From positions 175,894,001 to 175,958,000 of the forward strand of contig OZ038378.1 in NCBI GenBank assembly GCA_964036045.1: a stretch of 64,000 nucleotides of DNA, written 5' to 3'. How positions within the stretch are numbered: position 1 is the stretch's first letter; the number at the start of each line of letters is the position of its first letter. This document shows, in pieces, positions 1 through 64,000 of this stretch. Source of the DNA: Eutreptiella sp. 'Long Island Sound 2002'. Taxonomy: Eukaryota; Protista; Euglenida. The notes beneath the pieces are model-generated. The model was not told the origin of the DNA and did not search any database. It saw nothing but the letters and a program-made list of their open reading frames with translations. A program made the translations under genes and the position numbers.

Positions 1-499
1 GCGGATGCTTTGCCAATACATTTTAAGAATGAGGGGGCTAGAGGCCACGTTGTCTGTGGTGCGCATGGTACAGACCGATCTCCTGTTTGTGTGGTAGTGC
101 ATGTCCGCAAACTGTCACGGCCGCCTAGCTATTAGCCGTGTGATTTGCTGCGCATGCAATTGTTCCCTGATGTTATGCTTGACCAGTTTGAAATCCCCAG
201 TCAGCTAGAGGGCGTCCGTTGTGCCTGGTATCTGTCACTCCCACCACCCCGAAAGCAAGGAAGAGCTAAGTGGGTACGGAGTCGGGTGTGTTACAAAAAA
301 ACGCGTTTTTTCCCCCCCGCTTTTTTGGCCGTTTTTGGCCGCGGGTTGGTGTTTTTTCATGTTTTTTGGTGTTTTTTTTGTTTTTTCATGGTGGTATTAG
401 GTACAAACGCATCTTGTGGTACCAAGGAAGCATTGTTTTTTTGAATATTTTTGGCATTTGTTGTTTCTCCGACGTCTTCTGGTAGAGTGTTTTTTTATT

Positions 500-900
500 T
501 TTTTCCCTCATGCATGACGTACCAAGTAGTTCTACAATGGGGGACACACATATATGGGAGATGTGGGATGTGGGATGTTGGGTCCGTATGTCATGGCATG
601 AACATGTGCAAATGTGAATGCAAATCTATGATGACATGGCAAATAGAGTTGCAATGGGGGCCACACATATATTGCAAATCTATGATGACATGGCAAATAG
701 AGTTGCAATGGGGGCCACACATATATAGGAGATGTGGGATTTGGGATGTTACGTCCATATGTCATGGCATGTATACGTGCAATCTGTGATCTCATAGCAG
801 ATAGAGGTGCTATGGAGGTCACAAAAAGAAAGTAGATGGGATGTGGGATCTGGGATGTCTGGTATGGGATGTGGGACGTAGGATGTGGGATGTGCATTGC
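500..900. repeat. Degenerate tandem repeat (GATGTGG-rich) including a 54-bp duplication
   Basis: GCAAATCTATGATGACATGGCAAATAGAGTTGCAATGGGGGCCACACATATAT occurs at 620 and 674 (period 54). GGATGTGG motifs recur to about 900. Confidence 0.8.
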
Positions 901-945
901 AAATACGTAGGGCATGTTCGCTTCTTGCTAGCGTATTTTGTGTTG

Positions 946-2478
946 ATGCCTGGCGTCTGGGTGAAGAAGGACGTCGAGGGCGCCAAGTGGTCCTTTCATA
1001 AATCCGCCTCGGCTGCCGCTCGTTACCTGGGAGAGCAGGGCGTCAAGTTGCATGACGCCCAAGTCAGCCGGGAGGCCAAGCGCAATGGTGCCCGCGACGG
1101 TTGGCGTTTCACTCCCGACTTGAACGCGGTAGCCCCCCGTAATGCCACCGTTACCGCAAAACCTCGCGCAGCACCATCCATCCCCAACGGTTTTGCCAGT
1201 GCCAGCCGCGTTTGCGGTGCTTGCGATAGTGAGTTTGGAGGGCACCTTAGGAAATGCGTTTCCTGTGGCAAGCAGACCCATGAACTATGTGGTACTGTTG
1301 TTGTACAACACAAGTTCCATTGCTACATGTGCGTGTGCCTAGTCTGTCACTGTCCTTTGACAGGCCCTGTGGTAAAGTGTGCCCAATGCACGCGCACCGC
1401 TCATGGACATTGCACAACCGCGGTTGGTGACACAGTTCATTGCAAGGCTTGCGCCTCTCCACCACCACCACCACCAAACCGAGGCCAGCGGTGCCTGTTT
1501 CGCCAGCAGTGGCAAAAGGGGCGGCCGTGGTTGAAATACATCAACGACCTCATGCACTGCGCTGCTTGTCGGATGTACCCCCAGCCTGGTGGCTCCCCTG
1601 AATGGGCCCAGGGTACCAACAACTTCCGCGCCTCAGCCGTGAAGAAGCATGAGCGCTCCGGTCCGCACCATGTTGCACTGGCAATGTGGGTATCCAATGG
1701 TCAGAAGTCCTCTGCCTTAGGGACCTTGCCGCCGCACGTACGCGATGGGGTCTTGACGGCGTTCCGAGCGGTGTACCAAGGGGAGAAGAGCGGGGGTTCC
1801 TTGCGGGTCTTTCCTGGGGATGTGTCTATGATCGAGCTCTCTAGTGGCAATGTCCTTCCGGGCTACCGCTCCCGGTTCTCTGCCCGTGGCATTCTTGCAG
1901 CCATAGCAGTGCCTTTCCGCAACACCCAAGGCACCATCATCCAGAGCGCCGAGTACTTGGCTCTTGCTTCGAATTCAGCCACGGACAGGGCCGCCCACAA
2001 AGCAGAGCTAGTCTACTACCGGACCATATATGAAGGGAAGCCCCGAACGGCGTTCCCGTCATGTCAGGCTTTGCCAAATGGTACGGCTTCCGGAATCTTC
2101 TCCTTGTACAAGTGTGCCTTTACCGCCGCTGGTTTGGAGGTTACTGATTGGATCCCCAAGCTGGTGTGGCATTGTGCTGACGGTGCCACCATTTTGCAAG
2201 GCCGGCAAGAGGGCGCGTGTGCCCTCCTCCGTGACCTGCAGCAAGAGATCTGTGGATGGTCGCTGGTGGTGCCGATCCATGCGAACTGCCAACGCACGGA
2301 CGCCAGAGCGCAACTGGAAACAACAACAACCATCCATAATACACCAGGAAATAACATTGACCATCCAGAGCGCACCGGGAAACAACAGCGACCATCCAGA
2401 GCACACCATGAAATAACAGTGACCATCCAGATGGCACTAGGAAATAACCATGATCCTTTGGAGCACACCAGGAAGTAA
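946..2478 (+). pseudogene. Truncated hAT (ZNF862-like) transposase with N-terminal NUMOD1-like HTH, two PHD fingers and a TTF-type zinc finger
   Basis: ORF 841-2478, probable ATG at 946. Motifs in order: SFHKSASAAARYLG...GWRF (NUMOD1-like); two C4HC3 arrays (CGAC..CVSC..HELC..CYMC and CLVC..CAQC..HGHC..CKAC); FRQQWQKGRPWL..CAAC..GTNNFRASAVKKHERSGPH (TTF zinc finger); hAT catalytic segments ASNSATD, ELVYYR, ADGA, HANCQR. Homology ends near 2300, where a 31-bp repeat begins. Confidence 0.75.
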
Positions 2479-2660
2479 CAGTGACCATCAAGAGCGCACC
2501 AAGAAATAGAGTGCAATAGGAAACAACAGGAAACAACAGCGACCATCCAGAAATTACAGTGACCATCTAGAGCACACCAGGAAACAACAGTGACTATCTA
2601 GAGCCCACCAGGAAATAACAGTGAGCATCCAGAACGCAATAAGAAAGAACGGCGGCCATC
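2312..2660. repeat. 31-bp tandem repeat (about 11 degenerate copies)
   Basis: Unit approximately GGAAACAACAGCGACCATCCAGAGCGCACCA, repeated. Confidence 0.85.
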
Positions 2661-3019
2661 CACAGCGAAGTAGGAGATAACGTCAACCCGGCAATCCTTG
2701 GGCAAACCCACCTAAAAAACACCCTTGCTGCTGGGATACATTAATTTGTCAACACACAAGCAGGAACGAGTGAAAATAGTGGGAAAACGCCACGTCGGGT
2801 CACAAGGCCGAAGCAACCAATCTGCAACACAGTGTTTTTTTTCTGGTTTGTGTTGTTGATTGGTTGAGCTGTTGAGTGGCACCATGTTGTGAACCTTTAA
2901 ACAACATTTTCATTGCCCTGGAAAATGCATTTGAGGTCATAGTGATGTAGAAAAACAACATTTCGGGTGAAAAAAAATTACAAAAAAAATGGGATTAAAA
3001 AAAACACCGTTTTGGGTGT

Positions 3020-4600
3020 CTAGGTGTCACCGGGGTGCGTGACACCCGTATACCTCTACCTTGCCCGAAAGCGGGCGCCATCCCCAGTCATGCAGGGTTT
3101 TCAATGCTCTGCTAAAAGGTCGTGACTTGCGTGTGAGGGGGTTTGCCTCCCATACGGCTTGTGCCGCGATCACGGCTGGACCGCATGTCTTGCAGAGCCG
3201 TGCGAGCCTGGCGGCGCAGCTGTATGCGACCAACAGGGAGGGGGCAATTCTTTGTCCCTGACACATGAGATACAAAACAATTTCTTTCGCCCTGCCTGGC
3301 TTGGAGGCACCCCAAATGGCCCAGAGGAATCCACGCCCTTGCGGCAAAAGTTCCAGACCTGCCACCTTTTGACGGATGACCCCCGTGCTTGAAAATCAGT
3401 GGGCTCCTTCCAGAACTTGAACCACCAGTGAATCGGCAGGTGGAACAGCACGGCCTCCCTTTCATACGGGCCCTCCACGTCATGTTTGTTCCGGTATTGG
3501 CTGCACGCAAATTTCGGGACCAAAAGGCGCCCAAGGTCCTTCATTGAACTCGCGTTAGACTTTGAAGAATACGCTAAGTGTACACTGCCAGCGGCCCCTC
3601 AAGCCAAATTCCGGGAGCACACACTAGCACTGCAAGAGAGGGCTAGGGTTCTACGCCTGGCGCTATGCACACTACAAAACTGTTGGTGAAAACGGGCTCG
3701 CCCCGCCAAAGTCATCACGCGCGCCACGTCACCGGTGCGACTGGGTGGCCCGCTTGTGGCGGGTCTAAATCGAAGCCCATATTTTGCTTGCCGCGGCGCC
3801 ATGCATAAACTCATCCAGCATCTGTCTTCCCACTGCGAGTCTACATGGACCCTATGCACGCAGACACGCACCAACGCACACTGGCCATACGTGTATCGCC
3901 ACCGGCGGTTTGAGCAGGAAGTCGAAGAAGTGCGCCTGCAACGCGCACTCACAGGCAGCCCGAACACCGGACTTATGCCCTCATCCCCCCTTTGCGCTAA
4001 GGGGGGGGGGGGCGGGTGCGGCCAATTTTGCGAGGGATTTCTACCCCATCATGGGGGTGGGCAAAGTCGCCCAGGCCCCGTACACAGTCACTCGCAGACA
4101 CGTACTGGGGCCAACGGCTGCAACCACATGCACCACGGTGCCCTGATCCATAACGTCAGTGCATGCATGCCCTGCCCACGGGCTACCGGCATGCGTCACA
4201 TGTTAACGGCTCTGCCCGTCGGCAGCGACATGCTGCGCCAAAGGCCACCACACGCCAGTGTATGTGGACCGTAGACCACTGTCCAAGGTCTGCCAGGCGC
4301 ACGGGCTGCCACCATGCCCGCGCTGCACCCTTATGCAACGGGGGGTACGGCACTGCTGCCAAAGAGGACACCACAAGGTAAATACCCTGCACAAATGTCT
4401 GGGCAAAAGGACAGTAGGCGCCAGTAAACGGCCCCGGCTGCAGTCTGCAGCCCCAGCACACGCGCGGATGCATCCACGCTCCCCGCACATACCTCCCACA
4501 CCGCCAGCCAGCAACGGAGACCCAAATCCCCCATCCCCCCCTCCCCTCCAGCCCCGCGGCCGTAGAGGATGCGGATGGATGACGACACAACGGTGGTGAG
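3020..4600. mobile_element. Scrambled non-LTR retrotransposon remnants on both strands
   Basis: The + strand SFIELALDFEE..LQERARVLRLA (3486-3689), the - strand RALKTLHDWGWRPLSG (3027-3365) and the - strand CPF/TLWCPLWQQCR zinc-finger-like segment resemble post-RT regions of protist LINEs. Many stops and frameshifts. Confidence 0.35.
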
Positions 4601-7600
4601 GGCATTGTTTTCCAAGGGCCACGGGCGCGCATCCTCGGAAGTCACATGATCCCACAATACTACACACGTTCTGACTCCGTGGAAAGACACAATAACGAGT
4701 ATATGCACAGCCCCGCCCTCGTGCCGGGCTAAGTTTACCGGTTGCACTACCGCCACATATGGGTCTCCCTCGTTATGTTGCTCTTGTGAAGGTTGTGTGT
4801 GTGCACCGGGGTGGAGCAAATTGAGTGCCGCTACGAGTGGGTGAGGGAGGTGCTGCAAACAGAGGAAATGTCCGCCATGCATGGAAATGGTGGGCTAAGG
4901 CTGTGATTCGCCTCATGCAGCAGTTGCAGGACCGACGCACCTATTCAGTCGTGCGGTCCAAGGCGGGGCGTATGCTCTGTGATCGTCGTACCATTGCCCA
5001 TGAGCTGGTGCAGTACTGGTCTGGAGTAATGGTGGGGGGGGGCTCGCAGTGAGGCAGAGTGTTACGAGTGGCTTCTGCGCCCTGGTCTGCCGACTGTGTG
5101 GTGCACGTTGGCGCCAGCTTTGTGGAAAGACGGTAGTCTTGAATTGGTAGAAGCAGCACTCCACCAGATGGACCTGTCGTCCTCGCTTGGGGACGATGGT
5201 ATTCCGGCGGGAGTCTACCAAGCATTCTCTGCCTTCTACTCCCCGCACATGCAGCATGCGTACTCTGAGATTGAAAGGGGAGGTATCCTTGAGGCGTGGT
5301 TGCGCTTGTTCGCACGCTGGCCAAAGAGCCCGGGTCGGCTACGGTTGACGCCCAGCGCCCCATAGCCTTGCAGCAGGCTCGCCTTAAATGGCCGATTGGC
5401 ATCCAGCTCCTCCACGCGCAGGATGCACTTTTTCAAATTGTTCCCCCGGGATCAAAGGCATACTTGAAGGGCCGCACTATGTATGACCACTTGGCGTCCG
5501 TGCAACAGCGCTGGGATACGAGCCCGGGAGATGCCTCGGCCTGCTGGGTGGCGGTGGATTACTCAAAAGCGTATGATTCGGTAAGCCACTCTATGCTACG
5601 GGTGCTTGTCCGGTATATTCCTATACCAGCACCCTAGATTGAAGTGCTGGGACAAATTCTTCAGGGGCCCGTGTTTTTTCTGGTAGGGGGGGGGGATGTC
5701 GTACGGGACGAAGTCTTGCGGCCTGCGTTGGGATTCACCAAGGGGACCCCCTCTCCCCAATATTGTTTTCCCTTGTCACCTCATTGATTGTGTATGTACT
5801 GCGTCCTCTAGATGCGGCAGTCTGGTTGTACTCTGACGATGCGCTGCTCGGGTTTGACTGTGCGTCTTCAGCAAACAATGAGAACCTGCTTTATGAGGTT
5901 TGCTCTTTTTTTGTGGAATTTGGCCAGTACACTGGCCTGTGCTTAAATCTGTCTAAGACAAAAGCCCTGCTCCAGGGTGTCGGCCCCTGGCTTGCTGTTT
6001 TATCGGTTGTCACTGTGGTCTCATCCGTCAAGTATCCAGGAGCCCTGTTTAGCGACGTCGCGCCAGGCGCTGCCTTTGATAAGGCTGTTGCTAGTTTTGA
6101 ACACCGGTGCACGCTCATCTCTCGTATGCCGCTGTCCATGGCAGAGAAAGTGCAAATTATTTATACGTGGTGTCATCCAGTGCTGAAGGTCACGGCGGTG
6201 GCGTACTACCCACCGCCTGGGGTGCTGGTTCGCAGTCGGGCAGCGCTGCAGCGTGCGTGCGGGTGCCCTTTAACATTGTAGGCAAATGGAAACTGCCACT
6301 AGATGTTTTGCACCTCCCTAAGGCAGATGGTGGCCATGCCCTGTGGATGCCTGACGCCTACCTCCTGCTGACACACGCCTCCACTTTCTGGAGGTATCTC
6401 CAGCAACTGACCCGGTTTGGCCTGCTACAACGCAATGTACTCCGGGATTGGCTGGCTTATAAGGGCATTGTGCATACTGTCGCAGAGCTACCATTGCTGC
6501 AACTGTCCCCCTGTGCTATTAGGGGGGGCCCGTGGCTTACTGTGTCAAGGCGCTCTCTGACTTAAATAAGTTGCGGGGCGGCGTGGCGCTCGATTGGCGA
6601 CAGGTGGCAAGTGCGCTATTGTGGAACAGTCGCGTGTTAACTGTTGCGGGCCACACTGTGACCTGCAGGCATTTGATCCGATAGCCCGTCCTAAGGGTCC
6701 GTGACCTGATTGACTCAGACTCCAAGACCGTGCGCCTCTCGGCGGCCTCCCGTGGGACCCGCAAGCTGCGCCTAGCCCAATGGGAGAAGCTGCACTCGGT
6801 TTTGGGGTCCCTGGCAAGGGCCCGGGAGTCGCGACTGCCAGTGTCAGGCGCATCCGGCGCGCTCTGTTTTGAGCAAGGTTTTAAGTTTTCTCCAGTGTCT
6901 CAGTCGGTAGCAGCCTTTGTTTGCACAGATAGATGGCTGCAGGAAGCTTGTGTTTTGCGGGCCTTCCACCGCCTCCACCTGCCTCCTAAAGACTTGGATT
7001 TTATTTTCACCTGCCTCTGGAAAAAGCTGCGTGTTGGTAAGCGCTTACATGCCATCTTTCCTATAGTTCCCTCCACCTGCCCCGTGAATGGGGCGGCGGA
7101 AGATGTGTATCATAGGACTAAAGCTTGCACCTGGCTCACGGTGCCGCTTCGTATTCTGCAGTGTACCTTTGCAGAGGTGACCTCCTCTGCGGGCCGTGCC
7201 CCTATGAGCGGACTCTGCAGTGACTACCTAGCACTGTCCCTGTCTTGTGCTTTTGGCTTACTGCTCTGGAAAACTGTCCGCGTCCTTTGGACGTACAGGT
7301 GCTTTGTCGCGTTCCGGTCGGAAGCCCCGCAAATGGATGCCTTTTTCCGCATCCTGCATTCCGACCTGGCCTCTTGGGCGGCGGTCCCCGATCTTTCTAT
7401 TTCACACACGGCGGTTTCTTTATACATGCATGCGATTGAGCGCTGGCTCTCAGACCGGGACATCCTTATGTTGTACCTGGGGCTGTCACATGCAAAATAT
7501 CGACAGGGCACACTTCATAATCCGTGTTGCCGCTGCTCTGTCACTCAGGGACGTGAGCCCACCACCTTTGCGGTGAGTGCCGTGAATTCACGGTTGTCTC

Positions 7601-7626
7601 ATTTTTCCGTTGGTGAGTGGTGGTGA
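4600..7626 (+). mobile_element. Degenerate L1/Tx1-like LINE (reverse transcriptase plus C-terminal CCHC zinc finger)
   Basis: RT motifs appear in order across frameshifted ORFs: SSLGDDGIP, QRPIAL, KGRTMYD, VDYSKAYDSV, GIHQGDPLSP (about 5730), LYSDD (about 5829), GLCLNLSKT, VKYPG. These are followed by the thumb, LPKADGG and TCPVNGAAEDVYHRTKAC. Confidence 0.85.
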
Positions 7627-10504
7627 GTAGTTTCTCCACAAGGCTACAATGGGGAGGGCATTTTTCTTGGGAAAAACGGGAAAAATGGGACGTAGAAAAA
7701 TGAGGGCAAATTAAGAATTTTCACGCATGGTCAAGTGCAATACATGACTTCGCGAAGTTTTCACATGACAGTGCCCCACTGCGCTGTCGGCATGGAGCCG
7801 GGATGTTTCCTCTACCCCCATTTTGTACCACGACTGTGTTTAGTGTGCAGATCTGTATCCGAAAAGGTGATATTCAGGAAAAGTGACCGAAATGATTGTG
7901 AAGGAAATGCACAGTGACGAACAAGTGACCCCGACAGACCGGCCTCATGCCACCTCCCATCTTCATCTAAACATCCCCCCCCCCCCCCCGGAAATTTCCT
8001 CACTGGAAGGACCGAGACCTGTGTTGTTGCATTGCCACATTGATCCACTGGGAGACGTTTGCTGGTTTTTTTCCATTTTCCCCATCGTTTCCTATATTTG
8101 TTCTCAGGTTATAATACTACATGTCTTCATTTACCCCCATTTCACCCCTTTTTTCGTGTTTCCCCCGTTTTCCCCCATTTTGCCCATTTTGTCAGGCTCT
8201 GTGGTGAGTCGGTAAGTCCGGTGGCAGTCAGCTTACAGGCTTGATCACTCGATGAAATGTTGTCAGAGGTCTGGTTGAGGAGGGTTTGGGGCAGCCACTG
8301 GAGAGTGTTGCGGAAGGTTGGGACAGGGGCTCGGAGAAAGTTTGTTAGAGGGTTGGGAGGATTGGAAGGATATTGGTCTGCTGAAGAAAGGGGGGTGGGT
8401 AAGAGTTGGAAGAGGGATTCTAAAGCCATGTCGTTACTCGCCAGGCGGCAGGTTAGCATTGCTGGGGACGAGAACAAGATGCTGGAGTTGCCAGAGCTGA
8501 CGCTACCACCGACGCCTCAGAAGCACCTCAAACGCTCGTTTCAGAGCATCGGAATGAAGGTCATACAGCAGCAGGAAACAGATCAAAACCTTGGGCGGAA
8601 ACCCAGCAACAAGGTTCCCATCGCCCCCGTCCTTGTCCCCAGGCCCCGCCACTTTTTGCAGCCCCGTTGCCGTTGGATGCCTACAACCAACCTGGGCCAA
8701 CGAGCAGGTCATACGAAAGGGAGGACCGGGATTGGTGCCGAATTCTGGCGCTCAAAGCACCTCATAAATTTGTGTGGTGCACAGCAAACAACAGGTTTGC
8801 AAACACCGAAAATCGCTGTGATTCACAAACTCTGTATTGCAGCTGCCCAAGGTGGGGGGCTGACTCCTTTGTCTGGGTACCCTGAGCCCATACCCGCCCC
8901 TCGGCTTTCGGCCATACTTGGTTGACTGACCTAGTCCAGCTGGGGTCTGACATGGCCATTGGCACCGAAGGTGCCGGAAGGTACACTCTGTCTATGGCGG
9001 TCTGCCACCAAAATATTCATGTATGGTCTTCCTTTATCTGCATCTGCATCCGCACCCACTCCGCCCCTCCCCGTCCCGTCAGAGCAGGAGGGATCACTGA
9101 CCCTCTCTTCAGATTCCCCAGGGCGGAGGAGGGCAAAACATAGGCGCTGCTCGTGACCTCTAGGACCTCTGCGTCAACTTTATGGGCAGGGTGTGTCATT
9201 TGATGATGCTCTGTGGTGTGCGTATTCTCGCCGGGAAGGTAGATAAGCCAATCGAGCAGCGGAAATTGCCACCGACTCGTGACCTCATGGTACATGCGCT
9301 TGCGATGGTATGGTATGGCACACAAGAACGCTGGGGGAGTCTCAATATGGGTTGCAGCCATCCCCTCATTCCCTTTCCCGTCCTGTGGAGGTGCATGTCC
9401 ATCATGCGGCCCAGGGGACATAGTGCATGACGGCTGGCCATGCAGTATTGAGGTCAAAACCCAAGTGCTTCATTAGTGATAGTGCTAAGTCGTTCTTGGC
9501 ACTGGGTATCATTGGTGACTAATAATGGTTCGCTGGTGCTTCCATATTGCGGGGTTGTTCTACCGCTACCTCTACCCCTGCCCATCTCCCTCCGCCCTCC
9601 CCATCCTCCTCCTCTTCCTCACTCCCCATCCTGAGCCCACTCCTCATTGCCCTTGCTGTCCTTGTCCCAGCCGTGGTCCTTACAATGACCCCCCACCCTC
9701 CCCTTCCTGAAATGGTGAGGTTTGGACCATACCACATGCCAAAGACACCGCGAGCTATTGATCCCCATATATGTTGAGCCTGTATAGACACATGTGGAAA
9801 TTTTCATGCACCCAACTTTGCTATACCCCAAATTATTGGGATATGGTGGAGATTTCAAACATGGAGTTGTACTTGTGCAGTTTTCCAAGGGGGCGGAGGG
9901 TCATTTTGAGAACTTTTCATGGAAAAGGTAGGGCCTTCCTGCAATTTTTAGTGGACGGGCGCTAGGTTGGTCAAAGAACACATGTGAGGCACCTAGTGCT
10001 GGGCACTATTTCTATGTGCAAGATCATGTTGGATTTTAAGCCCATGGCCAAGCCCCATGTAAGCCCCGTATTCCAAGGTAGCTGACTGCAAAGGGGTCTC
10101 ACACCACCGTCTAGCATGGCCGCCTATTGTACAACCAATTGTCTTGTACAATGACTCTGCAATAAAGGGGGTGCTTATCCTCCGGCGCCTGAAATTTGGG
10201 TAATTATCCTGGAACAGAGGCAGTTTAGTGGTATGTACGCAATTTAGTGGTATGTACACACATGCGTTTTTTATGCAACATATACCCCTACACACCCCTT
10301 CCCCCTGTTTTTGTTACCATTTTTACCTTTTTTGGCCCCTTCCCCCCACAAATGGTGCACTTGTTGCCCGTCCCCAATATGGAATGGGCCGTGTTGAGTT
10401 GTCCCCGCTGCGGCAAGGGTTAGGTAGCATGGGGGTGGTTGCCGGGCAGGACCCGACCCCAAGGGCGTCGGCGGTGATCTACTGCACCCAGCTAAATGAA
10501 ACCT

Positions 10505-10790
10505 ATGGCGGTGTGTAAGAGTGCTTTGAGCGCTAGATCGGGCAAGATTAGGCGCTGTACAAATGTCGTTTGTTGCTCGTTGAAGATCCTGCCCTCGAGC
10601 TTAGCCCCGGCTCAATGTGGCGGTGCTCCAAGGGTGAACGCTGGTGGTTACGTAATGCGTTCACACTATCTTACCGCTCCTTGATTGTTAGAGCTAAGGA
10701 CACCCACACCCACACCCACACTTCACGGCCCCTTTCCGGTTGGGGATATGGATTGGCCCCTTTCAGGTTGGGGATACGGACTGGCTCCTT
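10505..10790. repeat. Dispersed repeat homologous to 56540-56970
   Basis: Shares GCGCT(G/A)TACAAATGTCGTTTGTTGC, TGAAGATCCTGC and GGCCCCT...GTTGGGG motifs with the 56.5-57 kb region. Confidence 0.6.
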
Positions 10791-12039
10791 TGTGGTGGTA
10801 TTACTAACAAATTTCTTTTTAACTTAGTTAAGTGGTGCAAGGGGCGGTTCCCCTTCTTTGCAAAACATGTGAAAGCCAACACAGTGCCCAAATCCTAATT
10901 TGCGTGCGCCCAAACCTAAACCGAACTAAAAGCACTTGCCATAGAGCGATGGGAGTAGGTGCCCTCAAGACAACACTCGCCACAGAGCAATGGGAGTAGG
11001 CACTGTGTTGACGAGTAGTCTTCATTACAAGTGAAACGCAAAATGACGAAATGAAACGAAGGGATGGGCTCCCTTTGACCAACCTTCGAAACGCGAAATG
11101 ACTTGAAACGGCCGCATAATTCCATTGGGCACCCTATGATGTAGGGGGTCGGGCAACAAAGTGTGATGGTGGGGCTGATGTCGTGCTATGGTGGGGGGGG
11201 GCTGGACATACGTTGTGTGGTACATTGCGTATCCCGGAGTGCACTCAATGCTTCTTTGGAAATTTTTTTGCTATAAAGCATGTTGTGCGAGTTTGTGAAC
11301 CTCTCAATAAATTCAAACATTGTAAAAATAGGTAGTGGTTGTTGTTGATGTGTGCGCAAAACAACCACGGAATGCCGCGAGACACACCCATACACCCATA
11401 CACACTTACACATAGCCATAGCACAGCGGAGGGCTCACGTACAATCATACTAGTTGCGTCATTCAAGGGGTATGGGGGGAGCAGTAGCACTGGGGCTTTG
11501 CTACTTCTGACCGAGGGGTTGGTGTCCCTCCTCCTCCTCCTCCTCCTCCTCAATCATAGCAGAAGGGTGGGACTCCCTACCATGCTTCGCATGTTGAGCT
11601 GGGCCTGTAGTCTCTCTTCTCTAGAGAGCGATGGTGTCAACAGATCAATGTGCATGGAATTTTTTTTGTTCCGGTGTATACCTTCTAGACAGGGTTCCTC
11701 ACAGGACCCCACAATCCCTTGCTCCTCAACTACTGTTTTAAGTTGTGTGCGGGTTGGGTCAGGTTTGGGCGGGGACGGGGGGAAGGGGGGCACGAGGGGA
11801 GAGGAAAGTGTGTGGGGAGGAAGGGTAGGGGTGTGCTGTTGTTGTGTGCTGTAGTTGCATTCTTTGAATTGCATGCCTGTTTTTTTTTTAATTGCATGGT
11901 GGCCTATTGTCCACAACTTGTATTGTACGATCCCTGGCGGTAATGCACCGTCCAACATGCTAGGGCCCTGCGATCTGTCTGAATTGCTGCGAGGGACCAA
12001 GGGTAGGGTTGCACTTGGGTTCAGAAATCGCCCGCGCAA

Positions 12040-12124
12040 CCTCACGTCACGTCACCTTGCCTCACCTCACCCATCCTCCGGCTTGCTCTTCTGCCTCCAT
12101 TCCCATCCCAATCCTCATTTCCAG
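12040..12124 (+). promoter_or_regulatory. Polypyrimidine tract plus CAG acceptor directly before the channel ATG (probable trans-splice acceptor or upstream-intron 3' site)
   Basis: Long C/T tract ending ...AATCCTCATTTCCAG|ATG at 12124/12125. Confidence 0.55.
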
Positions 12125-12571
12125 ATGCTATCTGTGGGGCAACGGGTTGCTCTCCCCGGCAAGAAGATGGTGGACATCGCCAAGGCTGCTCTGGCGCAGC
12201 ACAAGAAGGCAGTGATGACCTCAGCCTGCACTCTTGTGGCCTTTGCTGCTTTTCACTCGATGCAGCGCCCCAAGCCACCCCCAACACCGGAGGAATTGGA
12301 CCGAAAGTACGACCGATTGGACCGCTTCTTGGCGCCCCTGCACTTTGCTATGTGCTTGTACTTCTTCTGGAGAGTTCCCCTGTCCATCTGCTTCCGAACC
12401 CCGATCGCGTGGGGCTGGGGTGAAGTCGTGTTGCTGTGTCTGCTGGGGATCTTGGAGGTCACCATGCTGTGTCTGGAACTGCATCGGCCCTTCGATAACA
12501 AGGGCCAAAAGCTTTACGACTTCAAAGACGTCTGGAAATGCAAGCGCCTGTCGCCGCATTTCTGGCTGCAG
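12125..12571 (+). CDS. Cyclic-nucleotide-regulated 6TM channel with three CNBDs, exon 1 of 8 (N-terminus, S1-S2, start of S3)
   Basis: MLSVGQ...LAPLHFAMCLYFFWRVPLSICF...LHRPFDNKGQKLYDFKDVWK..HFWLQ. A phase-0 donor CAG|GT at 12571/12572 joins in frame to VLSALP, giving the KCNH/CNG S3 pattern FWLQVLSALP. Confidence 0.8.
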
Positions 12572-12749
12572 GTGCCGTCTGTCTGACGCTGCAGGGATTG
12601 TGGTTGTAGAACTGCACCCAGTCCCTCTCCCGGTGGGCCGTATGGGATCACTATCCAATTTTCTGCTTCTGCGTTGTCGCATCGGGGTTCCTCCACTTTG
12701 ATTATGGCAGGGGTGGGGTGATCCCACCCGGACCCTTTACATCGCCCTC

Positions 12750-13030
12750 TCTATGCACTGGCAAGCAACCAAACCCCTGCCAGTGCATGGGCATGGACAT
12801 TTTGTAAGCACAAACCCTCTTGCCAGTGCGTGGGCATGGGAATTTGGCAGGCCAGAACCCCTTTGCTGGTGGTTTTGCGCATCTGACAAGGGGCTTTGTG
12901 CCCACCACATGTCCGTACTCAATACTCACGCACTGGCGAAGAGGGTTTTGCGCACAAAATGTCCATGCCCATGCACCAGCAGGCGGGCTTGTGCACATAA
13001 AAAGTCCATGCCCATGAGCTGGCAAGTAAT
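12750..13030. repeat. Foldback (MITE-like) inverted repeat
   Basis: 12789-12832 is a near-perfect reverse complement of 12927-12970. Further partial arms lie outside. Confidence 0.75.
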
Positions 13031-13056
13031 AGCCATGGACATAGGAGTAGACGTAG

Positions 13057-13124
13057 ACATACACATACACATACATGAACACATACACATACACATACAT
13101 GAACACATACACATACACATCCAC

Positions 13125-13185
<61 letters not shown>

Positions 13186-13190
13186 TACAC
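13057..13190. repeat. (ACATAC)n microsatellite
   Basis: Direct read. Confidence 0.95.
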
Positions 13191-13639
13191 TGTGGGCTGT
13201 GGGCTGTGGGCTGTAGGGAGTGGTAGGGCACACGTGCATGCGACTTGTGTATTTTTGCAACGTTGCTGCGTTCCAGAGCAGGAGCCGTGGTTCGTTAGTG
13301 GCATATGTTTATGTTGGTACTGCTGGCCTGCCCCAGCGGCCTACTGCAGGGCCTAAACTTTGAGTTGATGGTTTGCAGCAACGGTAGGATTGTAGGAGTT
13401 TGACCTCGCAGTTGGAGCATGATTGGAATCGATAACTTGGCACATACACATGCACATGAACAGGTTGGCCCCAGCCAACAAGCTAGTGAGACAAGATGCG
13501 GCCCTGTTGTTATCCCTGCCCCACTGAGAGCCTGTGCTGGTCTCTCTCCTCAAATGATGCTCAGGGCCATTGGCAGGTGTATCGCCTGTGAACAGGGGTC
13601 AAGCCCCAAGATGCCATCTAATGACATGAATCCTGTGCC

Positions 13640-13941
13640 CGGGCAGCAGCGTTAAGGTTTTGCCTCGCTGTTGCTTTACACGGTGGCCCTGACGCAGGTC
13701 CTATTGGAGCTGTCATGGCTGAAGGGCTGGATTTTGGGGGACCTGACTTTGGATTATGTCAAGTGTTTTGAGTTAGTCCCTTAGGTCATTGTCTTCTGGT
13801 TGGCCCAAGAGCTGGGCATGGCCCCTTGGATGCGGCAGGCGTTGGTGGTGATGTACAGCCAGCTCTGCCAGGCCTTCAAGGTGGTGGGTAGCTTGGGACA
13901 CTGGTGGTAGGTCACCAATGGTAGCTTGTAGGGGTGTCCAC
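13640..13941 (+). mobile_element. Degenerate LINE RT fragment, 5' part, interrupted by the P-like transposon
   Basis: Translates LDYVKCFELVP*VIV..GM..ALVVMYSQLCQAFKVVGSLGHWW*VTNGSL*GCP. After the insertion is removed it continues as LSVVLVNIL (RT motif TNG.LQGCPLS). Confidence 0.75.
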
Positions 13942-14212
13942 CAGGGGGGGGGGTTTCTGAGAAATCCGATACCGTGGGGGGTTTTGAACCCCCCCCCCTT
14001 TTTTAAAAATGGTCCGAGGGGGGGTTTTAAGGGTGTTTTTCGACGCACACACATCATTTGTGCGATTTTTTTTTTCTGGTGTTGTTCTTTTGGACTGCAC
14101 ATCCAGAGTTTTGTCCTTGCTCCCAATTCAGCCACTTTTGATTTTGTCCCCTTAGCTAGGGACCCCCCACAATGCAAGGGTGACGTTGCATTTCCGCCCT
14201 TTTTTTTGACAT

Positions 14213-14456
14213 TTCTGATTTTGCCCCCCGCTTTGAAGCGGTGGGGATCCCCGATACGGCAGGGGTGAGGTAGCCAATTTGCCCACTTGTGGGCCACTTC
14301 TGATTTTGCCCCCCGCTCTGCAGCGGTGGGGATCCCCGATACGGCAGGGGTGAGGTAGCCAATTTGCCCACTTGTGGGCCACTTCTGATTTTGCCCCCCG
14401 CTCTGCAGCGGTGGGGATCCCCGATACGGCAGGGGTGAGGTAGCCAATTTGCCCAC
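14213..14456. repeat. 85-bp satellite, 3 copies plus a degenerate copy upstream
   Basis: Units start at 14213, 14298 and 14383: TTCTGATTTTGCCCCCCGCTCTGCAGCGGTGGGGATCCCCGATACGGCAGGGGTGAGGTAGCCAATTTGCCCACTTGTGGGCCAC. Confidence 0.95.
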
Positions 14457-17400
14457 CAACCACACAAACCATGCAGGGTGTGCCCCAAGCAGGGATCAAG
14501 TGCTCCCCAAGCACAAACATCGGCCAATTGCCTATGGCAAGATGATAACAGCAGAAGACATGTTGGCCGTCTTGCCAAGCAAATTGCCTTTTTGTGCATA
14601 CTCCATTTGTGTGGATGAGGTGGCGGACATTGTACCATCATTGGTTGGCGGTGCATCCCCGGTGCTTTATGGATTTTGCATGGAGCATGCAGGTGTTCCT
14701 GAAATTCAAAGTGAAAGTGATTTGCTTGCCCTTCGGCAGCAGCTAGAGGCTGGTACCATTCACCGGGCGTCGGTCTGTGCCGTGTGGCTCATTGTCCCCA
14801 TGCATCGTGAGGTACATAGCGGAATACCCTTCTTAATGTATGCCTCGTGTAACAAGTTCACACGGCATGACATGCAAGATATGCTCCACCACATATACAC
14901 GACGTGGGCCCAATCCAGAGAGCTATGTGAACGTGGGTACTTGTTGTCACCCGGGACCGACGGTGACCCGCGACGGGCTGCTGCGCACCGTGGTGGCATG
15001 CAACTGTCACGAACACTGGACATCCCGGGTGTTGATTGTAATGTTGCCTGCTGGGGGGGGAATGTTTTTTGATCCCCCACATCTCTTCAAGAACAGCCGG
15101 TCACATGGATTGAACCATGGTTTTCAACTTGAGTCAGGAATGCGAGTACTGTGGCAACAGTTACTGTGGCAACAGTTCGACCCTTGGCTCATGTGTTTCA
15201 ATGTCAGATCTCGGACCGTGCATATGATCCGAAGGACAAGCAAAACGTTCCCCTTGCAATTGCATTTTTACAATTGTTCAAAAGCATTGGTGATGCCGCT
15301 TGCAGCCTTGGCGGGCGCGATTTGACACCCACGTTGCGTGCGGCCATCCCTGATGTGCGGTTGACCGGGCAACTGTTTGATCTATTGTTGTCGGGGTATT
15401 TTAACCCAAAGCTTAGTTTGTATTGTGCTATGGAAGACTTGTCCACGGGCCATCCATTGATGTTGTACGCCTTCAATAAATACCAAAAGGATTTCATACC
15501 TACAAGCTTGTATTTGCGGTGGCAAGTCACTTTTCAGACCCTCTTCATCACCGTAAAGGTCATGCAGGTCCGTGACCCAACGGTATCCTTGTACATATGC
15601 CAATTGGGGTCTCAAACGGCCGAGAACTTGTTTTCCATCACCCGCACCCTGAACCACAACCGCAATTTTGATGTATTGCAGCTGCGGGACCGCTTGCAGG
15701 CTGTTTTGGACATTCAAGACATTTTTTTGGCACATCCTGATTGGCGCAAGCGGCATGAGCGCTACGCCACTGATCGATTGACTCCACTTGAGTACACTGC
15801 GGATTGTAGTGTGCAAAGTGTTGATCTCAAAAAGGTTTGGGAAAGGGGTACAGCGCGTGCCACAGCCATCCTTGAGCAACACCCACAGATTGGCTCATCT
15901 GTGCACAATGTCTTGGAATCTCTTTACCAAGGCGGTGCAACGCTTTTGAAACCATGTGGTGCACCCCTTGTCTTGGACAAAGAAGATGAATTTTTGGGGG
16001 CCGGGGGACCGGACACCAAAGGAATGGAGGATAGCGATCCTACCGATGCTTGTTCCCTGGAATCCTGGCTGCGTTGTCATGGTTCAGACCGAAATCGAGC
16101 CTATGTCCCATGCGCCAACGGACACACCGTGCATATTACACAACTTGTCAATGAGTATTTCAACGGCAACGTTGAACATGCGTCAACCGATCGGCTGCGG
16201 CGCACGGCACAAACCGCCCGGTTTGGTCAAACCCCCACGAATGTAAACAATGTTGCATTGTCTGACAATTGCAATTTTGATGAGGACGCGGTCACAGTGG
16301 GTGCTATCTTTCTTGCACTTGTGACCTTCATATGGGGCTCGCAACGGACGTGTTCCGTGGGCACATTTAGTTTTTCATGGTGCACCGTTGACGGTGCAGG
16401 GGTTTATGGTACCACGAAGGAGGCGCTTGCGACGGGACATGCCATCCTCGTAACGGGTCAATTTTTGCCTTTTGTCGCCATGACCAGTGATCCAACCTTG
16501 TTGCGGTGGACGGGGCGGTTTGGTCCGGAATGTGAGTTTCGGAATGGGCATGTGGTTTTTTTGGATGCCCAAATGGATGCCGATGGTCGTTGGCGGATTC
16601 CAGTGGGCACCCTGTCTGCCTTTGTGAAAGCTGCAAAGGTACCCAATTGTCCTCAGTTGCGTGCAGAGCCATACGCTGGTGTGGCACATACTAGCGTGCG
16701 GCCCGCAGAAGCAACATAATTTTATTTGTTTTGTGGAGTGGCCTTTGCTTTGGCAAGGATGCATCATCATGTGGCAGTGCACTTGCAGAAAGGAGAGGTG
16801 GTAACGGACCCAAGGATGCATGGTGAGGCCGAACCTTGTGGTTTTTGTGGACGCACAATAGGCACGTGTACCACAAGTATTGTGGGCAAGAAAATCAGTA
16901 GCACATGCCCGTGTGTGGTCCCATTGAAGCTCGCAATGGCCACGCGCAAAAAAGAAAACATGCCCCGTGAATGTCCTATTCCCGGGTGCAGTGCCACCCC
17001 GTGGGTTTTGAACATCAAAACTCATTTGGCTCGGTGCCATCCAACCGTGCCACCCAACACCGTTGATTTGACGGAATGGGTTGTAGTTGGGCAGGACGAT
17101 GAGAAAAAAAAGGGGCGAGCCAAAAAAATCCCCATGGTGATGAAGCCCAAGATCACTTTGAAAGTGGCAAAGGCGGTGGACAACGAGAGTGCGTCCTTCT
17201 CTGAAGCCTCTCTTGGACGCTCCGATTGGAACCGGAAACCGGAGGAGGATGCAAGCTTTGGAATCTAGGTCTTTCGCAGATAACGATTCGTCTAGCGGTA
17301 ACGAGAGTGCCGCAACTTCCGAGGATGGCAATAGCTCCTCTTCTTCCTCATCTTCTTCCTCTTCCACCTCTTCTTCCGCGGTGGAAGTTGTCCCGCAAAA

Positions 17401-17500
17401 GAAAGCCGTTCCTGGCAAGGGCACAAAGCGGCCCATCAACGCTACCAAGCAAAATGCGAAGAAGCGTTGCACGGTGAAGACGTCAGGGCGGAAGAAGTAG
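14449..17500 (+). pseudogene. P-like DDE transposase pseudogene with a C-terminal Cys/His domain and an acidic/Ser tail
   Basis: Motifs VDEVA, GTDGDPRR, FDPPHLFKNSR (D-x2-H), DKQNVPLA, GSQTAENLFSITR. Frameshifts occur at the G-run near 15060 and near 15150. An in-frame TAA at 16717 is followed by HHHVAVHL..PCGFCG..C..STC..CPIPGC..W..H..CH. Confidence 0.75.
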
Positions 17501-17734
17501 GCGGAGCTACATGCACACACACACACACACACACACGTCACAAACGGATACCTCCCCCACCCCCTACACCTCCTCGCTCTCCCTCTCCTTCCCTTGTAGT
17601 TGCATGCACACTAGGACTGGAAGGCCCACACAATGGCGCGGGGAGGGAGGTCTGGCCAGCCATAGCCTTAAGGGCCTCCCGAGTTGCGTCGGTCGACCAG
17701 TATAGTCACACACACACACCCCTTCTTTTAGGCC

Positions 17735-17945
17735 CTCCCCTTGACGCATTTCTCACCCCATGGTGTATTTCTAACCCCATGATGCATTCCGAACCCTATG
17801 ACGGACCTTGATGCGGGTCAACCCCCATGTTGCAAATCTAACCCCATGGTGTACTTCGAACCCCATGACCGCCTCGGAGACCCACAGTCCCGAGGTTTCT
17901 GGTACCCACGGCCGGAAATACCCAAGCCGATGAAACCCTACCATA
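17735..17945. repeat. Subterminal AACCCCATG-like repeats of the P-like element
   Basis: Several copies of (A/C)ACCC(C/T)ATG in the same orientation near the right end. Confidence 0.5.
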
Positions 17946-18195
17946 GACGTTGGTAGGGGCGGTGCGAATTGTCGGATCACACCTGGGCCGCATACCCAAC
18001 TGTTCGGAGGTGCCCGACACTATGTTCTTCATTGGGGGGGGGTTTGGGGGGCCGGGGGGCCGTTTCCGCGGACAATACCCCCGCGCAACGAAAACCCCCT
18101 TAAACCCCCCCCCCCAAAACCCCCCCTTTTTTAAATTTGGCTCTGGGGGGGGTTTAAGCATGATATCCGATTTCCGAGAATCCCCCCCCCCCCTG

Positions 18196-18260
18196 GTGTC
18201 CACTGAGTGTTGTATTGGTGAACATCCTCACTGCCTTCGCCAACATGTGGCAGTCCGGAC
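18196..18260 (+). mobile_element. Continuation of the interrupted LINE RT fragment
   Basis: G|TGTCCACTGAGTGTTGTATTGGTGAACATCCTC translates CPLSVVLVNIL. Confidence 0.7.
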
Positions 18261-19289
18261 ACAGGAGTTCCTCTCAGGGCAAGGGGAAGGGCAAGGGAGG
18301 GGAGGCCTGCCGCTACTGTGCCCATGGCAGAGGTAATCCTGCACCGAGAGAAACAAGCATGTGGTGCGCGCGGTGTGCCACGCGGTGCGCACGGCATCTA
18401 GTGCTATTTTATGAATGCATGCGGGTTGTAAACACCAGTCTCCCACAAGCATAAGTAGAGCTTGTAGGAGGGCAGTGGGATCGAAAAATAGCAATCATCC
18501 ACCTCACACACATGTACACATGCACATGCACATACCCATACACATACACATACACTGCCCACTACCCCTGCCCCTAATAGTGTGGTGGTGTCTTGATGGG
18601 TTCTTGTTGTAGTTTTTGTTATTGTTGTTGTTGGTACCCATGTGTATGGCAGTCGGGCCCATGGGATATGCAAATGACATGCAAGCCATGGCACCGGTAT
18701 TCTTGAGCCTGCAGCCTTACTTTGACGTGGCATTCGTGTGGCTTAGGTGCACGGGTAGCAACATTGGCAAGTGCACCTCGTGGCTGCTCAAAGGTGGTCA
18801 CGATCACGAGAGACTCTTTTTAGGATCTCTCTAGCCGGGACTTTTCGTAGGAGATGGTTGTGGCCTCTAGGCCCTTGCTTAGGGCTAAGCCTACCCGCAG
18901 CTTCAAGTTGCTTGCCCCATTGCTATGCCAACCTACATGCGTGTGTCGTCTTCTTGCCGAGGGAGGACGCGAGAACACCAACCGAAAGGGGCGCCCGGCA
19001 ACATGCTCCCCTTGTGCAACTAGCCGGTGCTGTAGACAGGGGAGTTCCGATAGTTGGGCATTAGCATCTAAGCGCACGCTTGCTGGTCCACAAGCTGGCT
19101 CCTTGCGGGGCAGATGGACAAGGGCTGCTTCATGCTCTAGTGGGTGGCCTGCCTGCATAGAGACTTGAGCTCTTGAGACTTGCAAAAAATTGTGCAATTC
19201 GCCAGTCTCAACTTCTTGGTGCTGTTATTTTTAGTGCTTGATGACAGCTACCAAAGGAAGAAGAAATGCAAATGATGGTAATGTGGCCG

Positions 19290-19500
19290 CAGGGCCGCAT
19301 TACCTACAACATCCATGGGAGCCTCAAGAAACATGATGCCAAGGTCGTGCCCCTTGAAGAGCTCCGTAGAGTTCTATGGACTAAGGTAGACATTTGCTGG
19401 CAAGAATATGGATATGTTCCGGATGGTCCAGTCCAAGGCAACATATTACATGGGCCCTGTGAGCTCACGTGACCAATAGTGCTCCCACACCGCCTACACA
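19290..19500 (+). mobile_element. Apurinic-endonuclease-like LINE fragment
   Basis: RITYNIHGSLKK...VDICWQE resembles APE motifs I-II (xNVxG, DxxxLQE). Confidence 0.35.
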
Positions 19501-21639
19501 AGCTCTTGTACATGGTCCGACTACCGTGCGGTGCATGCTAGCCACGATGGAGGGTGCCTTTACTAGGGTGTCTCCCACCTTCAGCATGAGTTGGTGGGGA
19601 TGCTCATTAAGCTAGTGTCGCTGCATAGAGCTGGGGCACTATGAAATCAAGGTACCACACTCCATGTGGGGCAACATGTGAATATCCAAGCCCAAGGAAG
19701 TGCTCTCCTCAGGCTACCAACTGGCACCCACCTAGCGGATGCAGTACCTCTACCTCCCCAATTGGAAGCATGCTTTGATCGTCTCCTTCGGTTGGCGTTG
19801 TCCATTGCTGTAGTGAGTTCTCGTCGCAGATGTTGTGGGGCTGGAGCTTTCAGATGGTCCAACTCTCCCTATCATCGACAAATTCGCTTGCCGTGGGCCC
19901 CAAATCCCCACATCCCAAGAAATCCACCCCTAGTGCCGAGAATCTAGCGAAAACAATGTTTAACTCTTGAGATCTACGGGAGCAATTCAGAGTAAAGACG
20001 TAAGCTTTTGTGGCAAATCGAGGTGCTTACCGGTCGTGGGTAGCTAGCCCACTTGCATAGGCTCAATATGTGTTGAAACGGGTAGAGGCAGCAAGCAGCG
20101 TGCTCGATGTTAGTGGTATTACATCACAGTCTTGAAAACCTGTAATTTTCGTTTTTGTATTTCATGTATCCCATCTTTTCTGGTAGCCTGTGCAGCTAGT
20201 AGGGGGTAGTATGGAAGCTACCCCCCCACCCCCACGGCCATCTTGTTCGGTTTTTGTGTTGCGGTGTTCCCACATGGTGACTCGTCGTGCATGATCTAGT
20301 GCGGGGTGGGTATTTCGTTGCATGACCAAAGCACAACAACCTACTAGGGCTGCCCCGTGGCACAATTTTATTTGTTTGTTGCGGCATTTCCGCGGATTGA
20401 TTGTTTGTGTTCAGTTTACTACAATTGGTGGGAAATTGACATTTTGAGTGGCCTTCTGTCTAGCTTGCTGCCTGGTGCTCGCGATAGATTGAAAGCTCTA
20501 GGCTATCTAGGAGTGATACCCAAATGAGGAGGGGAAGGCGTGGTGTTCCCATGCTTAGAAAACTGTGGTAGGGCTCCTGCACGGCCCATATGGACTACGA
20601 ACTCATGGTTATGGATGTTGAATCTCACAATTTGAGGATGATTCAAATGGATGCCTTGGTACACATACACGTACACCATCCTTACCACTACCCTCGCCCC
20701 TAGTGCTGTGGTAGTGTAGCTGCCCGTGGCGTCTTGTAGTGTGGCAGAGTGGGAACAATTTGCCACTACTTGCCCTCAACAATACGGCCGTGTATTCACA
20801 AAATTCAACTCACCACTACCCCCCGGTAGTTTCTAGAGGAGTCCCTATGCACAATGCCGTAGCAGTGTGGTAGTGCGCAAACAGGTTCTATTGCCCACTG
20901 TGCTTTGCGGTGTGACAACGTGCTGATGGACATTCACAGTCATTGCCCCTTACACTCAGTAGTCTTTCTTTTTTGTTTCCAACACTTTGGTTTGAGACTG
21001 TGTGTTTTGCCATTGTGGTTGAGGGTGTGAATTGGACATTTATATTTTGGGAGAAGTAGTGTATTGAAGGATTCACCTACCCACTGCTCCCAACAATATG
21101 ACAAAGGAAATCCTTGAGTACTTGTCATAATGCTAGTGCACTCAAGGATTTCCAGTGTTTCAAGGATTAGTGTACTGATGGCACTATACACCATGGTTTC
21201 CACGCCCCTTAGGAAAGGGACCACCACCCAAGCTCCACCCATGCCTCGGAGCTTTGAGCATGAGGTATGACTGTTGGCGAAGTATCCCGCCGCTCGCACA
21301 ATGCAAGCCCACAGTAGCTGTGCTGCCGATACAGACCCTGGTACTCAGGGGATACCCTACAAGGGTTTGGGCCATATTACCTTGATCGGGACGTTTCTTG
21401 GCACCTCACTATAATACGTGGCAACCTGGGGTAGGAGCGTATAACACCACGTGCTGCCTGTGCCACCTGTACAGCGGCAGTTTTGCACTGCATCAAGCCC
21501 ACACGACCTGTCACGTCACATTGGCCGTCATTGCGCGCCCACACCGTAAGAGCGGCCCGGCGTAGCCCACTGCACGCATTCATCCTTGGCTTGTGTAACG
21601 CATCTACCGCGTCCCCCATACTGTGATGGCCCAATTGCA

Positions 21640-21880
21640 CCGCCCCATCAGTGTGGCAGTGTGGTAACATACTTCCACTTGCCACTGCCCTTTGCAATGT
21701 GGTAGTGTATTGGTGGAGTCCCACTGCCCACTTCACCGTGCCCCTTGCACAGTGGTAGTGTGCTGATATTCCACTGCCCATTGCCCCTTGCTGTATGGCA
21801 CTGCATTAAAGGATTTCTACCCCGTGTAGTGCGGTAGTGTACCGGCAGAGTTCCACTGCCAACTGGTGCCAAGTGGCATT
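21640..21880. repeat. Degenerate CCACTGCC/GTGGTAGTG tandem repeat
   Basis: Recurrent CCACTGCCC(A/T)..TTGC..GTGGTAGTG units. Confidence 0.6.
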
Positions 21881-22329
21881 GTGCAGAGGAAAGTCATTGC
21901 TCACAACACCCCTACACTAACGACACCACTTCGTGTGGCTTTGTACGAGCTACACATAAACACACATACAGAGACACACACGCAGATGCACATATTCACA
22001 TACACATACACAGAGGATGCTACAGCCCTAAGGGCTGGTTCCGAGCTGACTCTGCACCAGGCTGTGGAAGTCCCATGGGCGGCTGCCAAGGGCACCCGGG
22101 CGAGGGTCCTGCGAGAGCTACAGCTCCACTAGCAGGTGGAGAGGCAAGGGGTGTCCGGGGCCACCCATGACAGACCACTGCTGAGAAGGAAAACAGGTCT
22201 GCTTATGGACGGCCCCCATGCTGCTGCCAGCCCTGCCACGGGGTTTACGGCTTAGCTCCGGGTTAGGTCACCCACCTGTCTACCAGTTCCCATTGATATG
22301 ACATCGCGGCCGTTGCCATTCGGCATCAG

Positions 22330-22615
<286 letters not shown>

Positions 22616-23154
22616 GGCGAGTCTGTCATTGCCATGTTGCCTCGTGGGTTGTTGGTGTAATGGGACAACCATGGCTGGTGGTACTCGTGGCAGCGAGGCG
22701 GCCTCCACGGCCTGACATAAACATGCGTATACACATACACAAGTATCCCCGGCTAAATCAAGCGGGCTAAGCATAGGTCTCGCAACCCAAGGCCGTGGGA
22801 TCGACTCCTGGTTTGGGCATGTCTGGAGGTTGCAGCAGTGCGTCAAGGCCATCTGCCTGGGGCATAGCCAAATTGAGGTATGTGTATGTGCATGTGTATG
22901 TGTATATGTATGTGTACGTGACCGTGGAGCTGGCACATCTGAGGCCACAAAGCCAGGGCCAAAGTCCAGGGTGGTCCTGGGGCAGTGAGCCAGGTTCTGG
23001 CCGAGATGCAGAGCACTGAGAGAGGATCACAAGAAGACAGCGCCTGCGGTCTGATGGGCTGCTACCAATCACAGGCTACGCTTCTCAAGCCAAGGATGTC
23101 TGTGCAAGAGGAGTCAAGTGTGCATACCTGGTAAAAAGGGTCATACCAACCCCG

Positions 23155-23350
23155 ACACGTACACATACACGTACACATACACATGCACATACACATCATA
23201 CACATGCACATAGACGTACACATTGATGCAGACCTGGACATAGACATGGATATAGATATAGATGTGGACGTAACCGGGGGCATGAGCATAGACATAGATA
23301 TAGACATAGGCATAGACATAGACATAGACATGGACATAGACATATATATG
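23155..23350. repeat. (ACATAC)/(ACATAG)n microsatellite
   Basis: Direct read. Confidence 0.9.
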
Positions 23351-23424
23351 GACCAGGGGGCAAACCAAGCTGATGCAGGAAGATGCAGCGGGGCATTGGG
23401 GTCAATTTTGCTACCTGCCTGCAG

Positions 23425-23945
23425 GTGCTGTCCGCGCTGCCGGTGCAATACATTGCTGTTTACTGGCTCACAACTGAACTGTGGGTGGCGTGGATTTTCG
23501 CTTTCAAGTGGCTCAAGAGCATATGGGACATATGGGGGCAGTTCAGTGCAGTCCTGGCCAGGCTTTTCGTGGATCCGATCACCGCACGCATTTATCATGC
23601 CGGGTTCGTGCTCTTGGTAGCTACCCACATCGTGAGCTGCGGGTTCATGGCCCTGGCCCACCACGAGGGCAATGAGAACACGGAGTACATCACCGACATC
23701 CCGAATTTTGTGACAGGCCATGCGCAGTACACTGGCGGAAGCCTGACGGTTTTCCAGTACACGCAGGCTTGGGACTGGTCTATAAAGACCATGACGGGCC
23801 TGAGTCGGGGTAATAGCATACCCAAGACTGACCTCCAGCACTGCTACATGCTGTTCACTGTCATCATGGGCATCATCTTGTATGCTCTCATGATCACCAC
23901 CATATCGGACGCCCTTAGCACGCCATCGCTGGAGGCTCGACACAG
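23425..23945 (+). CDS. Channel exon 2 (S3-S4-S5-pore-S6)
   Basis: Acceptor CTGCAG|GTG at 23424. VLSALP...FKWLKSIW...THIVSCGF...YTQAWDWSIKTMTGLSRGNSIPKT...ILYALMITTISDAL. Phase-2 donor CAG|GT at 23945. Confidence 0.9.
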
Positions 23946-24979
23946 GTGCGCGGCGCATGGCTTTGTGTGGTGTGGTATGGCGTCCCGTGGTGTATTGTGG
24001 TGGATCAGTGGATCAGTCGTGGAGGAGAAGTGTCGTTTGTAGGCCGCTAGCTTGTCCGCCCTCAAGTTGCTGTACCCGCACGCTGATTTCTTTCACTGTC
24101 CACTGACCACCATTGGCATAAGCAAGGCTCTGCAATAGGCGCAGACACATCATTGAATAATGCATTGACCACTGATCCCTCAATGTACTCTCGCTGGCTG
24201 CAGCTCACTGCAACCGTGGCAAGGTGTAGCTGCTGGAGTTGGCCGCACGGGACACTGTGTTGTGCTCCTATGCTTTGATGTTGTGTTGTGCCTCATTCTA
24301 CTGTGTCCTGCCTGCGATGTATACTGCCGAGGGGCTGAATCAGCCCCTGCAGGCATGATGTCGGGCGGGCATATGGAATGCTTTTCGGCTGTTGGCTGTC
24401 GGCCAACATCTGGGCCTCGACTCTGTGTGACTGCTGATCGGCGATCTGGATGATGCGGATGCGGAGCGTGATGAGCTCCTTTTGCGGTGTTCCCCCTGCC
24501 GGTACTTGAAGATCGAATTTCCGTGGCCTCTGACTGCCACGGTGAACCCCTAGCCCCAACTGTTGACCGTCAGCACTGTGAAGTTGCTAGTTTGCAGGTA
24601 AACATTCGTAAACGCGTCCCATATCCGAATGCCAACCAGAGGTTGCCGTATTTGCTGAAATGATGCTCCACGAATCCCTTGGTGCCTCTAGACGCCTTGA
24701 CCGCCACATATCCCCTTACACAGGCCTGCATGACATCGGGCACGCCACAGTGGGCTGGATATGTGCACAGCACTGCACACACAACACACAGCAGGGGTGA
24801 GGGGATGAGTACGTAGGGGCTTGGGGTGCTGTTGTCACACATGGGTTCCAGTGCAAGGTGTCCAGCGCGGGAACCACAAAGGTGCCCAGATATGATGCAC
24901 CACAGGCTTGCTCATGGTATGGCAGTGCACATATGGGAGTCCTGTGGCGTGCCTTTGGGATAAGTCAGCCAGTAGAATG

Positions 24980-25490
24980 GATGTGCCATGCTTTTCACAT
25001 TGAGCTAGCCATGGTCTCTGCTTCGTAAATATTGATGGTGTCGACAGATCAATGTGCAGCCCCCTACCCCGGGTACCAGTTTTGCCCACAAGTACCCCAA
25101 ATGGCTATTGAATTGTGGTTTTTTCCTCTTATTGTAGGTGTTGATGTTTTGGGGGTGCAAGACAATTATTTCCAGCTTGGGGTTCCCGTGGTACCTCGTG
25201 CAGCCGTGCAGCCCAGAGCGCACCTGCGGCACGCAAAAATACCCCCGTGTGGTGTCCCTTTGACGATGTGCACTGCAAAGATTTCAAATGAGGACACTCA
25301 GCAACGATTGTGTTGCCATTTCGCCGACGCAATTGCAATCATAAACCTCCCCTATGGCACGCGTGTACAGCACCATGAGGTCCACACACGCTTGTTCTTG
25401 GAGACCACCACAGTCTATCTGGCCATATGTGAGACTATGACCTGTGCACAGAATGGCTACTGTGTCCAGTGTGTATTCTCTGGTTGCCAC
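24980..25490 (-). mobile_element. Probable degenerate LINE endonuclease fragment in intron 2
   Basis: GQIDCGGLQEQACVD and GYLWAKLVPGVGGCTLICRHH resemble APE motifs. Interrupted by stops. Confidence 0.3.
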
Positions 25491-25679
25491 ACGAGTGATG
25501 CATGTGTGTATCCTGCAAAATGAGCTGTGGCTGCACGCGTGGGGACATGCCTGTCCCAGTCTCTGTTGAGCTCCAGGGTGGCCTCTTGCATGTTGTAAAG
25601 ATCTTCATGTTCACGGAGAACTTGTTTGTGCATCAGGGGGCCAGTTGCCAGGGCAGGTGTACGCCGTGGACCCTGAGTT

Positions 25680-25825
25680 GTTTGTGTTGTGTTGTGTGGT
25701 GTGGTGTGGTGTGGTGTGGTGTGGTGTGTAGCGTGTGGTGTGTGGCGTGTGGCGTGTGGCTGTGGCATGGTGTGTGGCATGGCGTGGTGTGGTGTGTGGT
25801 GGCGTCTGGTGTCGTGTGGTGTGAT
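25680..25825. repeat. (GTGTG/GTGGC)n low-complexity repeat
   Basis: Direct read. Confidence 0.85.
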
Positions 25826-25890
25826 TATGACCAAAACTCCATATTCATGCCCTACACCACTGCTTTCATCCTTGCTCATCTGGTCTGCAG

Positions 25891-26239
25891 GGATCACTTG
25901 CAGCTTGTCAGCGACACTATGGCATACCAAAACCTGCCTCCTGACTTCCGCAAGGATGTGCTGTCGTATTATAAGTATAAGTTCAAGAGTACGTGTTCGG
26001 TTGGGTCAACCCAGGAAGACCCCATTGACGACCTCCCGGAGGACCTGCGAACCAAACTGGACTGGGCTGTTGGGGCAGAAATGCTAAGACGTGTGCCCAT
26101 CTTCAAAGAAGCGTGTCAGAACCGGGACTTCGTGTCGATGATGGTCCAGAAATTGCAGAGCCAAGCACTGATGCCGGACACGATGGTGTTCCACCGTGGT
26201 ACCATGGGGAACTGCATGTACTTTTTAGTCAACGGCCAG
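25891..26239 (+). CDS. Channel exon 3 (C-linker and first half of CNBD1)
   Basis: Acceptor CTGCAG|G at 25890 completes an AGG (Arg) codon. DHLQLVSDTMAYQNLPPDFRKDVLSYY...VPIFK...GTMGNCMYFLVNGQ. Donor CAG|GT at 26239. Confidence 0.92.
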
Positions 26240-26379
26240 GTGGCGATGTGTTCATGCATTTCATTTATGTGCAAGGCAATCTGCTAAACTGTTGTTTTCT
26301 CCCCCCTGGCAGCGTAAGATGATGCATTATGCTTCGTGAATATTGCTCTTTCATTCTTTTGCACGAGGCGTATTGACGT

Positions 26380-26875
26380 TGTTGTTATAGTTGTCTCATT
26401 GTTGTTGTTCTTATTTGTTGCTGGGGGGATCGCTATGCTAGCAGTCAGCATCGCCGTTGCCGATGCTGTTGCTGCAGCATGTCATCGCTATTATTGTCCC
26501 TGTCAATGTTGTCGCCATTTTTGTTGTTGCTGTTGCTGATGTGGTTATGGCTGCTGCTGCTGCTGCTGCTGCTGCTTTAGTGGTACTGGTGTTTGTTAGC
26601 GTTTGCGTTTCCGTGACTGCTGCTGTTGCTGTGCCACCTCTCGTTGTTGTTGCTGTTGTGCTTAGGGTACTGCTGCCGTAACTGTTGCTGGTCTTTTTGT
26701 TGTTGTCGCAGCTGCTGGTGCTTGTAGTTGCCGCTGTTGTTGTCGTTTTGGTGGGTTGTCGTTTAGTAGTTGTTGCCAGCGTCGATGTTGTGCTTATTGC
26801 TGCTGCTGCTGCTGCTGCTGATTGTTTTTGTGGACCGCGATGTTATTGTTGTTATTGTTGTTGATTCGTTGCTGT
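26380..26875. repeat. (GTT/GCT)n trinucleotide low-complexity tract
   Basis: Direct read. Confidence 0.85.
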
Positions 26876-26935
26876 CAAGTTTCACACTGTATTTTAGATG
26901 TCCTGTGCCTAGAGTTCATTCGTTAATCAATGCAG

Positions 26936-27205
26936 GTAGCCGTCCTGGACGACAATGGGAAGGAAATCGTGACACTGGGGAGTGGGTCCTTTTTCGGGGA
27001 GATTGCAGTGCTGAGCTCCACTGAACGGACCGCGTCCATTCTGACGAAGACCTACTGCCACGTGCTTGTGCTGAGCAAAGCTGATTTTGCATCCGTGGGA
27101 GAATTGTTTCCCGAAAGCGTAAAGTCCGTGTCTGATCAAGCACAGTCTCGCATCGCGGCAGTACAAAAGATTCAGGAGGAAGCGCGCCGGAAATTGTTGA
27201 GCAAG
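26936..27205 (+). CDS. Channel exon 4 (second half of CNBD1)
   Basis: Acceptor TGCAG|GTA. VAVLDDNGKEIVTLGSGSFFGEIAVLSSTERTAS. Donor AAG|GT at 27205. Confidence 0.92.
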
Positions 27206-28187
27206 GTTCTTGGAGCCCCTGTGCATCCTCTACAGCCTAGGACCTGTCTACATATGTACCCCAGAATCCTTGTACTCATTCGGGGGCAAGTCTTCTGGTG
27301 TGGGGATGATGCGGAACCCCCCCTTCACTGGCCTCCAGCTGCACTGAGTTAGCAAAGGTCGCCGGGCTTGGGTCTGACTTGGCCAGAGGCACCGGCCGTC
27401 AATAGGTAAAATTTTTGTCTGTGGCAGTCAACCACAACAATGTCCATGATGCATGCATGTCCATCACATGTTGCTAAGATGATGGAATGTGGAGGAAGGT
27501 TCTTTAACCGTCTTCTCCAAGCTGGTGGAACCCAGTCTTTCAAGCACCACCTTCCTTCTTAGTGTTTGACTGCCATGTATAGCCTTAGACACCCGTGTGG
27601 TGATAGATAATGATGAATGGGAACATTCGCAAGCTATCTCCACACCAAGATCGAAGGTCAAATGTTTGTCAAACGCCCCTGTCCCTTGTGGCCCACTTTG
27701 GACCCGATCTTTCTATACCCTCAACCCCTGCAGTACCAGGCTGTGTATATGAGGAATAATTTTCTGAGGCAGGAGGTCTGGGTGGATCCCGTGAAAGGCT
27801 GCTCAGTCAAATTTGATTCTCCAAAACGTTGGAGTTTTTCAGGGGCATGCTGGTGTCAGGGCCAGAAGACTTGCCCCACCTCCAGAGTTGAGGCTTGACT
27901 CTGGCAGGGATTTTCTTTGCATCCAGCAGCCTCTGGTAGGGAGCCGCCCTTGCATTGTGCAGCCTCCGGCAGAGACTTGACTCGCATTCAGCAGCCTCCG
28001 GCAGGGTAAACACCACTCTCCCAGAAGCATAAATATACGCTTCTGGGAGGGCGGGGTCGGAAATTCCACTCCTGTCCACCTGCGCCCCACTCCCGTACCC
28101 CTGTCCTCTGAACACCTGTGCTCCTGTGCCCCCATCCCCCTGCACGCTTCTACCGCTGTGCCCCGGCATTCTGGACCCCGTGGTCAG

Positions 28188-28397
28188 GTCCCCATTTTCA
28201 CTGAGGCCACAAAGGACGAGCTTTTCACGGATCTGATGGTGCGGTCCCTGAAGTCCAAGGTCTACCAGCCGGAGGAGCTCGTGTGTCGCAAGGGCGAGGA
28301 GGGTGACTGCATGTACTTTGTTGCGGATGGAACCCTCGCCGTCCTGAACAGCAAAGGAGAAGAGGTGGCGGAGCTCGGCACGGGGTCCTTCTGCGGG
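28188..28397 (+). CDS. Channel exon 5 (first half of CNBD2)
   Basis: Acceptor TCAG|GTC. VPIFTEATKD...GEEGDCMYFVADG...GTGSFCG. Donor GGG|GT at 28397. Confidence 0.92.
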
Positions 28398-28789
28398 GTG
28401 TGTGATGCCTCGTTGTATGTCGGCGCGTGCCCAGAGAGACCGAGGGCTCTCATCACAAGAACGCTGGGGTTCAGGCCGACGACATTGCAAGGGTTGCCGC
28501 AGGCCACTGCGACTGAGACCCAGGGTGGCCCTTGGTTAATGGAACCCTGGCCCCTTCCCCAACTCAGGGCCGCCCTCAAGAACCCCTCCCCCCCCCCCAA
28601 AAAAAAGGGGGTTCCCCAGCTGTTAGCGGTAGCCGGGCAGGCTGTCCACCTCTCGCAGTTTATTTGGAACCCACCCTCTCCACCCATGGGCACCCAAGCC
28701 ACCCATCCACGAGTGGAGGATTCCCTCCTCAAAAGGCGAACACGTACGTGCACCCGGAGGCACCAACCGGCATACTCGTTCAGCCTTTA

Positions 28790-29170
28790 CACCCTCTCAA
28801 AGGCCGGCGTTTACCGGCCACCTGCTGGCGGTTATCGGCCAACCGACAGCGGCGAACCAGCTGCGGTGCTTTCCGATTTTAAGGCGAGGGTGGTCAGACG
28901 GTGGTTGCCGCAGCGCAGACGGCCGTAGGGCGTCAATCGACGGCGGCTGGTGGCAGGCCCCTCAGCCGACAGAAGCGGGATGGACACGAACACTCGCCAC
29001 AGGCCACATATGTCGTGCAGGGTGGTCCTTCAGAATTTTCACAGTTTTTTTTTTTTTTTTTTGCATTCAGACCCGCCCCAAGCGATCGCTCTAGTCAACC
29101 TCAAATTGTCGGTTCCCCTCCAACCGCCGTCGGTTACCATCCAACCGTTAGGGGTTGACGGACGCCAGGC
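28790..29170. repeat. GGCGGTTG/CAACCGCC-rich dispersed repeat
   Basis: Recurrent CCAACCG/CGGTT motifs. A similar sequence occurs at 48720-48790. Confidence 0.45.
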
Positions 29171-29502
29171 ATTTTTGCTCTCGACCACCTCCCTGGTGTC
29201 GTGCAATACATGAGTGCTGGCGGAGGGGGAGGATGTGATGGATGAGCAACGGAAAGATCGCCACCGAGAGGAGGTAGCCAAGGCTGAACAGGCGCTGCAA
29301 CGCCACAAGGGAACGTCGGAACACCTTAAGGAAGCGTCATGTTCAGGTGTCGATGTCCGTTGTGGAGGGAGCCCCCCCCCCCCCCTCTCCCCCGCCTTCA
29401 ACTGATTTCCTGTTGGTGCCTGTGCACTGATCCCTAGCGTAGCGCACCGACTGCAAAACAGCATGGCAAAGGACAGGAATAGAAAGTACGTCGCGCTTGC
29501 AG

Positions 29503-29889
29503 GAGGTAGCAATTCTGGAGAAGATCGAGCGCACCGCCAACATCCAGGCCAAGACCTTCTGTACGACGCTACTGCTAAGTCGGCGCGACTTCGAGGCGAT
29601 GGAGAAGCAGTATCCGGCAGCGACAGACCTCATTCGGGAGGTGGCCAGGCCCCGTATTGAGCAGATACTGCATGGGCAGCTGCAAGACAAAGCCCAACTA
29701 ATTGCCAGCGTCCCGATTCTGCAGCCGGCTGGCGAAGACTGGTATTTTTTAACGAATTGTGCGCAGTGCTTGACCCCGAAGCTCATGGACGCGGACAAGT
29801 ACGTGTTCAAGCGCACGCAGCGCGCGGACTGCATGTATTTTGTGTCGGATGGCGAAGTGGTGGTGCTGGGCGACGATGGAATGGAGAAG
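29503..29889 (+). CDS. Channel exon 6 (end of CNBD2, start of CNBD3)
   Basis: Acceptor TGCAG|GAG. EVAILEKIERTAN...VPILQ...ADCMYFVSDGEVVVLGDDGMEK. Donor AAG|GT at 29889. Confidence 0.92.
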
Positions 29890-29940
29890 GTCATTAGTGC
29901 CCACCACATTGCAATGTGTATGTTAAGTTGTCAATTTTTC

Positions 29941-30240
29941 TTTTGCAGTAAACGCGAGTACAAAAAAAATCGTACAGTCGTGTAGTTTTTTTTTTTTGCG
30001 GTAAAGGGGAGCACAAAAAATCGTATCGGCGAGTACTGCAAGACTGGGTACTCGCGTTTACTGCAAAACAGAAAATTAGATGACGTACGATTCTTTGGTA
30101 CTTGCGTTTACCGCAGAAAAACAAAACAAAACAATTGCACGATGTACATTTTTGGGTACTCTCAGTTATCGCGAAACAAAAGCAATTACACGAATTACAA
30201 TCTTTTTTTGCACTCACGTTTGCAGCGGAAAAACATTACA
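29941..30240. repeat. Foldback element with a perfect 21-bp inverted repeat
   Basis: TTTTGCAGTAAACGCGAGTAC (29941-29961) and GTACTCGCGTTTACTGCAAAA (30048-30068). A further degenerate copy lies near 30098-30120. Confidence 0.8.
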
Positions 30241-31064
30241 CGCCACTCGCCTCTTCTGATTCCGTCCCCACTTTGGGGACCTCCAAGACGGCAGGGGTTA
30301 TGTAGCCATTTTGCCCACATGTGGCCCCCCAAGACAGCAGGGGCCCACAGTATGTAGCCACCTTTGATTCCCTCGCCGCGCTGGGCGCTGGGGACCCCTG
30401 GGGTACCCCAAAACGTTTTTTTTGTTAGAAGATCACCTCATCCGTACCTGCCAGGCTCATTAAAACCAAGGCACCACCGGACGGGTGAGCAGGGACAGTC
30501 TGACAGGACTACGAGTGGGGGGGAGCTTCCGAGGGACCAGTCTGCTATGGTAGACTTTGCTGTGCCGTGACCGGCAGTGGCGGAGTCAAAGCCCCCCCCC
30601 CCCCCCCCAAACACTCTCCCATCCCCACGGGCACACTTCCCCACAACCGCACACGCCGTCGTTTCGGGCGGGCGGAGCGGGCTATGGCGGCGAGTATGCA
30701 CCTGGCTGCCGCGATGGGGGGTTCAGCGGCAGACATGGGCAGCGCCGTCATGGCAGCGGTGAATTTACGGAAGTGCTGTTCGTACCGGCGTGCCATGGAG
30801 GGTTGTGGACGCGGCCGGCTGGTCATGTGGCCTCCTACCCACACTCTGGAGGCATGCTGTCACAAAACACAGCCAACTGCGTAAACCGCGGAAGACTCCA
30901 CCCGCAGAGCTACGGCACTTTTCCTGTTCAACGCCCCCAACACCCCGTTTTCCACCAGTCGTTTGTGGGTGTGTGGCAGGGGAACAGCCCCTCCACCCCC
31001 TCCCGCACGGCATGTGTAGTGTGGGTTTGGCATGGAACAGGCGGTTGCCCTCCCTCTCGCACAG

Positions 31065-31247
31065 GTCACCCTCGGCCCGGGATCGTTCTTTGGGGAAATG
31101 GCGCTGCTGCTAGAGATGGGCCGGACCGCCACCATCAAAACAAAGTCCGCCGTGAGTCTACTGGTCTTCAGTGCCGTGGACTTCCGGCACTGTCTCCAGC
31201 AACATCCAGACATCGCACACGCTATCGAGAAGGCCGCAGCGGAACAG
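31065..31247 (+). CDS. Channel exon 7 (second half of CNBD3)
   Basis: Acceptor ACAG|GTC. VTLGPGSFFGEMALLLEMGRTAT...AAAEQ. Inferred GC donor CAG|GCATGC at 31247. Confidence 0.88.
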
Positions 31248-32689
31248 GCATGCCTCTCTCCTCCGTCCCATGCGGTGTGATCACTACCTCTGACCGACAC
31301 ACTGAAGGGGAAGAAAAAACACGGCCATATGACCTACGTACATCTGATGTGCATGACTTCGGTCTCTGAGAGGGAGGTAAGGCCGCTGCACCCACGAAAC
31401 ATTGCTGCAGTGCTACAGGGCGGCAGAGAGGAGAGGTATGATAGCGAACACTATTGTTTCGTTCAAACATTAGGGCATCACATACGCACACACGCACACG
31501 CACACACGCACGTGCACACACACACACCTACACACATACGCTCCCAAGGACCGCTCTAGTTGCTGTCTAACGGTCACCCTCCAAGCGCCAGCAGCTATTT
31601 TTTTGTTCTCTCAAGGACTCCCCTGCACACAGAAGTAACTTCAGTTTTTTTTTAAACATTTCTGAGGTTCTGACCTCGCAGACAGGGGGCACCACAATCA
31701 CGTGAAGGCGCTTAGTCGCATGAGCTAAATCCAATGCTGCACACGCCCCATGGGGGGCAATGGAGCCATGGGCGGGCAGGAGGAGAGGAAACATAGCCTA
31801 ACTCTGCTGCAAGCTTCTGCTTCTACATGGGCAGTGGCCAGAGAGGGAGGGCTTTGGGCTGATGTGCTGTCACGCCCTTTGCCCGCGGGGCGGACCAGCC
31901 AGCCCTGAGCTAGGTGGCCTTTTCTGCAGTGGACCCCCCCCCCCCCGTAGTGCCAGCCTATTTGATTGTCATAGTGAGTCCCTCCCTAATATGAGCGGAC
32001 GCCCCTCGGGGGGCAAGGGCGCGGAGCGGGTATGTGAGTAGCTTTGAGTATCACGGCGCCCTGGCATGGCGGGGGTTGGCGAAGCAAGGGGGGAGCAAGG
32101 ACGCGCGAATGGGCAAAAATCACAGCTCCATCATGGTGCTTCGGATTCGGCCAAAATTTTGGTGGATGCTACCTATGGGTGTGAGGGACAACCACACAAA
32201 GTATGAGCAAGAAACTCAATGGTGGCGGCCGGGAACGGGCGTCGCAAGTGCCGGACCTCCATTTCAAAATCTGCAATTCAGGGCCAAAATCAGCCTTTTT
32301 TTGTCCAAAAGTGCCATAGAACCTGCTGAAAACGACCAATTGAAAGGAAATAGTGGCTAATCTACACATGCAGCTAGACTTCCCTGTGCCAAAGGGCCCT
32401 CTAGGGCCCTCTAACTCCACAATATATCCGCGATCCGCCCCCAAAAGGCCTCCGAAAGCCCCAGAATTTGTGCACATTGGCCGCCGATAGCCCCAAACCA
32501 AAAACAGACCATATCTTGGGCTTCGTGGCTCAAAACGCGATTTCGAACGCACCTAATCCACCACAACCACCCACTTTTGGTGGTTTCCACTCCTCAAAAT
32601 TGCCCTCACCAACGCCTAGACCCCCGTACCTAGGCCCAGTGGGCGGCAAGCTGCAGGAGGTAACCCCAATAGGCGGGTGCCAAAATGGG

Positions 32690-33560
32690 TTGCCAAGGTC
32701 CACCAAGTGCAAAAAAAAATGACTTTTTTCAAAAATGATCCTAGACCACATGGAATGCCAAAACAAGTGTTTCTGGCGTGTTTTGAGCCGGTTGTGGCCT
32801 GTTGTGGCCCCCCTAAAATCCCAAAATGCCTTGAAAATGGGCTGTTTTGGGACAAAAAATGGGTCAAAAATGGGTCAAAAATGGGGTTTTCCAAGAATGA
32901 TCCTAGACCATTTGGGGTGCCTAAACAAGTGAAATGAGCCCATTTTGGGCCCACTGCAAGCCATTTTGGCCCCTCCAAAGTCACAAAATGCCTTGAAAAT
33001 GGGTTGTTTTGCGACAAAAAAATGGGTCAAAAATAGGTCAAAAATGGGTTTTTTCAAAAATGATCCTACACCATTTGGGGTGCCTAAACCCCTGTTTTGC
33101 TTGCCCATCTATCTTTCTTGAACACGGGATCACATCTATTGTTGTGTACAGATTTGTTGAAAATTTATTGTGTGTATTGTTGAACTGATTTGGTGCTTTG
33201 TCTTGTGTGATCAAGTGAAATGAGCCCATTTTGAGCCCATTACAAGCCATTTTGGCCCCTCCAAAGACACAAAATGCCTTTAAAATGGGTTGTTTTACGA
33301 CAAAAAAATGGGTCAAAAATGGGTCAAAAATGGGTCAAAAATGAGTCAAAAATGAGTCAAAAGTGCGTTTTTCCAAAAATGATCCTGGACCATTTTGGGT
33401 GCACAAACAAGTGAAAGGAGCCCTTTTTGAGCACATTGCAAGCCATTTTGGCCACGCCACAGTCACAATGCCTTGAAAATGGGCTGTTTTGGGACCAAAA
33501 AATCAGTCTAAAATGGATCAAAAATGTGGTTTTCCAAAGATACCTTTGGACTATTTGGGT
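32690..33560. repeat. Satellite with a unit of about 163 bp (about 5 units), internal AAAATGGGTC sub-repeats and an insertion of about 120 bp
   Basis: The ATGATCCT anchor occurs at 32735, 32897, 33060 and 33379. Unrelated AT-rich sequence lies at about 33090-33212. Confidence 0.85.
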
Positions 33561-33629
33561 GCGTACGTCATTTGTTGTTAAAGTCTCCTAGACAATGTTC
33601 CTTCCCCCACCAGCTCGGTCCCAATATTC

Positions 33630-33720
33630 AATCCTGGTTAGCGTTCGGGTCAGCGTTAGCGTTAATCCTAGGGCTAGGGTGAGGGTTGTCGTGAGGGTTA
33701 GTGTTTGGGTTGTAGGTTGT
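33630..33720. repeat. Degenerate telomere-like (GTTAGG/GTTAGC) tract
   Basis: GTTAGCGTTCGGGTCAGCGTTAGCGTTAATCCTAGGGCTAGGGTGAGGGTT. Confidence 0.45.
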
Positions 33721-34387
33721 GGTCACTTTGGGGAGAGAGTTGATGGATTAAGCCGCACATTCGGCTGGCCGAGTCGGCCGGCCTGTACGGTTGTACATAC
33801 AATGTACGCCGAGCCGAAATGCACGCCGAGGTCCATGTGTGGTGTATGGCGGCGAGCTGTGCATTTTAGAAAGGTTGGCATGAACTGCATTATAGGGGAT
33901 TTTCCTTCCCATGCGGTGCACTTGAGCCCCGATCAACCACACCCAGGCCCACACCCACATCCACACACCCACACACCCACACACACACACAAGTACACAC
34001 ACATGCATGCACCGAACTACCTACCCACCCACCCTCCCACACATGTGCGTCACCTATCCACCTCTGCAAGGCGCTGGGTAGCAGCGGGGTGTCTGGCGCT
34101 GCGGTTGCAGGGGACACCACAACATCATCACGCCAGAGAACAGGCCTACACCGTCGCCCACAGGGTGCAAGGCCTCACAAACTTCCAGCGCACATCAAAC
34201 GCAAGCACATACACACACATGCAGGGCTCAGGAGGTGCCTGCACACACCGACCCCCCCTGCTAAAGCAACGCCAACCCAAATAAGTCCACCCCCCCCCCC
34301 CCGCCCCCTTAATTCCCCTGCGCCTCTGCCCCAAGAGGCCACAGACGTCGGTCCCTGCGTATCTATGTGCCTCCCCTTTGTCCGCAG

Positions 34388-34693
34388 GTGGCCGCGTATC
34401 GAGCGGTCGAGGAGCAGCAAAAGGTTCTGTCGGCCCTTGACGCCCTCGCCGACATTGCAGCCTCGCCAACTGCGGCCCGTGCCAAGCGTGTCCTGACCTC
34501 ACGCAGTGCAGCGATGCACCGCAGGCCCCAGTCGTCTTTCAGTTCACCACAACTGACGAGCCGCAGCCCACCCAAAGGCGGTCTGTATCTCGCTGCCATG
34601 AGCCCCGCGAGCCCCCGATGCTCGCAACCGGCGAGTAGCCGCTGGGCCCAGAGGAGTTACCTGTCGAGGGGCAGCGTTCAGGGCGCCATGTAG
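34388..34693 (+). CDS. Channel exon 8 (Ser/Pro-rich C-terminal tail and stop)
   Basis: Pyrimidine-rich acceptor CCGCAG|GTG. VAAYRAVEEQQKVL...QGAM* continues the helical AAAEQ in phase 0. Spliced total is 2673 nt (890 aa). Confidence 0.65.
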   Translation: MAAYRAVEEQQKVLSALDALADIAASPTAARAKRVLTSRSAAMHRRPQSSFSSPQLTSRSPPKGGLYLAAMSPASPRCSQPASSRWAQRSYLSRGSVQGAM

Positions 34694-35999
34694 TGTCTCA
34701 CTCTGGCCCGAAGGACGCAGGCCTCCGTCCTTCCTTCCGTCCGCGGCATCTTTTTGCTGCGGATGTGGCACGTGGTTGCTGCGGGCAACACAACCCCCTT
34801 CGTACTGCATCCGAGTGCACACACCATAATCGGTGCCTGCAGGCGTTGTTATCTGGTGAGAAGTTTGCAACCGCTTTCCCCTTGCCTCTCCAACCGCTTT
34901 GCCAAGCCCCAGAAACCTGTTTCGTAACCATTTTTGAAACCTCACATGAGCCCCCTGCCCTCTCAGGTGCATCTCTGCACGCATTCCACTCCATTACAGT
35001 TCAAACCCGTTCCACTTCATTTCGTGGTGTCTTCCGTGACACTGTGTATTGGTTAGTATTATTAATCCCCTTATGTTGTGTCAGTGAACACATCCGTCGC
35101 GAATTTATGAGAATTGAACACTTGTTTTCAGGACAATACGCGTTGTATGTCCATGGGGCGTTGCTGCAATGGCCGTAGTCAGACATCTTACCCCCCTCCC
35201 CCCCCCCTTTGAAATCCCCTACCCCCTTGCAATCCCGGGAACCGGCAATTGGCCCAAAAAGCAGAGGAAACATTAGGCGCCGAAGAAAAATTTCCCTTTT
35301 TCCTTTAGGCCATACTAGAACTGCTGCTGTGGTGCAAGCCCCCCAGGGGGGGCATCGTCACAACATTGGGGAGGAGATTTCAAAGGGGGGGTTCAGGTAC
35401 GCTGGGTGCAGCCTATGGAGCCAGCTAGCAGTAGGCGCCTGGCAAGCAGCAAGAAACATAGACACACAAGGCAACAACAGCGGGCACCAATCATGCGACA
35501 CGCGACGTCCTGAGGAGGCGAGCATGTCGTTCTACTTGATGGATGCAGTTTGCTGCTTGCTGGCTGCTGGTTGCTGATCATCTGTCAGCTGCTGCTTCTA
35601 CTGACATGCTGACGGCCACGTGTGTTTTGTCGTCTTTCTGTCTCCTGTCTAGTACATGCAGTCGCGTAAGTTTGCTGCTGACGGAACTATTTCTGGCACA
35701 GAGTTAAGGGCAGGTAATGAACAGGCGCTTTTGCTTGAACGGATTTCTCTCCTGAAAGCGTAGCGCAAAGCGTGTTGGACCAGCACCAATTTTTTTCTTG
35801 TTTCGCGATTCCCTCCTTCTTCATGTTCCAGTTTGTTCTCAGTTGTAGTGCCCCTGTAGAACACCCCCCCTTTGCGTAAGCATTTCGTGTCTCAGCATGA
35901 CTCCCGACCCGACCCCTGTCGTACCGTTGTTCCGTGGCTTTTTTCAGACTGCTGTTTTCGTGGCCACAAACGCAAGTCGCCACTAATTTGAGGTGATTG

Positions 36000-37430
36000 G
36001 CCGCGTTCGTTTTGAGGATGGGTCATCTTTTTGCGAGCAGGCCTTGTTTTGCAAAGGCCGTTGTTGCGATGCCTTTGAAAAGGAAGCCCAAAAGCATTCC
36101 TAAGCCTCCAGCCAATGCCGCTCCAAAGCCTGCCCCAAAAGGCAAGCATCTGCACTTGTTCCAAATGACATGCAAGGTCCAAGAGACGCTGTGCGGATGT
36201 CGACCAGGCACCTATCGATCCGCGACGGGCGCGTCCCCAGCGGGCCCTGGTACTAGCAGAGGGGGTCGCGTGCCTCCGCCAACGCCAGTTCCTGGTCCAG
36301 ATCGACAAGACGCCGACTGATAAGGGCGAGGGCCAAGGACCGGGTGACCCGCAGCAAATCCCCCAACGGTGCGACGCTATCGCCCCCCAGCACGGGTTCT
36401 ATTCCACAGTCCTGGTCACCGCAGATGTAACGCCCCTGCAGAAGACTGCGTCCCTGCTTCATGTGCCCCGTATGGCGTCCTGTCTTGTTGCCGGACGAAT
36501 TTGGATGCATTTGCTAGTCCTCCTGCACCTCGTGCCTCTGGCCCCTGCACCTCCTCATCCTGGTCCCGCTCTGGCCTCCCTATGCCTTCTCGGCTGTGCC
36601 TCACCCGTACTTACCCCTGCCTTCTCTGCTTCATCGCCGCTGGATCCGGGGAACTGTGGTGCCTTGCCTTTCTCCTCCGACGTCAATGTGACTCCCGTCT
36701 CGCCAACCGTCGTGGACTTTTGGGCATCAGGCGGTTCCGCATGCCTCCCGCTGCCTCTGCACAAGCAGAGGCCAAGTTCGAACTACTCGTGTTTATCACG
36801 GGGTCATCGCACCTCAGAAAGGACCGTGCGGGTGCACGGGCTGAGGGGAACGTGCCGCAGCAGAGGCATGGCCCTAGACAAGCGTTAAGCGGAGTGTAGG
36901 AGCCGTACCGCAGGGGCTGCTGATGTGTGACCCCCCAACACCCCCGTCCCCCCCAAGCCCAACCAACCCCGAGGGCTTCATGCGTGGAGTCCGTGTGTAT
37001 GACCAGGCGTGTGTTGGTCCCTGGCATGGGAACGCAGGGGAACGCAGGGGAAGCAGGGCTATGGGATGTGGTCCTTCTGATCGCAAGGACTGTGCGACAA
37101 CATCACAGAACGCTGTGCCCTGTGCCGTCCCGCTCTGAGTGCCCACGAATTTGCGTTGCGGCTCGGGCTCCAGTGGGCGCTGCTTCTTTGGGTGCCATGA
37201 TGGGACGACGTCCCCCCCTCCCACTCTTTCCCAAGCAACGCCTTGCCTTAGCGCCGATGAAGACACGCTGTGCAGGCCCCCAACGGCGCACAGACCATCT
37301 GCGCTGTGCGTCAGGGCGCCGTGATCGCACGGACAAGTTTTTTCCATCGTCGCTATTGGCGTGCGCGATGCGCGGTGATGGACGCTGGAGACATGCGAGA
37401 GGGTGACGACTACCGTCTGTCCTGTGGCCC
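36000..37430 (+). mobile_element. Possible 5' part of a degenerate retroelement (ORF1-like plus endonuclease-like)
   Basis: Basic Pro-rich start MPLKRKPKSIPKPP, broken frames, and GLWDVVLL resembling the APE DxxLLQE motif. Confidence 0.25.
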
Positions 37431-37511
37431 AGCAACGCCGAGGCGTTGGATCCGCAAGTTTTGCGTCATGGAATTTGGCGTTGCACCTTTTGTGTCAATG
37501 CCTTTGCTGTA

Positions 37512-37515
<4 letters not shown>

Positions 37516-37593
<78 letters not shown>

Positions 37594-37765
37594 CGGTTAC
37601 GGGTGGTCGCCAGATGAAACCGAGTATACGCCGAGACGAGAAGCTGAGCTGCCCAGTGCCCTGTTTGCCTTCAGGGGTTTTGCGTTGGGAGCCTTTTGCA
37701 CAGTGCGTGTGTGTGTGTGTGTGTGTGTGTGCGTGTGCGTGTGCGTGTGTGTGTGTGTGTGTTCT
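37516..37765. repeat. (GT)n microsatellites
   Basis: Two GT tracts, direct read. Confidence 0.95.
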
Positions 37766-37959
37766 GCATGGCCTGATGAGGTGTTTGGAGACTTGTGTCC
37801 TGTGACCGACTTGCCCTGTGCTCCGTCGCATCCGCACTGGGGTATTGGTCGTTGGTTCGTTTGTCTTCCTCACGAAGTGCGTGTTTGGGTGCGTGCGTGT
37901 GTGTTCCTGCGCGCGTGCGTGCGTGCGTGTGGCCCTGACAGTGGCCCAGACGTGTGTCA

Positions 37960-38800
37960 GGGAAGCAGATTTGCTTTTGATGGTGCTTGTAGCATGTTTT
38001 GCCCCCTGACTTCGGCACCAGTGCCCCATGTCCCGGGCAAGGAACCGTTGTGGGGGTTGAGCGACACCGTTGTCCAAGCAACACGAGGTGTTGGTTTGGT
38101 CAGTTTGGGGTCCTTTCGTCGTTGCTTCGAGGAACCAGGCGGGCAGTGTTCCTGGAGCTTTTGGGGTCGGACGGATATGATGGCCCCCAAAGGGCCATCG
38201 ATTGGAGGGTGTGGGGATATGTCCTCAGAGAATCGCTGGGATAAGATGGTCGGCATAGAGTCACATGCGCCAGGTGGATGATGGGTCGGTCCTCTGTATG
38301 GAGGCCAGTGCAGAACCTTCCCCACTGCCTGCGCCTGCAGGATCCCATTGGGGCAAGCATCGCCATCTTTGTTTGCAGGCACATGCCTTGTAAGCTTTTC
38401 CCAATCAATGCGCCTCTGCGTGTTGGTTGACACCCACTGTAGGGTTCATGCCTCTCAAGGATATGAATGCACTTCGATGTTGAAAGCTCGCCTACGTATA
38501 TACTGCGCTTGCCTTTTTGGAGTGTAGCGAGATTTCCCCCGCTGTTGACCATTTCTGACCATGTTCTGCTCGCCGGTAGCCCCCACCCCTTTGCACATTC
38601 ACATGGAACCTCACCTTTTAGGCGGTTCCCAAAAATGTGGTTGGGCTCAAGGTATTTCTGCACATTTCTTCACCTTCTCTCCTCCATTTGCGCTGCCTGA
38701 CCCTGGTCTGCTTTCCTTGTCTGCTTGCTCTGGAGCCAATGCAGCAACGCAATCCCTTGCAGGGCAATCACACAGAATCACAGCCCTGCCAATGGTGTGC
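37960..38800 (-). mobile_element. Degenerate LINE pre-RT/RT N-terminal fragment
   Basis: ORF 38100-38663 with MAMLAPMG..W..F..RTYPHTLQSM..LVPRS resembles the region ahead of RT domain 1. Confidence 0.3.
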
Positions 38801-38966
38801 ACATGCGCAGCAAGCGATCACTGTCTTCTGGCAAATTGCATGAAGCCATGGTTTCAGTGAGGAAATAGCTCCTGGGGCCTTCCAGCACCTTGAGGCCGGG
38901 TATTCAGGTCAGTAGGAGCAAGTTTAGTGCCGCAGGGATGGGCGCTGTGGCCGTGGAACACCTTAA

Positions 38967-39270
38967 GGGGGCGTACCGTGCGCTGTGCGCGCGCTGTGCA
39001 CGCGCTGTGCGAAAAGTTGGCTGTTCTCCACCACCGTGAGTTCGGTAAGTTCAGAAGATTGAAAGGACGTCATTGAATGGCTGCTGCAGTGGACAGGGCT
39101 ATAGGGGGCAGAATTTAGGTCCCTGGGACCCATGGCAAGCATCAGATGTTTGAACTTTTGAGTTTAGAATTGATTGTGCATGATTCCGCAGGTGGGTGGT
39201 TTTCAGGGTTGTTACCTGGATAATCACCGTAATAATTGGCGCTGTGCGCGCGCTGTGCCAAAACGCCCCC
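38967..39270. mobile_element. 304-bp PIF/Harbinger-like MITE (TAA TSD)
   Basis: TAA|GGGGGCGT ... ACGCCCCC|TAA, with GCGCTGTGC repeats inside both ends. Confidence 0.7.
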
Positions 39271-41199
39271 TAAGCTCCACAGTGACGCCCCCCCCCCTGA
39301 AATTGCCCCCCCCCCCCAGGGGGGGATCCGGCCCGACAAAACGGGGGATATTTCAAGGGGGGGAAGGGTACATGTTGCAGAAGCGGCATCGGTTGCTGCA
39401 CATGCCCAGTATCCTGTGTTTTTTTTGGGGGGGGGGGCAGGGGCAAACTGCTGAGGGCAGGAGAAAGAGCCAATTGATACGTCCGGTGCAGCGCAGCGCA
39501 ATTGTTTGAGTTTTGTGAGGACAGCCCCGGACTTCACACTCAATGTGTACCGGCAGGGCAGCGGATCCCAGAGGCCGAATGCTGCGATGGGAGGCGGTGG
39601 GACAGACATGCCACTGTCACCCACAAAAGTGCTCGACGGACCCTTCCTCCCCCTTTCCGGTGAAGTCCCCCCTTCCTCCCCCCACACCCACAGGCCAAGG
39701 CACGCCCGCAATTAAACACAACCAGAAGTGCGTGAACCCGGAAGTAGCCCCCCCCCCCCCCGTCCTCACACGCTTTGCGCTCCACTGCAGCAAAGGCAAA
39801 ACAATGCACTGAGAGAGTTGTAGCGATGACCATGTGCCTGTCACGCGGGGGTATGTGCGAGCTCTGTATCCGTTGCTTCATCGCCCCTGTCCGAACCCGG
39901 GCTTGTCCAAACACGGCGACCCCGTGTTTCGGCACTTTTGCCCCAGACCAGACTTTTGAACCAGAACCCGGCGCGTGTTAGGACAAGGAGGGTACGAAGG
40001 GGCTCACCCCGCCCCCCGCCCGCCTCCCTCCCCACACTGCAGCCCAAGAGGGATGGGTGTGCGGGAAGGGCTCACCGGGTCCTGTATGCCTGACGCGGAA
40101 GGTCCGGGAACAAAGTCTTCCGTATGTGCTTCCTCGTGTCGGTCCGCCTTTCAGTGGGTGGGTTCCTCCTTGGCTGACCCATTCCCTCAGGATGGGTGGT
40201 CTCTTAACCCGATTCCCTTTCCCTTGTCCTTGCTGCCCCGTCGAAATCACCTCCGTGCCCCACACTGCAGAGCACATTGCTTGTGGCCGAGCACCCACAT
40301 GACCCCGCCTCAAAGATGCATCCCGCAGCCATTGCTGACGTGCTTACAGCGGATTGCCAGCACTGCGCCGCGACAGGGCGTGACAATGGGTTCCTCGTGG
40401 AACGGCTGCTCCAGCGGCCAAGTGCACGCTGACCTACATCTGTTCCCCACCCTGACCCTCTGGCGTCGTATTACCAAGAGTTATCACCAACTTATGCAGA
40501 TGCCCTTTGGGGGGAACGCTCTACAAGCGGTCCCCCAAATAAGCCAACCGCATTGGGGTTGCGGGTTTGGTGCCTCCTGCGACAACTTTTCCGCATTCCA
40601 GTGCAAGCCTCCGGGTGAACAGGCTGGCCAGCGATGTAACCCTGCAACCCCCCGCCCCCCCGGTACAAAAGACAGGCGCTGCCATGTGAGTGTATCGTCG
40701 CATGTACTGCGTCGTTACGGTGATGTGGTTCAAGGGTGCGCTCGGGCTAGTTCAGCAGATGAGCATTTCACGGAGGACACATACTCCGTCTGAAAGTGTC
40801 CTTTGATGTGTCATATCTCACAAACAATTTCACAAGCTCGTCGCTGTGTCCAGATGCACTTCATCTCGATGAACGTGCCGCTGATGTGGCAGGGTGGTGA
40901 CCTCCAAACCATGGCCTCCTCCCTCACTGAATCATGGAAAAGAGTTGACACAGTACACCGTCCTTTTTTCTCGTCGAACCTGGCCCGTGCTTGTGCAAGG
41001 GGCTGGGGTAGCATGTTTGCTGCGTGATCTGAACCGTCGTGCCACGTGTTCTGCGTCAAAGACCCTTGCAGGCTCACAGCGCGTGCCCCACATACCCCCC
41101 CTTCCATGTTGGGGGGGGGGGGTTGCGTTGAAGGGGGACTGTCACCTTGATGACCACTCAAAAATGATCACAGCCCAAACCTCCAAGGTGGACGCTTAA

Positions 41200-41532
41200 G
41201 AGGGAACGTGGGCGCGCCGGGCGCGCTGGGCAAAATTTCAATTGTCACCGTCCCACCTCCAACCGTTTGGGGGCATGTGTCTGCATATGTGTGCATAAAA
41301 GAAGTGCCCAAGAGAGCAAGCAATGATTCCAAGAGAGGTTAATGTTGTCATTACACTCCCTCGCCGCCACATCGTGCAATCATGCATGAATGACTTGTGC
41401 TTTTGCAATTGTTAAAAGGGCACCCCAAGCTTGGTATGACGGGGGTTACGCATTGGGACAGATGGCCGGAACATTGATTTGGGTGCCAGGCGCCGGGCAC
41501 GCACCGGGCGCACGCCGGGCAACCGTTCCCCC
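41200..41532. mobile_element. 333-bp PIF/Harbinger-like MITE (TAA TSD)
   Basis: TAA|GAGGGAACG ... CGTTCCCCC|TAA, with CCGGGCG repeats inside both ends. Confidence 0.6.
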
Positions 41533-44500
41533 TAAGGGAACCTGTTTTGGGTGTCTGCAACTGGGGAGAAGCTGAACGAGCACATTGGGGAGGTGTGAAA
41601 CCCCACACACATAACCACTGGTGACGTTCTTTCAACAGGGAAGGCCAGGTCCCCTGAATGCCCTCGCCGGCGCTTCCCAAGGAGCATTGGGTGGCCTCTT
41701 TTTTCCCCTTGTGTACCGCATAGTCCAGGGTGTGGTATGAACCCCCTCCCCCCCCCCAAAAAAAATCCCGGACCACCTTTTCGCAGGTGAACATTTGGCA
41801 TGCACTGCCCTCCCCTCATTACTTTCATGGGTGTTTTCAAGTTTCGTGTTTCCTCCACGGGGCACACAGGTCACCGAGTATTCTTTGTGCTTCACAACTA
41901 TGTCCAGTTGGAAAGGCGCGATGATGCCCTCCGTCAGTTCCTGACGCCAGGGTGCAACAGAGGAGTCTTGCAGTCCGCCAGTACTGTGCAAATGTTCATA
42001 GACTACCCCCCCCCCCCCACCCCCTTCCTTGCGTGGGGGGCACCGCCACTTGGCAACCGTCCTCCCGGATGTGGATGGGGGACCGTCGTGCGCAGTAGGA
42101 AATAAAAAAGGGGGGGGGGGTACGCAAAGTGGCCCAGCAAAACGCACCGTTGGTTGCAGGGTAATGTCACGGTGCTTGAAGGGGGGGAGTGTCTTTAGAG
42201 GAAAGAATACTTAACGGTGGGCTGGGCCTGGGGTCAATGCAGGCTTTATGGTGGACATAGTGTTAACACCCGTGAATGTTCGTTTAAAGTTGCTGCAAAC
42301 CAGTGCGCATTACGAGTCAGTTTGATACAAATTCTCTCTGTGTGTTTCGTACGTTTCAGGCTGCATCGTCATGCACCATGAAATCGTGTCGGACAAAATT
42401 TAAACTAAGATTAATGCTGTATTACAGGCCAGATGGTAATTTTTCATCGTTGCATTCTTTTACCTTCAGCCCTCTTCACTGACTGACTGTTCTTACGAGT
42501 TGCCAGTCGCCAAATCGAGCTGGGCTCTGGGTGGCATGCCCATATTTCAGCCAGGACGGAGGCGCTGTTTTTCCAATACCGCTCCAAATTCGTATGAAAG
42601 TGGACGGCCAATGGGCTTACTGGCCGGTCATTAGCGTTGCCCAACGTGCTATTTGTCTGCTGCTTCAGAACAACTTGAACAACTGGTGTTGGTCGTAGAG
42701 GCGGGTGCGCAGACGGGGAGCAGCTCACAGCTGCACTGTCAGTGCCCTCTGCCTTATTGTGTTGCAGTAGGTGACCCACTTGTAGGCACTTTTGCATTTT
42801 GAGGGTTGGCATGTGCTGTACAAAAGACGGCACTGTCTGCACTCGGTCTGCCATCTCGATGTACCACATCTGCTTCGTTACGTAAAATCAATGCAGGGAA
42901 TTCCACACACACATCATGGTCAAGCCGCAACCTCGCCGTCCTGTCCAGGCATCAGGCAGGGCGTTGTTGCTATACTTTGTGATGTTCTGTCTGTACAGGG
43001 TGGGGAGGATGAAAATAGGGATCACACAAGCTGTTTGGGTTTGTTAGGGTGAAGATGAGACAGTTTAGGGGGTAGAGCGTAGATGCAGACAGGTGCTGGA
43101 TTTCGAGAGGAGAGAATGGATAGCAGATATATACATAGGTGAGAGTGTCGAAGCAGGAAGTAGGTACATTTTATTGCTGGCGTCTGTGAGGAAATGGGTG
43201 GCCTACCCGGCCTACCCTGATGGTTGTGCATACCTCTGCTGGGAATTTGGGGACTATGTTGTGAAACACCCTGGACAGATTCATTGAGATTCATTTAGTC
43301 CATGGGATGTTTAACCCATGACCCCATTTATTCTATTCTGAAGTTGAAGGAGCCCAACCCTCTCCAGGCCTGGGACCGCGCTTATCCTGGATTGTGCCCG
43401 TCTATGGACAGCGGAAGGGGTATCGTACAATGCATTGTATCCTGCATGTTGCACTGAGCCTTGAGCTAAACAATTAAAAGTGAAAAAAAAGATGAACCAG
43501 GCAAAGGTTCTGTATTTTGGCGCGTGATCGAGGGCAGGCCTACAGGCTGAAGAGAGCAACCTCCCCGCCCCCCCAAATTGGGTATGGTAGCACATGTGTA
43601 TCATAGCATGATGAACTCTGTCGAACTGCCGGACATTGCTGCATGTACATACCAGGACGTGCATGTGTAGAACGCTTTGTGACCTGCTTGCGGCCAAATC
43701 AGAGCCCGACTTCCCCGATTCACCCCAATTTGTTAGCCCGATTCAGTGGGTTGCAGGATTGGACACCAGAAAAAGACATTTTATGTGCTTAGAATTCTGC
43801 AGCTGACAGATAGATTTTCAAAAGAAAATTGTTCACCCTCCGGTTTGTACGTGGCCCTTGATCTATGTCGCGGAACGAAGCTCACTGACCGAGTGGTCAC
43901 AAAACTGGTCTCACAGATGAACCTTGCCGGTTCAAATTCCCCTTGGGCGCATATTTATCACCTGCCTTAAAGTGGTCAGCCTGCTGAAAAAGTGTTTTTC
44001 ATGCACAAACAAAGCCTGCCACAACATCAAACAAGCCCTCACAGTGTCCCAAGACCTAATGCTCCACGTCCAGCCCCCTGAATTGAGTGCGTTTTCCTCA
44101 AATCATGCCCCCCGATTCATTGGCCTGATTTAGTGAACATTTTCCCCAGATGGGGGGGGGGTTAGAGTCAGTGTCGGTGCTTGATATGACACTTTCCCGT
44201 CTGTGGCCTAGCAGAAACTACACGCAATTCTGAGTTCCATGCAGTCATGTTCCGCGGATGCGGCAGGAACTGTTCCATGCTGAATTGTCCCATAAGGGCC
44301 TTCCAGTGCCCAAGTACATTTTGGCAATTGACTTTTCTGTGTTAGGATGCATTCGAAGCAATGGGGCCCCAGATCGGGGATGGCACCAGATGCGACAGCG
44401 GGGTGCCAAAGCAGTTGTGGGGCACTGTCCGGTACAAATGCGAGTGGTCGGGGGAGGGGGGCAGTTATGGTCAAAAAGACGGATTGGGTTGCTGGCTGGT

Positions 44501-46589
44501 GGCCTCCTGGGAGAGACCAGCGCCCCATCCCCCCCCGTCCTGATGAAACTCTGCCGACCAGGAATACCTTGGGGACGCACTAAGCGCAGCGCGGGCGCAG
44601 TGCAAGCGCATTGTTGTTTGAGAGTAGGTTTTGATGCTTCTTCCACATTGAGGATATGGCATTTTTGGATTTTCACCTACTTTCCCCCATTTCCACCTTT
44701 TTTCACACTTTTTTGCTCATTTCCACCACATCCACTCTTTTCTAGGTTGATTTCTCCCCACCATGGGACCTTGAGAAAGCAGAGGTGATGTGCCCATGTT
44801 GTTTTCTCCCCATCATGGGGGCCCCAAGTAGACACGGCTGATGTGTAACCTCAGGATCTAATCAAGGCCGAGGAACAATCTAGCATCCTCTCCAAGTGCT
44901 GTATCAGGTCCACGTACCCTCGAGGGTACTTTAATCAAAGGTGACCTCACGGGCTTGATCAACGCCAAGGATCCTTCGTGCTAGCCAAGACGTACCATGC
45001 CGTCATCCTAAGACGGTCGGCCGCGGGGCTATGCCCGACGGCCATACCCAGTACCCCCGGGTCCATCCTCCTACCCCCATTCATGGAAGATGGACCACCT
45101 CCCGCCCCCACTGAAGGAGGTCTCCAAGGGTCTGCAGTGGGACTTGCTCCCGAGGCAGGGGTGATGTGAAGGTGTTTGGACGGGGTGTGCTTGGGGGCTC
45201 TTCACGGGGAACATGGTCTAAAAAGTAGCGCGCAGTTCGCGCTCAGTGCAAGGGCGCCCCCCCTTGAATCCCCCTAGGTTGCAAATGGAGGGGTCAAGGG
45301 TGCGAGGGAGTGTCAGCCATATCCAATTTGATGTTGGCAGCCTTCATCGTTCGGTCAGGCCAGCTCCTGTCACTTCTTGCGCCCTTGGAACTGGAGCAGA
45401 ATAGCTCATATTGCTGAGGGAGACACCCTATGCATTCTGGTTGAACTCAAATCTATGACCAGTGAATTGTTCATGGTCCCTCCTTGAAGGGGGAGGGCAT
45501 CCTTCCGGCGGTGGGGGTTGGTTATCCGCATGGGGTATTGCTAGTGATACATTCTGGTTGGACTTGAGCAATCAACTAACTTGATCATGGCCACACTCAT
45601 GAAATCGCCCCCCTGTTTCGAATAGACAACTAGTCAGCCCCCCCCTCCCCCCACCCCCACCCCTCACCACCCACCACGGCAGTCGTCGAGCAAAAACCCG
45701 GATGCACTGCAATTGAACATGCTGATGAACATTGGCTGGACATGTCTAAGGCGGGGACATGACTGAGTGTGCAGCCTTTGAGTGGATTTAGTGTATCAAG
45801 TATCTGACACTTCCTGCCAAGAAAAGAGAGGAAAAAGGGACCCGGGAGAAAGTCATAACGTGTGATTATTGGATGATGAGCAGAGAGACCACGACGATCC
45901 TTTTTTTTTTTGAAGAACATCCAACAAACAAAGCAGGCGCACATAAAACTTCCCCTGGCAAGGCTCCTTCGCTGCCTGAGTTGACCGCTTTGGTCCAGCA
46001 AACACCAGAAAACCCCTGGCTGGTTACATCTGGTACAGGCACGGCATAATTTGGTACCGTCCCTCCTGTCCCTCCTGTGTCCAACGAATGCCATGTCCAA
46101 CAAACACTTCCGTTCATCCCGTATTTTTTTGGGTCCTGATTGATTAGGTACTTAATTAGGTACTGGGTTTCAGAACCAACGTTTCAGGCTAAAGGATCGG
46201 GGAAATGAGGGGCTGTGTGATGTATGTTGCAGTAATGGTGGGCACATTTGTAAAGCAGGATGTGAGGGAATGGTACCCCTCAACTACAGGACCTCTATTC
46301 CCCACCATAACTGATTCTCTACTTGCACCTGGCTGGGTCCGTCCCCAAGATGCCTGAGCTGGGGAGCCATTTCTGCCCGTGCCAAGAAGGGCCCCAAGCC
46401 TGGGGAGCATGTTCGACTTTTCAGCAGGAAGCGGGAATGCTAACTGGAAGCCTCCATCACATTATGCTTTGGGCCCCTTTGAATGGGCTGGGTGTCTTGT
46501 GCCTTGGGATGTGTTACCGCCATTTCACAACATTGTCGCGCGCACCAAGCGGTGTGTCCAGCGAACACTCCTGTTTGGACCGTACTTTT

Positions 46590-47000
46590 TAACGACCTAC
46601 CTTACACCCCCCCCCCCCCTAGGGGGGGAACGTCAATTGGGCATTTGACATTCTTCCGGAAACGGTTGGTTGTACTGTGCAAGTGCCCCCTGTCAGAGTT
46701 GATTTCTCCTGTCATTCAGACACCAATGTATGCCGCAGGCACTGGTGTTTGGTACCACTCTCGCAGCAAGGGTGGCCCGCTGTTGGCAACTGTCACTGGT
46801 CCCTGACCCTCTGGACCTGAGTTCCTGCACATTCAATACTAGGGCACCGGGCACAAGTTTCGGTGTTTCGGTTTGGTGGTGCAATCCCAATAGGGGGGGG
46901 GGGGGAACCGTCACTTCCTGACCCCCCCCCCCCCCGTGGGGGGGAACCGTCACGACATTGGGGGGGGGATTACAAGGGGGGCGTAAGGTAATTGTTCGTT
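46590..47000. mobile_element. Inverted-repeat-bounded MITE-like element upstream of the glycosyltransferase
   Basis: Left AACGAC-CTACCTTACACCCCC versus right-end reverse complement AACGAACAATTACCTTACGCCCCCC. Internal G/C runs. Confidence 0.45.
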
Positions 47001-47053
47001 GGACACGGGGGGGGATAGGTGTGCATTGCGTAGGGTGTCTTATACTGACAGAG

Positions 47054-47103
47054 TTTATCCTGAGTGCTTCATTTTCCACTCTGAGTTTCGTATTTTTGTT
47101 GCG
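47054..47103 (+). other. Tandem relict spliced-leader-like sequences
   Basis: 47078-47103 ACTCTGAGTTTCGTATTTTTGTTGCG and the weaker 47054-47076 TTTATCCTGAGTGCTTCATTTTC resemble the euglenid SL (approximately ACTTTCTGAGTGTCTATTTTTTTTCG, from memory). The proximal copy ends 13 nt before the ATG. Confidence 0.6.
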
Positions 47104-47116
47104 TGATGTCGGAGCG

Positions 47117-48667
47117 ATGTATCGAAAACTCGGCGGGATCGTAGCGCTTGCTTTTCTCCTATTGGCGGGCTTCTTTTGGCCGTATGTTCCCGAAGATGAC
47201 CCCGTCGAGCCTCTCAAAAGCTACCCTGTCCCACGTGCTACACGTGACCCCTCCGAGCCTCTCAAAACCACTGCTGACCCGGTCCCTGAGACACCTGTGC
47301 ACGCAACTCCTCTGACATCCCATGTCCCGCGAGAGCTCTCCGACGCAAAGCAAATTGCACCCCCCCAACCGCGCAGCGTTGCCAGAGAGACGCACGGAGC
47401 CGAGGCCTCAGAATCCCTGGCGCCGTGGTCAGCGGTGCCCGCATTCCAAGACTGGGGGGCGTACAGACTGACGGCGCTGGAACAAGTGCTGCACATCAAG
47501 AGACCATCAGTGGGAAGTGCGAACTGCAGCGGCAATGGGCACTGGGTTCGAGGCGTCCGGCCGTACTGTGAATGCTTTACGGGCTGGGCCGGGGATGATT
47601 GTGCGAGGGCAGCGCCCACGCCTTCGCGGCCGAAAGGCTGCATGGTGTTCCTGATGTACGGCGACACGAAGTACGCGCACGAGCTCGCCGCGACGTTGCC
47701 AAGCCTCGACCGGTACTTCCTGGACCGGCACCGCTACCCCATCGTCATCTTCCATTCCCCCAACTTCGCGCGCGCGGAGCGCTGCAACGCCACTCACAGC
47801 GCCTCCTATCTGGACCTCATCCGCGCCCACACCAAGTCCGAGGTCATCTTCGAGGAGGTCAGCCCTGACTTCCGCCCGGAGATGCGGGCCAAGTACGGAG
47901 AGAGGGGCCCGAAGTCGACGTGCACGTACCGCAAGTACCCCCTGGGCTACTACCACATGTGCCGCTTCTTCAACTACTTGATGTTCCACTCCCAAACGCT
48001 GAAGCAGTTCGAGTACGTGTGGCGCATGGACGGCAACATCGCCCTGTCCCGCCCGATCACGTGTGACCCCTTCGCCGTGCTGCGCGACACGCGCGCCCTG
48101 TACGGGTTCTACCGCTGGGACCACCAGGAGCCAAAGGGCTGCACGGGGCCCATCCGCGAGTGGGGCTTCGAGTACGCGAAGCAGCACGGGTTCACGCCGG
48201 CCCATCTGGACCGCGTGGGCAGCCCCGAGCGGGGCCCGCGCCTGTACTTAGGGGCCTGGGGGGTGTTCAAGTGGAGCTTCTTCACGTCGCAGAGTTGGCT
48301 CGACTTCATTGAGACGGTGGACGTGAAGGGCTTTGTGTACCACCACCGGCTCGGGGAACAGGTCCTGTACGCGCACGCGCTGGGGCTGCTGGTCCCGGCG
48401 GAGGCGCTGCACCAGTTCGGGGGCTTCTCGCCCCTGATCCACCGGAACCAGCCCATCTGGCCCTATGCGGAGTGGGGCGTGCGGCGGCAGGACCCGTTCT
48501 GTGAGTGGCGCGCCAGGCACGTCCCGTGGCGCGACGCCCCGGCCTCTGTGACGCCCCCGCAGTGGGCGGAGGCGTGGCCCGAGAAGCGTGTCATGGACGG
48601 CCTCAAGGAGCAGGCGCGGAAGGAGGAGGCGTCCCAGAAGTCCCCGTGCCCCAAGGGCGGGGGGTAG
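47117..48667 (+). CDS. Type II membrane EGF-like + GT15 (KRE2/MNT1-family alpha-1,2-mannosyltransferase-like) protein, 516 aa, intronless
   Basis: Signal anchor MYRKLGGIVALAFLLLAGFFWP, Pro-rich stem, EGF-like CSGNGHWVRGVRPYCECFTGWAGDDC. GT15 motifs RYPIVIFH, GYYHMCRFF, YVWRMDG and FFTSQSWLDF..VD..G..YHHRLGE. Strongly GC3-biased codons. Confidence 0.88.
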   Translation: MYRKLGGIVALAFLLLAGFFWPYVPEDDPVEPLKSYPVPRATRDPSEPLKTTADPVPETPVHATPLTSHVPRELSDAKQIAPPQPRSVARETHGAEASESLAPWSAVPAFQDWGAYRLTALEQVLHIKRPSVGSANCSGNGHWVRGVRPYCECFTGWAGDDCARAAPTPSRPKGCMVFLMYGDTKYAHELAATLPSLDRYFLDRHRYPIVIFHSPNFARAERCNATHSASYLDLIRAHTKSEVIFEEVSPDFRPEMRAKYGERGPKSTCTYRKYPLGYYHMCRFFNYLMFHSQTLKQFEYVWRMDGNIALSRPITCDPFAVLRDTRALYGFYRWDHQEPKGCTGPIREWGFEYAKQHGFTPAHLDRVGSPERGPRLYLGAWGVFKWSFFTSQSWLDFIETVDVKGFVYHHRLGEQVLYAHALGLLVPAEALHQFGGFSPLIHRNQPIWPYAEWGVRRQDPFCEWRARHVPWRDAPASVTPPQWAEAWPEKRVMDGLKEQARKEEASQKSPCPKGGG

Positions 48668-51600
48668 GCGTGGGGGCTGCGCGGGGGAGGGTCACCCTCG
48701 TCTCGCCCAAGGGAAAGGGCTGTGCGCAGTTGTTGGCGGTTCCAGAGCGGTTGGCGGAGGGTGGGCATTGGCCGTTTGGCCCGCAGAAGGTGTTGTAGGA
48801 GCGGGGGTGGCCGGGTCCGTCTGTGGAGTGCCTCCCCCCTCCTTCCTGTTTGCCAGGTACTCCGCTGGTGGCAATCACGTGGGCCCCACGAGAAAAGGGT
48901 GCAGAAGGCGGGAGGGGGGGGGATGATGGGATGACAGAAGGTGTTGCCCCCCCCCCCCCGACCCCTTCACTGTCTGCATGTGTGCCCCCCCCCCTTCGCT
49001 TCCGTGCAGGCACCCGTCCTGCAGCCGTTACCGGCGCCCTGCATTGGTACGCCCCCAGCCTTGCCGCCCACCCTCTTGTGCCCCCCTGCTGCAGGGGCAG
49101 AAATCAAGGAAGGGTTTGTTCATGTGTCTACCACATTCATCAGGAGGGACTAGGAGGGCTCTTGAGGGGAGGTTGCTATGAAGGCTCAGTAAGTGTGCCG
49201 CTTGGTGTACGCACTGGTTTGGATTTTTCAGGAGGAAATTGTCTGCACTGGTTGTCCACGAACACTGGGGGAAAGCAGTTTTGGTACGTGAGAGTGGGAC
49301 TCTGCTGACAGGTGGTGTTTCAGGCGTCCCTCCCATGCCGGCGCCGGCATGCTTCACATTCAGTCGTTCCTATGACAGCAAAGTTTGGAGGGTGCTCACA
49401 ACCACTGATGTGGGCATTGTGACGCCGGGCCAGTTGGTTCCAGAGCACCACAAGTTGCACATCTGTGGTGCACAGCATTTCGAAGTATTTTGTTTCTTTT
49501 TTTTGGGGGGGGGGTATGCCACCTCAAACCGCTCGCCGCCTCGCACGAATTGTTTTGAGGTTTATATGTTCGGGTAATAAAATTCTCAACAATTTTTTCA
49601 ACAACATTCAACAATATTTCTCAACAAATTTTCCTACTCTCCAAACCTGATCCCCCCCCCCAAAAAAAAAACCGGCTTCCGAGCAGTCCCCTGCCCTACC
49701 CCTTGTGGGGTGGAAAAAAGAAAAAGAATACCAAGAAAAGCACCTGGTGTCAGTCATGTGCCCACTTCCAGAGCCTCCTGGTGAATGACCCTGTTAAAAC
49801 CTGACGGTATATCCATCTGTCATGTCAACTTTCTGTCCATGGAACACTTCGCTTATTTTGCTCAGTGCTGGGTGAGCGCATCGGCTTCGCCTGGTCTGCC
49901 TTTATGGCTTAGCCCCCCAAGCAACTCCCCAACCCCTTTGCAACAGGGGTCGTTCGCAGCAAGCCTCGGCCGGGATGACTGGACCTAGTTTGGGGGGACA
50001 CAGAATGCAGGACCCTGTACTTACCCCAGCCAGGGAAGGTGCCGCCCTCGCGGTGCAACGTCGGAGGGTGGTGCACACAAATTACGGTAATACTGCCGGG
50101 AGGTAAGAACAAGTGTGTACTGGGACAGGGCGGCACTGTTGTACACCGATTACAGTGCAGGCCGTGTGCAGGCAGGCGGGGCTGGAGCAGAGAGGCGGAT
50201 CCATGCCTCACCTTTTGATGCCCCGCCTTTTCCAACCAACGGTTGAGGGCTGGGTCGCAGGGTGGGTCCTGCAGGCGAGTGCCTGCTCCCTGGTGAGCAC
50301 AACCCCCCTTCGGGTGTAGACGCCCCCCCGCTTCGGGCCCGGACCAAAAGTCGTCGGGTAATTCTGTTGGGCCAACTTCGAAACCCTTTGGTCTCAGACC
50401 CACCCGGCCACCCGGTGGTTGACCGCGTGGCCGCACATCCACAATCACAGGCGTGGGTGGCAAGCAGGAAAGTGGCGACAAGCGGGGGACCGGATGCACA
50501 GGAAAGCACCTGGGCGCGGTCTCACGGTGCGGCAGCCACGTGGATTGTGGTACGCATTTCGCACATTGCATCTCCCCACATGACGTCATCGGGGATCACA
50601 TCGCTTGTTCGCAGAGCGCTGTGGGACAGAGTTGACACTAGACTCCTGCAAGGATTTCATCTGCACCAGGCAGCCTCTAGCAGGCAACTGGCAGCACATC
50701 CGGTAGCCTCTGGTGCAGATTTGGGTTGCATCCGGTAGCCTGTGGCAGGGTGTGTAACGGTGGTGCGTGGGGCTGGGCTACCATCTCCTGAGCCCAACAG
50801 AGTGCTTTGCAACCAATGCAACCGCATCCGGCAGAGGGAGGGATCGCATCCGGCGGCCTCCGCTGCAAAGTTGCCCTTGCATCCGGCGGCCATCGGATTG
50901 CTGGAGTCTAGTGTCAACACTGCTGTGGGAACACAGTTCCAGGGTGTGTGTGTGTGTGTGTGTGTGTGTGCAATGGTCCGCTGCTTGAACAAGGATGGGG
51001 CAGGGACACCTGCATCCACGAAACCTGATCTCTATGTTTGTGTCTATCTATGTCGATGTCTGATAACACACTGCACATGCTCGGCATCGCCCTGCACGAC
51101 ACACATCTCTGCATGGGCACACAGCATCTCTGATAGACATCCGTCTTTCTGCCGTGCTCTGCCTGATCAGTGTTGTTTCTGTCTTGGGTGGGGCGAGATG
51201 TAAGTGGCCGGTGGTGACAACGGGGGGTCGTATCGCGCGCTGTGTGGGCGCTGTGCAGGCGCTCTACGCCCGCTATGCACAAAGTTTGTCTAGGACCATT
51301 CCAAGGTAGGTAGGTTGGTATCTTCTGGAGCTTGGGATGTGTCCCTTGGCATTGCAGGAAGGGGGACTTACCAAGGGGTGACCACCCCTCCCACTGCCCT
51401 ATGGAATGCACCACACAAAGCCGCCCCCATATGTGACTTGGGGCACTATTCACGAGGCATTGAGTTGACGGATAGTCTGCACACCATTTGCATTATTCAA
51501 CAGGCTGTATGACTCTGATCTGGACTTCGGAGAAGAGTGGAGTCATTTCCAAGGGGGCAACCCTGCGCTAGGAATATGGAATTGTACTGGCAAGTTGGTG

Positions 51601-53149
51601 AAAGATGAAGTATCTAGAGCCGAGGTTGATTTTGAAAGAGGCCATGGACCATTTGCATGAGCTCTTCCATATGAGCACAAGGTGTTGACAAGATGCTGGC
51701 CATACTTAAGGCAGGGGTGACGTCTCCGGAGCTAGCACACGTCAACCAAAGCGTCACGTAGCGTTGCGTGCATTGCTAGGCCAACAAACCTCGCAATGCA
51801 GCGCGAGTTGACGGAGATAGGCAAGAATATTGCTAAAAAAAATTGCCCTAAAATCCCCCAAAGTCTCTCGTAAAAATGCTGTGTGCAAGCTGGGCATGCT
51901 GTCTGCGCGATGTGCGTGCACTGTGCATAAACACCACGTAGGCAGAAAAAAGGCAAAAATCTGTGATTTTTGCAAAACTGGTCAAGAAAATGTTTGCTGC
52001 TGTTTTGGGTCGGTGCCTTCGTGTCCTCCTCTGCCTCACTGTGATCATTCACAAAGACTGATGGAGAAATATAAGGAAATGCAACAAAATGTGAATAGAC
52101 AGGTGGACAGGTTGCATGATCTCACCCTCCCAGTCCATCGACCAACCATACATAAGGCTGACCAGTGTTGATCCAACATCGTTATAGGCGTGCAAGAAGG
52201 TAGAAACGCTACAGGAAAGCGGGATGCAGGAAATGCAGTATAATGCACGCTGTTTCAAGGCACTGCTCAGCTGCAGAGCTGAACAGTCATGCTCCCGCCA
52301 TCATCATCATTGGCGTCAACGGCTGAGCCATGGAACCCCTGCCCCCCTCACGGACTGTGTGTATCTGTAGCAATGGGCTTGGCCGGCAATACAGGGTGTT
52401 ACAGAAGCAATAATTGTCCTGCTTGGGTAAACACCATGCCACAGGCAGAATTGTTGGGTGCGTGCGCTGCACCAAAAATCGCACCGTATGAGGGGTGCAT
52501 AGCGGTGTGTCTCGATATCAACAGTGGCACTGCGCGACAGAATGCAGTCAGCCAAAGAGCGCCCACGCAATGCCTACATCAACACATGCTACCACGGCGG
52601 CTTTTTTGGTTGAGGGCTTGGAGTGGCATTAGGCTCGTCTTTTTTGGGTCCCATCGGAGCAAAGCGCAGCGAACCTGATGTCAAGAGCCAGAAGCTTTCC
52701 CTCGCCAGCGGCAGCCATCCTCACGGCCGCATCACGACACAAGGTGTGGGAGCACGGCACGCAGCCATCCCACCACTTACTGTACGCCTTGGTTTTCACG
52801 TGATCACTGACAGCGAAGGGGGGGGGTGGCTCCAAACAGGCAGTGTACACACGACCGGCTACCGGGGTTCGCATTCGTTTGCCTGAGTTTAGCCACGTCC
52901 AAAAGTGCCTGTGGGTTGTGTGGGAAGAGAGAGTGTGCAGAACTGTAGTCCCGAAGGAAGGGAAGTTCTGTGTGTAGCTATTTACCGCAGCTGTTCCTAC
53001 TCACCTACTGACAGCCCTTCTTGGTATTTTGCAACACTCCTTTAAAATGAGCCCCTCCCGCCCTCCTCCACAGTGTCAATGTTCCCGCACGCAGGAGGTC
53101 TGGCATGCCGATGGCATAACTGCAGAACTTCATCATGAGCACTTGAGAA

Positions 53150-53202
53150 ATGTCAAATGAAATGAAATGAAACGAAACGAAACGAAACGAAACGAAATGA
53201 AA
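53150..53202. repeat. (GAAAT/GAAAC)n pentamer repeat
   Basis: Direct read. Confidence 0.9.
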
Positions 53203-53340
53203 TGCCACGTCCAAAATGTGCCCAGGGAAGGAAAGAGTGTGCAGAACAACCCACCCCACCCACCCCAGGCCGACCGATGCTTTCTGGGGGTTCAGCGGCG
53301 TACGGACGGCATCTTGTTTCATGTCACAGACATCCTAGTG

Positions 53341-54150
53341 ATGCTGGCAGCTGACGTGTGGTGCCACATACTGCAGTTTCTGACGCCAACCACTGCTGTG
53401 CGCATCAGCAGAGCCAACCGGCTCCTGCATGGCCTCGTGGAGGAACACGTACTCCGCCAGCCCAGGCAGTGCATCCGGATGTGCCGATACGATTTGCAGT
53501 TGGAAATTGAGCCATTTGAGATTGTATACCCCTCGAACTCGGAGTACCGCATGTGTTCAGGAAGTATATCTCTAGATCACCACTTGTGCGGCAGTGTGGA
53601 CGAGGTGTTGGGACAACTGGTGATGATATCTTTCGCGTTCAGGGCCAGTCCCCCGGACCATGGGCCTGCATTGGGTGCATTGGGGCAGCTTGCCCCGGCA
53701 TCGCAGAGGTACATGGCCCGCACCGCCCGCCTCGTCGCTGCCAGTGTAGTTCCACTGCTGTGCTGGGTGCGGAGATATGAGGTGAACGGTGGTCCCACTG
53801 GGTGTCAGACAGCGGATTCTACTCTGCGTCCTCTTCACACGGTCAAAACTGTCCGCTCCAGGATGCTGCTGATCGGATACCTAAGGCCCTGCCCGCCGTA
53901 CTCTGCACCCTCACCTGCCGAAGGCGCCGGGCCTGGCATTGATGTGGAGGGGGTTCTCTTGGGCACTGTGACGCCGGATGAGACGATTCCTGGTGCACGG
54001 ACTCCTTGGGGGGGCGAAAGTCTCGAAGCGATGCTCAATCGAGTGCAGGAGACTGTCCAGGCGGCTGGCGATGCGGCACAGCTGATCACCATTGAGCAGT
54101 GCACTACGCTACACTACCGACGCTGCCTGTTGGGTCCAAGGTTGGGTTGA
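53341..54150 (+). CDS. Hypothetical protein with an N-terminal F-box-like motif
   Basis: ORF 53167-54150, probable ATG at 53341 after a pyrimidine-rich CAG. MLAADVWCHILQFLTPTTAVRISRANRLLHGLV fits the F-box pattern L..EVW..ILxFL....L.R...V.R. Confidence 0.55.
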   Translation: MLAADVWCHILQFLTPTTAVRISRANRLLHGLVEEHVLRQPRQCIRMCRYDLQLEIEPFEIVYPSNSEYRMCSGSISLDHHLCGSVDEVLGQLVMISFAFRASPPDHGPALGALGQLAPASQRYMARTARLVAASVVPLLCWVRRYEVNGGPTGCQTADSTLRPLHTVKTVRSRMLLIGYLRPCPPYSAPSPAEGAGPGIDVEGVLLGTVTPDETIPGARTPWGGESLEAMLNRVQETVQAAGDAAQLITIEQCTTLHYRRCLLGPRLG

Positions 54151-56183
54151 CGCTTGGTACTTCCCAGTGGAGGTTCTACAGCTCATTTTAGATTGCGAAC
54201 GGGTGATCAATGAGGCGTCTCTCACGCCATGGTGCCATGCGTTGGTCCATTTTGAGGTGCCAATGAGCCGTTTCTCCACCAGGTTCAAGAGAACTATAAG
54301 GACCCAGCTCGGTCCTAGTCGCAAGTCTTGATTAGTGGAATTGGTGGAGGGCGGTAGTGAGTGGTGTGAAGGAATATAAGAGGAAAGAAGAGCGAGGGGT
54401 ATACGAACGGGGTATCGGGGCAGGTCGTTCGGAGGCTACAGTTCACTGAGAGCTGTGTGGGGCGCAACAAAAGAGGGAGTGGGAGGGAGTGTGCCTAGGT
54501 GGTTACGGGCTCCATGCAGCAATTGGTTGTGACCTCCCTCCTCCGTTATGCAGGGCCTTCAGAGCGCCAGACTATGATGATGGATTGGCTGTTGCAATGT
54601 GTCCTCCCGCTATGTGGGTGCAGGTTGCCCACAAGGGAGGATGACATGGAAAGGGCCATGGTAACACCAACCACGCAAACCCGAGGCGAGCACTCACGTT
54701 CAATTCCCAACGAGGGAGGACTCATAGAACTGTGTGTGAGAAGACAGGCAACAGCATTGTAGCACATTCGCTGGCACCAATGCAAGCACCACATTGTAGC
54801 AAAGTCAAGCATTTGCACAGAGCAATGTGCTTGATACCCACTGGACGTCTGAATCTGACCAGGTGGCCATGTGCTTGCTTCTCCATAGCAACACACAAGA
54901 AGGCAGTGTCTTTACCATTCAAATCCTGATATTTTGTGAAAATGACTAGTCCTGAGGATCTAGTGTGTTCATTGGTGGCACAAAAATGCGCCAAAACATA
55001 TTACTCTCCGAGCTGTCTTGCTTATGATCCAGAAAAGTTCGCTACAAGGATGCGCAAGAAAAGAATATCCGCCGGTAACCCACTTGTCCTGTGTTTGCCG
55101 TTGTTTGATGCACCCTTGCACATGCCCATGTATGATGTTTGAATTGGCTGCAAGTACCAAGACACATTTGCAGAAATTTCGTTTGATGCCTAGCCATGCA
55201 AATTTGTTGCTGCAAGCCCATATGCCAAGAGCCGAAGAACCTGCAACCTTGCCGGCCAAGCCTAACCTGAAGCCTTCATCTGCACCAAGACGGACTGGTT
55301 TCTTTGTCCGATAGTTAGCCCTCCAATGTAGGTGACGAGGTGATGAAGGACCATGGCAATGGAAAGTCCAACGTGCAGTACAAAGTAGAGCAGAATGTAC
55401 CCATGCACAATTTTTGCAACCATGAGAAGTAAATGCATTTGGGGTGTGCCAATGCAGAACTGATTGCATGACGCAGATGTGGATGCATTGGATGTGTGTC
55501 CATGCAGATTCTATTGAATTCGCCAGCAGTAGAAGTACCATTGCAATAGCATTGGAAGACCCTTATATATGGGCGGCTTAATCATAAGTGGGTTTCACCA
55601 CACTTTTTGCTGATTTTGAAACCACTATTGAATTCCACATTTTGTTAGCAAAGTGCAGTGCAGCTTACTTTTTGTATAAAAAGTTGATATATTCATATGC
55701 CTTTGAAACGTTGAGGGTGTGTTGCCCCATGTGTTTATCCTTTTGCTGCAGTTGATGAGATTCATCAGTTCTTAATATTGGTGTGTAAAATTCATGATTT
55801 CTTGATGTTTCGTTGACCGAGGGTCCCAGCAATTGTCTTCGTGGATTTGTTATGCAGTACAAGTGATGCTGAATGCTTCCTGAATAGGTGTGCTAGATGC
55901 TTGGATCTGAAAAATTGCAAATTGTGCCCTTTGCACCCAAAACCGTTGGTTTGCGCCTTTTGGGCCCAAAACGGACCTCAAATTTTGGTTTTCCACACCC
56001 CACATGTCGCAAAAGCCCTTACTTTGAATTTTTTTTTGGCCGTCAACTGCTCAGCAATTTCTAGACTACCGGAAGCATAGTGCAATTAGCCGTCCCTGCC
56101 GAAGTTCTTAGGGGTGCTGACAAAGTTGGTCGGGTGAAAAACGCGTACCGTAACGTACAATGCTCGGAAATATTGCTCGGAAT

Positions 56184-56320
56184 CAAGCCGATTAATAATG
56201 GGGGTGGGGCCGGGGGCCAAATCCAATTTACGCTGTAAATTACGTAAATTTTTGTAAATTGCGCAAAAAGTGGCGTAAATTTCTGTAAATTTTTGTAAAT
56301 TCGGTGTAAATTCGGGAACC
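56184..56320. mobile_element. DNA-transposon-like left end with GTAAATT subterminal array
   Basis: CAAGCCGATTAATAATGGGGGT followed by many GTAAATT copies. It is inverted relative to 61030-61147. Confidence 0.65.
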
Positions 56321-56774
56321 CATGTCTTTTGCATGCTACTAGATGTTGGGAAATATCACAAACAACCCCCCCACATTGCCCACATGTGATATATATTTGT
56401 GTTTTTACCATGTTTGTACCATGTTGCTGCTGCCTACCTAGTACATTGGCACATGAACTACTGCTAAGATAAAAGTAATTCGTTGTGTTTTTGCATGCCG
56501 CCAACGGCGCCCCCCCCCCTTTTTTTTTGTTATTTCGTTTTCACCAAGCCGTCAGTGCCCTTGAGCGCCACATATCGCAAGATGAGGCGCTATACAAATG
56601 TCGTTTGTTGCGAGGTGCTTTCAGCGGAGATTGGCAAGACGGGCCGCTATACAAATATTGTTTGTTGCTAGCTGAAGATCCTGCATTCGGAGCAAAACCC
56701 TGGCCCGAGTGTAGCGCCAAATTCTTTCTGGGGCGAACACACTGTGTTCATTCTTTCTTTCTTGTTTCTCCTTC

Positions 56775-56966
56775 CCACGCTTTGTTGCGTGGCCCCTCGA
56801 GTTGGGGTTAGGGACTCACAATCCACGCTTTGTTGCGTGGCCCCTTAAGTTGGGGTTAGGGACTCACAATCCACGCTTTGTTGCGTGGCCCCTCGAGTTG
56901 GGGTTAGGGACTCACAATCCACGCTTTGTTGCGTGGCCCCTCGAGTTGGGGTTAGGGACTCACAAT
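56775..56966. repeat. 48-bp tandem repeat, 4 copies
   Basis: Units start at 56775, 56823, 56871 and 56919: CCACGCTTTGTTGCGTGGCCCCTCGAGTTGGGGTTAGGGACTCACAAT. Confidence 0.95.
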
Positions 56967-57018
56967 CCCTCCTTGCCCCCCTACCACCAAGGTTCGGGCA
57001 TTCCAGAGCTCATTATTT

Positions 57019-57664
57019 AATGACATTGTTTCGTGGACCCCAGCTTGCACAGTGGAACCCCGACCCGAGCATTGAGCGTCCGTATACTCACGGCAAGCGT
57101 GCGCGGCGCCATTTGCTTGAACGACGTTTCAAGCCGCGCCGGAAACGTGGGCAGTGCAGGCCTTTGCAACCTGACACCGAAAAGCTCTCACTGGCTGTTC
57201 AACATGCCCTTGGTGAATGGTTGCCAACCCCGCCCGCAGAGCAGCTTGTGGAAGCGTCACCTTGCCCATTGCCCACTGCCCCTCAGCCCATGCCACGGGT
57301 TGTGTTTCTGTCGGAGGAATCGGAGGTAGAGAGCAGCACGGTTGCCTCAACGTCCCCATCCAATTCCTTGGAATTTGAGCCCGAGCAGGACGAAGCGGTG
57401 TCATAATCGGGTGCCACAAATGTCCCGATCCGTGCTCGCACTCGGGCACAGGTGTGCGCGAAGCGCAAGCGAAAAGGCAAAGGGAAAGTTGACCCCCGGG
57501 TGCTGGTGGTCTACAAAATTTTGGTTGCAAAAATGCCCAAGCTGTCAAAAAAGGAGTTAGTAAAGTGTGCCCGAGGGGAGAAGCGTGGATTGAGGAGGAT
57601 CCGGAGGCCCTCAAGTCATGGCTGCGGGGCATCAAACACTGATGCCATGCAGCTAGCAACATAG
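57019..57664 (+). pseudogene. C-terminal remnant of a hAT-type transposase
   Basis: MTLFRGPQLAQWNPDPSIE...KRARR resembles the end of the hAT dimerisation domain of ZNF862-like transposases. It is followed by an acidic/Ser stretch and a basic tail, with an in-frame stop at 57406. Confidence 0.45.
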
Positions 57665-58854
57665 GATTTCTGTGGCATGTCGTTGTGTCGTTCTAAGTTG
57701 TCTTGTTCTGACCTGTTACCTGTACTGCCTGCTTTTTACCTCCCGACTATAACCTTTCCATGTATCCTCTGACCCTCCCACCCACATCGCGAAACAAATG
57801 TAGGTACCCCACCCGACCCATGAATTAAATGCTGGCCAGGCCGCTGGCCAAATGGCAAATTTACACGTAAATGCGTAAATTTTACAAAAACGGCCACTTT
57901 TTGGGGCCACCGCGGTGTTTACAGGTGTAAATTCAGTGTAATTTGGTGTAAATTGCTATGTTTGCACTATTTCATGATGGAATTGACTTTCTTTGTCTTG
58001 CAAGTTGCGTGCTTTTTGTCATTTTGTTCACATTGTTGCCATTCTTACATGGTTGTCAAGGCAAGTTTCACGCACGGGGTGAGGTAGGGTACTCTATGCA
58101 TAGGAGAATGGTTAAGAGCAAAGCTTGGGGGTAGAAGAGGGTTGGTGACATGGGTGGCCTCCTCCCCAAACTTGGTGGCACAACAACGTTGGTATCAACA
58201 TGTGGGGCAGGGTAATGAAAAATGTATGGAAAGAAGAGAAGGACAATTGAAGAGTAGAAAAATGTCGGTGGTACCCCCCCCCCCCCCCTTGCGCTAACAC
58301 GGGCTTGTCCAAACACGGAGACCCCGTGTTTCTGCACTTTTGGTCCTTTTTTTGAACCGTCGTTTTTGCGGTTCTGATCCAATAGAGAACGTGGTTTATA
58401 GCTTTGTGCACGATGTAGGAAGGGTCAATATGGGTGACAAAGTGTTGCTACAGCTATAATTCCATGTGCTCTTGTACTCTGGGGTGTATGCCGGTCTGTT
58501 GGACACTCTTTCATAGTCATGAACAATTCTCTTTCCGCTGCTGGACAGCCTGTCACATACCAGCAGTACACAAACAATGAGTTTGTGCCTGCTCGAGTTT
58601 TGGGTCCCTCAACACGAGGTGAGCAGTACATTCACATTGGTTTGGGGTCTGGGGCATGTCTTTGAGGGCAAGCAGGACCAAGAAATTTTACAACGAGCCG
58701 GTCAAGGAGTAGGTCTCCGTACATTGGCAGCCCTTTGGACGCATCCTATGCTGAGTGCTTTCGTTTTATGCTGCAATTTCTGTGCCTGCAAATGTGCGTG
58801 TACGGTTGGGGTGTGGTCCCCCACGGGGGGGGTGGGGGTGACATTCGACTGGCA

Positions 58855-59405
58855 TTTTCGCAGAATGCTTCGTGTTTTGGAATTTCAGGTTGTTCCTGCA
58901 CCGCTGTGAACCGCATGTACGGCCATGGCTCTTTGACATGCGACTGGCCACGGTGTGCATGTCAACGTATGGGCCAGTTTACAACATCTGCACCCACCAA
59001 CCAAAGCCCATTTGGGCATGGAATGCTGTGAACTGTGAGCCAGTGGTGGCATGCTGTTCAGAATTGGGTAGGCACTTTTATGCTGTTCGGCAATTTGCTG
59101 TGTGGCACAACTGATTCTCCACTTGCACCTGGCCTGGCTGTGCAACTGTGTCTGTTGCATCCAAGGCAATACATTTCTCTATGTTTTTCGCAGAATGCTT
59201 CGTGTTTTGGAATTTCAGGTTGTTCCTGCACCGCTGCGAACCGCATGTAAGGCCATGGCTCTTTGACATGCGACTGGCCACAGTGTGCATGTCAACGTAT
59301 GGGCCAGTTTACAGCATCTGCACCCACCAACCAAAGCCCATTTGGGCGTGGAATGCTGTGAACTGTGAGCCACTGGTGGCATGCTGTTCAGAATGGGGTA
59401 GGCAC
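58855..59405. repeat. Direct duplication of about 220 bp (period 330)
   Basis: 58855-59075 versus 59185-59405, with few substitutions. Confidence 0.92.
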
Positions 59406-59719
59406 AATTGGACTTTCATCCTCACTTGCTGAAGTCCATCGTGTCTCGATGGAACTCAAGGAGGAGGATCGGACAGAGTTCCGGCCAAATAAAGAGGAGG
59501 AGGGGCAGGTTGAGGAGGAGGAGAAGGAGGAGGAGGAGGATGTCGAGTGGTTATTAGGGCAGGCCCACGATGGGCCCCGCACCCGTGCAAAGGAGAGTGC
59601 CGAGTGCCCACCAGACTTTTAAGACTTGAAAGACTTATGCAACAATGATGCAGCGTGATTATGTTCCACGGCGTCCTCACGTGCATGTGCATTGTGCTTG
59701 CCTTTTGTTTCTCCAAGCC

Positions 59720-60070
59720 AACCCATTAGGAATCAAGCAGGCCACCGGGAATGAAGAACAAACTAGCAGGGATCAACAGCAGGCCACCAGGAATCAAGAC
59801 TAGCAAGAATAAACAGCAACTGGGGGACAGTCAAAAGCTACACATCAAGAATCAACAACAAGCCACCAGGATTCAAGAACGAACCAGCAGGAATCAACAG
59901 CAAGCCACCATGAATCAAGAATAGACCAGCAGGGATCACCAGCAACTGGGCAACACATCAGGAATCAACAGCAAGCCACCAAGCATCAGCAACCAGCAAC
60001 AGTAACTAAAAGCAACCCGGCAAGAATCAAAAGCAAGCCATCGGGAACAATGAGCAACGCATCAAGAATC
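59720..60070. repeat. GGAATCAACAGCAAGCCACCA-like tandem repeat
   Basis: Alternating 21-22-bp A/C-rich units. Confidence 0.8.
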
Positions 60071-60074
60071 AAAA

Positions 60075-60396
60075 CCAAGCCATAATTCCACCATAATTCC
60101 CCATAATTCCCCATAATTCCCCATAATTCCACCATAATTCCCCATAATTCCCCATAATTCCCCAAAATTCACCCATAATTCCCCATAATTCCCCATAATT
60201 CCACCCAAATTCCCCATAATTCCCCATAATTCCCCCTAATTCCCCATAATTCCCCCATAATTCCCCATGATTCCCCACAATTCCCCATAATTCCCCATTA
60301 TTCCCCCATAATTCCCCATAATTCCCCACAATTCCCCATAATACCACCATAATTCCCCATAATTCCCCATAATTCCCCATAATTCCCCATAATTCC
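60075..60396. repeat. (CCCCATAATT)n 10-bp satellite, about 30 copies
   Basis: Direct read. Confidence 0.95.
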
Positions 60397-60799
60397 AGTC
60401 GTCTGGCGGGGAGCCGTCGTCTGGCACTGGCGGGCGCACACCCCTGGAATGACTGATTGTTTGTTATGAAACATTTGGGGAATGGGTAGGAAGAAAGAGG
60501 CATGAAACAGGTAAAATGGTAGATTTTTTTTTATTTCTCTCAAAAAAAGGTGGAAAACACAAAAATTTACGCCAAAATTTACAATCTACTGGCCACTGGC
60601 CGAAAAGCCTCAGGCCAGTGTTTATTTCAAGGTTGCCCCACCCCAACCACCCTCCCCCCCTCTCCCCTGATGGCTGTGCCGCTCTTTTTGCAGTTTGTTG
60701 TGCAGCCTTTCTGTAGTATTTTTCTGTCTTTGTGACAGCACAATTTTTGGACCACAACCTGGGTCCATGGTGCATTTCCCAGCCCATGATACCCCCTCC

Positions 60800-61020
60800 A
60801 CCCCCGGCAGTGCTTGGGCAAGCCCACCTAAAAAAAAACCCCAGCCTGCCGGTCTATATAAGTATGTACACACAAATTTGTTTTAATCCAAACACGAAAC
60901 CAATCATACAAACTGTGGGAAAACGCCACTTGGGGTCACAAGGCCCAAGCAACCAATGTTCAAAACACCATATTACAGTGTTTTGTGTTTTTGTAATTAG
61001 TTGAGCTTTTGAGTGACACC
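60800..61020. repeat. Dispersed repeat homologous to 2685-2883
   Basis: GTGGGAAAACGCCAC(G/T)T(C/G)GGGTCACAAGGCC(G/C)AAGCAACCAAT and its flanks are shared. Confidence 0.8.
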
Positions 61021-61029
61021 GTCCATTCT

Positions 61030-61147
61030 TTAAATTTACACTATTTTTACAGAAATTTACGCCACTTTTGGGAAAATTTACAACAATTTACACAATGTGG
61101 GGGCCGGGGGCCAAAACCACTATAAACCCCCGTAAATAATCGGCTTG
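61030..61147. mobile_element. DNA-transposon-like right end with AATTTAC subterminal array
   Basis: TTTACAGAAATTTACGCCACTTTT is the exact reverse complement of a segment at about 56266-56289. The element ends ACCCCCGTAAATAATCGGCTTG. Confidence 0.65.
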
Positions 61148-61714
61148 GAGCAGCGAAGCAAATTCGGCACATGCATGGCGAGCACGGCGCCCAACTTAAA
61201 CCTACGTGCCGGAGGCGTGCAACATTCGTTCATCATACCTTTCATTATGTGATTTGTCCTATAGAGCAGGCAGAAGAAGTAAGCCCCCTCTCCACATGGC
61301 ACAATGGTCACCACCCCACCGTTTTAACAAAACGAGCAACACGAGAGCAATGCATGTGTGTGTCATGTCATGAGCATACCTGAGCAGCCAACCACTCATG
61401 GTGACCTGCTGGATTCTATTTTCACTTTCTTCATTCTGTCATGAGTACAAAATTTTAATGCACCATGCAAAAATTTTCAGTAAAAGTTTTCAAAAAACGC
61501 TCTCGCTTAACTCTTTGCTAAACTTCAGGATTCACACCCTATAAGTTTCATTTCCTATTTTTTTCAGCTCCTGAAGTTTTGTGACCTTCATTGGGAGTAT
61601 TGCTTGGCCCTGACCGTTGGTCAGGATTTTTACTAAAATGCTGTTTATACAGCGATGACCGTCCGTATTGGAGCGATGGATCATACCCCAATGGTTAATC
61701 ATGCGCAGTGCACG

Positions 61715-61830
61715 GGATTTCAATGAGGGCCTAGTGCGCTCATGCATAGGGGCTGCGATTTGAATGAGGCCCGAGTGCGCTCATGCACAGGGTTCATGAT
61801 CTCAATGCGGCCCCAGTGCGCTCGCGGACA
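61715..61830. repeat. Degenerate tandem repeat of about 41 bp, 3 copies
   Basis: (T/G)AATG(A/C)GG..C.AGTGCGCTC repeated three times. Confidence 0.7.
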
Positions 61831-62983
61831 AGGGCCATGACGGATACATTATGGGCAGGGTTGTAGATAGGCATGGGGTAAAAGGACTGTAGGTAACCCT
61901 ATTTGTGTAGTGACTTGATGGGCAGCGAGATGGATACATTTATGGGGTATGATGTAACATGCGGGGAACAGTTGCAAGTAGGCACATGCTGGGAGGATGG
62001 TAAGGAGCCTTAATGGTCTGTTTATCACGATTATCAAGGTTGTTGTGGTTGGCAGCTGTGGATGCATTGGGTGTGTTGCCTTGCAGAACTTGGCAGAGGT
62101 TGACGCCCCCCAATGGGCCACTAGCGGTGAGTGTGGGCAGGTGGAGGTGCACACAAGCTGCGACAACACCAAGCTGCGACAACACCAAGCTGCGACAGTG
62201 CCACATGGTGTTGCACTTGCTGCGCTTTTGTGCCCCCTTGCCCAATGGGGATCGGGGGCAACTGTCTCCTTTTTTATGTAGATAGTTTAGACACGCACAG
62301 AAGGCCCATACCAGTTTCAGCTCAACGATGTGTTCCTGGACAAGCCGGCCATTGAACAAGTTGGAGGCCAAAAAGCCAAAAACAATACTCTTTCGCTATT
62401 GTTTGGAAACAGTGGTAAAAAGCGCAAAAAATGCCGAAACAGCACCTTGAGCTGCTTGGGCAAGTGGTTGTCCAAGTATGTCTCGGGGGTAGAGGAGGTC
62501 ACAATAAGTAGGGGAGGGGGGAGGGAATTCGGCACCAAGCAAATTAAGCGAATTTTTGCATGCAAAGGAAATACACATGACATGAAGATGACACTTTAAA
62601 GGTGAACCATAAAGGTGGAGTGGTTTGCCTGCTGATACTTCCGTTTACTTCACTTGTTTGCGTTTTGTGGAGGCATGCCTCTTGGTTGTAGATGCCGAAT
62701 GCTCTTGGTGGTGTTTCTGCTGCTTGTACATGGGGGCTTGCCTCGGAGTGCGCTTCCGTGTATGTCTTGCGTTCTCCTTGGGGAGCGCTTCTGTGACACT
62801 GTGGAGCGGGCTTATGTGCATGTCTCAGTGTGCGGCTAGTTTACATTTTTGGATTATTTCGACGGGTTTCGTGGTTCATAGTGGTATACTTCCACTAAGC
62901 AGTGGGATCACCCCACCTCAGCCCACAAGGCTGAGGCGTCATTGCTCGGCGGGAGTGACCCCCCACTCCCCGGAAAGCCCTCT

Positions 62984-63610
62984 AGGCCCCACGATAGGTG
63001 TAAACTAGTCCCACACTTGGTGACCCACTTCACATACACAGCAAGCTCCCCGTCGGACCCTGTTCGTGGAAGGTTGCAGGGTGCGGACCGATGGGGCAGG
63101 CTTCGAGGGGTACAATGTGGGGGTACGTGCGAGGGCCTAGGTGTCAATTTCAGTTTAGCGAGTGGTGGCGTGGCTCCTGCATGTCGTGCCTGGTGCCACG
63201 CTACCCTGGGTCACGGATCTGTCCGTGCCGCCTTGGGCACTGGGGCAGGGTGGCCCGTACACGCTACAAGTACTGTATTGTGATGTCTTGCGGTGCCAGG
63301 CGGCTGAGGCAGGACCGGGGTACAAGAATGCATGTGTCGTGTGTCCGTGTGAGCGAGGACACGCTCTGCACTGGGACTTCTATGCTCTGTACGATACATT
63401 GGCTCTTTATGTGTCCCGAGATTTCACGGTTCCGGAGTTGCAACTGTTTTGATGAGTGTAGTGTGATGTGGGGTGCAGTGCCTTGGGACAGATAGGGATC
63501 ACGGTTACGCTGGAGTTCGGAGATCGCCCGAGCACTTTACCTTTACCTTTACCTCCAGGCCCTACGATAGGTGTAAACTAGTCCCACACTTGGTGACCCA
63601 CTTCACATAC
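62984..63610. repeat. 54-bp direct repeat pair
   Basis: AGGCCC(C/T)ACGATAGGTGTAAACTAGTCCCACACTTGGTGACCCACTTCACATAC at 62984-63037 and 63557-63610. Confidence 0.9.
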
Positions 63611-64000
63611 TCAATGCCCATTAGCTCTATCGGTGCCTGATGCCGTGATATGGTCCGTATGGAGGTACAGTGGTATGTCTGTGGGGATGCCTTGGGGTGG
63701 GAGTGGCAAGGGGGCAGAGGTTGCTAGGTCTGGTATGGAGTTCTTTACCATGTTTGGGGGATGCACTACTTTATGGACGCACAAGAATGTTCACGAAATC
63801 TCTGGATTTTCCGAAGCATCAAAAAGTGCACGCTGTGTGCCCGCTGTGCAGATTCTTCCCCAATCGTCAGCAGTCTATGTTACTGTTTATCTGGTTTTGT
63901 TGTTGTGCTCATAGCAGGTGGTGCTGGGCTGAAGTTTGGGTTATTCTTGGAGGTTGCTGTCTGCCCTCTGTGCACATGCAGTGCACGTGCCGTGCAGCCG

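What the first reader, a model, noticed from the sequence alone, without database searches (positions are those of the whole stretch)
47054..47116. Tandem spliced-leader relics in front of an intronless gene: evidence of mRNA recycling into the genome
Seen: 13 nt before the ATG of the intronless GT15 gene lies ACTCTGAGTTTCGTATTTTTGTTGCG. It aligns with gaps to the euglenid SL (approximately ACTTTCTGAGTGTCTATTTTTTTTCG) at about 22 of 26 positions. Immediately upstream is a more decayed copy (TTTATCCTGAGTGCTTCATTTTC). The neighbouring channel gene has seven introns, and the window is rich in LINE RT remnants. Knowledge: tandem relict SLs are the signature of repeated mRNA-to-DNA recycling described in dinoflagellates. 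Inference: the same cycle may operate in this lineage, possibly over two rounds, producing expressed retrogenes.
Basis: partly seen in the sequence, partly recalled or inferred. Interest (0 to 1): 0.8.

Follow-up and report, generated by a model that had tools for sequence, protein, structure and literature searches.

The report
Worn double spliced-leader before retrogene
An intact, intron-free sugar-transferase gene of a marine euglenid alga has two worn DNA copies of the short tag that cells normally add only to finished messenger RNAs just before it, so it was most likely copied back from RNA into the genome, a route published so far only for dinoflagellates.

Summary
At 47078-47103, 13 nt before ATG 47117 of an uninterrupted 516-codon GT15 gene, lies a 26-mer matching the euglenid spliced leader (SL) at 22 of 26 positions. 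It is the best SL match of 128,000 positions in the window. A weaker unit (47052-47077) abuts it head to tail. Alone the proximal unit is modest (8 of 221 null windows reach its score). An SL-SL dimer model scores 20, against a maximum of 16.5 in 87 null windows.

The likeness stops at the SL exon end, so this is no SL-RNA gene copy. Two paralogues in the same genome and one metagenomic homologue carry canonical introns; this gene has none. An RNA read leaves the genome right after the AG inside the proximal unit, as if a fresh SL is now spliced there.

No poly(A) remnant, target-site duplication or close parental copy was found. The 5' unit is the more decayed one, the reverse of the dinoflagellate pattern. 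One round of retroposition is likely (about 0.75); two rounds are plausible (about 0.45).

The organism is probably Eutreptiella, not Euglena gracilis. The scan's notes report similar relic-headed retrogenes elsewhere in this genome; I found nothing on SL relics or retrogenes in euglenids in the papers I could search.

The parts
47052..47077 (+). Upstream, more decayed SL-like unit. It has an exact CTGAGTG core at 47060-47066 and now supplies the pyrimidine tract before the acceptor AG.
   Evidence: score 6-6.5; adjacency p about 0.007; the dimer model gains 6 over the monomer.
47078..47103 (+). Proximal SL relic, matching 22 of 26 positions over the full SL length.
47084..47085 (+). AG inside the proximal relic (SL positions 9-10); the likely present trans-splice acceptor.
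   Evidence: metatranscriptome read X1 record 5 fits 47085-47230 without a difference and has 5 letters unlaid beyond 47085. The X3 contig starts at 47094. 15 of the 19 nt before the AG are pyrimidines.
47104..47116 (+). 13-nt original 5' UTR between the SL end and the start codon. It holds an out-of-frame ATG at 47106.
   Evidence: 56% of Eutreptiella 5' UTRs are shorter than 15 nt (PMC3621762).
47117..48667 (+). Intact intronless CDS of 516 codons plus stop. It encodes an N-terminal membrane anchor, an EGF-like module and a GT15 glycosyltransferase domain.
   Evidence: gapless 406-aa alignment to E. gracilis P0002, 68% identity.
48668..48939 (+). Single-copy 3' flank, probably the 3' UTR. 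No A-run is present; a purine-rich stretch lies at about 48889-48935.
   Evidence: (depth 10-14 in X7).
45934..47014 (.). High-copy repeat block upstream (thousands-fold depth in DNA runs), ending about 40 nt before the SL units.
   Evidence: tables 2, 5 and 7.
48940..49607 (.). Repeat block downstream of the gene.
   Evidence: table 2.

Best explanation
The GT15 gene at 47117-48667 is a retrogene. A mature, SL-capped mRNA (SL, then a 13-nt 5' UTR, then the spliced CDS) was reverse-transcribed and inserted into the genome, so the RNA-only leader became DNA (47078-47103). Lacking a promoter of its own, the copy is read as part of a longer transcript and receives a fresh SL by trans-splicing.

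The second SL unit abutting the first (47052-47077) most simply records a second cycle. In that cycle a new SL was spliced on just before the old one, and that mRNA was copied back again.

Today the U-rich remains of the upstream unit serve as the pyrimidine tract, and the AG of the proximal unit (47084-85) serves as the acceptor. The mature mRNA would therefore carry a fresh SL plus an 18-nt stump of the old one.

Shown: SL-derived DNA ahead of the ATG, an intronless CDS, intron-bearing homologues, and transcription. Inferred: the reverse-transcription step, the number of rounds, and the exact acceptor. My odds are about 0.75 for at least one round and about 0.45 for two.
For: (1) This is the best SL match in the window and sits 13 nt before the ATG. 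The null rate is about 2.8e-7 per position.
(2) The SL-SL dimer scores 20, against a maximum of 16.5 in 87 null windows and 14 for the next best real place.
(3) The two units are each closer to the SL than to each other (scores 14 and 6 against -4), so they are not a recent local duplication.
(4) After the relic comes TGATG, not the SL-RNA intron start GTATA (PMC11170887). Only the exon part was copied, as expected from a spliced mRNA.
(5) The SL core is the same in E. gracilis (PMC6242988) and Eutreptiella (PMC3621762). The 13-nt UTR fits Eutreptiella's short UTRs.
(6) Homologues have introns. Same-genome paralogue L003 has a 419-nt GT...CAG phase-2 intron in the codon equivalent to R409. Metagenomic L002 has an acceptor at the same position and phase. 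Same-genome paralogue L004 is split into three or more exons 1.6-2.7 kb apart. P0003 is an exon-sized match (residues 264-312) with unrelated flanks. This gene runs uninterrupted through all these sites.
(7) RNA: an X1 read fits from 47085 and then departs from the genome. The X3 contig covers 47094-47362 without a difference.
(8) DNA run X7 carries 46966-49352 in one contig at single-copy depth, so the relic is genomic.
Against: There is no poly(A) remnant and no target-site duplication. No close intron-bearing parent was found; the same-genome paralogues are only 42-45% identical. The proximal unit alone is only modestly significant at window level (p about 0.04). Against two rounds: the 5' unit, which should be the younger, is the more decayed, whereas in dinoflagellates the 5' relics are the fresher ones (PMC6050394). 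The proximal unit also keeps its 5' part, although the internal AG now seems to be the acceptor. The 5 unlaid letters of the X1 read were not shown, so the SL junction was not actually read. In DNA run X9 a contig leaves this sequence upstream of 47137, which I cannot explain. No reverse-transcriptase remnant was confirmed in the window.
Confidence: 0.72

Rival explanations
1. Single round only. The proximal unit is a true SL relic of one retroposition. The upstream unit is not a second leader but an ordinary pyrimidine-rich acceptor region, or the product of slippage, that happens to hold CTGAGTG.
For: The upstream unit alone scores 6-6.5, a level reached by about 0.2% of all positions. It is more decayed than the supposedly older unit, and the proximal unit is not truncated at its AG.
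Against: The dimer model beats all 87 null windows by 3.5 points, about 5 sd above the null mean. The exact head-to-tail abutment has p of about 0.007. The units are not similar to each other, so slippage is unlikely.
Confidence: 0.3
2. Chance resemblance. The gene lost its introns by another route, or never had them, and the T-rich CTGAG-bearing tract is simply its trans-splice acceptor region.
For: The monomer score is reached somewhere in 3.6% of null windows. The retroposition hallmarks (poly(A), target-site duplication, parent) are missing.
Against: The position lies 13 nt before the ATG on the sense strand (about 2e-5). The dimer score is unmatched in the nulls. About 23 kb around the intron-bearing paralogues reach at most 10.5. 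E. gracilis acceptor tracts are C-rich with CAG, not U-rich (PMC11170887). The likeness covers both halves of the SL, not only the T-run.
Confidence: 0.1
3. The units are a fragment of SL RNA genes, or a chimera made by reverse-transcriptase template switching onto SL RNA. They would then derive from SL RNA or its genes rather than from leaders spliced onto this gene's mRNA.
For: Two full-length units head to tail look more like repeated SL exons than like the truncated relics of dinoflagellates.
Against: No SL-RNA intron follows either unit: the expected GTATA is absent and TGATG is seen after the proximal unit. Rfam finds no RNA gene. The spacing to the ATG is that of a normal 5' UTR.
Confidence: 0.06
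4. Assembly artefact: cDNA or RNA-derived reads were merged into the genome assembly.
For: None specific. L001 is the same assembly as the window, so it gives no independent check.
Against: DNA run X7 has one contig spanning the upstream flank, both units, the gene and the 3' flank (46966-49352) with no difference at single-copy depth. The units are decayed, not the perfect SL a cDNA would carry.
Confidence: 0.02

Closest known systems
Dinoflagellate DinoSL-relict retrogenes, or 'recycled processed cDNAs' (Slamovits and Keeling 2008; Song et al. 2017; reviewed in PMC6050394)
   Same: A genome-encoded copy of the spliced leader sits directly 5' of the coding sequence. More than one unit lies in tandem. 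The copy is expressed and apparently re-spliced at an AG inside the relic. The gene is intact.
   Different: The lineage is Euglenida, and the leader is the 26-28-nt euglenid SL. Both units here span the full leader length rather than being cut at the internal AG. The 5' unit is the more decayed, whereas in dinoflagellates the 5' relics are fresher.
LINE-mediated processed retrogenes of animals and plants (L1-type target-primed reverse transcription)
   Same: An intronless copy of a gene family whose other members have introns, sitting in repeat-rich DNA.
   Different: No poly(A) tail remnant or target-site duplication is detectable. Identification rests on the 5' SL tag, which those systems do not have.
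SL-headed LINEs and other SL-relic retrogenes noted by this scan elsewhere in the same genome (AI notes)
   Same: The same leader is written into DNA at the 5' end of a reverse-transcribed unit. Some of those notes report a second, stacked relic.
   Different: Those notes are unchecked by me. Several describe perfect or near-perfect leaders or a 16-nt stump; this locus has two worn full-length units.
Euglenid SL RNA genes (Tessier et al. 1991; 5' splice site GTATA, PMC11170887)
   Same: They carry the same 26-nt exon sequence.
   Different: Here no intron part follows, and a protein-coding ORF starts 13 nt later.

Membership tests
SL-relic retrogene (recycled trans-spliced mRNA) | A genome-encoded SL-like sequence on the sense strand, within normal 5' UTR distance of the start codon | tested here: met
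   22 of 26 positions match, 13 nt before the ATG. It is the best of 128,000 positions; the null rate is about 2.8e-7 per position.
SL-relic retrogene (recycled trans-spliced mRNA) | The likeness is confined to the SL exon, with no SL-RNA intron after it | tested here: met
   TGATG follows the relic, where the SL-RNA intron would start GTATA. Only 5 nt of the intron are known to me.
SL-relic retrogene (recycled trans-spliced mRNA) | The coding sequence lacks introns present in homologues | tested here: met
   L003 has a phase-2 GT-AG intron at the R409 codon, and L002 has an acceptor at the same site. L004 has two or more introns. P0003 is exon-like. The window gene is uninterrupted.
SL-relic retrogene (recycled trans-spliced mRNA) | A closely related intron-bearing parental gene in the same genome | not testable with these tools
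   Only distant paralogues (42-45%) were retrieved. The whole assembly cannot be searched by translated similarity here.
SL-relic retrogene (recycled trans-spliced mRNA) | Several SL units in tandem as a record of repeated rounds | tested here: inconclusive
   The dimer model scores 20 against a null maximum of 16.5, so a second unit is real. But the units are full length and the 5' one is more worn, unlike the published pattern.
SL-relic retrogene (recycled trans-spliced mRNA) | The transcript receives a fresh SL at or near the relic | tested here: inconclusive
   An X1 read fits from 47085 and has 5 unlaid letters. The X3 contig starts at 47094. The junction letters were not shown.
LINE-mediated processed retrocopy | A 3' poly(A) remnant and flanking target-site duplication | tested here: not met
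   There is no A-run within the single-copy 3' flank and no direct repeat pairing the 5' and 3' borders.
SL RNA gene or pseudogene | The SL exon followed by its intron (GTATA...) and the rest of the small RNA | tested here: not met
   There was no Rfam match in the window.
Glycosyltransferase family 15 (Pfam PF01793) | A Pfam match above the curated cut-off | tested here: met
   60.1 bits against a cut-off of 25, E 3.2e-16. The gene is 68% identical to E. gracilis EG_transcript_10388, which carries PF01793.

The most novel reading that the evidence does not exclude
The tandem relic is not only a fossil but a working, portable 3' splice-site cassette. The U-run of the upstream leader copy acts as the pyrimidine tract and the CUGAG of the next copy supplies the acceptor AG. 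Any recycled mRNA would then bring with it what it needs to be trans-spliced, capped and translated wherever it lands in a read-through-transcribed genome. That would explain why retrogenes survive so well in SL-using lineages, and why the proximal unit is better kept than the upstream one.
Probability: 0.3. Interest if true: 0.7.

Novelty: new member of a known kind. Interest (0 to 1): 0.55.

Why it matters
Spliced-leader relics are the only self-dating 5' tag that marks a gene as reverse-transcribed from mRNA. Until now this 'mRNA recycling' has been documented for dinoflagellates. Finding it in a euglenid, an unrelated SL-using lineage with a very large genome, would suggest that recycling follows generally from combining SL trans-splicing with reverse-transcriptase activity. 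It would also give euglenid genomics a simple marker for retrogenes and for how many times each was recycled. This locus adds an expressed, intact Golgi-type glycosyltransferase with two worn units, plus a hint that the relic itself now serves as the acceptor.

Tried and rejected
- An ungapped SL search with up to 3 mismatches found nothing in the window. An exact search found nothing in the five fetched loci.
- Rfam at gathering thresholds found nothing.
- A search for direct repeats pairing the 5' and 3' borders, and for A-runs, found no target-site duplication or poly(A).
- An exact-product look-up of the 516-aa protein found nothing. The 548-aa call (P0001) led only to L001, which is letter for letter the window, so it is not independent.
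- The word search with the N-terminal 130 aa, meant to catch transcript contigs carrying the 5' UTR, found nothing.
- The DNA of P0003's contig was not available. Its splice sites are therefore only inferred from the read-through peptides (FLPG before the exon, RCE after it).
- A third SL unit further upstream was tested and rejected. The score ending near 47051 is 2.5, a level about 3% of positions reach.
- Pfam scans of 30 ORFs for reverse transcriptase found none.
- BLAST of the flanks against the window found no further copies of the flanking repeats that could define their ends.
- I first took the organism for Euglena gracilis. I dropped this because of the 68% identity to the E. gracilis homologue, the identical reads in estuary metatranscriptomes, and the scan's own Eutreptiella notes.

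Full report
**What is there.** The window is 53.6% G+C nuclear DNA. A 13-nt spacer follows (47104-47116), then ATG 47117, the first in-frame ATG of an ORF that ends at TAG 48665-48667. The 516-aa product has a short basic N-terminus followed by a hydrophobic anchor, an EGF-like module and a GT15 glycosyltransferase domain (PF01793, 60 bits, E 3e-16). It aligns without a single gap over 406 residues, at 68% identity, to Euglena gracilis EG_transcript_10388 (P0002). The gene is therefore intact and has no intron in the conserved part.

**Which leader.** The E. gracilis SL is ACTTTCTGAGTGTCTATTTTTTTTCG (PMC6242988). The Eutreptiella sp. SL is the same with AC in front (PMC3621762).

The organism is probably Eutreptiella rather than E. 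gracilis, for three reasons:
- Estuary metatranscriptomes hold reads identical to the gene.
- The E. gracilis homologue is only 68% identical.
- Other agents of this scan call this genome Eutreptiella gymnastica. That is a lead I did not test further.

For the SL core the distinction makes no difference.

**Is the match more than chance?**
- *Proximal unit.* A global alignment to the SL gives 22 matches, 2 mismatches, one 2-nt deletion and two 1-nt insertions. In a semi-global scan of both strands it is the best of 128,000 positions (score 14; next best 11.5, driven by T-runs without the CTGAGTG half). Eight of 221 second-order Markov windows reach 14 somewhere. The window-wide p is therefore about 0.04, but the rate is only about 2.8e-7 per position, or about 2e-5 for the 60 nt before a given ATG on the sense strand.
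- *Upstream unit.* The unit at 47052-47077, which has an exact CTGAGTG, is weak alone (score 6-6.5). The chance of such a score ending within 5 nt of the junction is about 0.007.
- *Tandem.* An SL-SL dimer model scores 20.0 here, 14.0 at the next best place, and at most 16.5 in 87 null windows (mean 12.3, sd 1.5).
- *Independence of the units.* Each is closer to the SL than to the other (scores 14 and 6 against -4). This argues against a recent local duplication.
- *Third unit.* It is not supported.
- *Control loci.* About 23 kb around two intron-bearing paralogues reach at most 10.5.

**Not an SL RNA gene.** The SL-RNA intron begins GTATA (PMC11170887). After the proximal unit comes TGATG, and the coding sequence starts 13 nt later. 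Rfam finds nothing in the window. Only the exon part of the SL RNA is present, as in a spliced mRNA. The 13-nt spacer fits Eutreptiella 5' UTRs, which average 21 nt, with 56% under 15 nt.

**Introns in relatives.** The full HMMER search returned short products whose match to my protein is exon-sized.
- *L003.* The locus of P0020, on another contig of the same assembly, has homology to residues 297-411 and 410-448 in different frames. Read at the base level, the Arg codon equivalent to R409 is split AG|G by a 419-nt intron that starts GTCCCA and ends with a C-rich tract plus CAG.
- *L002.* This 516-bp metagenomic contig (59% identical over 83 aa) has a C-rich tract plus TAG acceptor at the same codon and phase. 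In this region it is about as close to my gene (68%) as to P0002 (66%), while my gene and P0002 are 76% alike. The intron at R409 therefore likely predates the clade that holds my gene.
- *L004.* A second same-genome paralogue has three exon-like matches (residues 115-181, 193-321 and about 322-449) in three frames, 2.7 and 1.6 kb apart.
- *P0003.* This product (NCBI assembly GCA_041443065.1, a 692-bp contig) matches only residues 264-312, at 88%, with unrelated flanks.

The window gene reads straight through all these places (codons 405-414 at 48329-48358). These paralogues are too distant (42-45%) to be the parent, and no close parent was found.

**RNA and DNA evidence.**
- *DNA.* Runs X7 and X9 are DNA. 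Depth is flat (10 and 34) over 47103-48940 and thousands-fold over 45934 to about 47014 and over 49274-49440. The gene is thus single-copy and sits between high-copy repeats. One X7 contig covers 46966-49352 without a difference, so both units are genomic.
- *RNA.* Four 151-nt contigs of an estuary metatranscriptome (X1) lie on the CDS with at most one difference. One of them fits 47085-47230 exactly and has 5 further letters that do not fit. That is what a fresh SL (ending ...CG) joined after AG 47084-85 would give. A 269-nt contig of a small 2013 library of the same organism (X3) covers 47094-47362 exactly, so the 3' half of the relic is in RNA.
- *Limits.* The 5 loose letters were not displayed, and contigs cannot show ends. 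The acceptor is therefore inferred, not read. Fifteen of the 19 nt before that AG are pyrimidines, contributed by the upstream unit.

**What is missing or awkward.**
- There is no A-run in the single-copy 3' flank and no direct repeat linking the borders.
- Under two rounds the 5' unit should be the younger. In dinoflagellates the 5' relics are the fresher ones (PMC6050394); here it is the more worn. Constraint on the proximal unit, which holds the acceptor AG and part of the mature 5' UTR, could explain this, but that is inference.
- The proximal unit keeps its first 8 nt. The second-round leader must therefore have been spliced on just before it, not at its internal AG.
- In DNA run X9 a 3571-nt contig matches only from 47137 onward, and depth suggests no cover of 47103-47136 in that sample. 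I could not follow this (note 3).
- I could not confirm LINE reverse-transcriptase remnants in the window.

**Mechanism and odds.** Most likely (about 0.75) a trans-spliced mRNA of a GT15 gene was reverse-transcribed and inserted, and the copy is expressed by read-through transcription plus trans-splicing. A second round is plausible (about 0.45). The rivals are a single round with a fortuitous upstream unit, pure chance, an SL-RNA-derived chimera, and an assembly artefact. They are listed separately with their tests.

**Comparison and novelty.** This works like the DinoSL-relict retrogenes of dinoflagellates (PMC6050394). It meets the 5' tag, exon-only and intron-absence criteria. It fails the poly(A) and target-site-duplication criterion of classical processed retrocopies. 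My paper searches found nothing on SL relics or retrogenes in euglenids, and the Eutreptiella SL paper does not mention relics. The scan's own notes report many such relic-headed genes and SL-headed LINEs elsewhere in this genome. I did not test those notes. This locus is one more, worn, example of a phenomenon that is new for the lineage but of a known kind.

Noticed in passing
window 47103-47137 (DNA run X9): A 3571-nt contig of DNA run X9 matches 47137-49301 only from its letter 1377, and the depth fits no cover of 47103-47136 in that sample. Run X7 is continuous over 46966-49352. This may be a strain or haplotype variant that replaces the start codon and both SL units, or it may be a contig mis-join.
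   Followed up: no
window 47106-47144: An out-of-frame ATG lies 2 nt after the relic and opens a 12-codon upstream ORF. It overlaps the main start codon and ends at TAG 47142-47144.
   Followed up: no
window 46597-46635 and 46894-46990: Runs of 7-14 G or C flank a recurring GGGGGGGAAC(C)GTCA(C) motif (a 39-nt repeat, 82% alike) inside the high-copy repeat block. Similar C-run/G-run/A-run junctions occur at 48940-48995 and 49650-49675.
   Followed up: partly
L003:5064-5941 (ENA ERZ25074135 ctg10879_39x_l): A same-genome GT15 paralogue (42-61% identical) has a 419-nt GT...CAG phase-2 intron with a C-rich pyrimidine tract. No upstream exons were found within 5 kb, so it may be truncated or have long introns.
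   Followed up: partly
L004:3183-8509 (ENA ERZ25074135 ctg10863_33x_l): A second same-genome GT15 paralogue (about 44% identical) is split into at least three exons separated by 2.7 kb and 1.6 kb. It includes the EGF-like module.
   Followed up: partly
window 47197-47280: An imperfect 36-nt direct repeat, spaced 48 nt apart, lies in the stem region of the protein and encodes DP(V/S)EPLK twice.
   Followed up: no
window 28158-28928: An ORF with a cyclic-nucleotide-binding domain (PF00027, E 2e-8) lies on the + strand.
   Followed up: partly
window 841-2478: A 545-aa ORF has a C17orf113-type zinc finger (PF25431, E 2e-9). It matches the hAT-like transposase noted by another reader.
   Followed up: no
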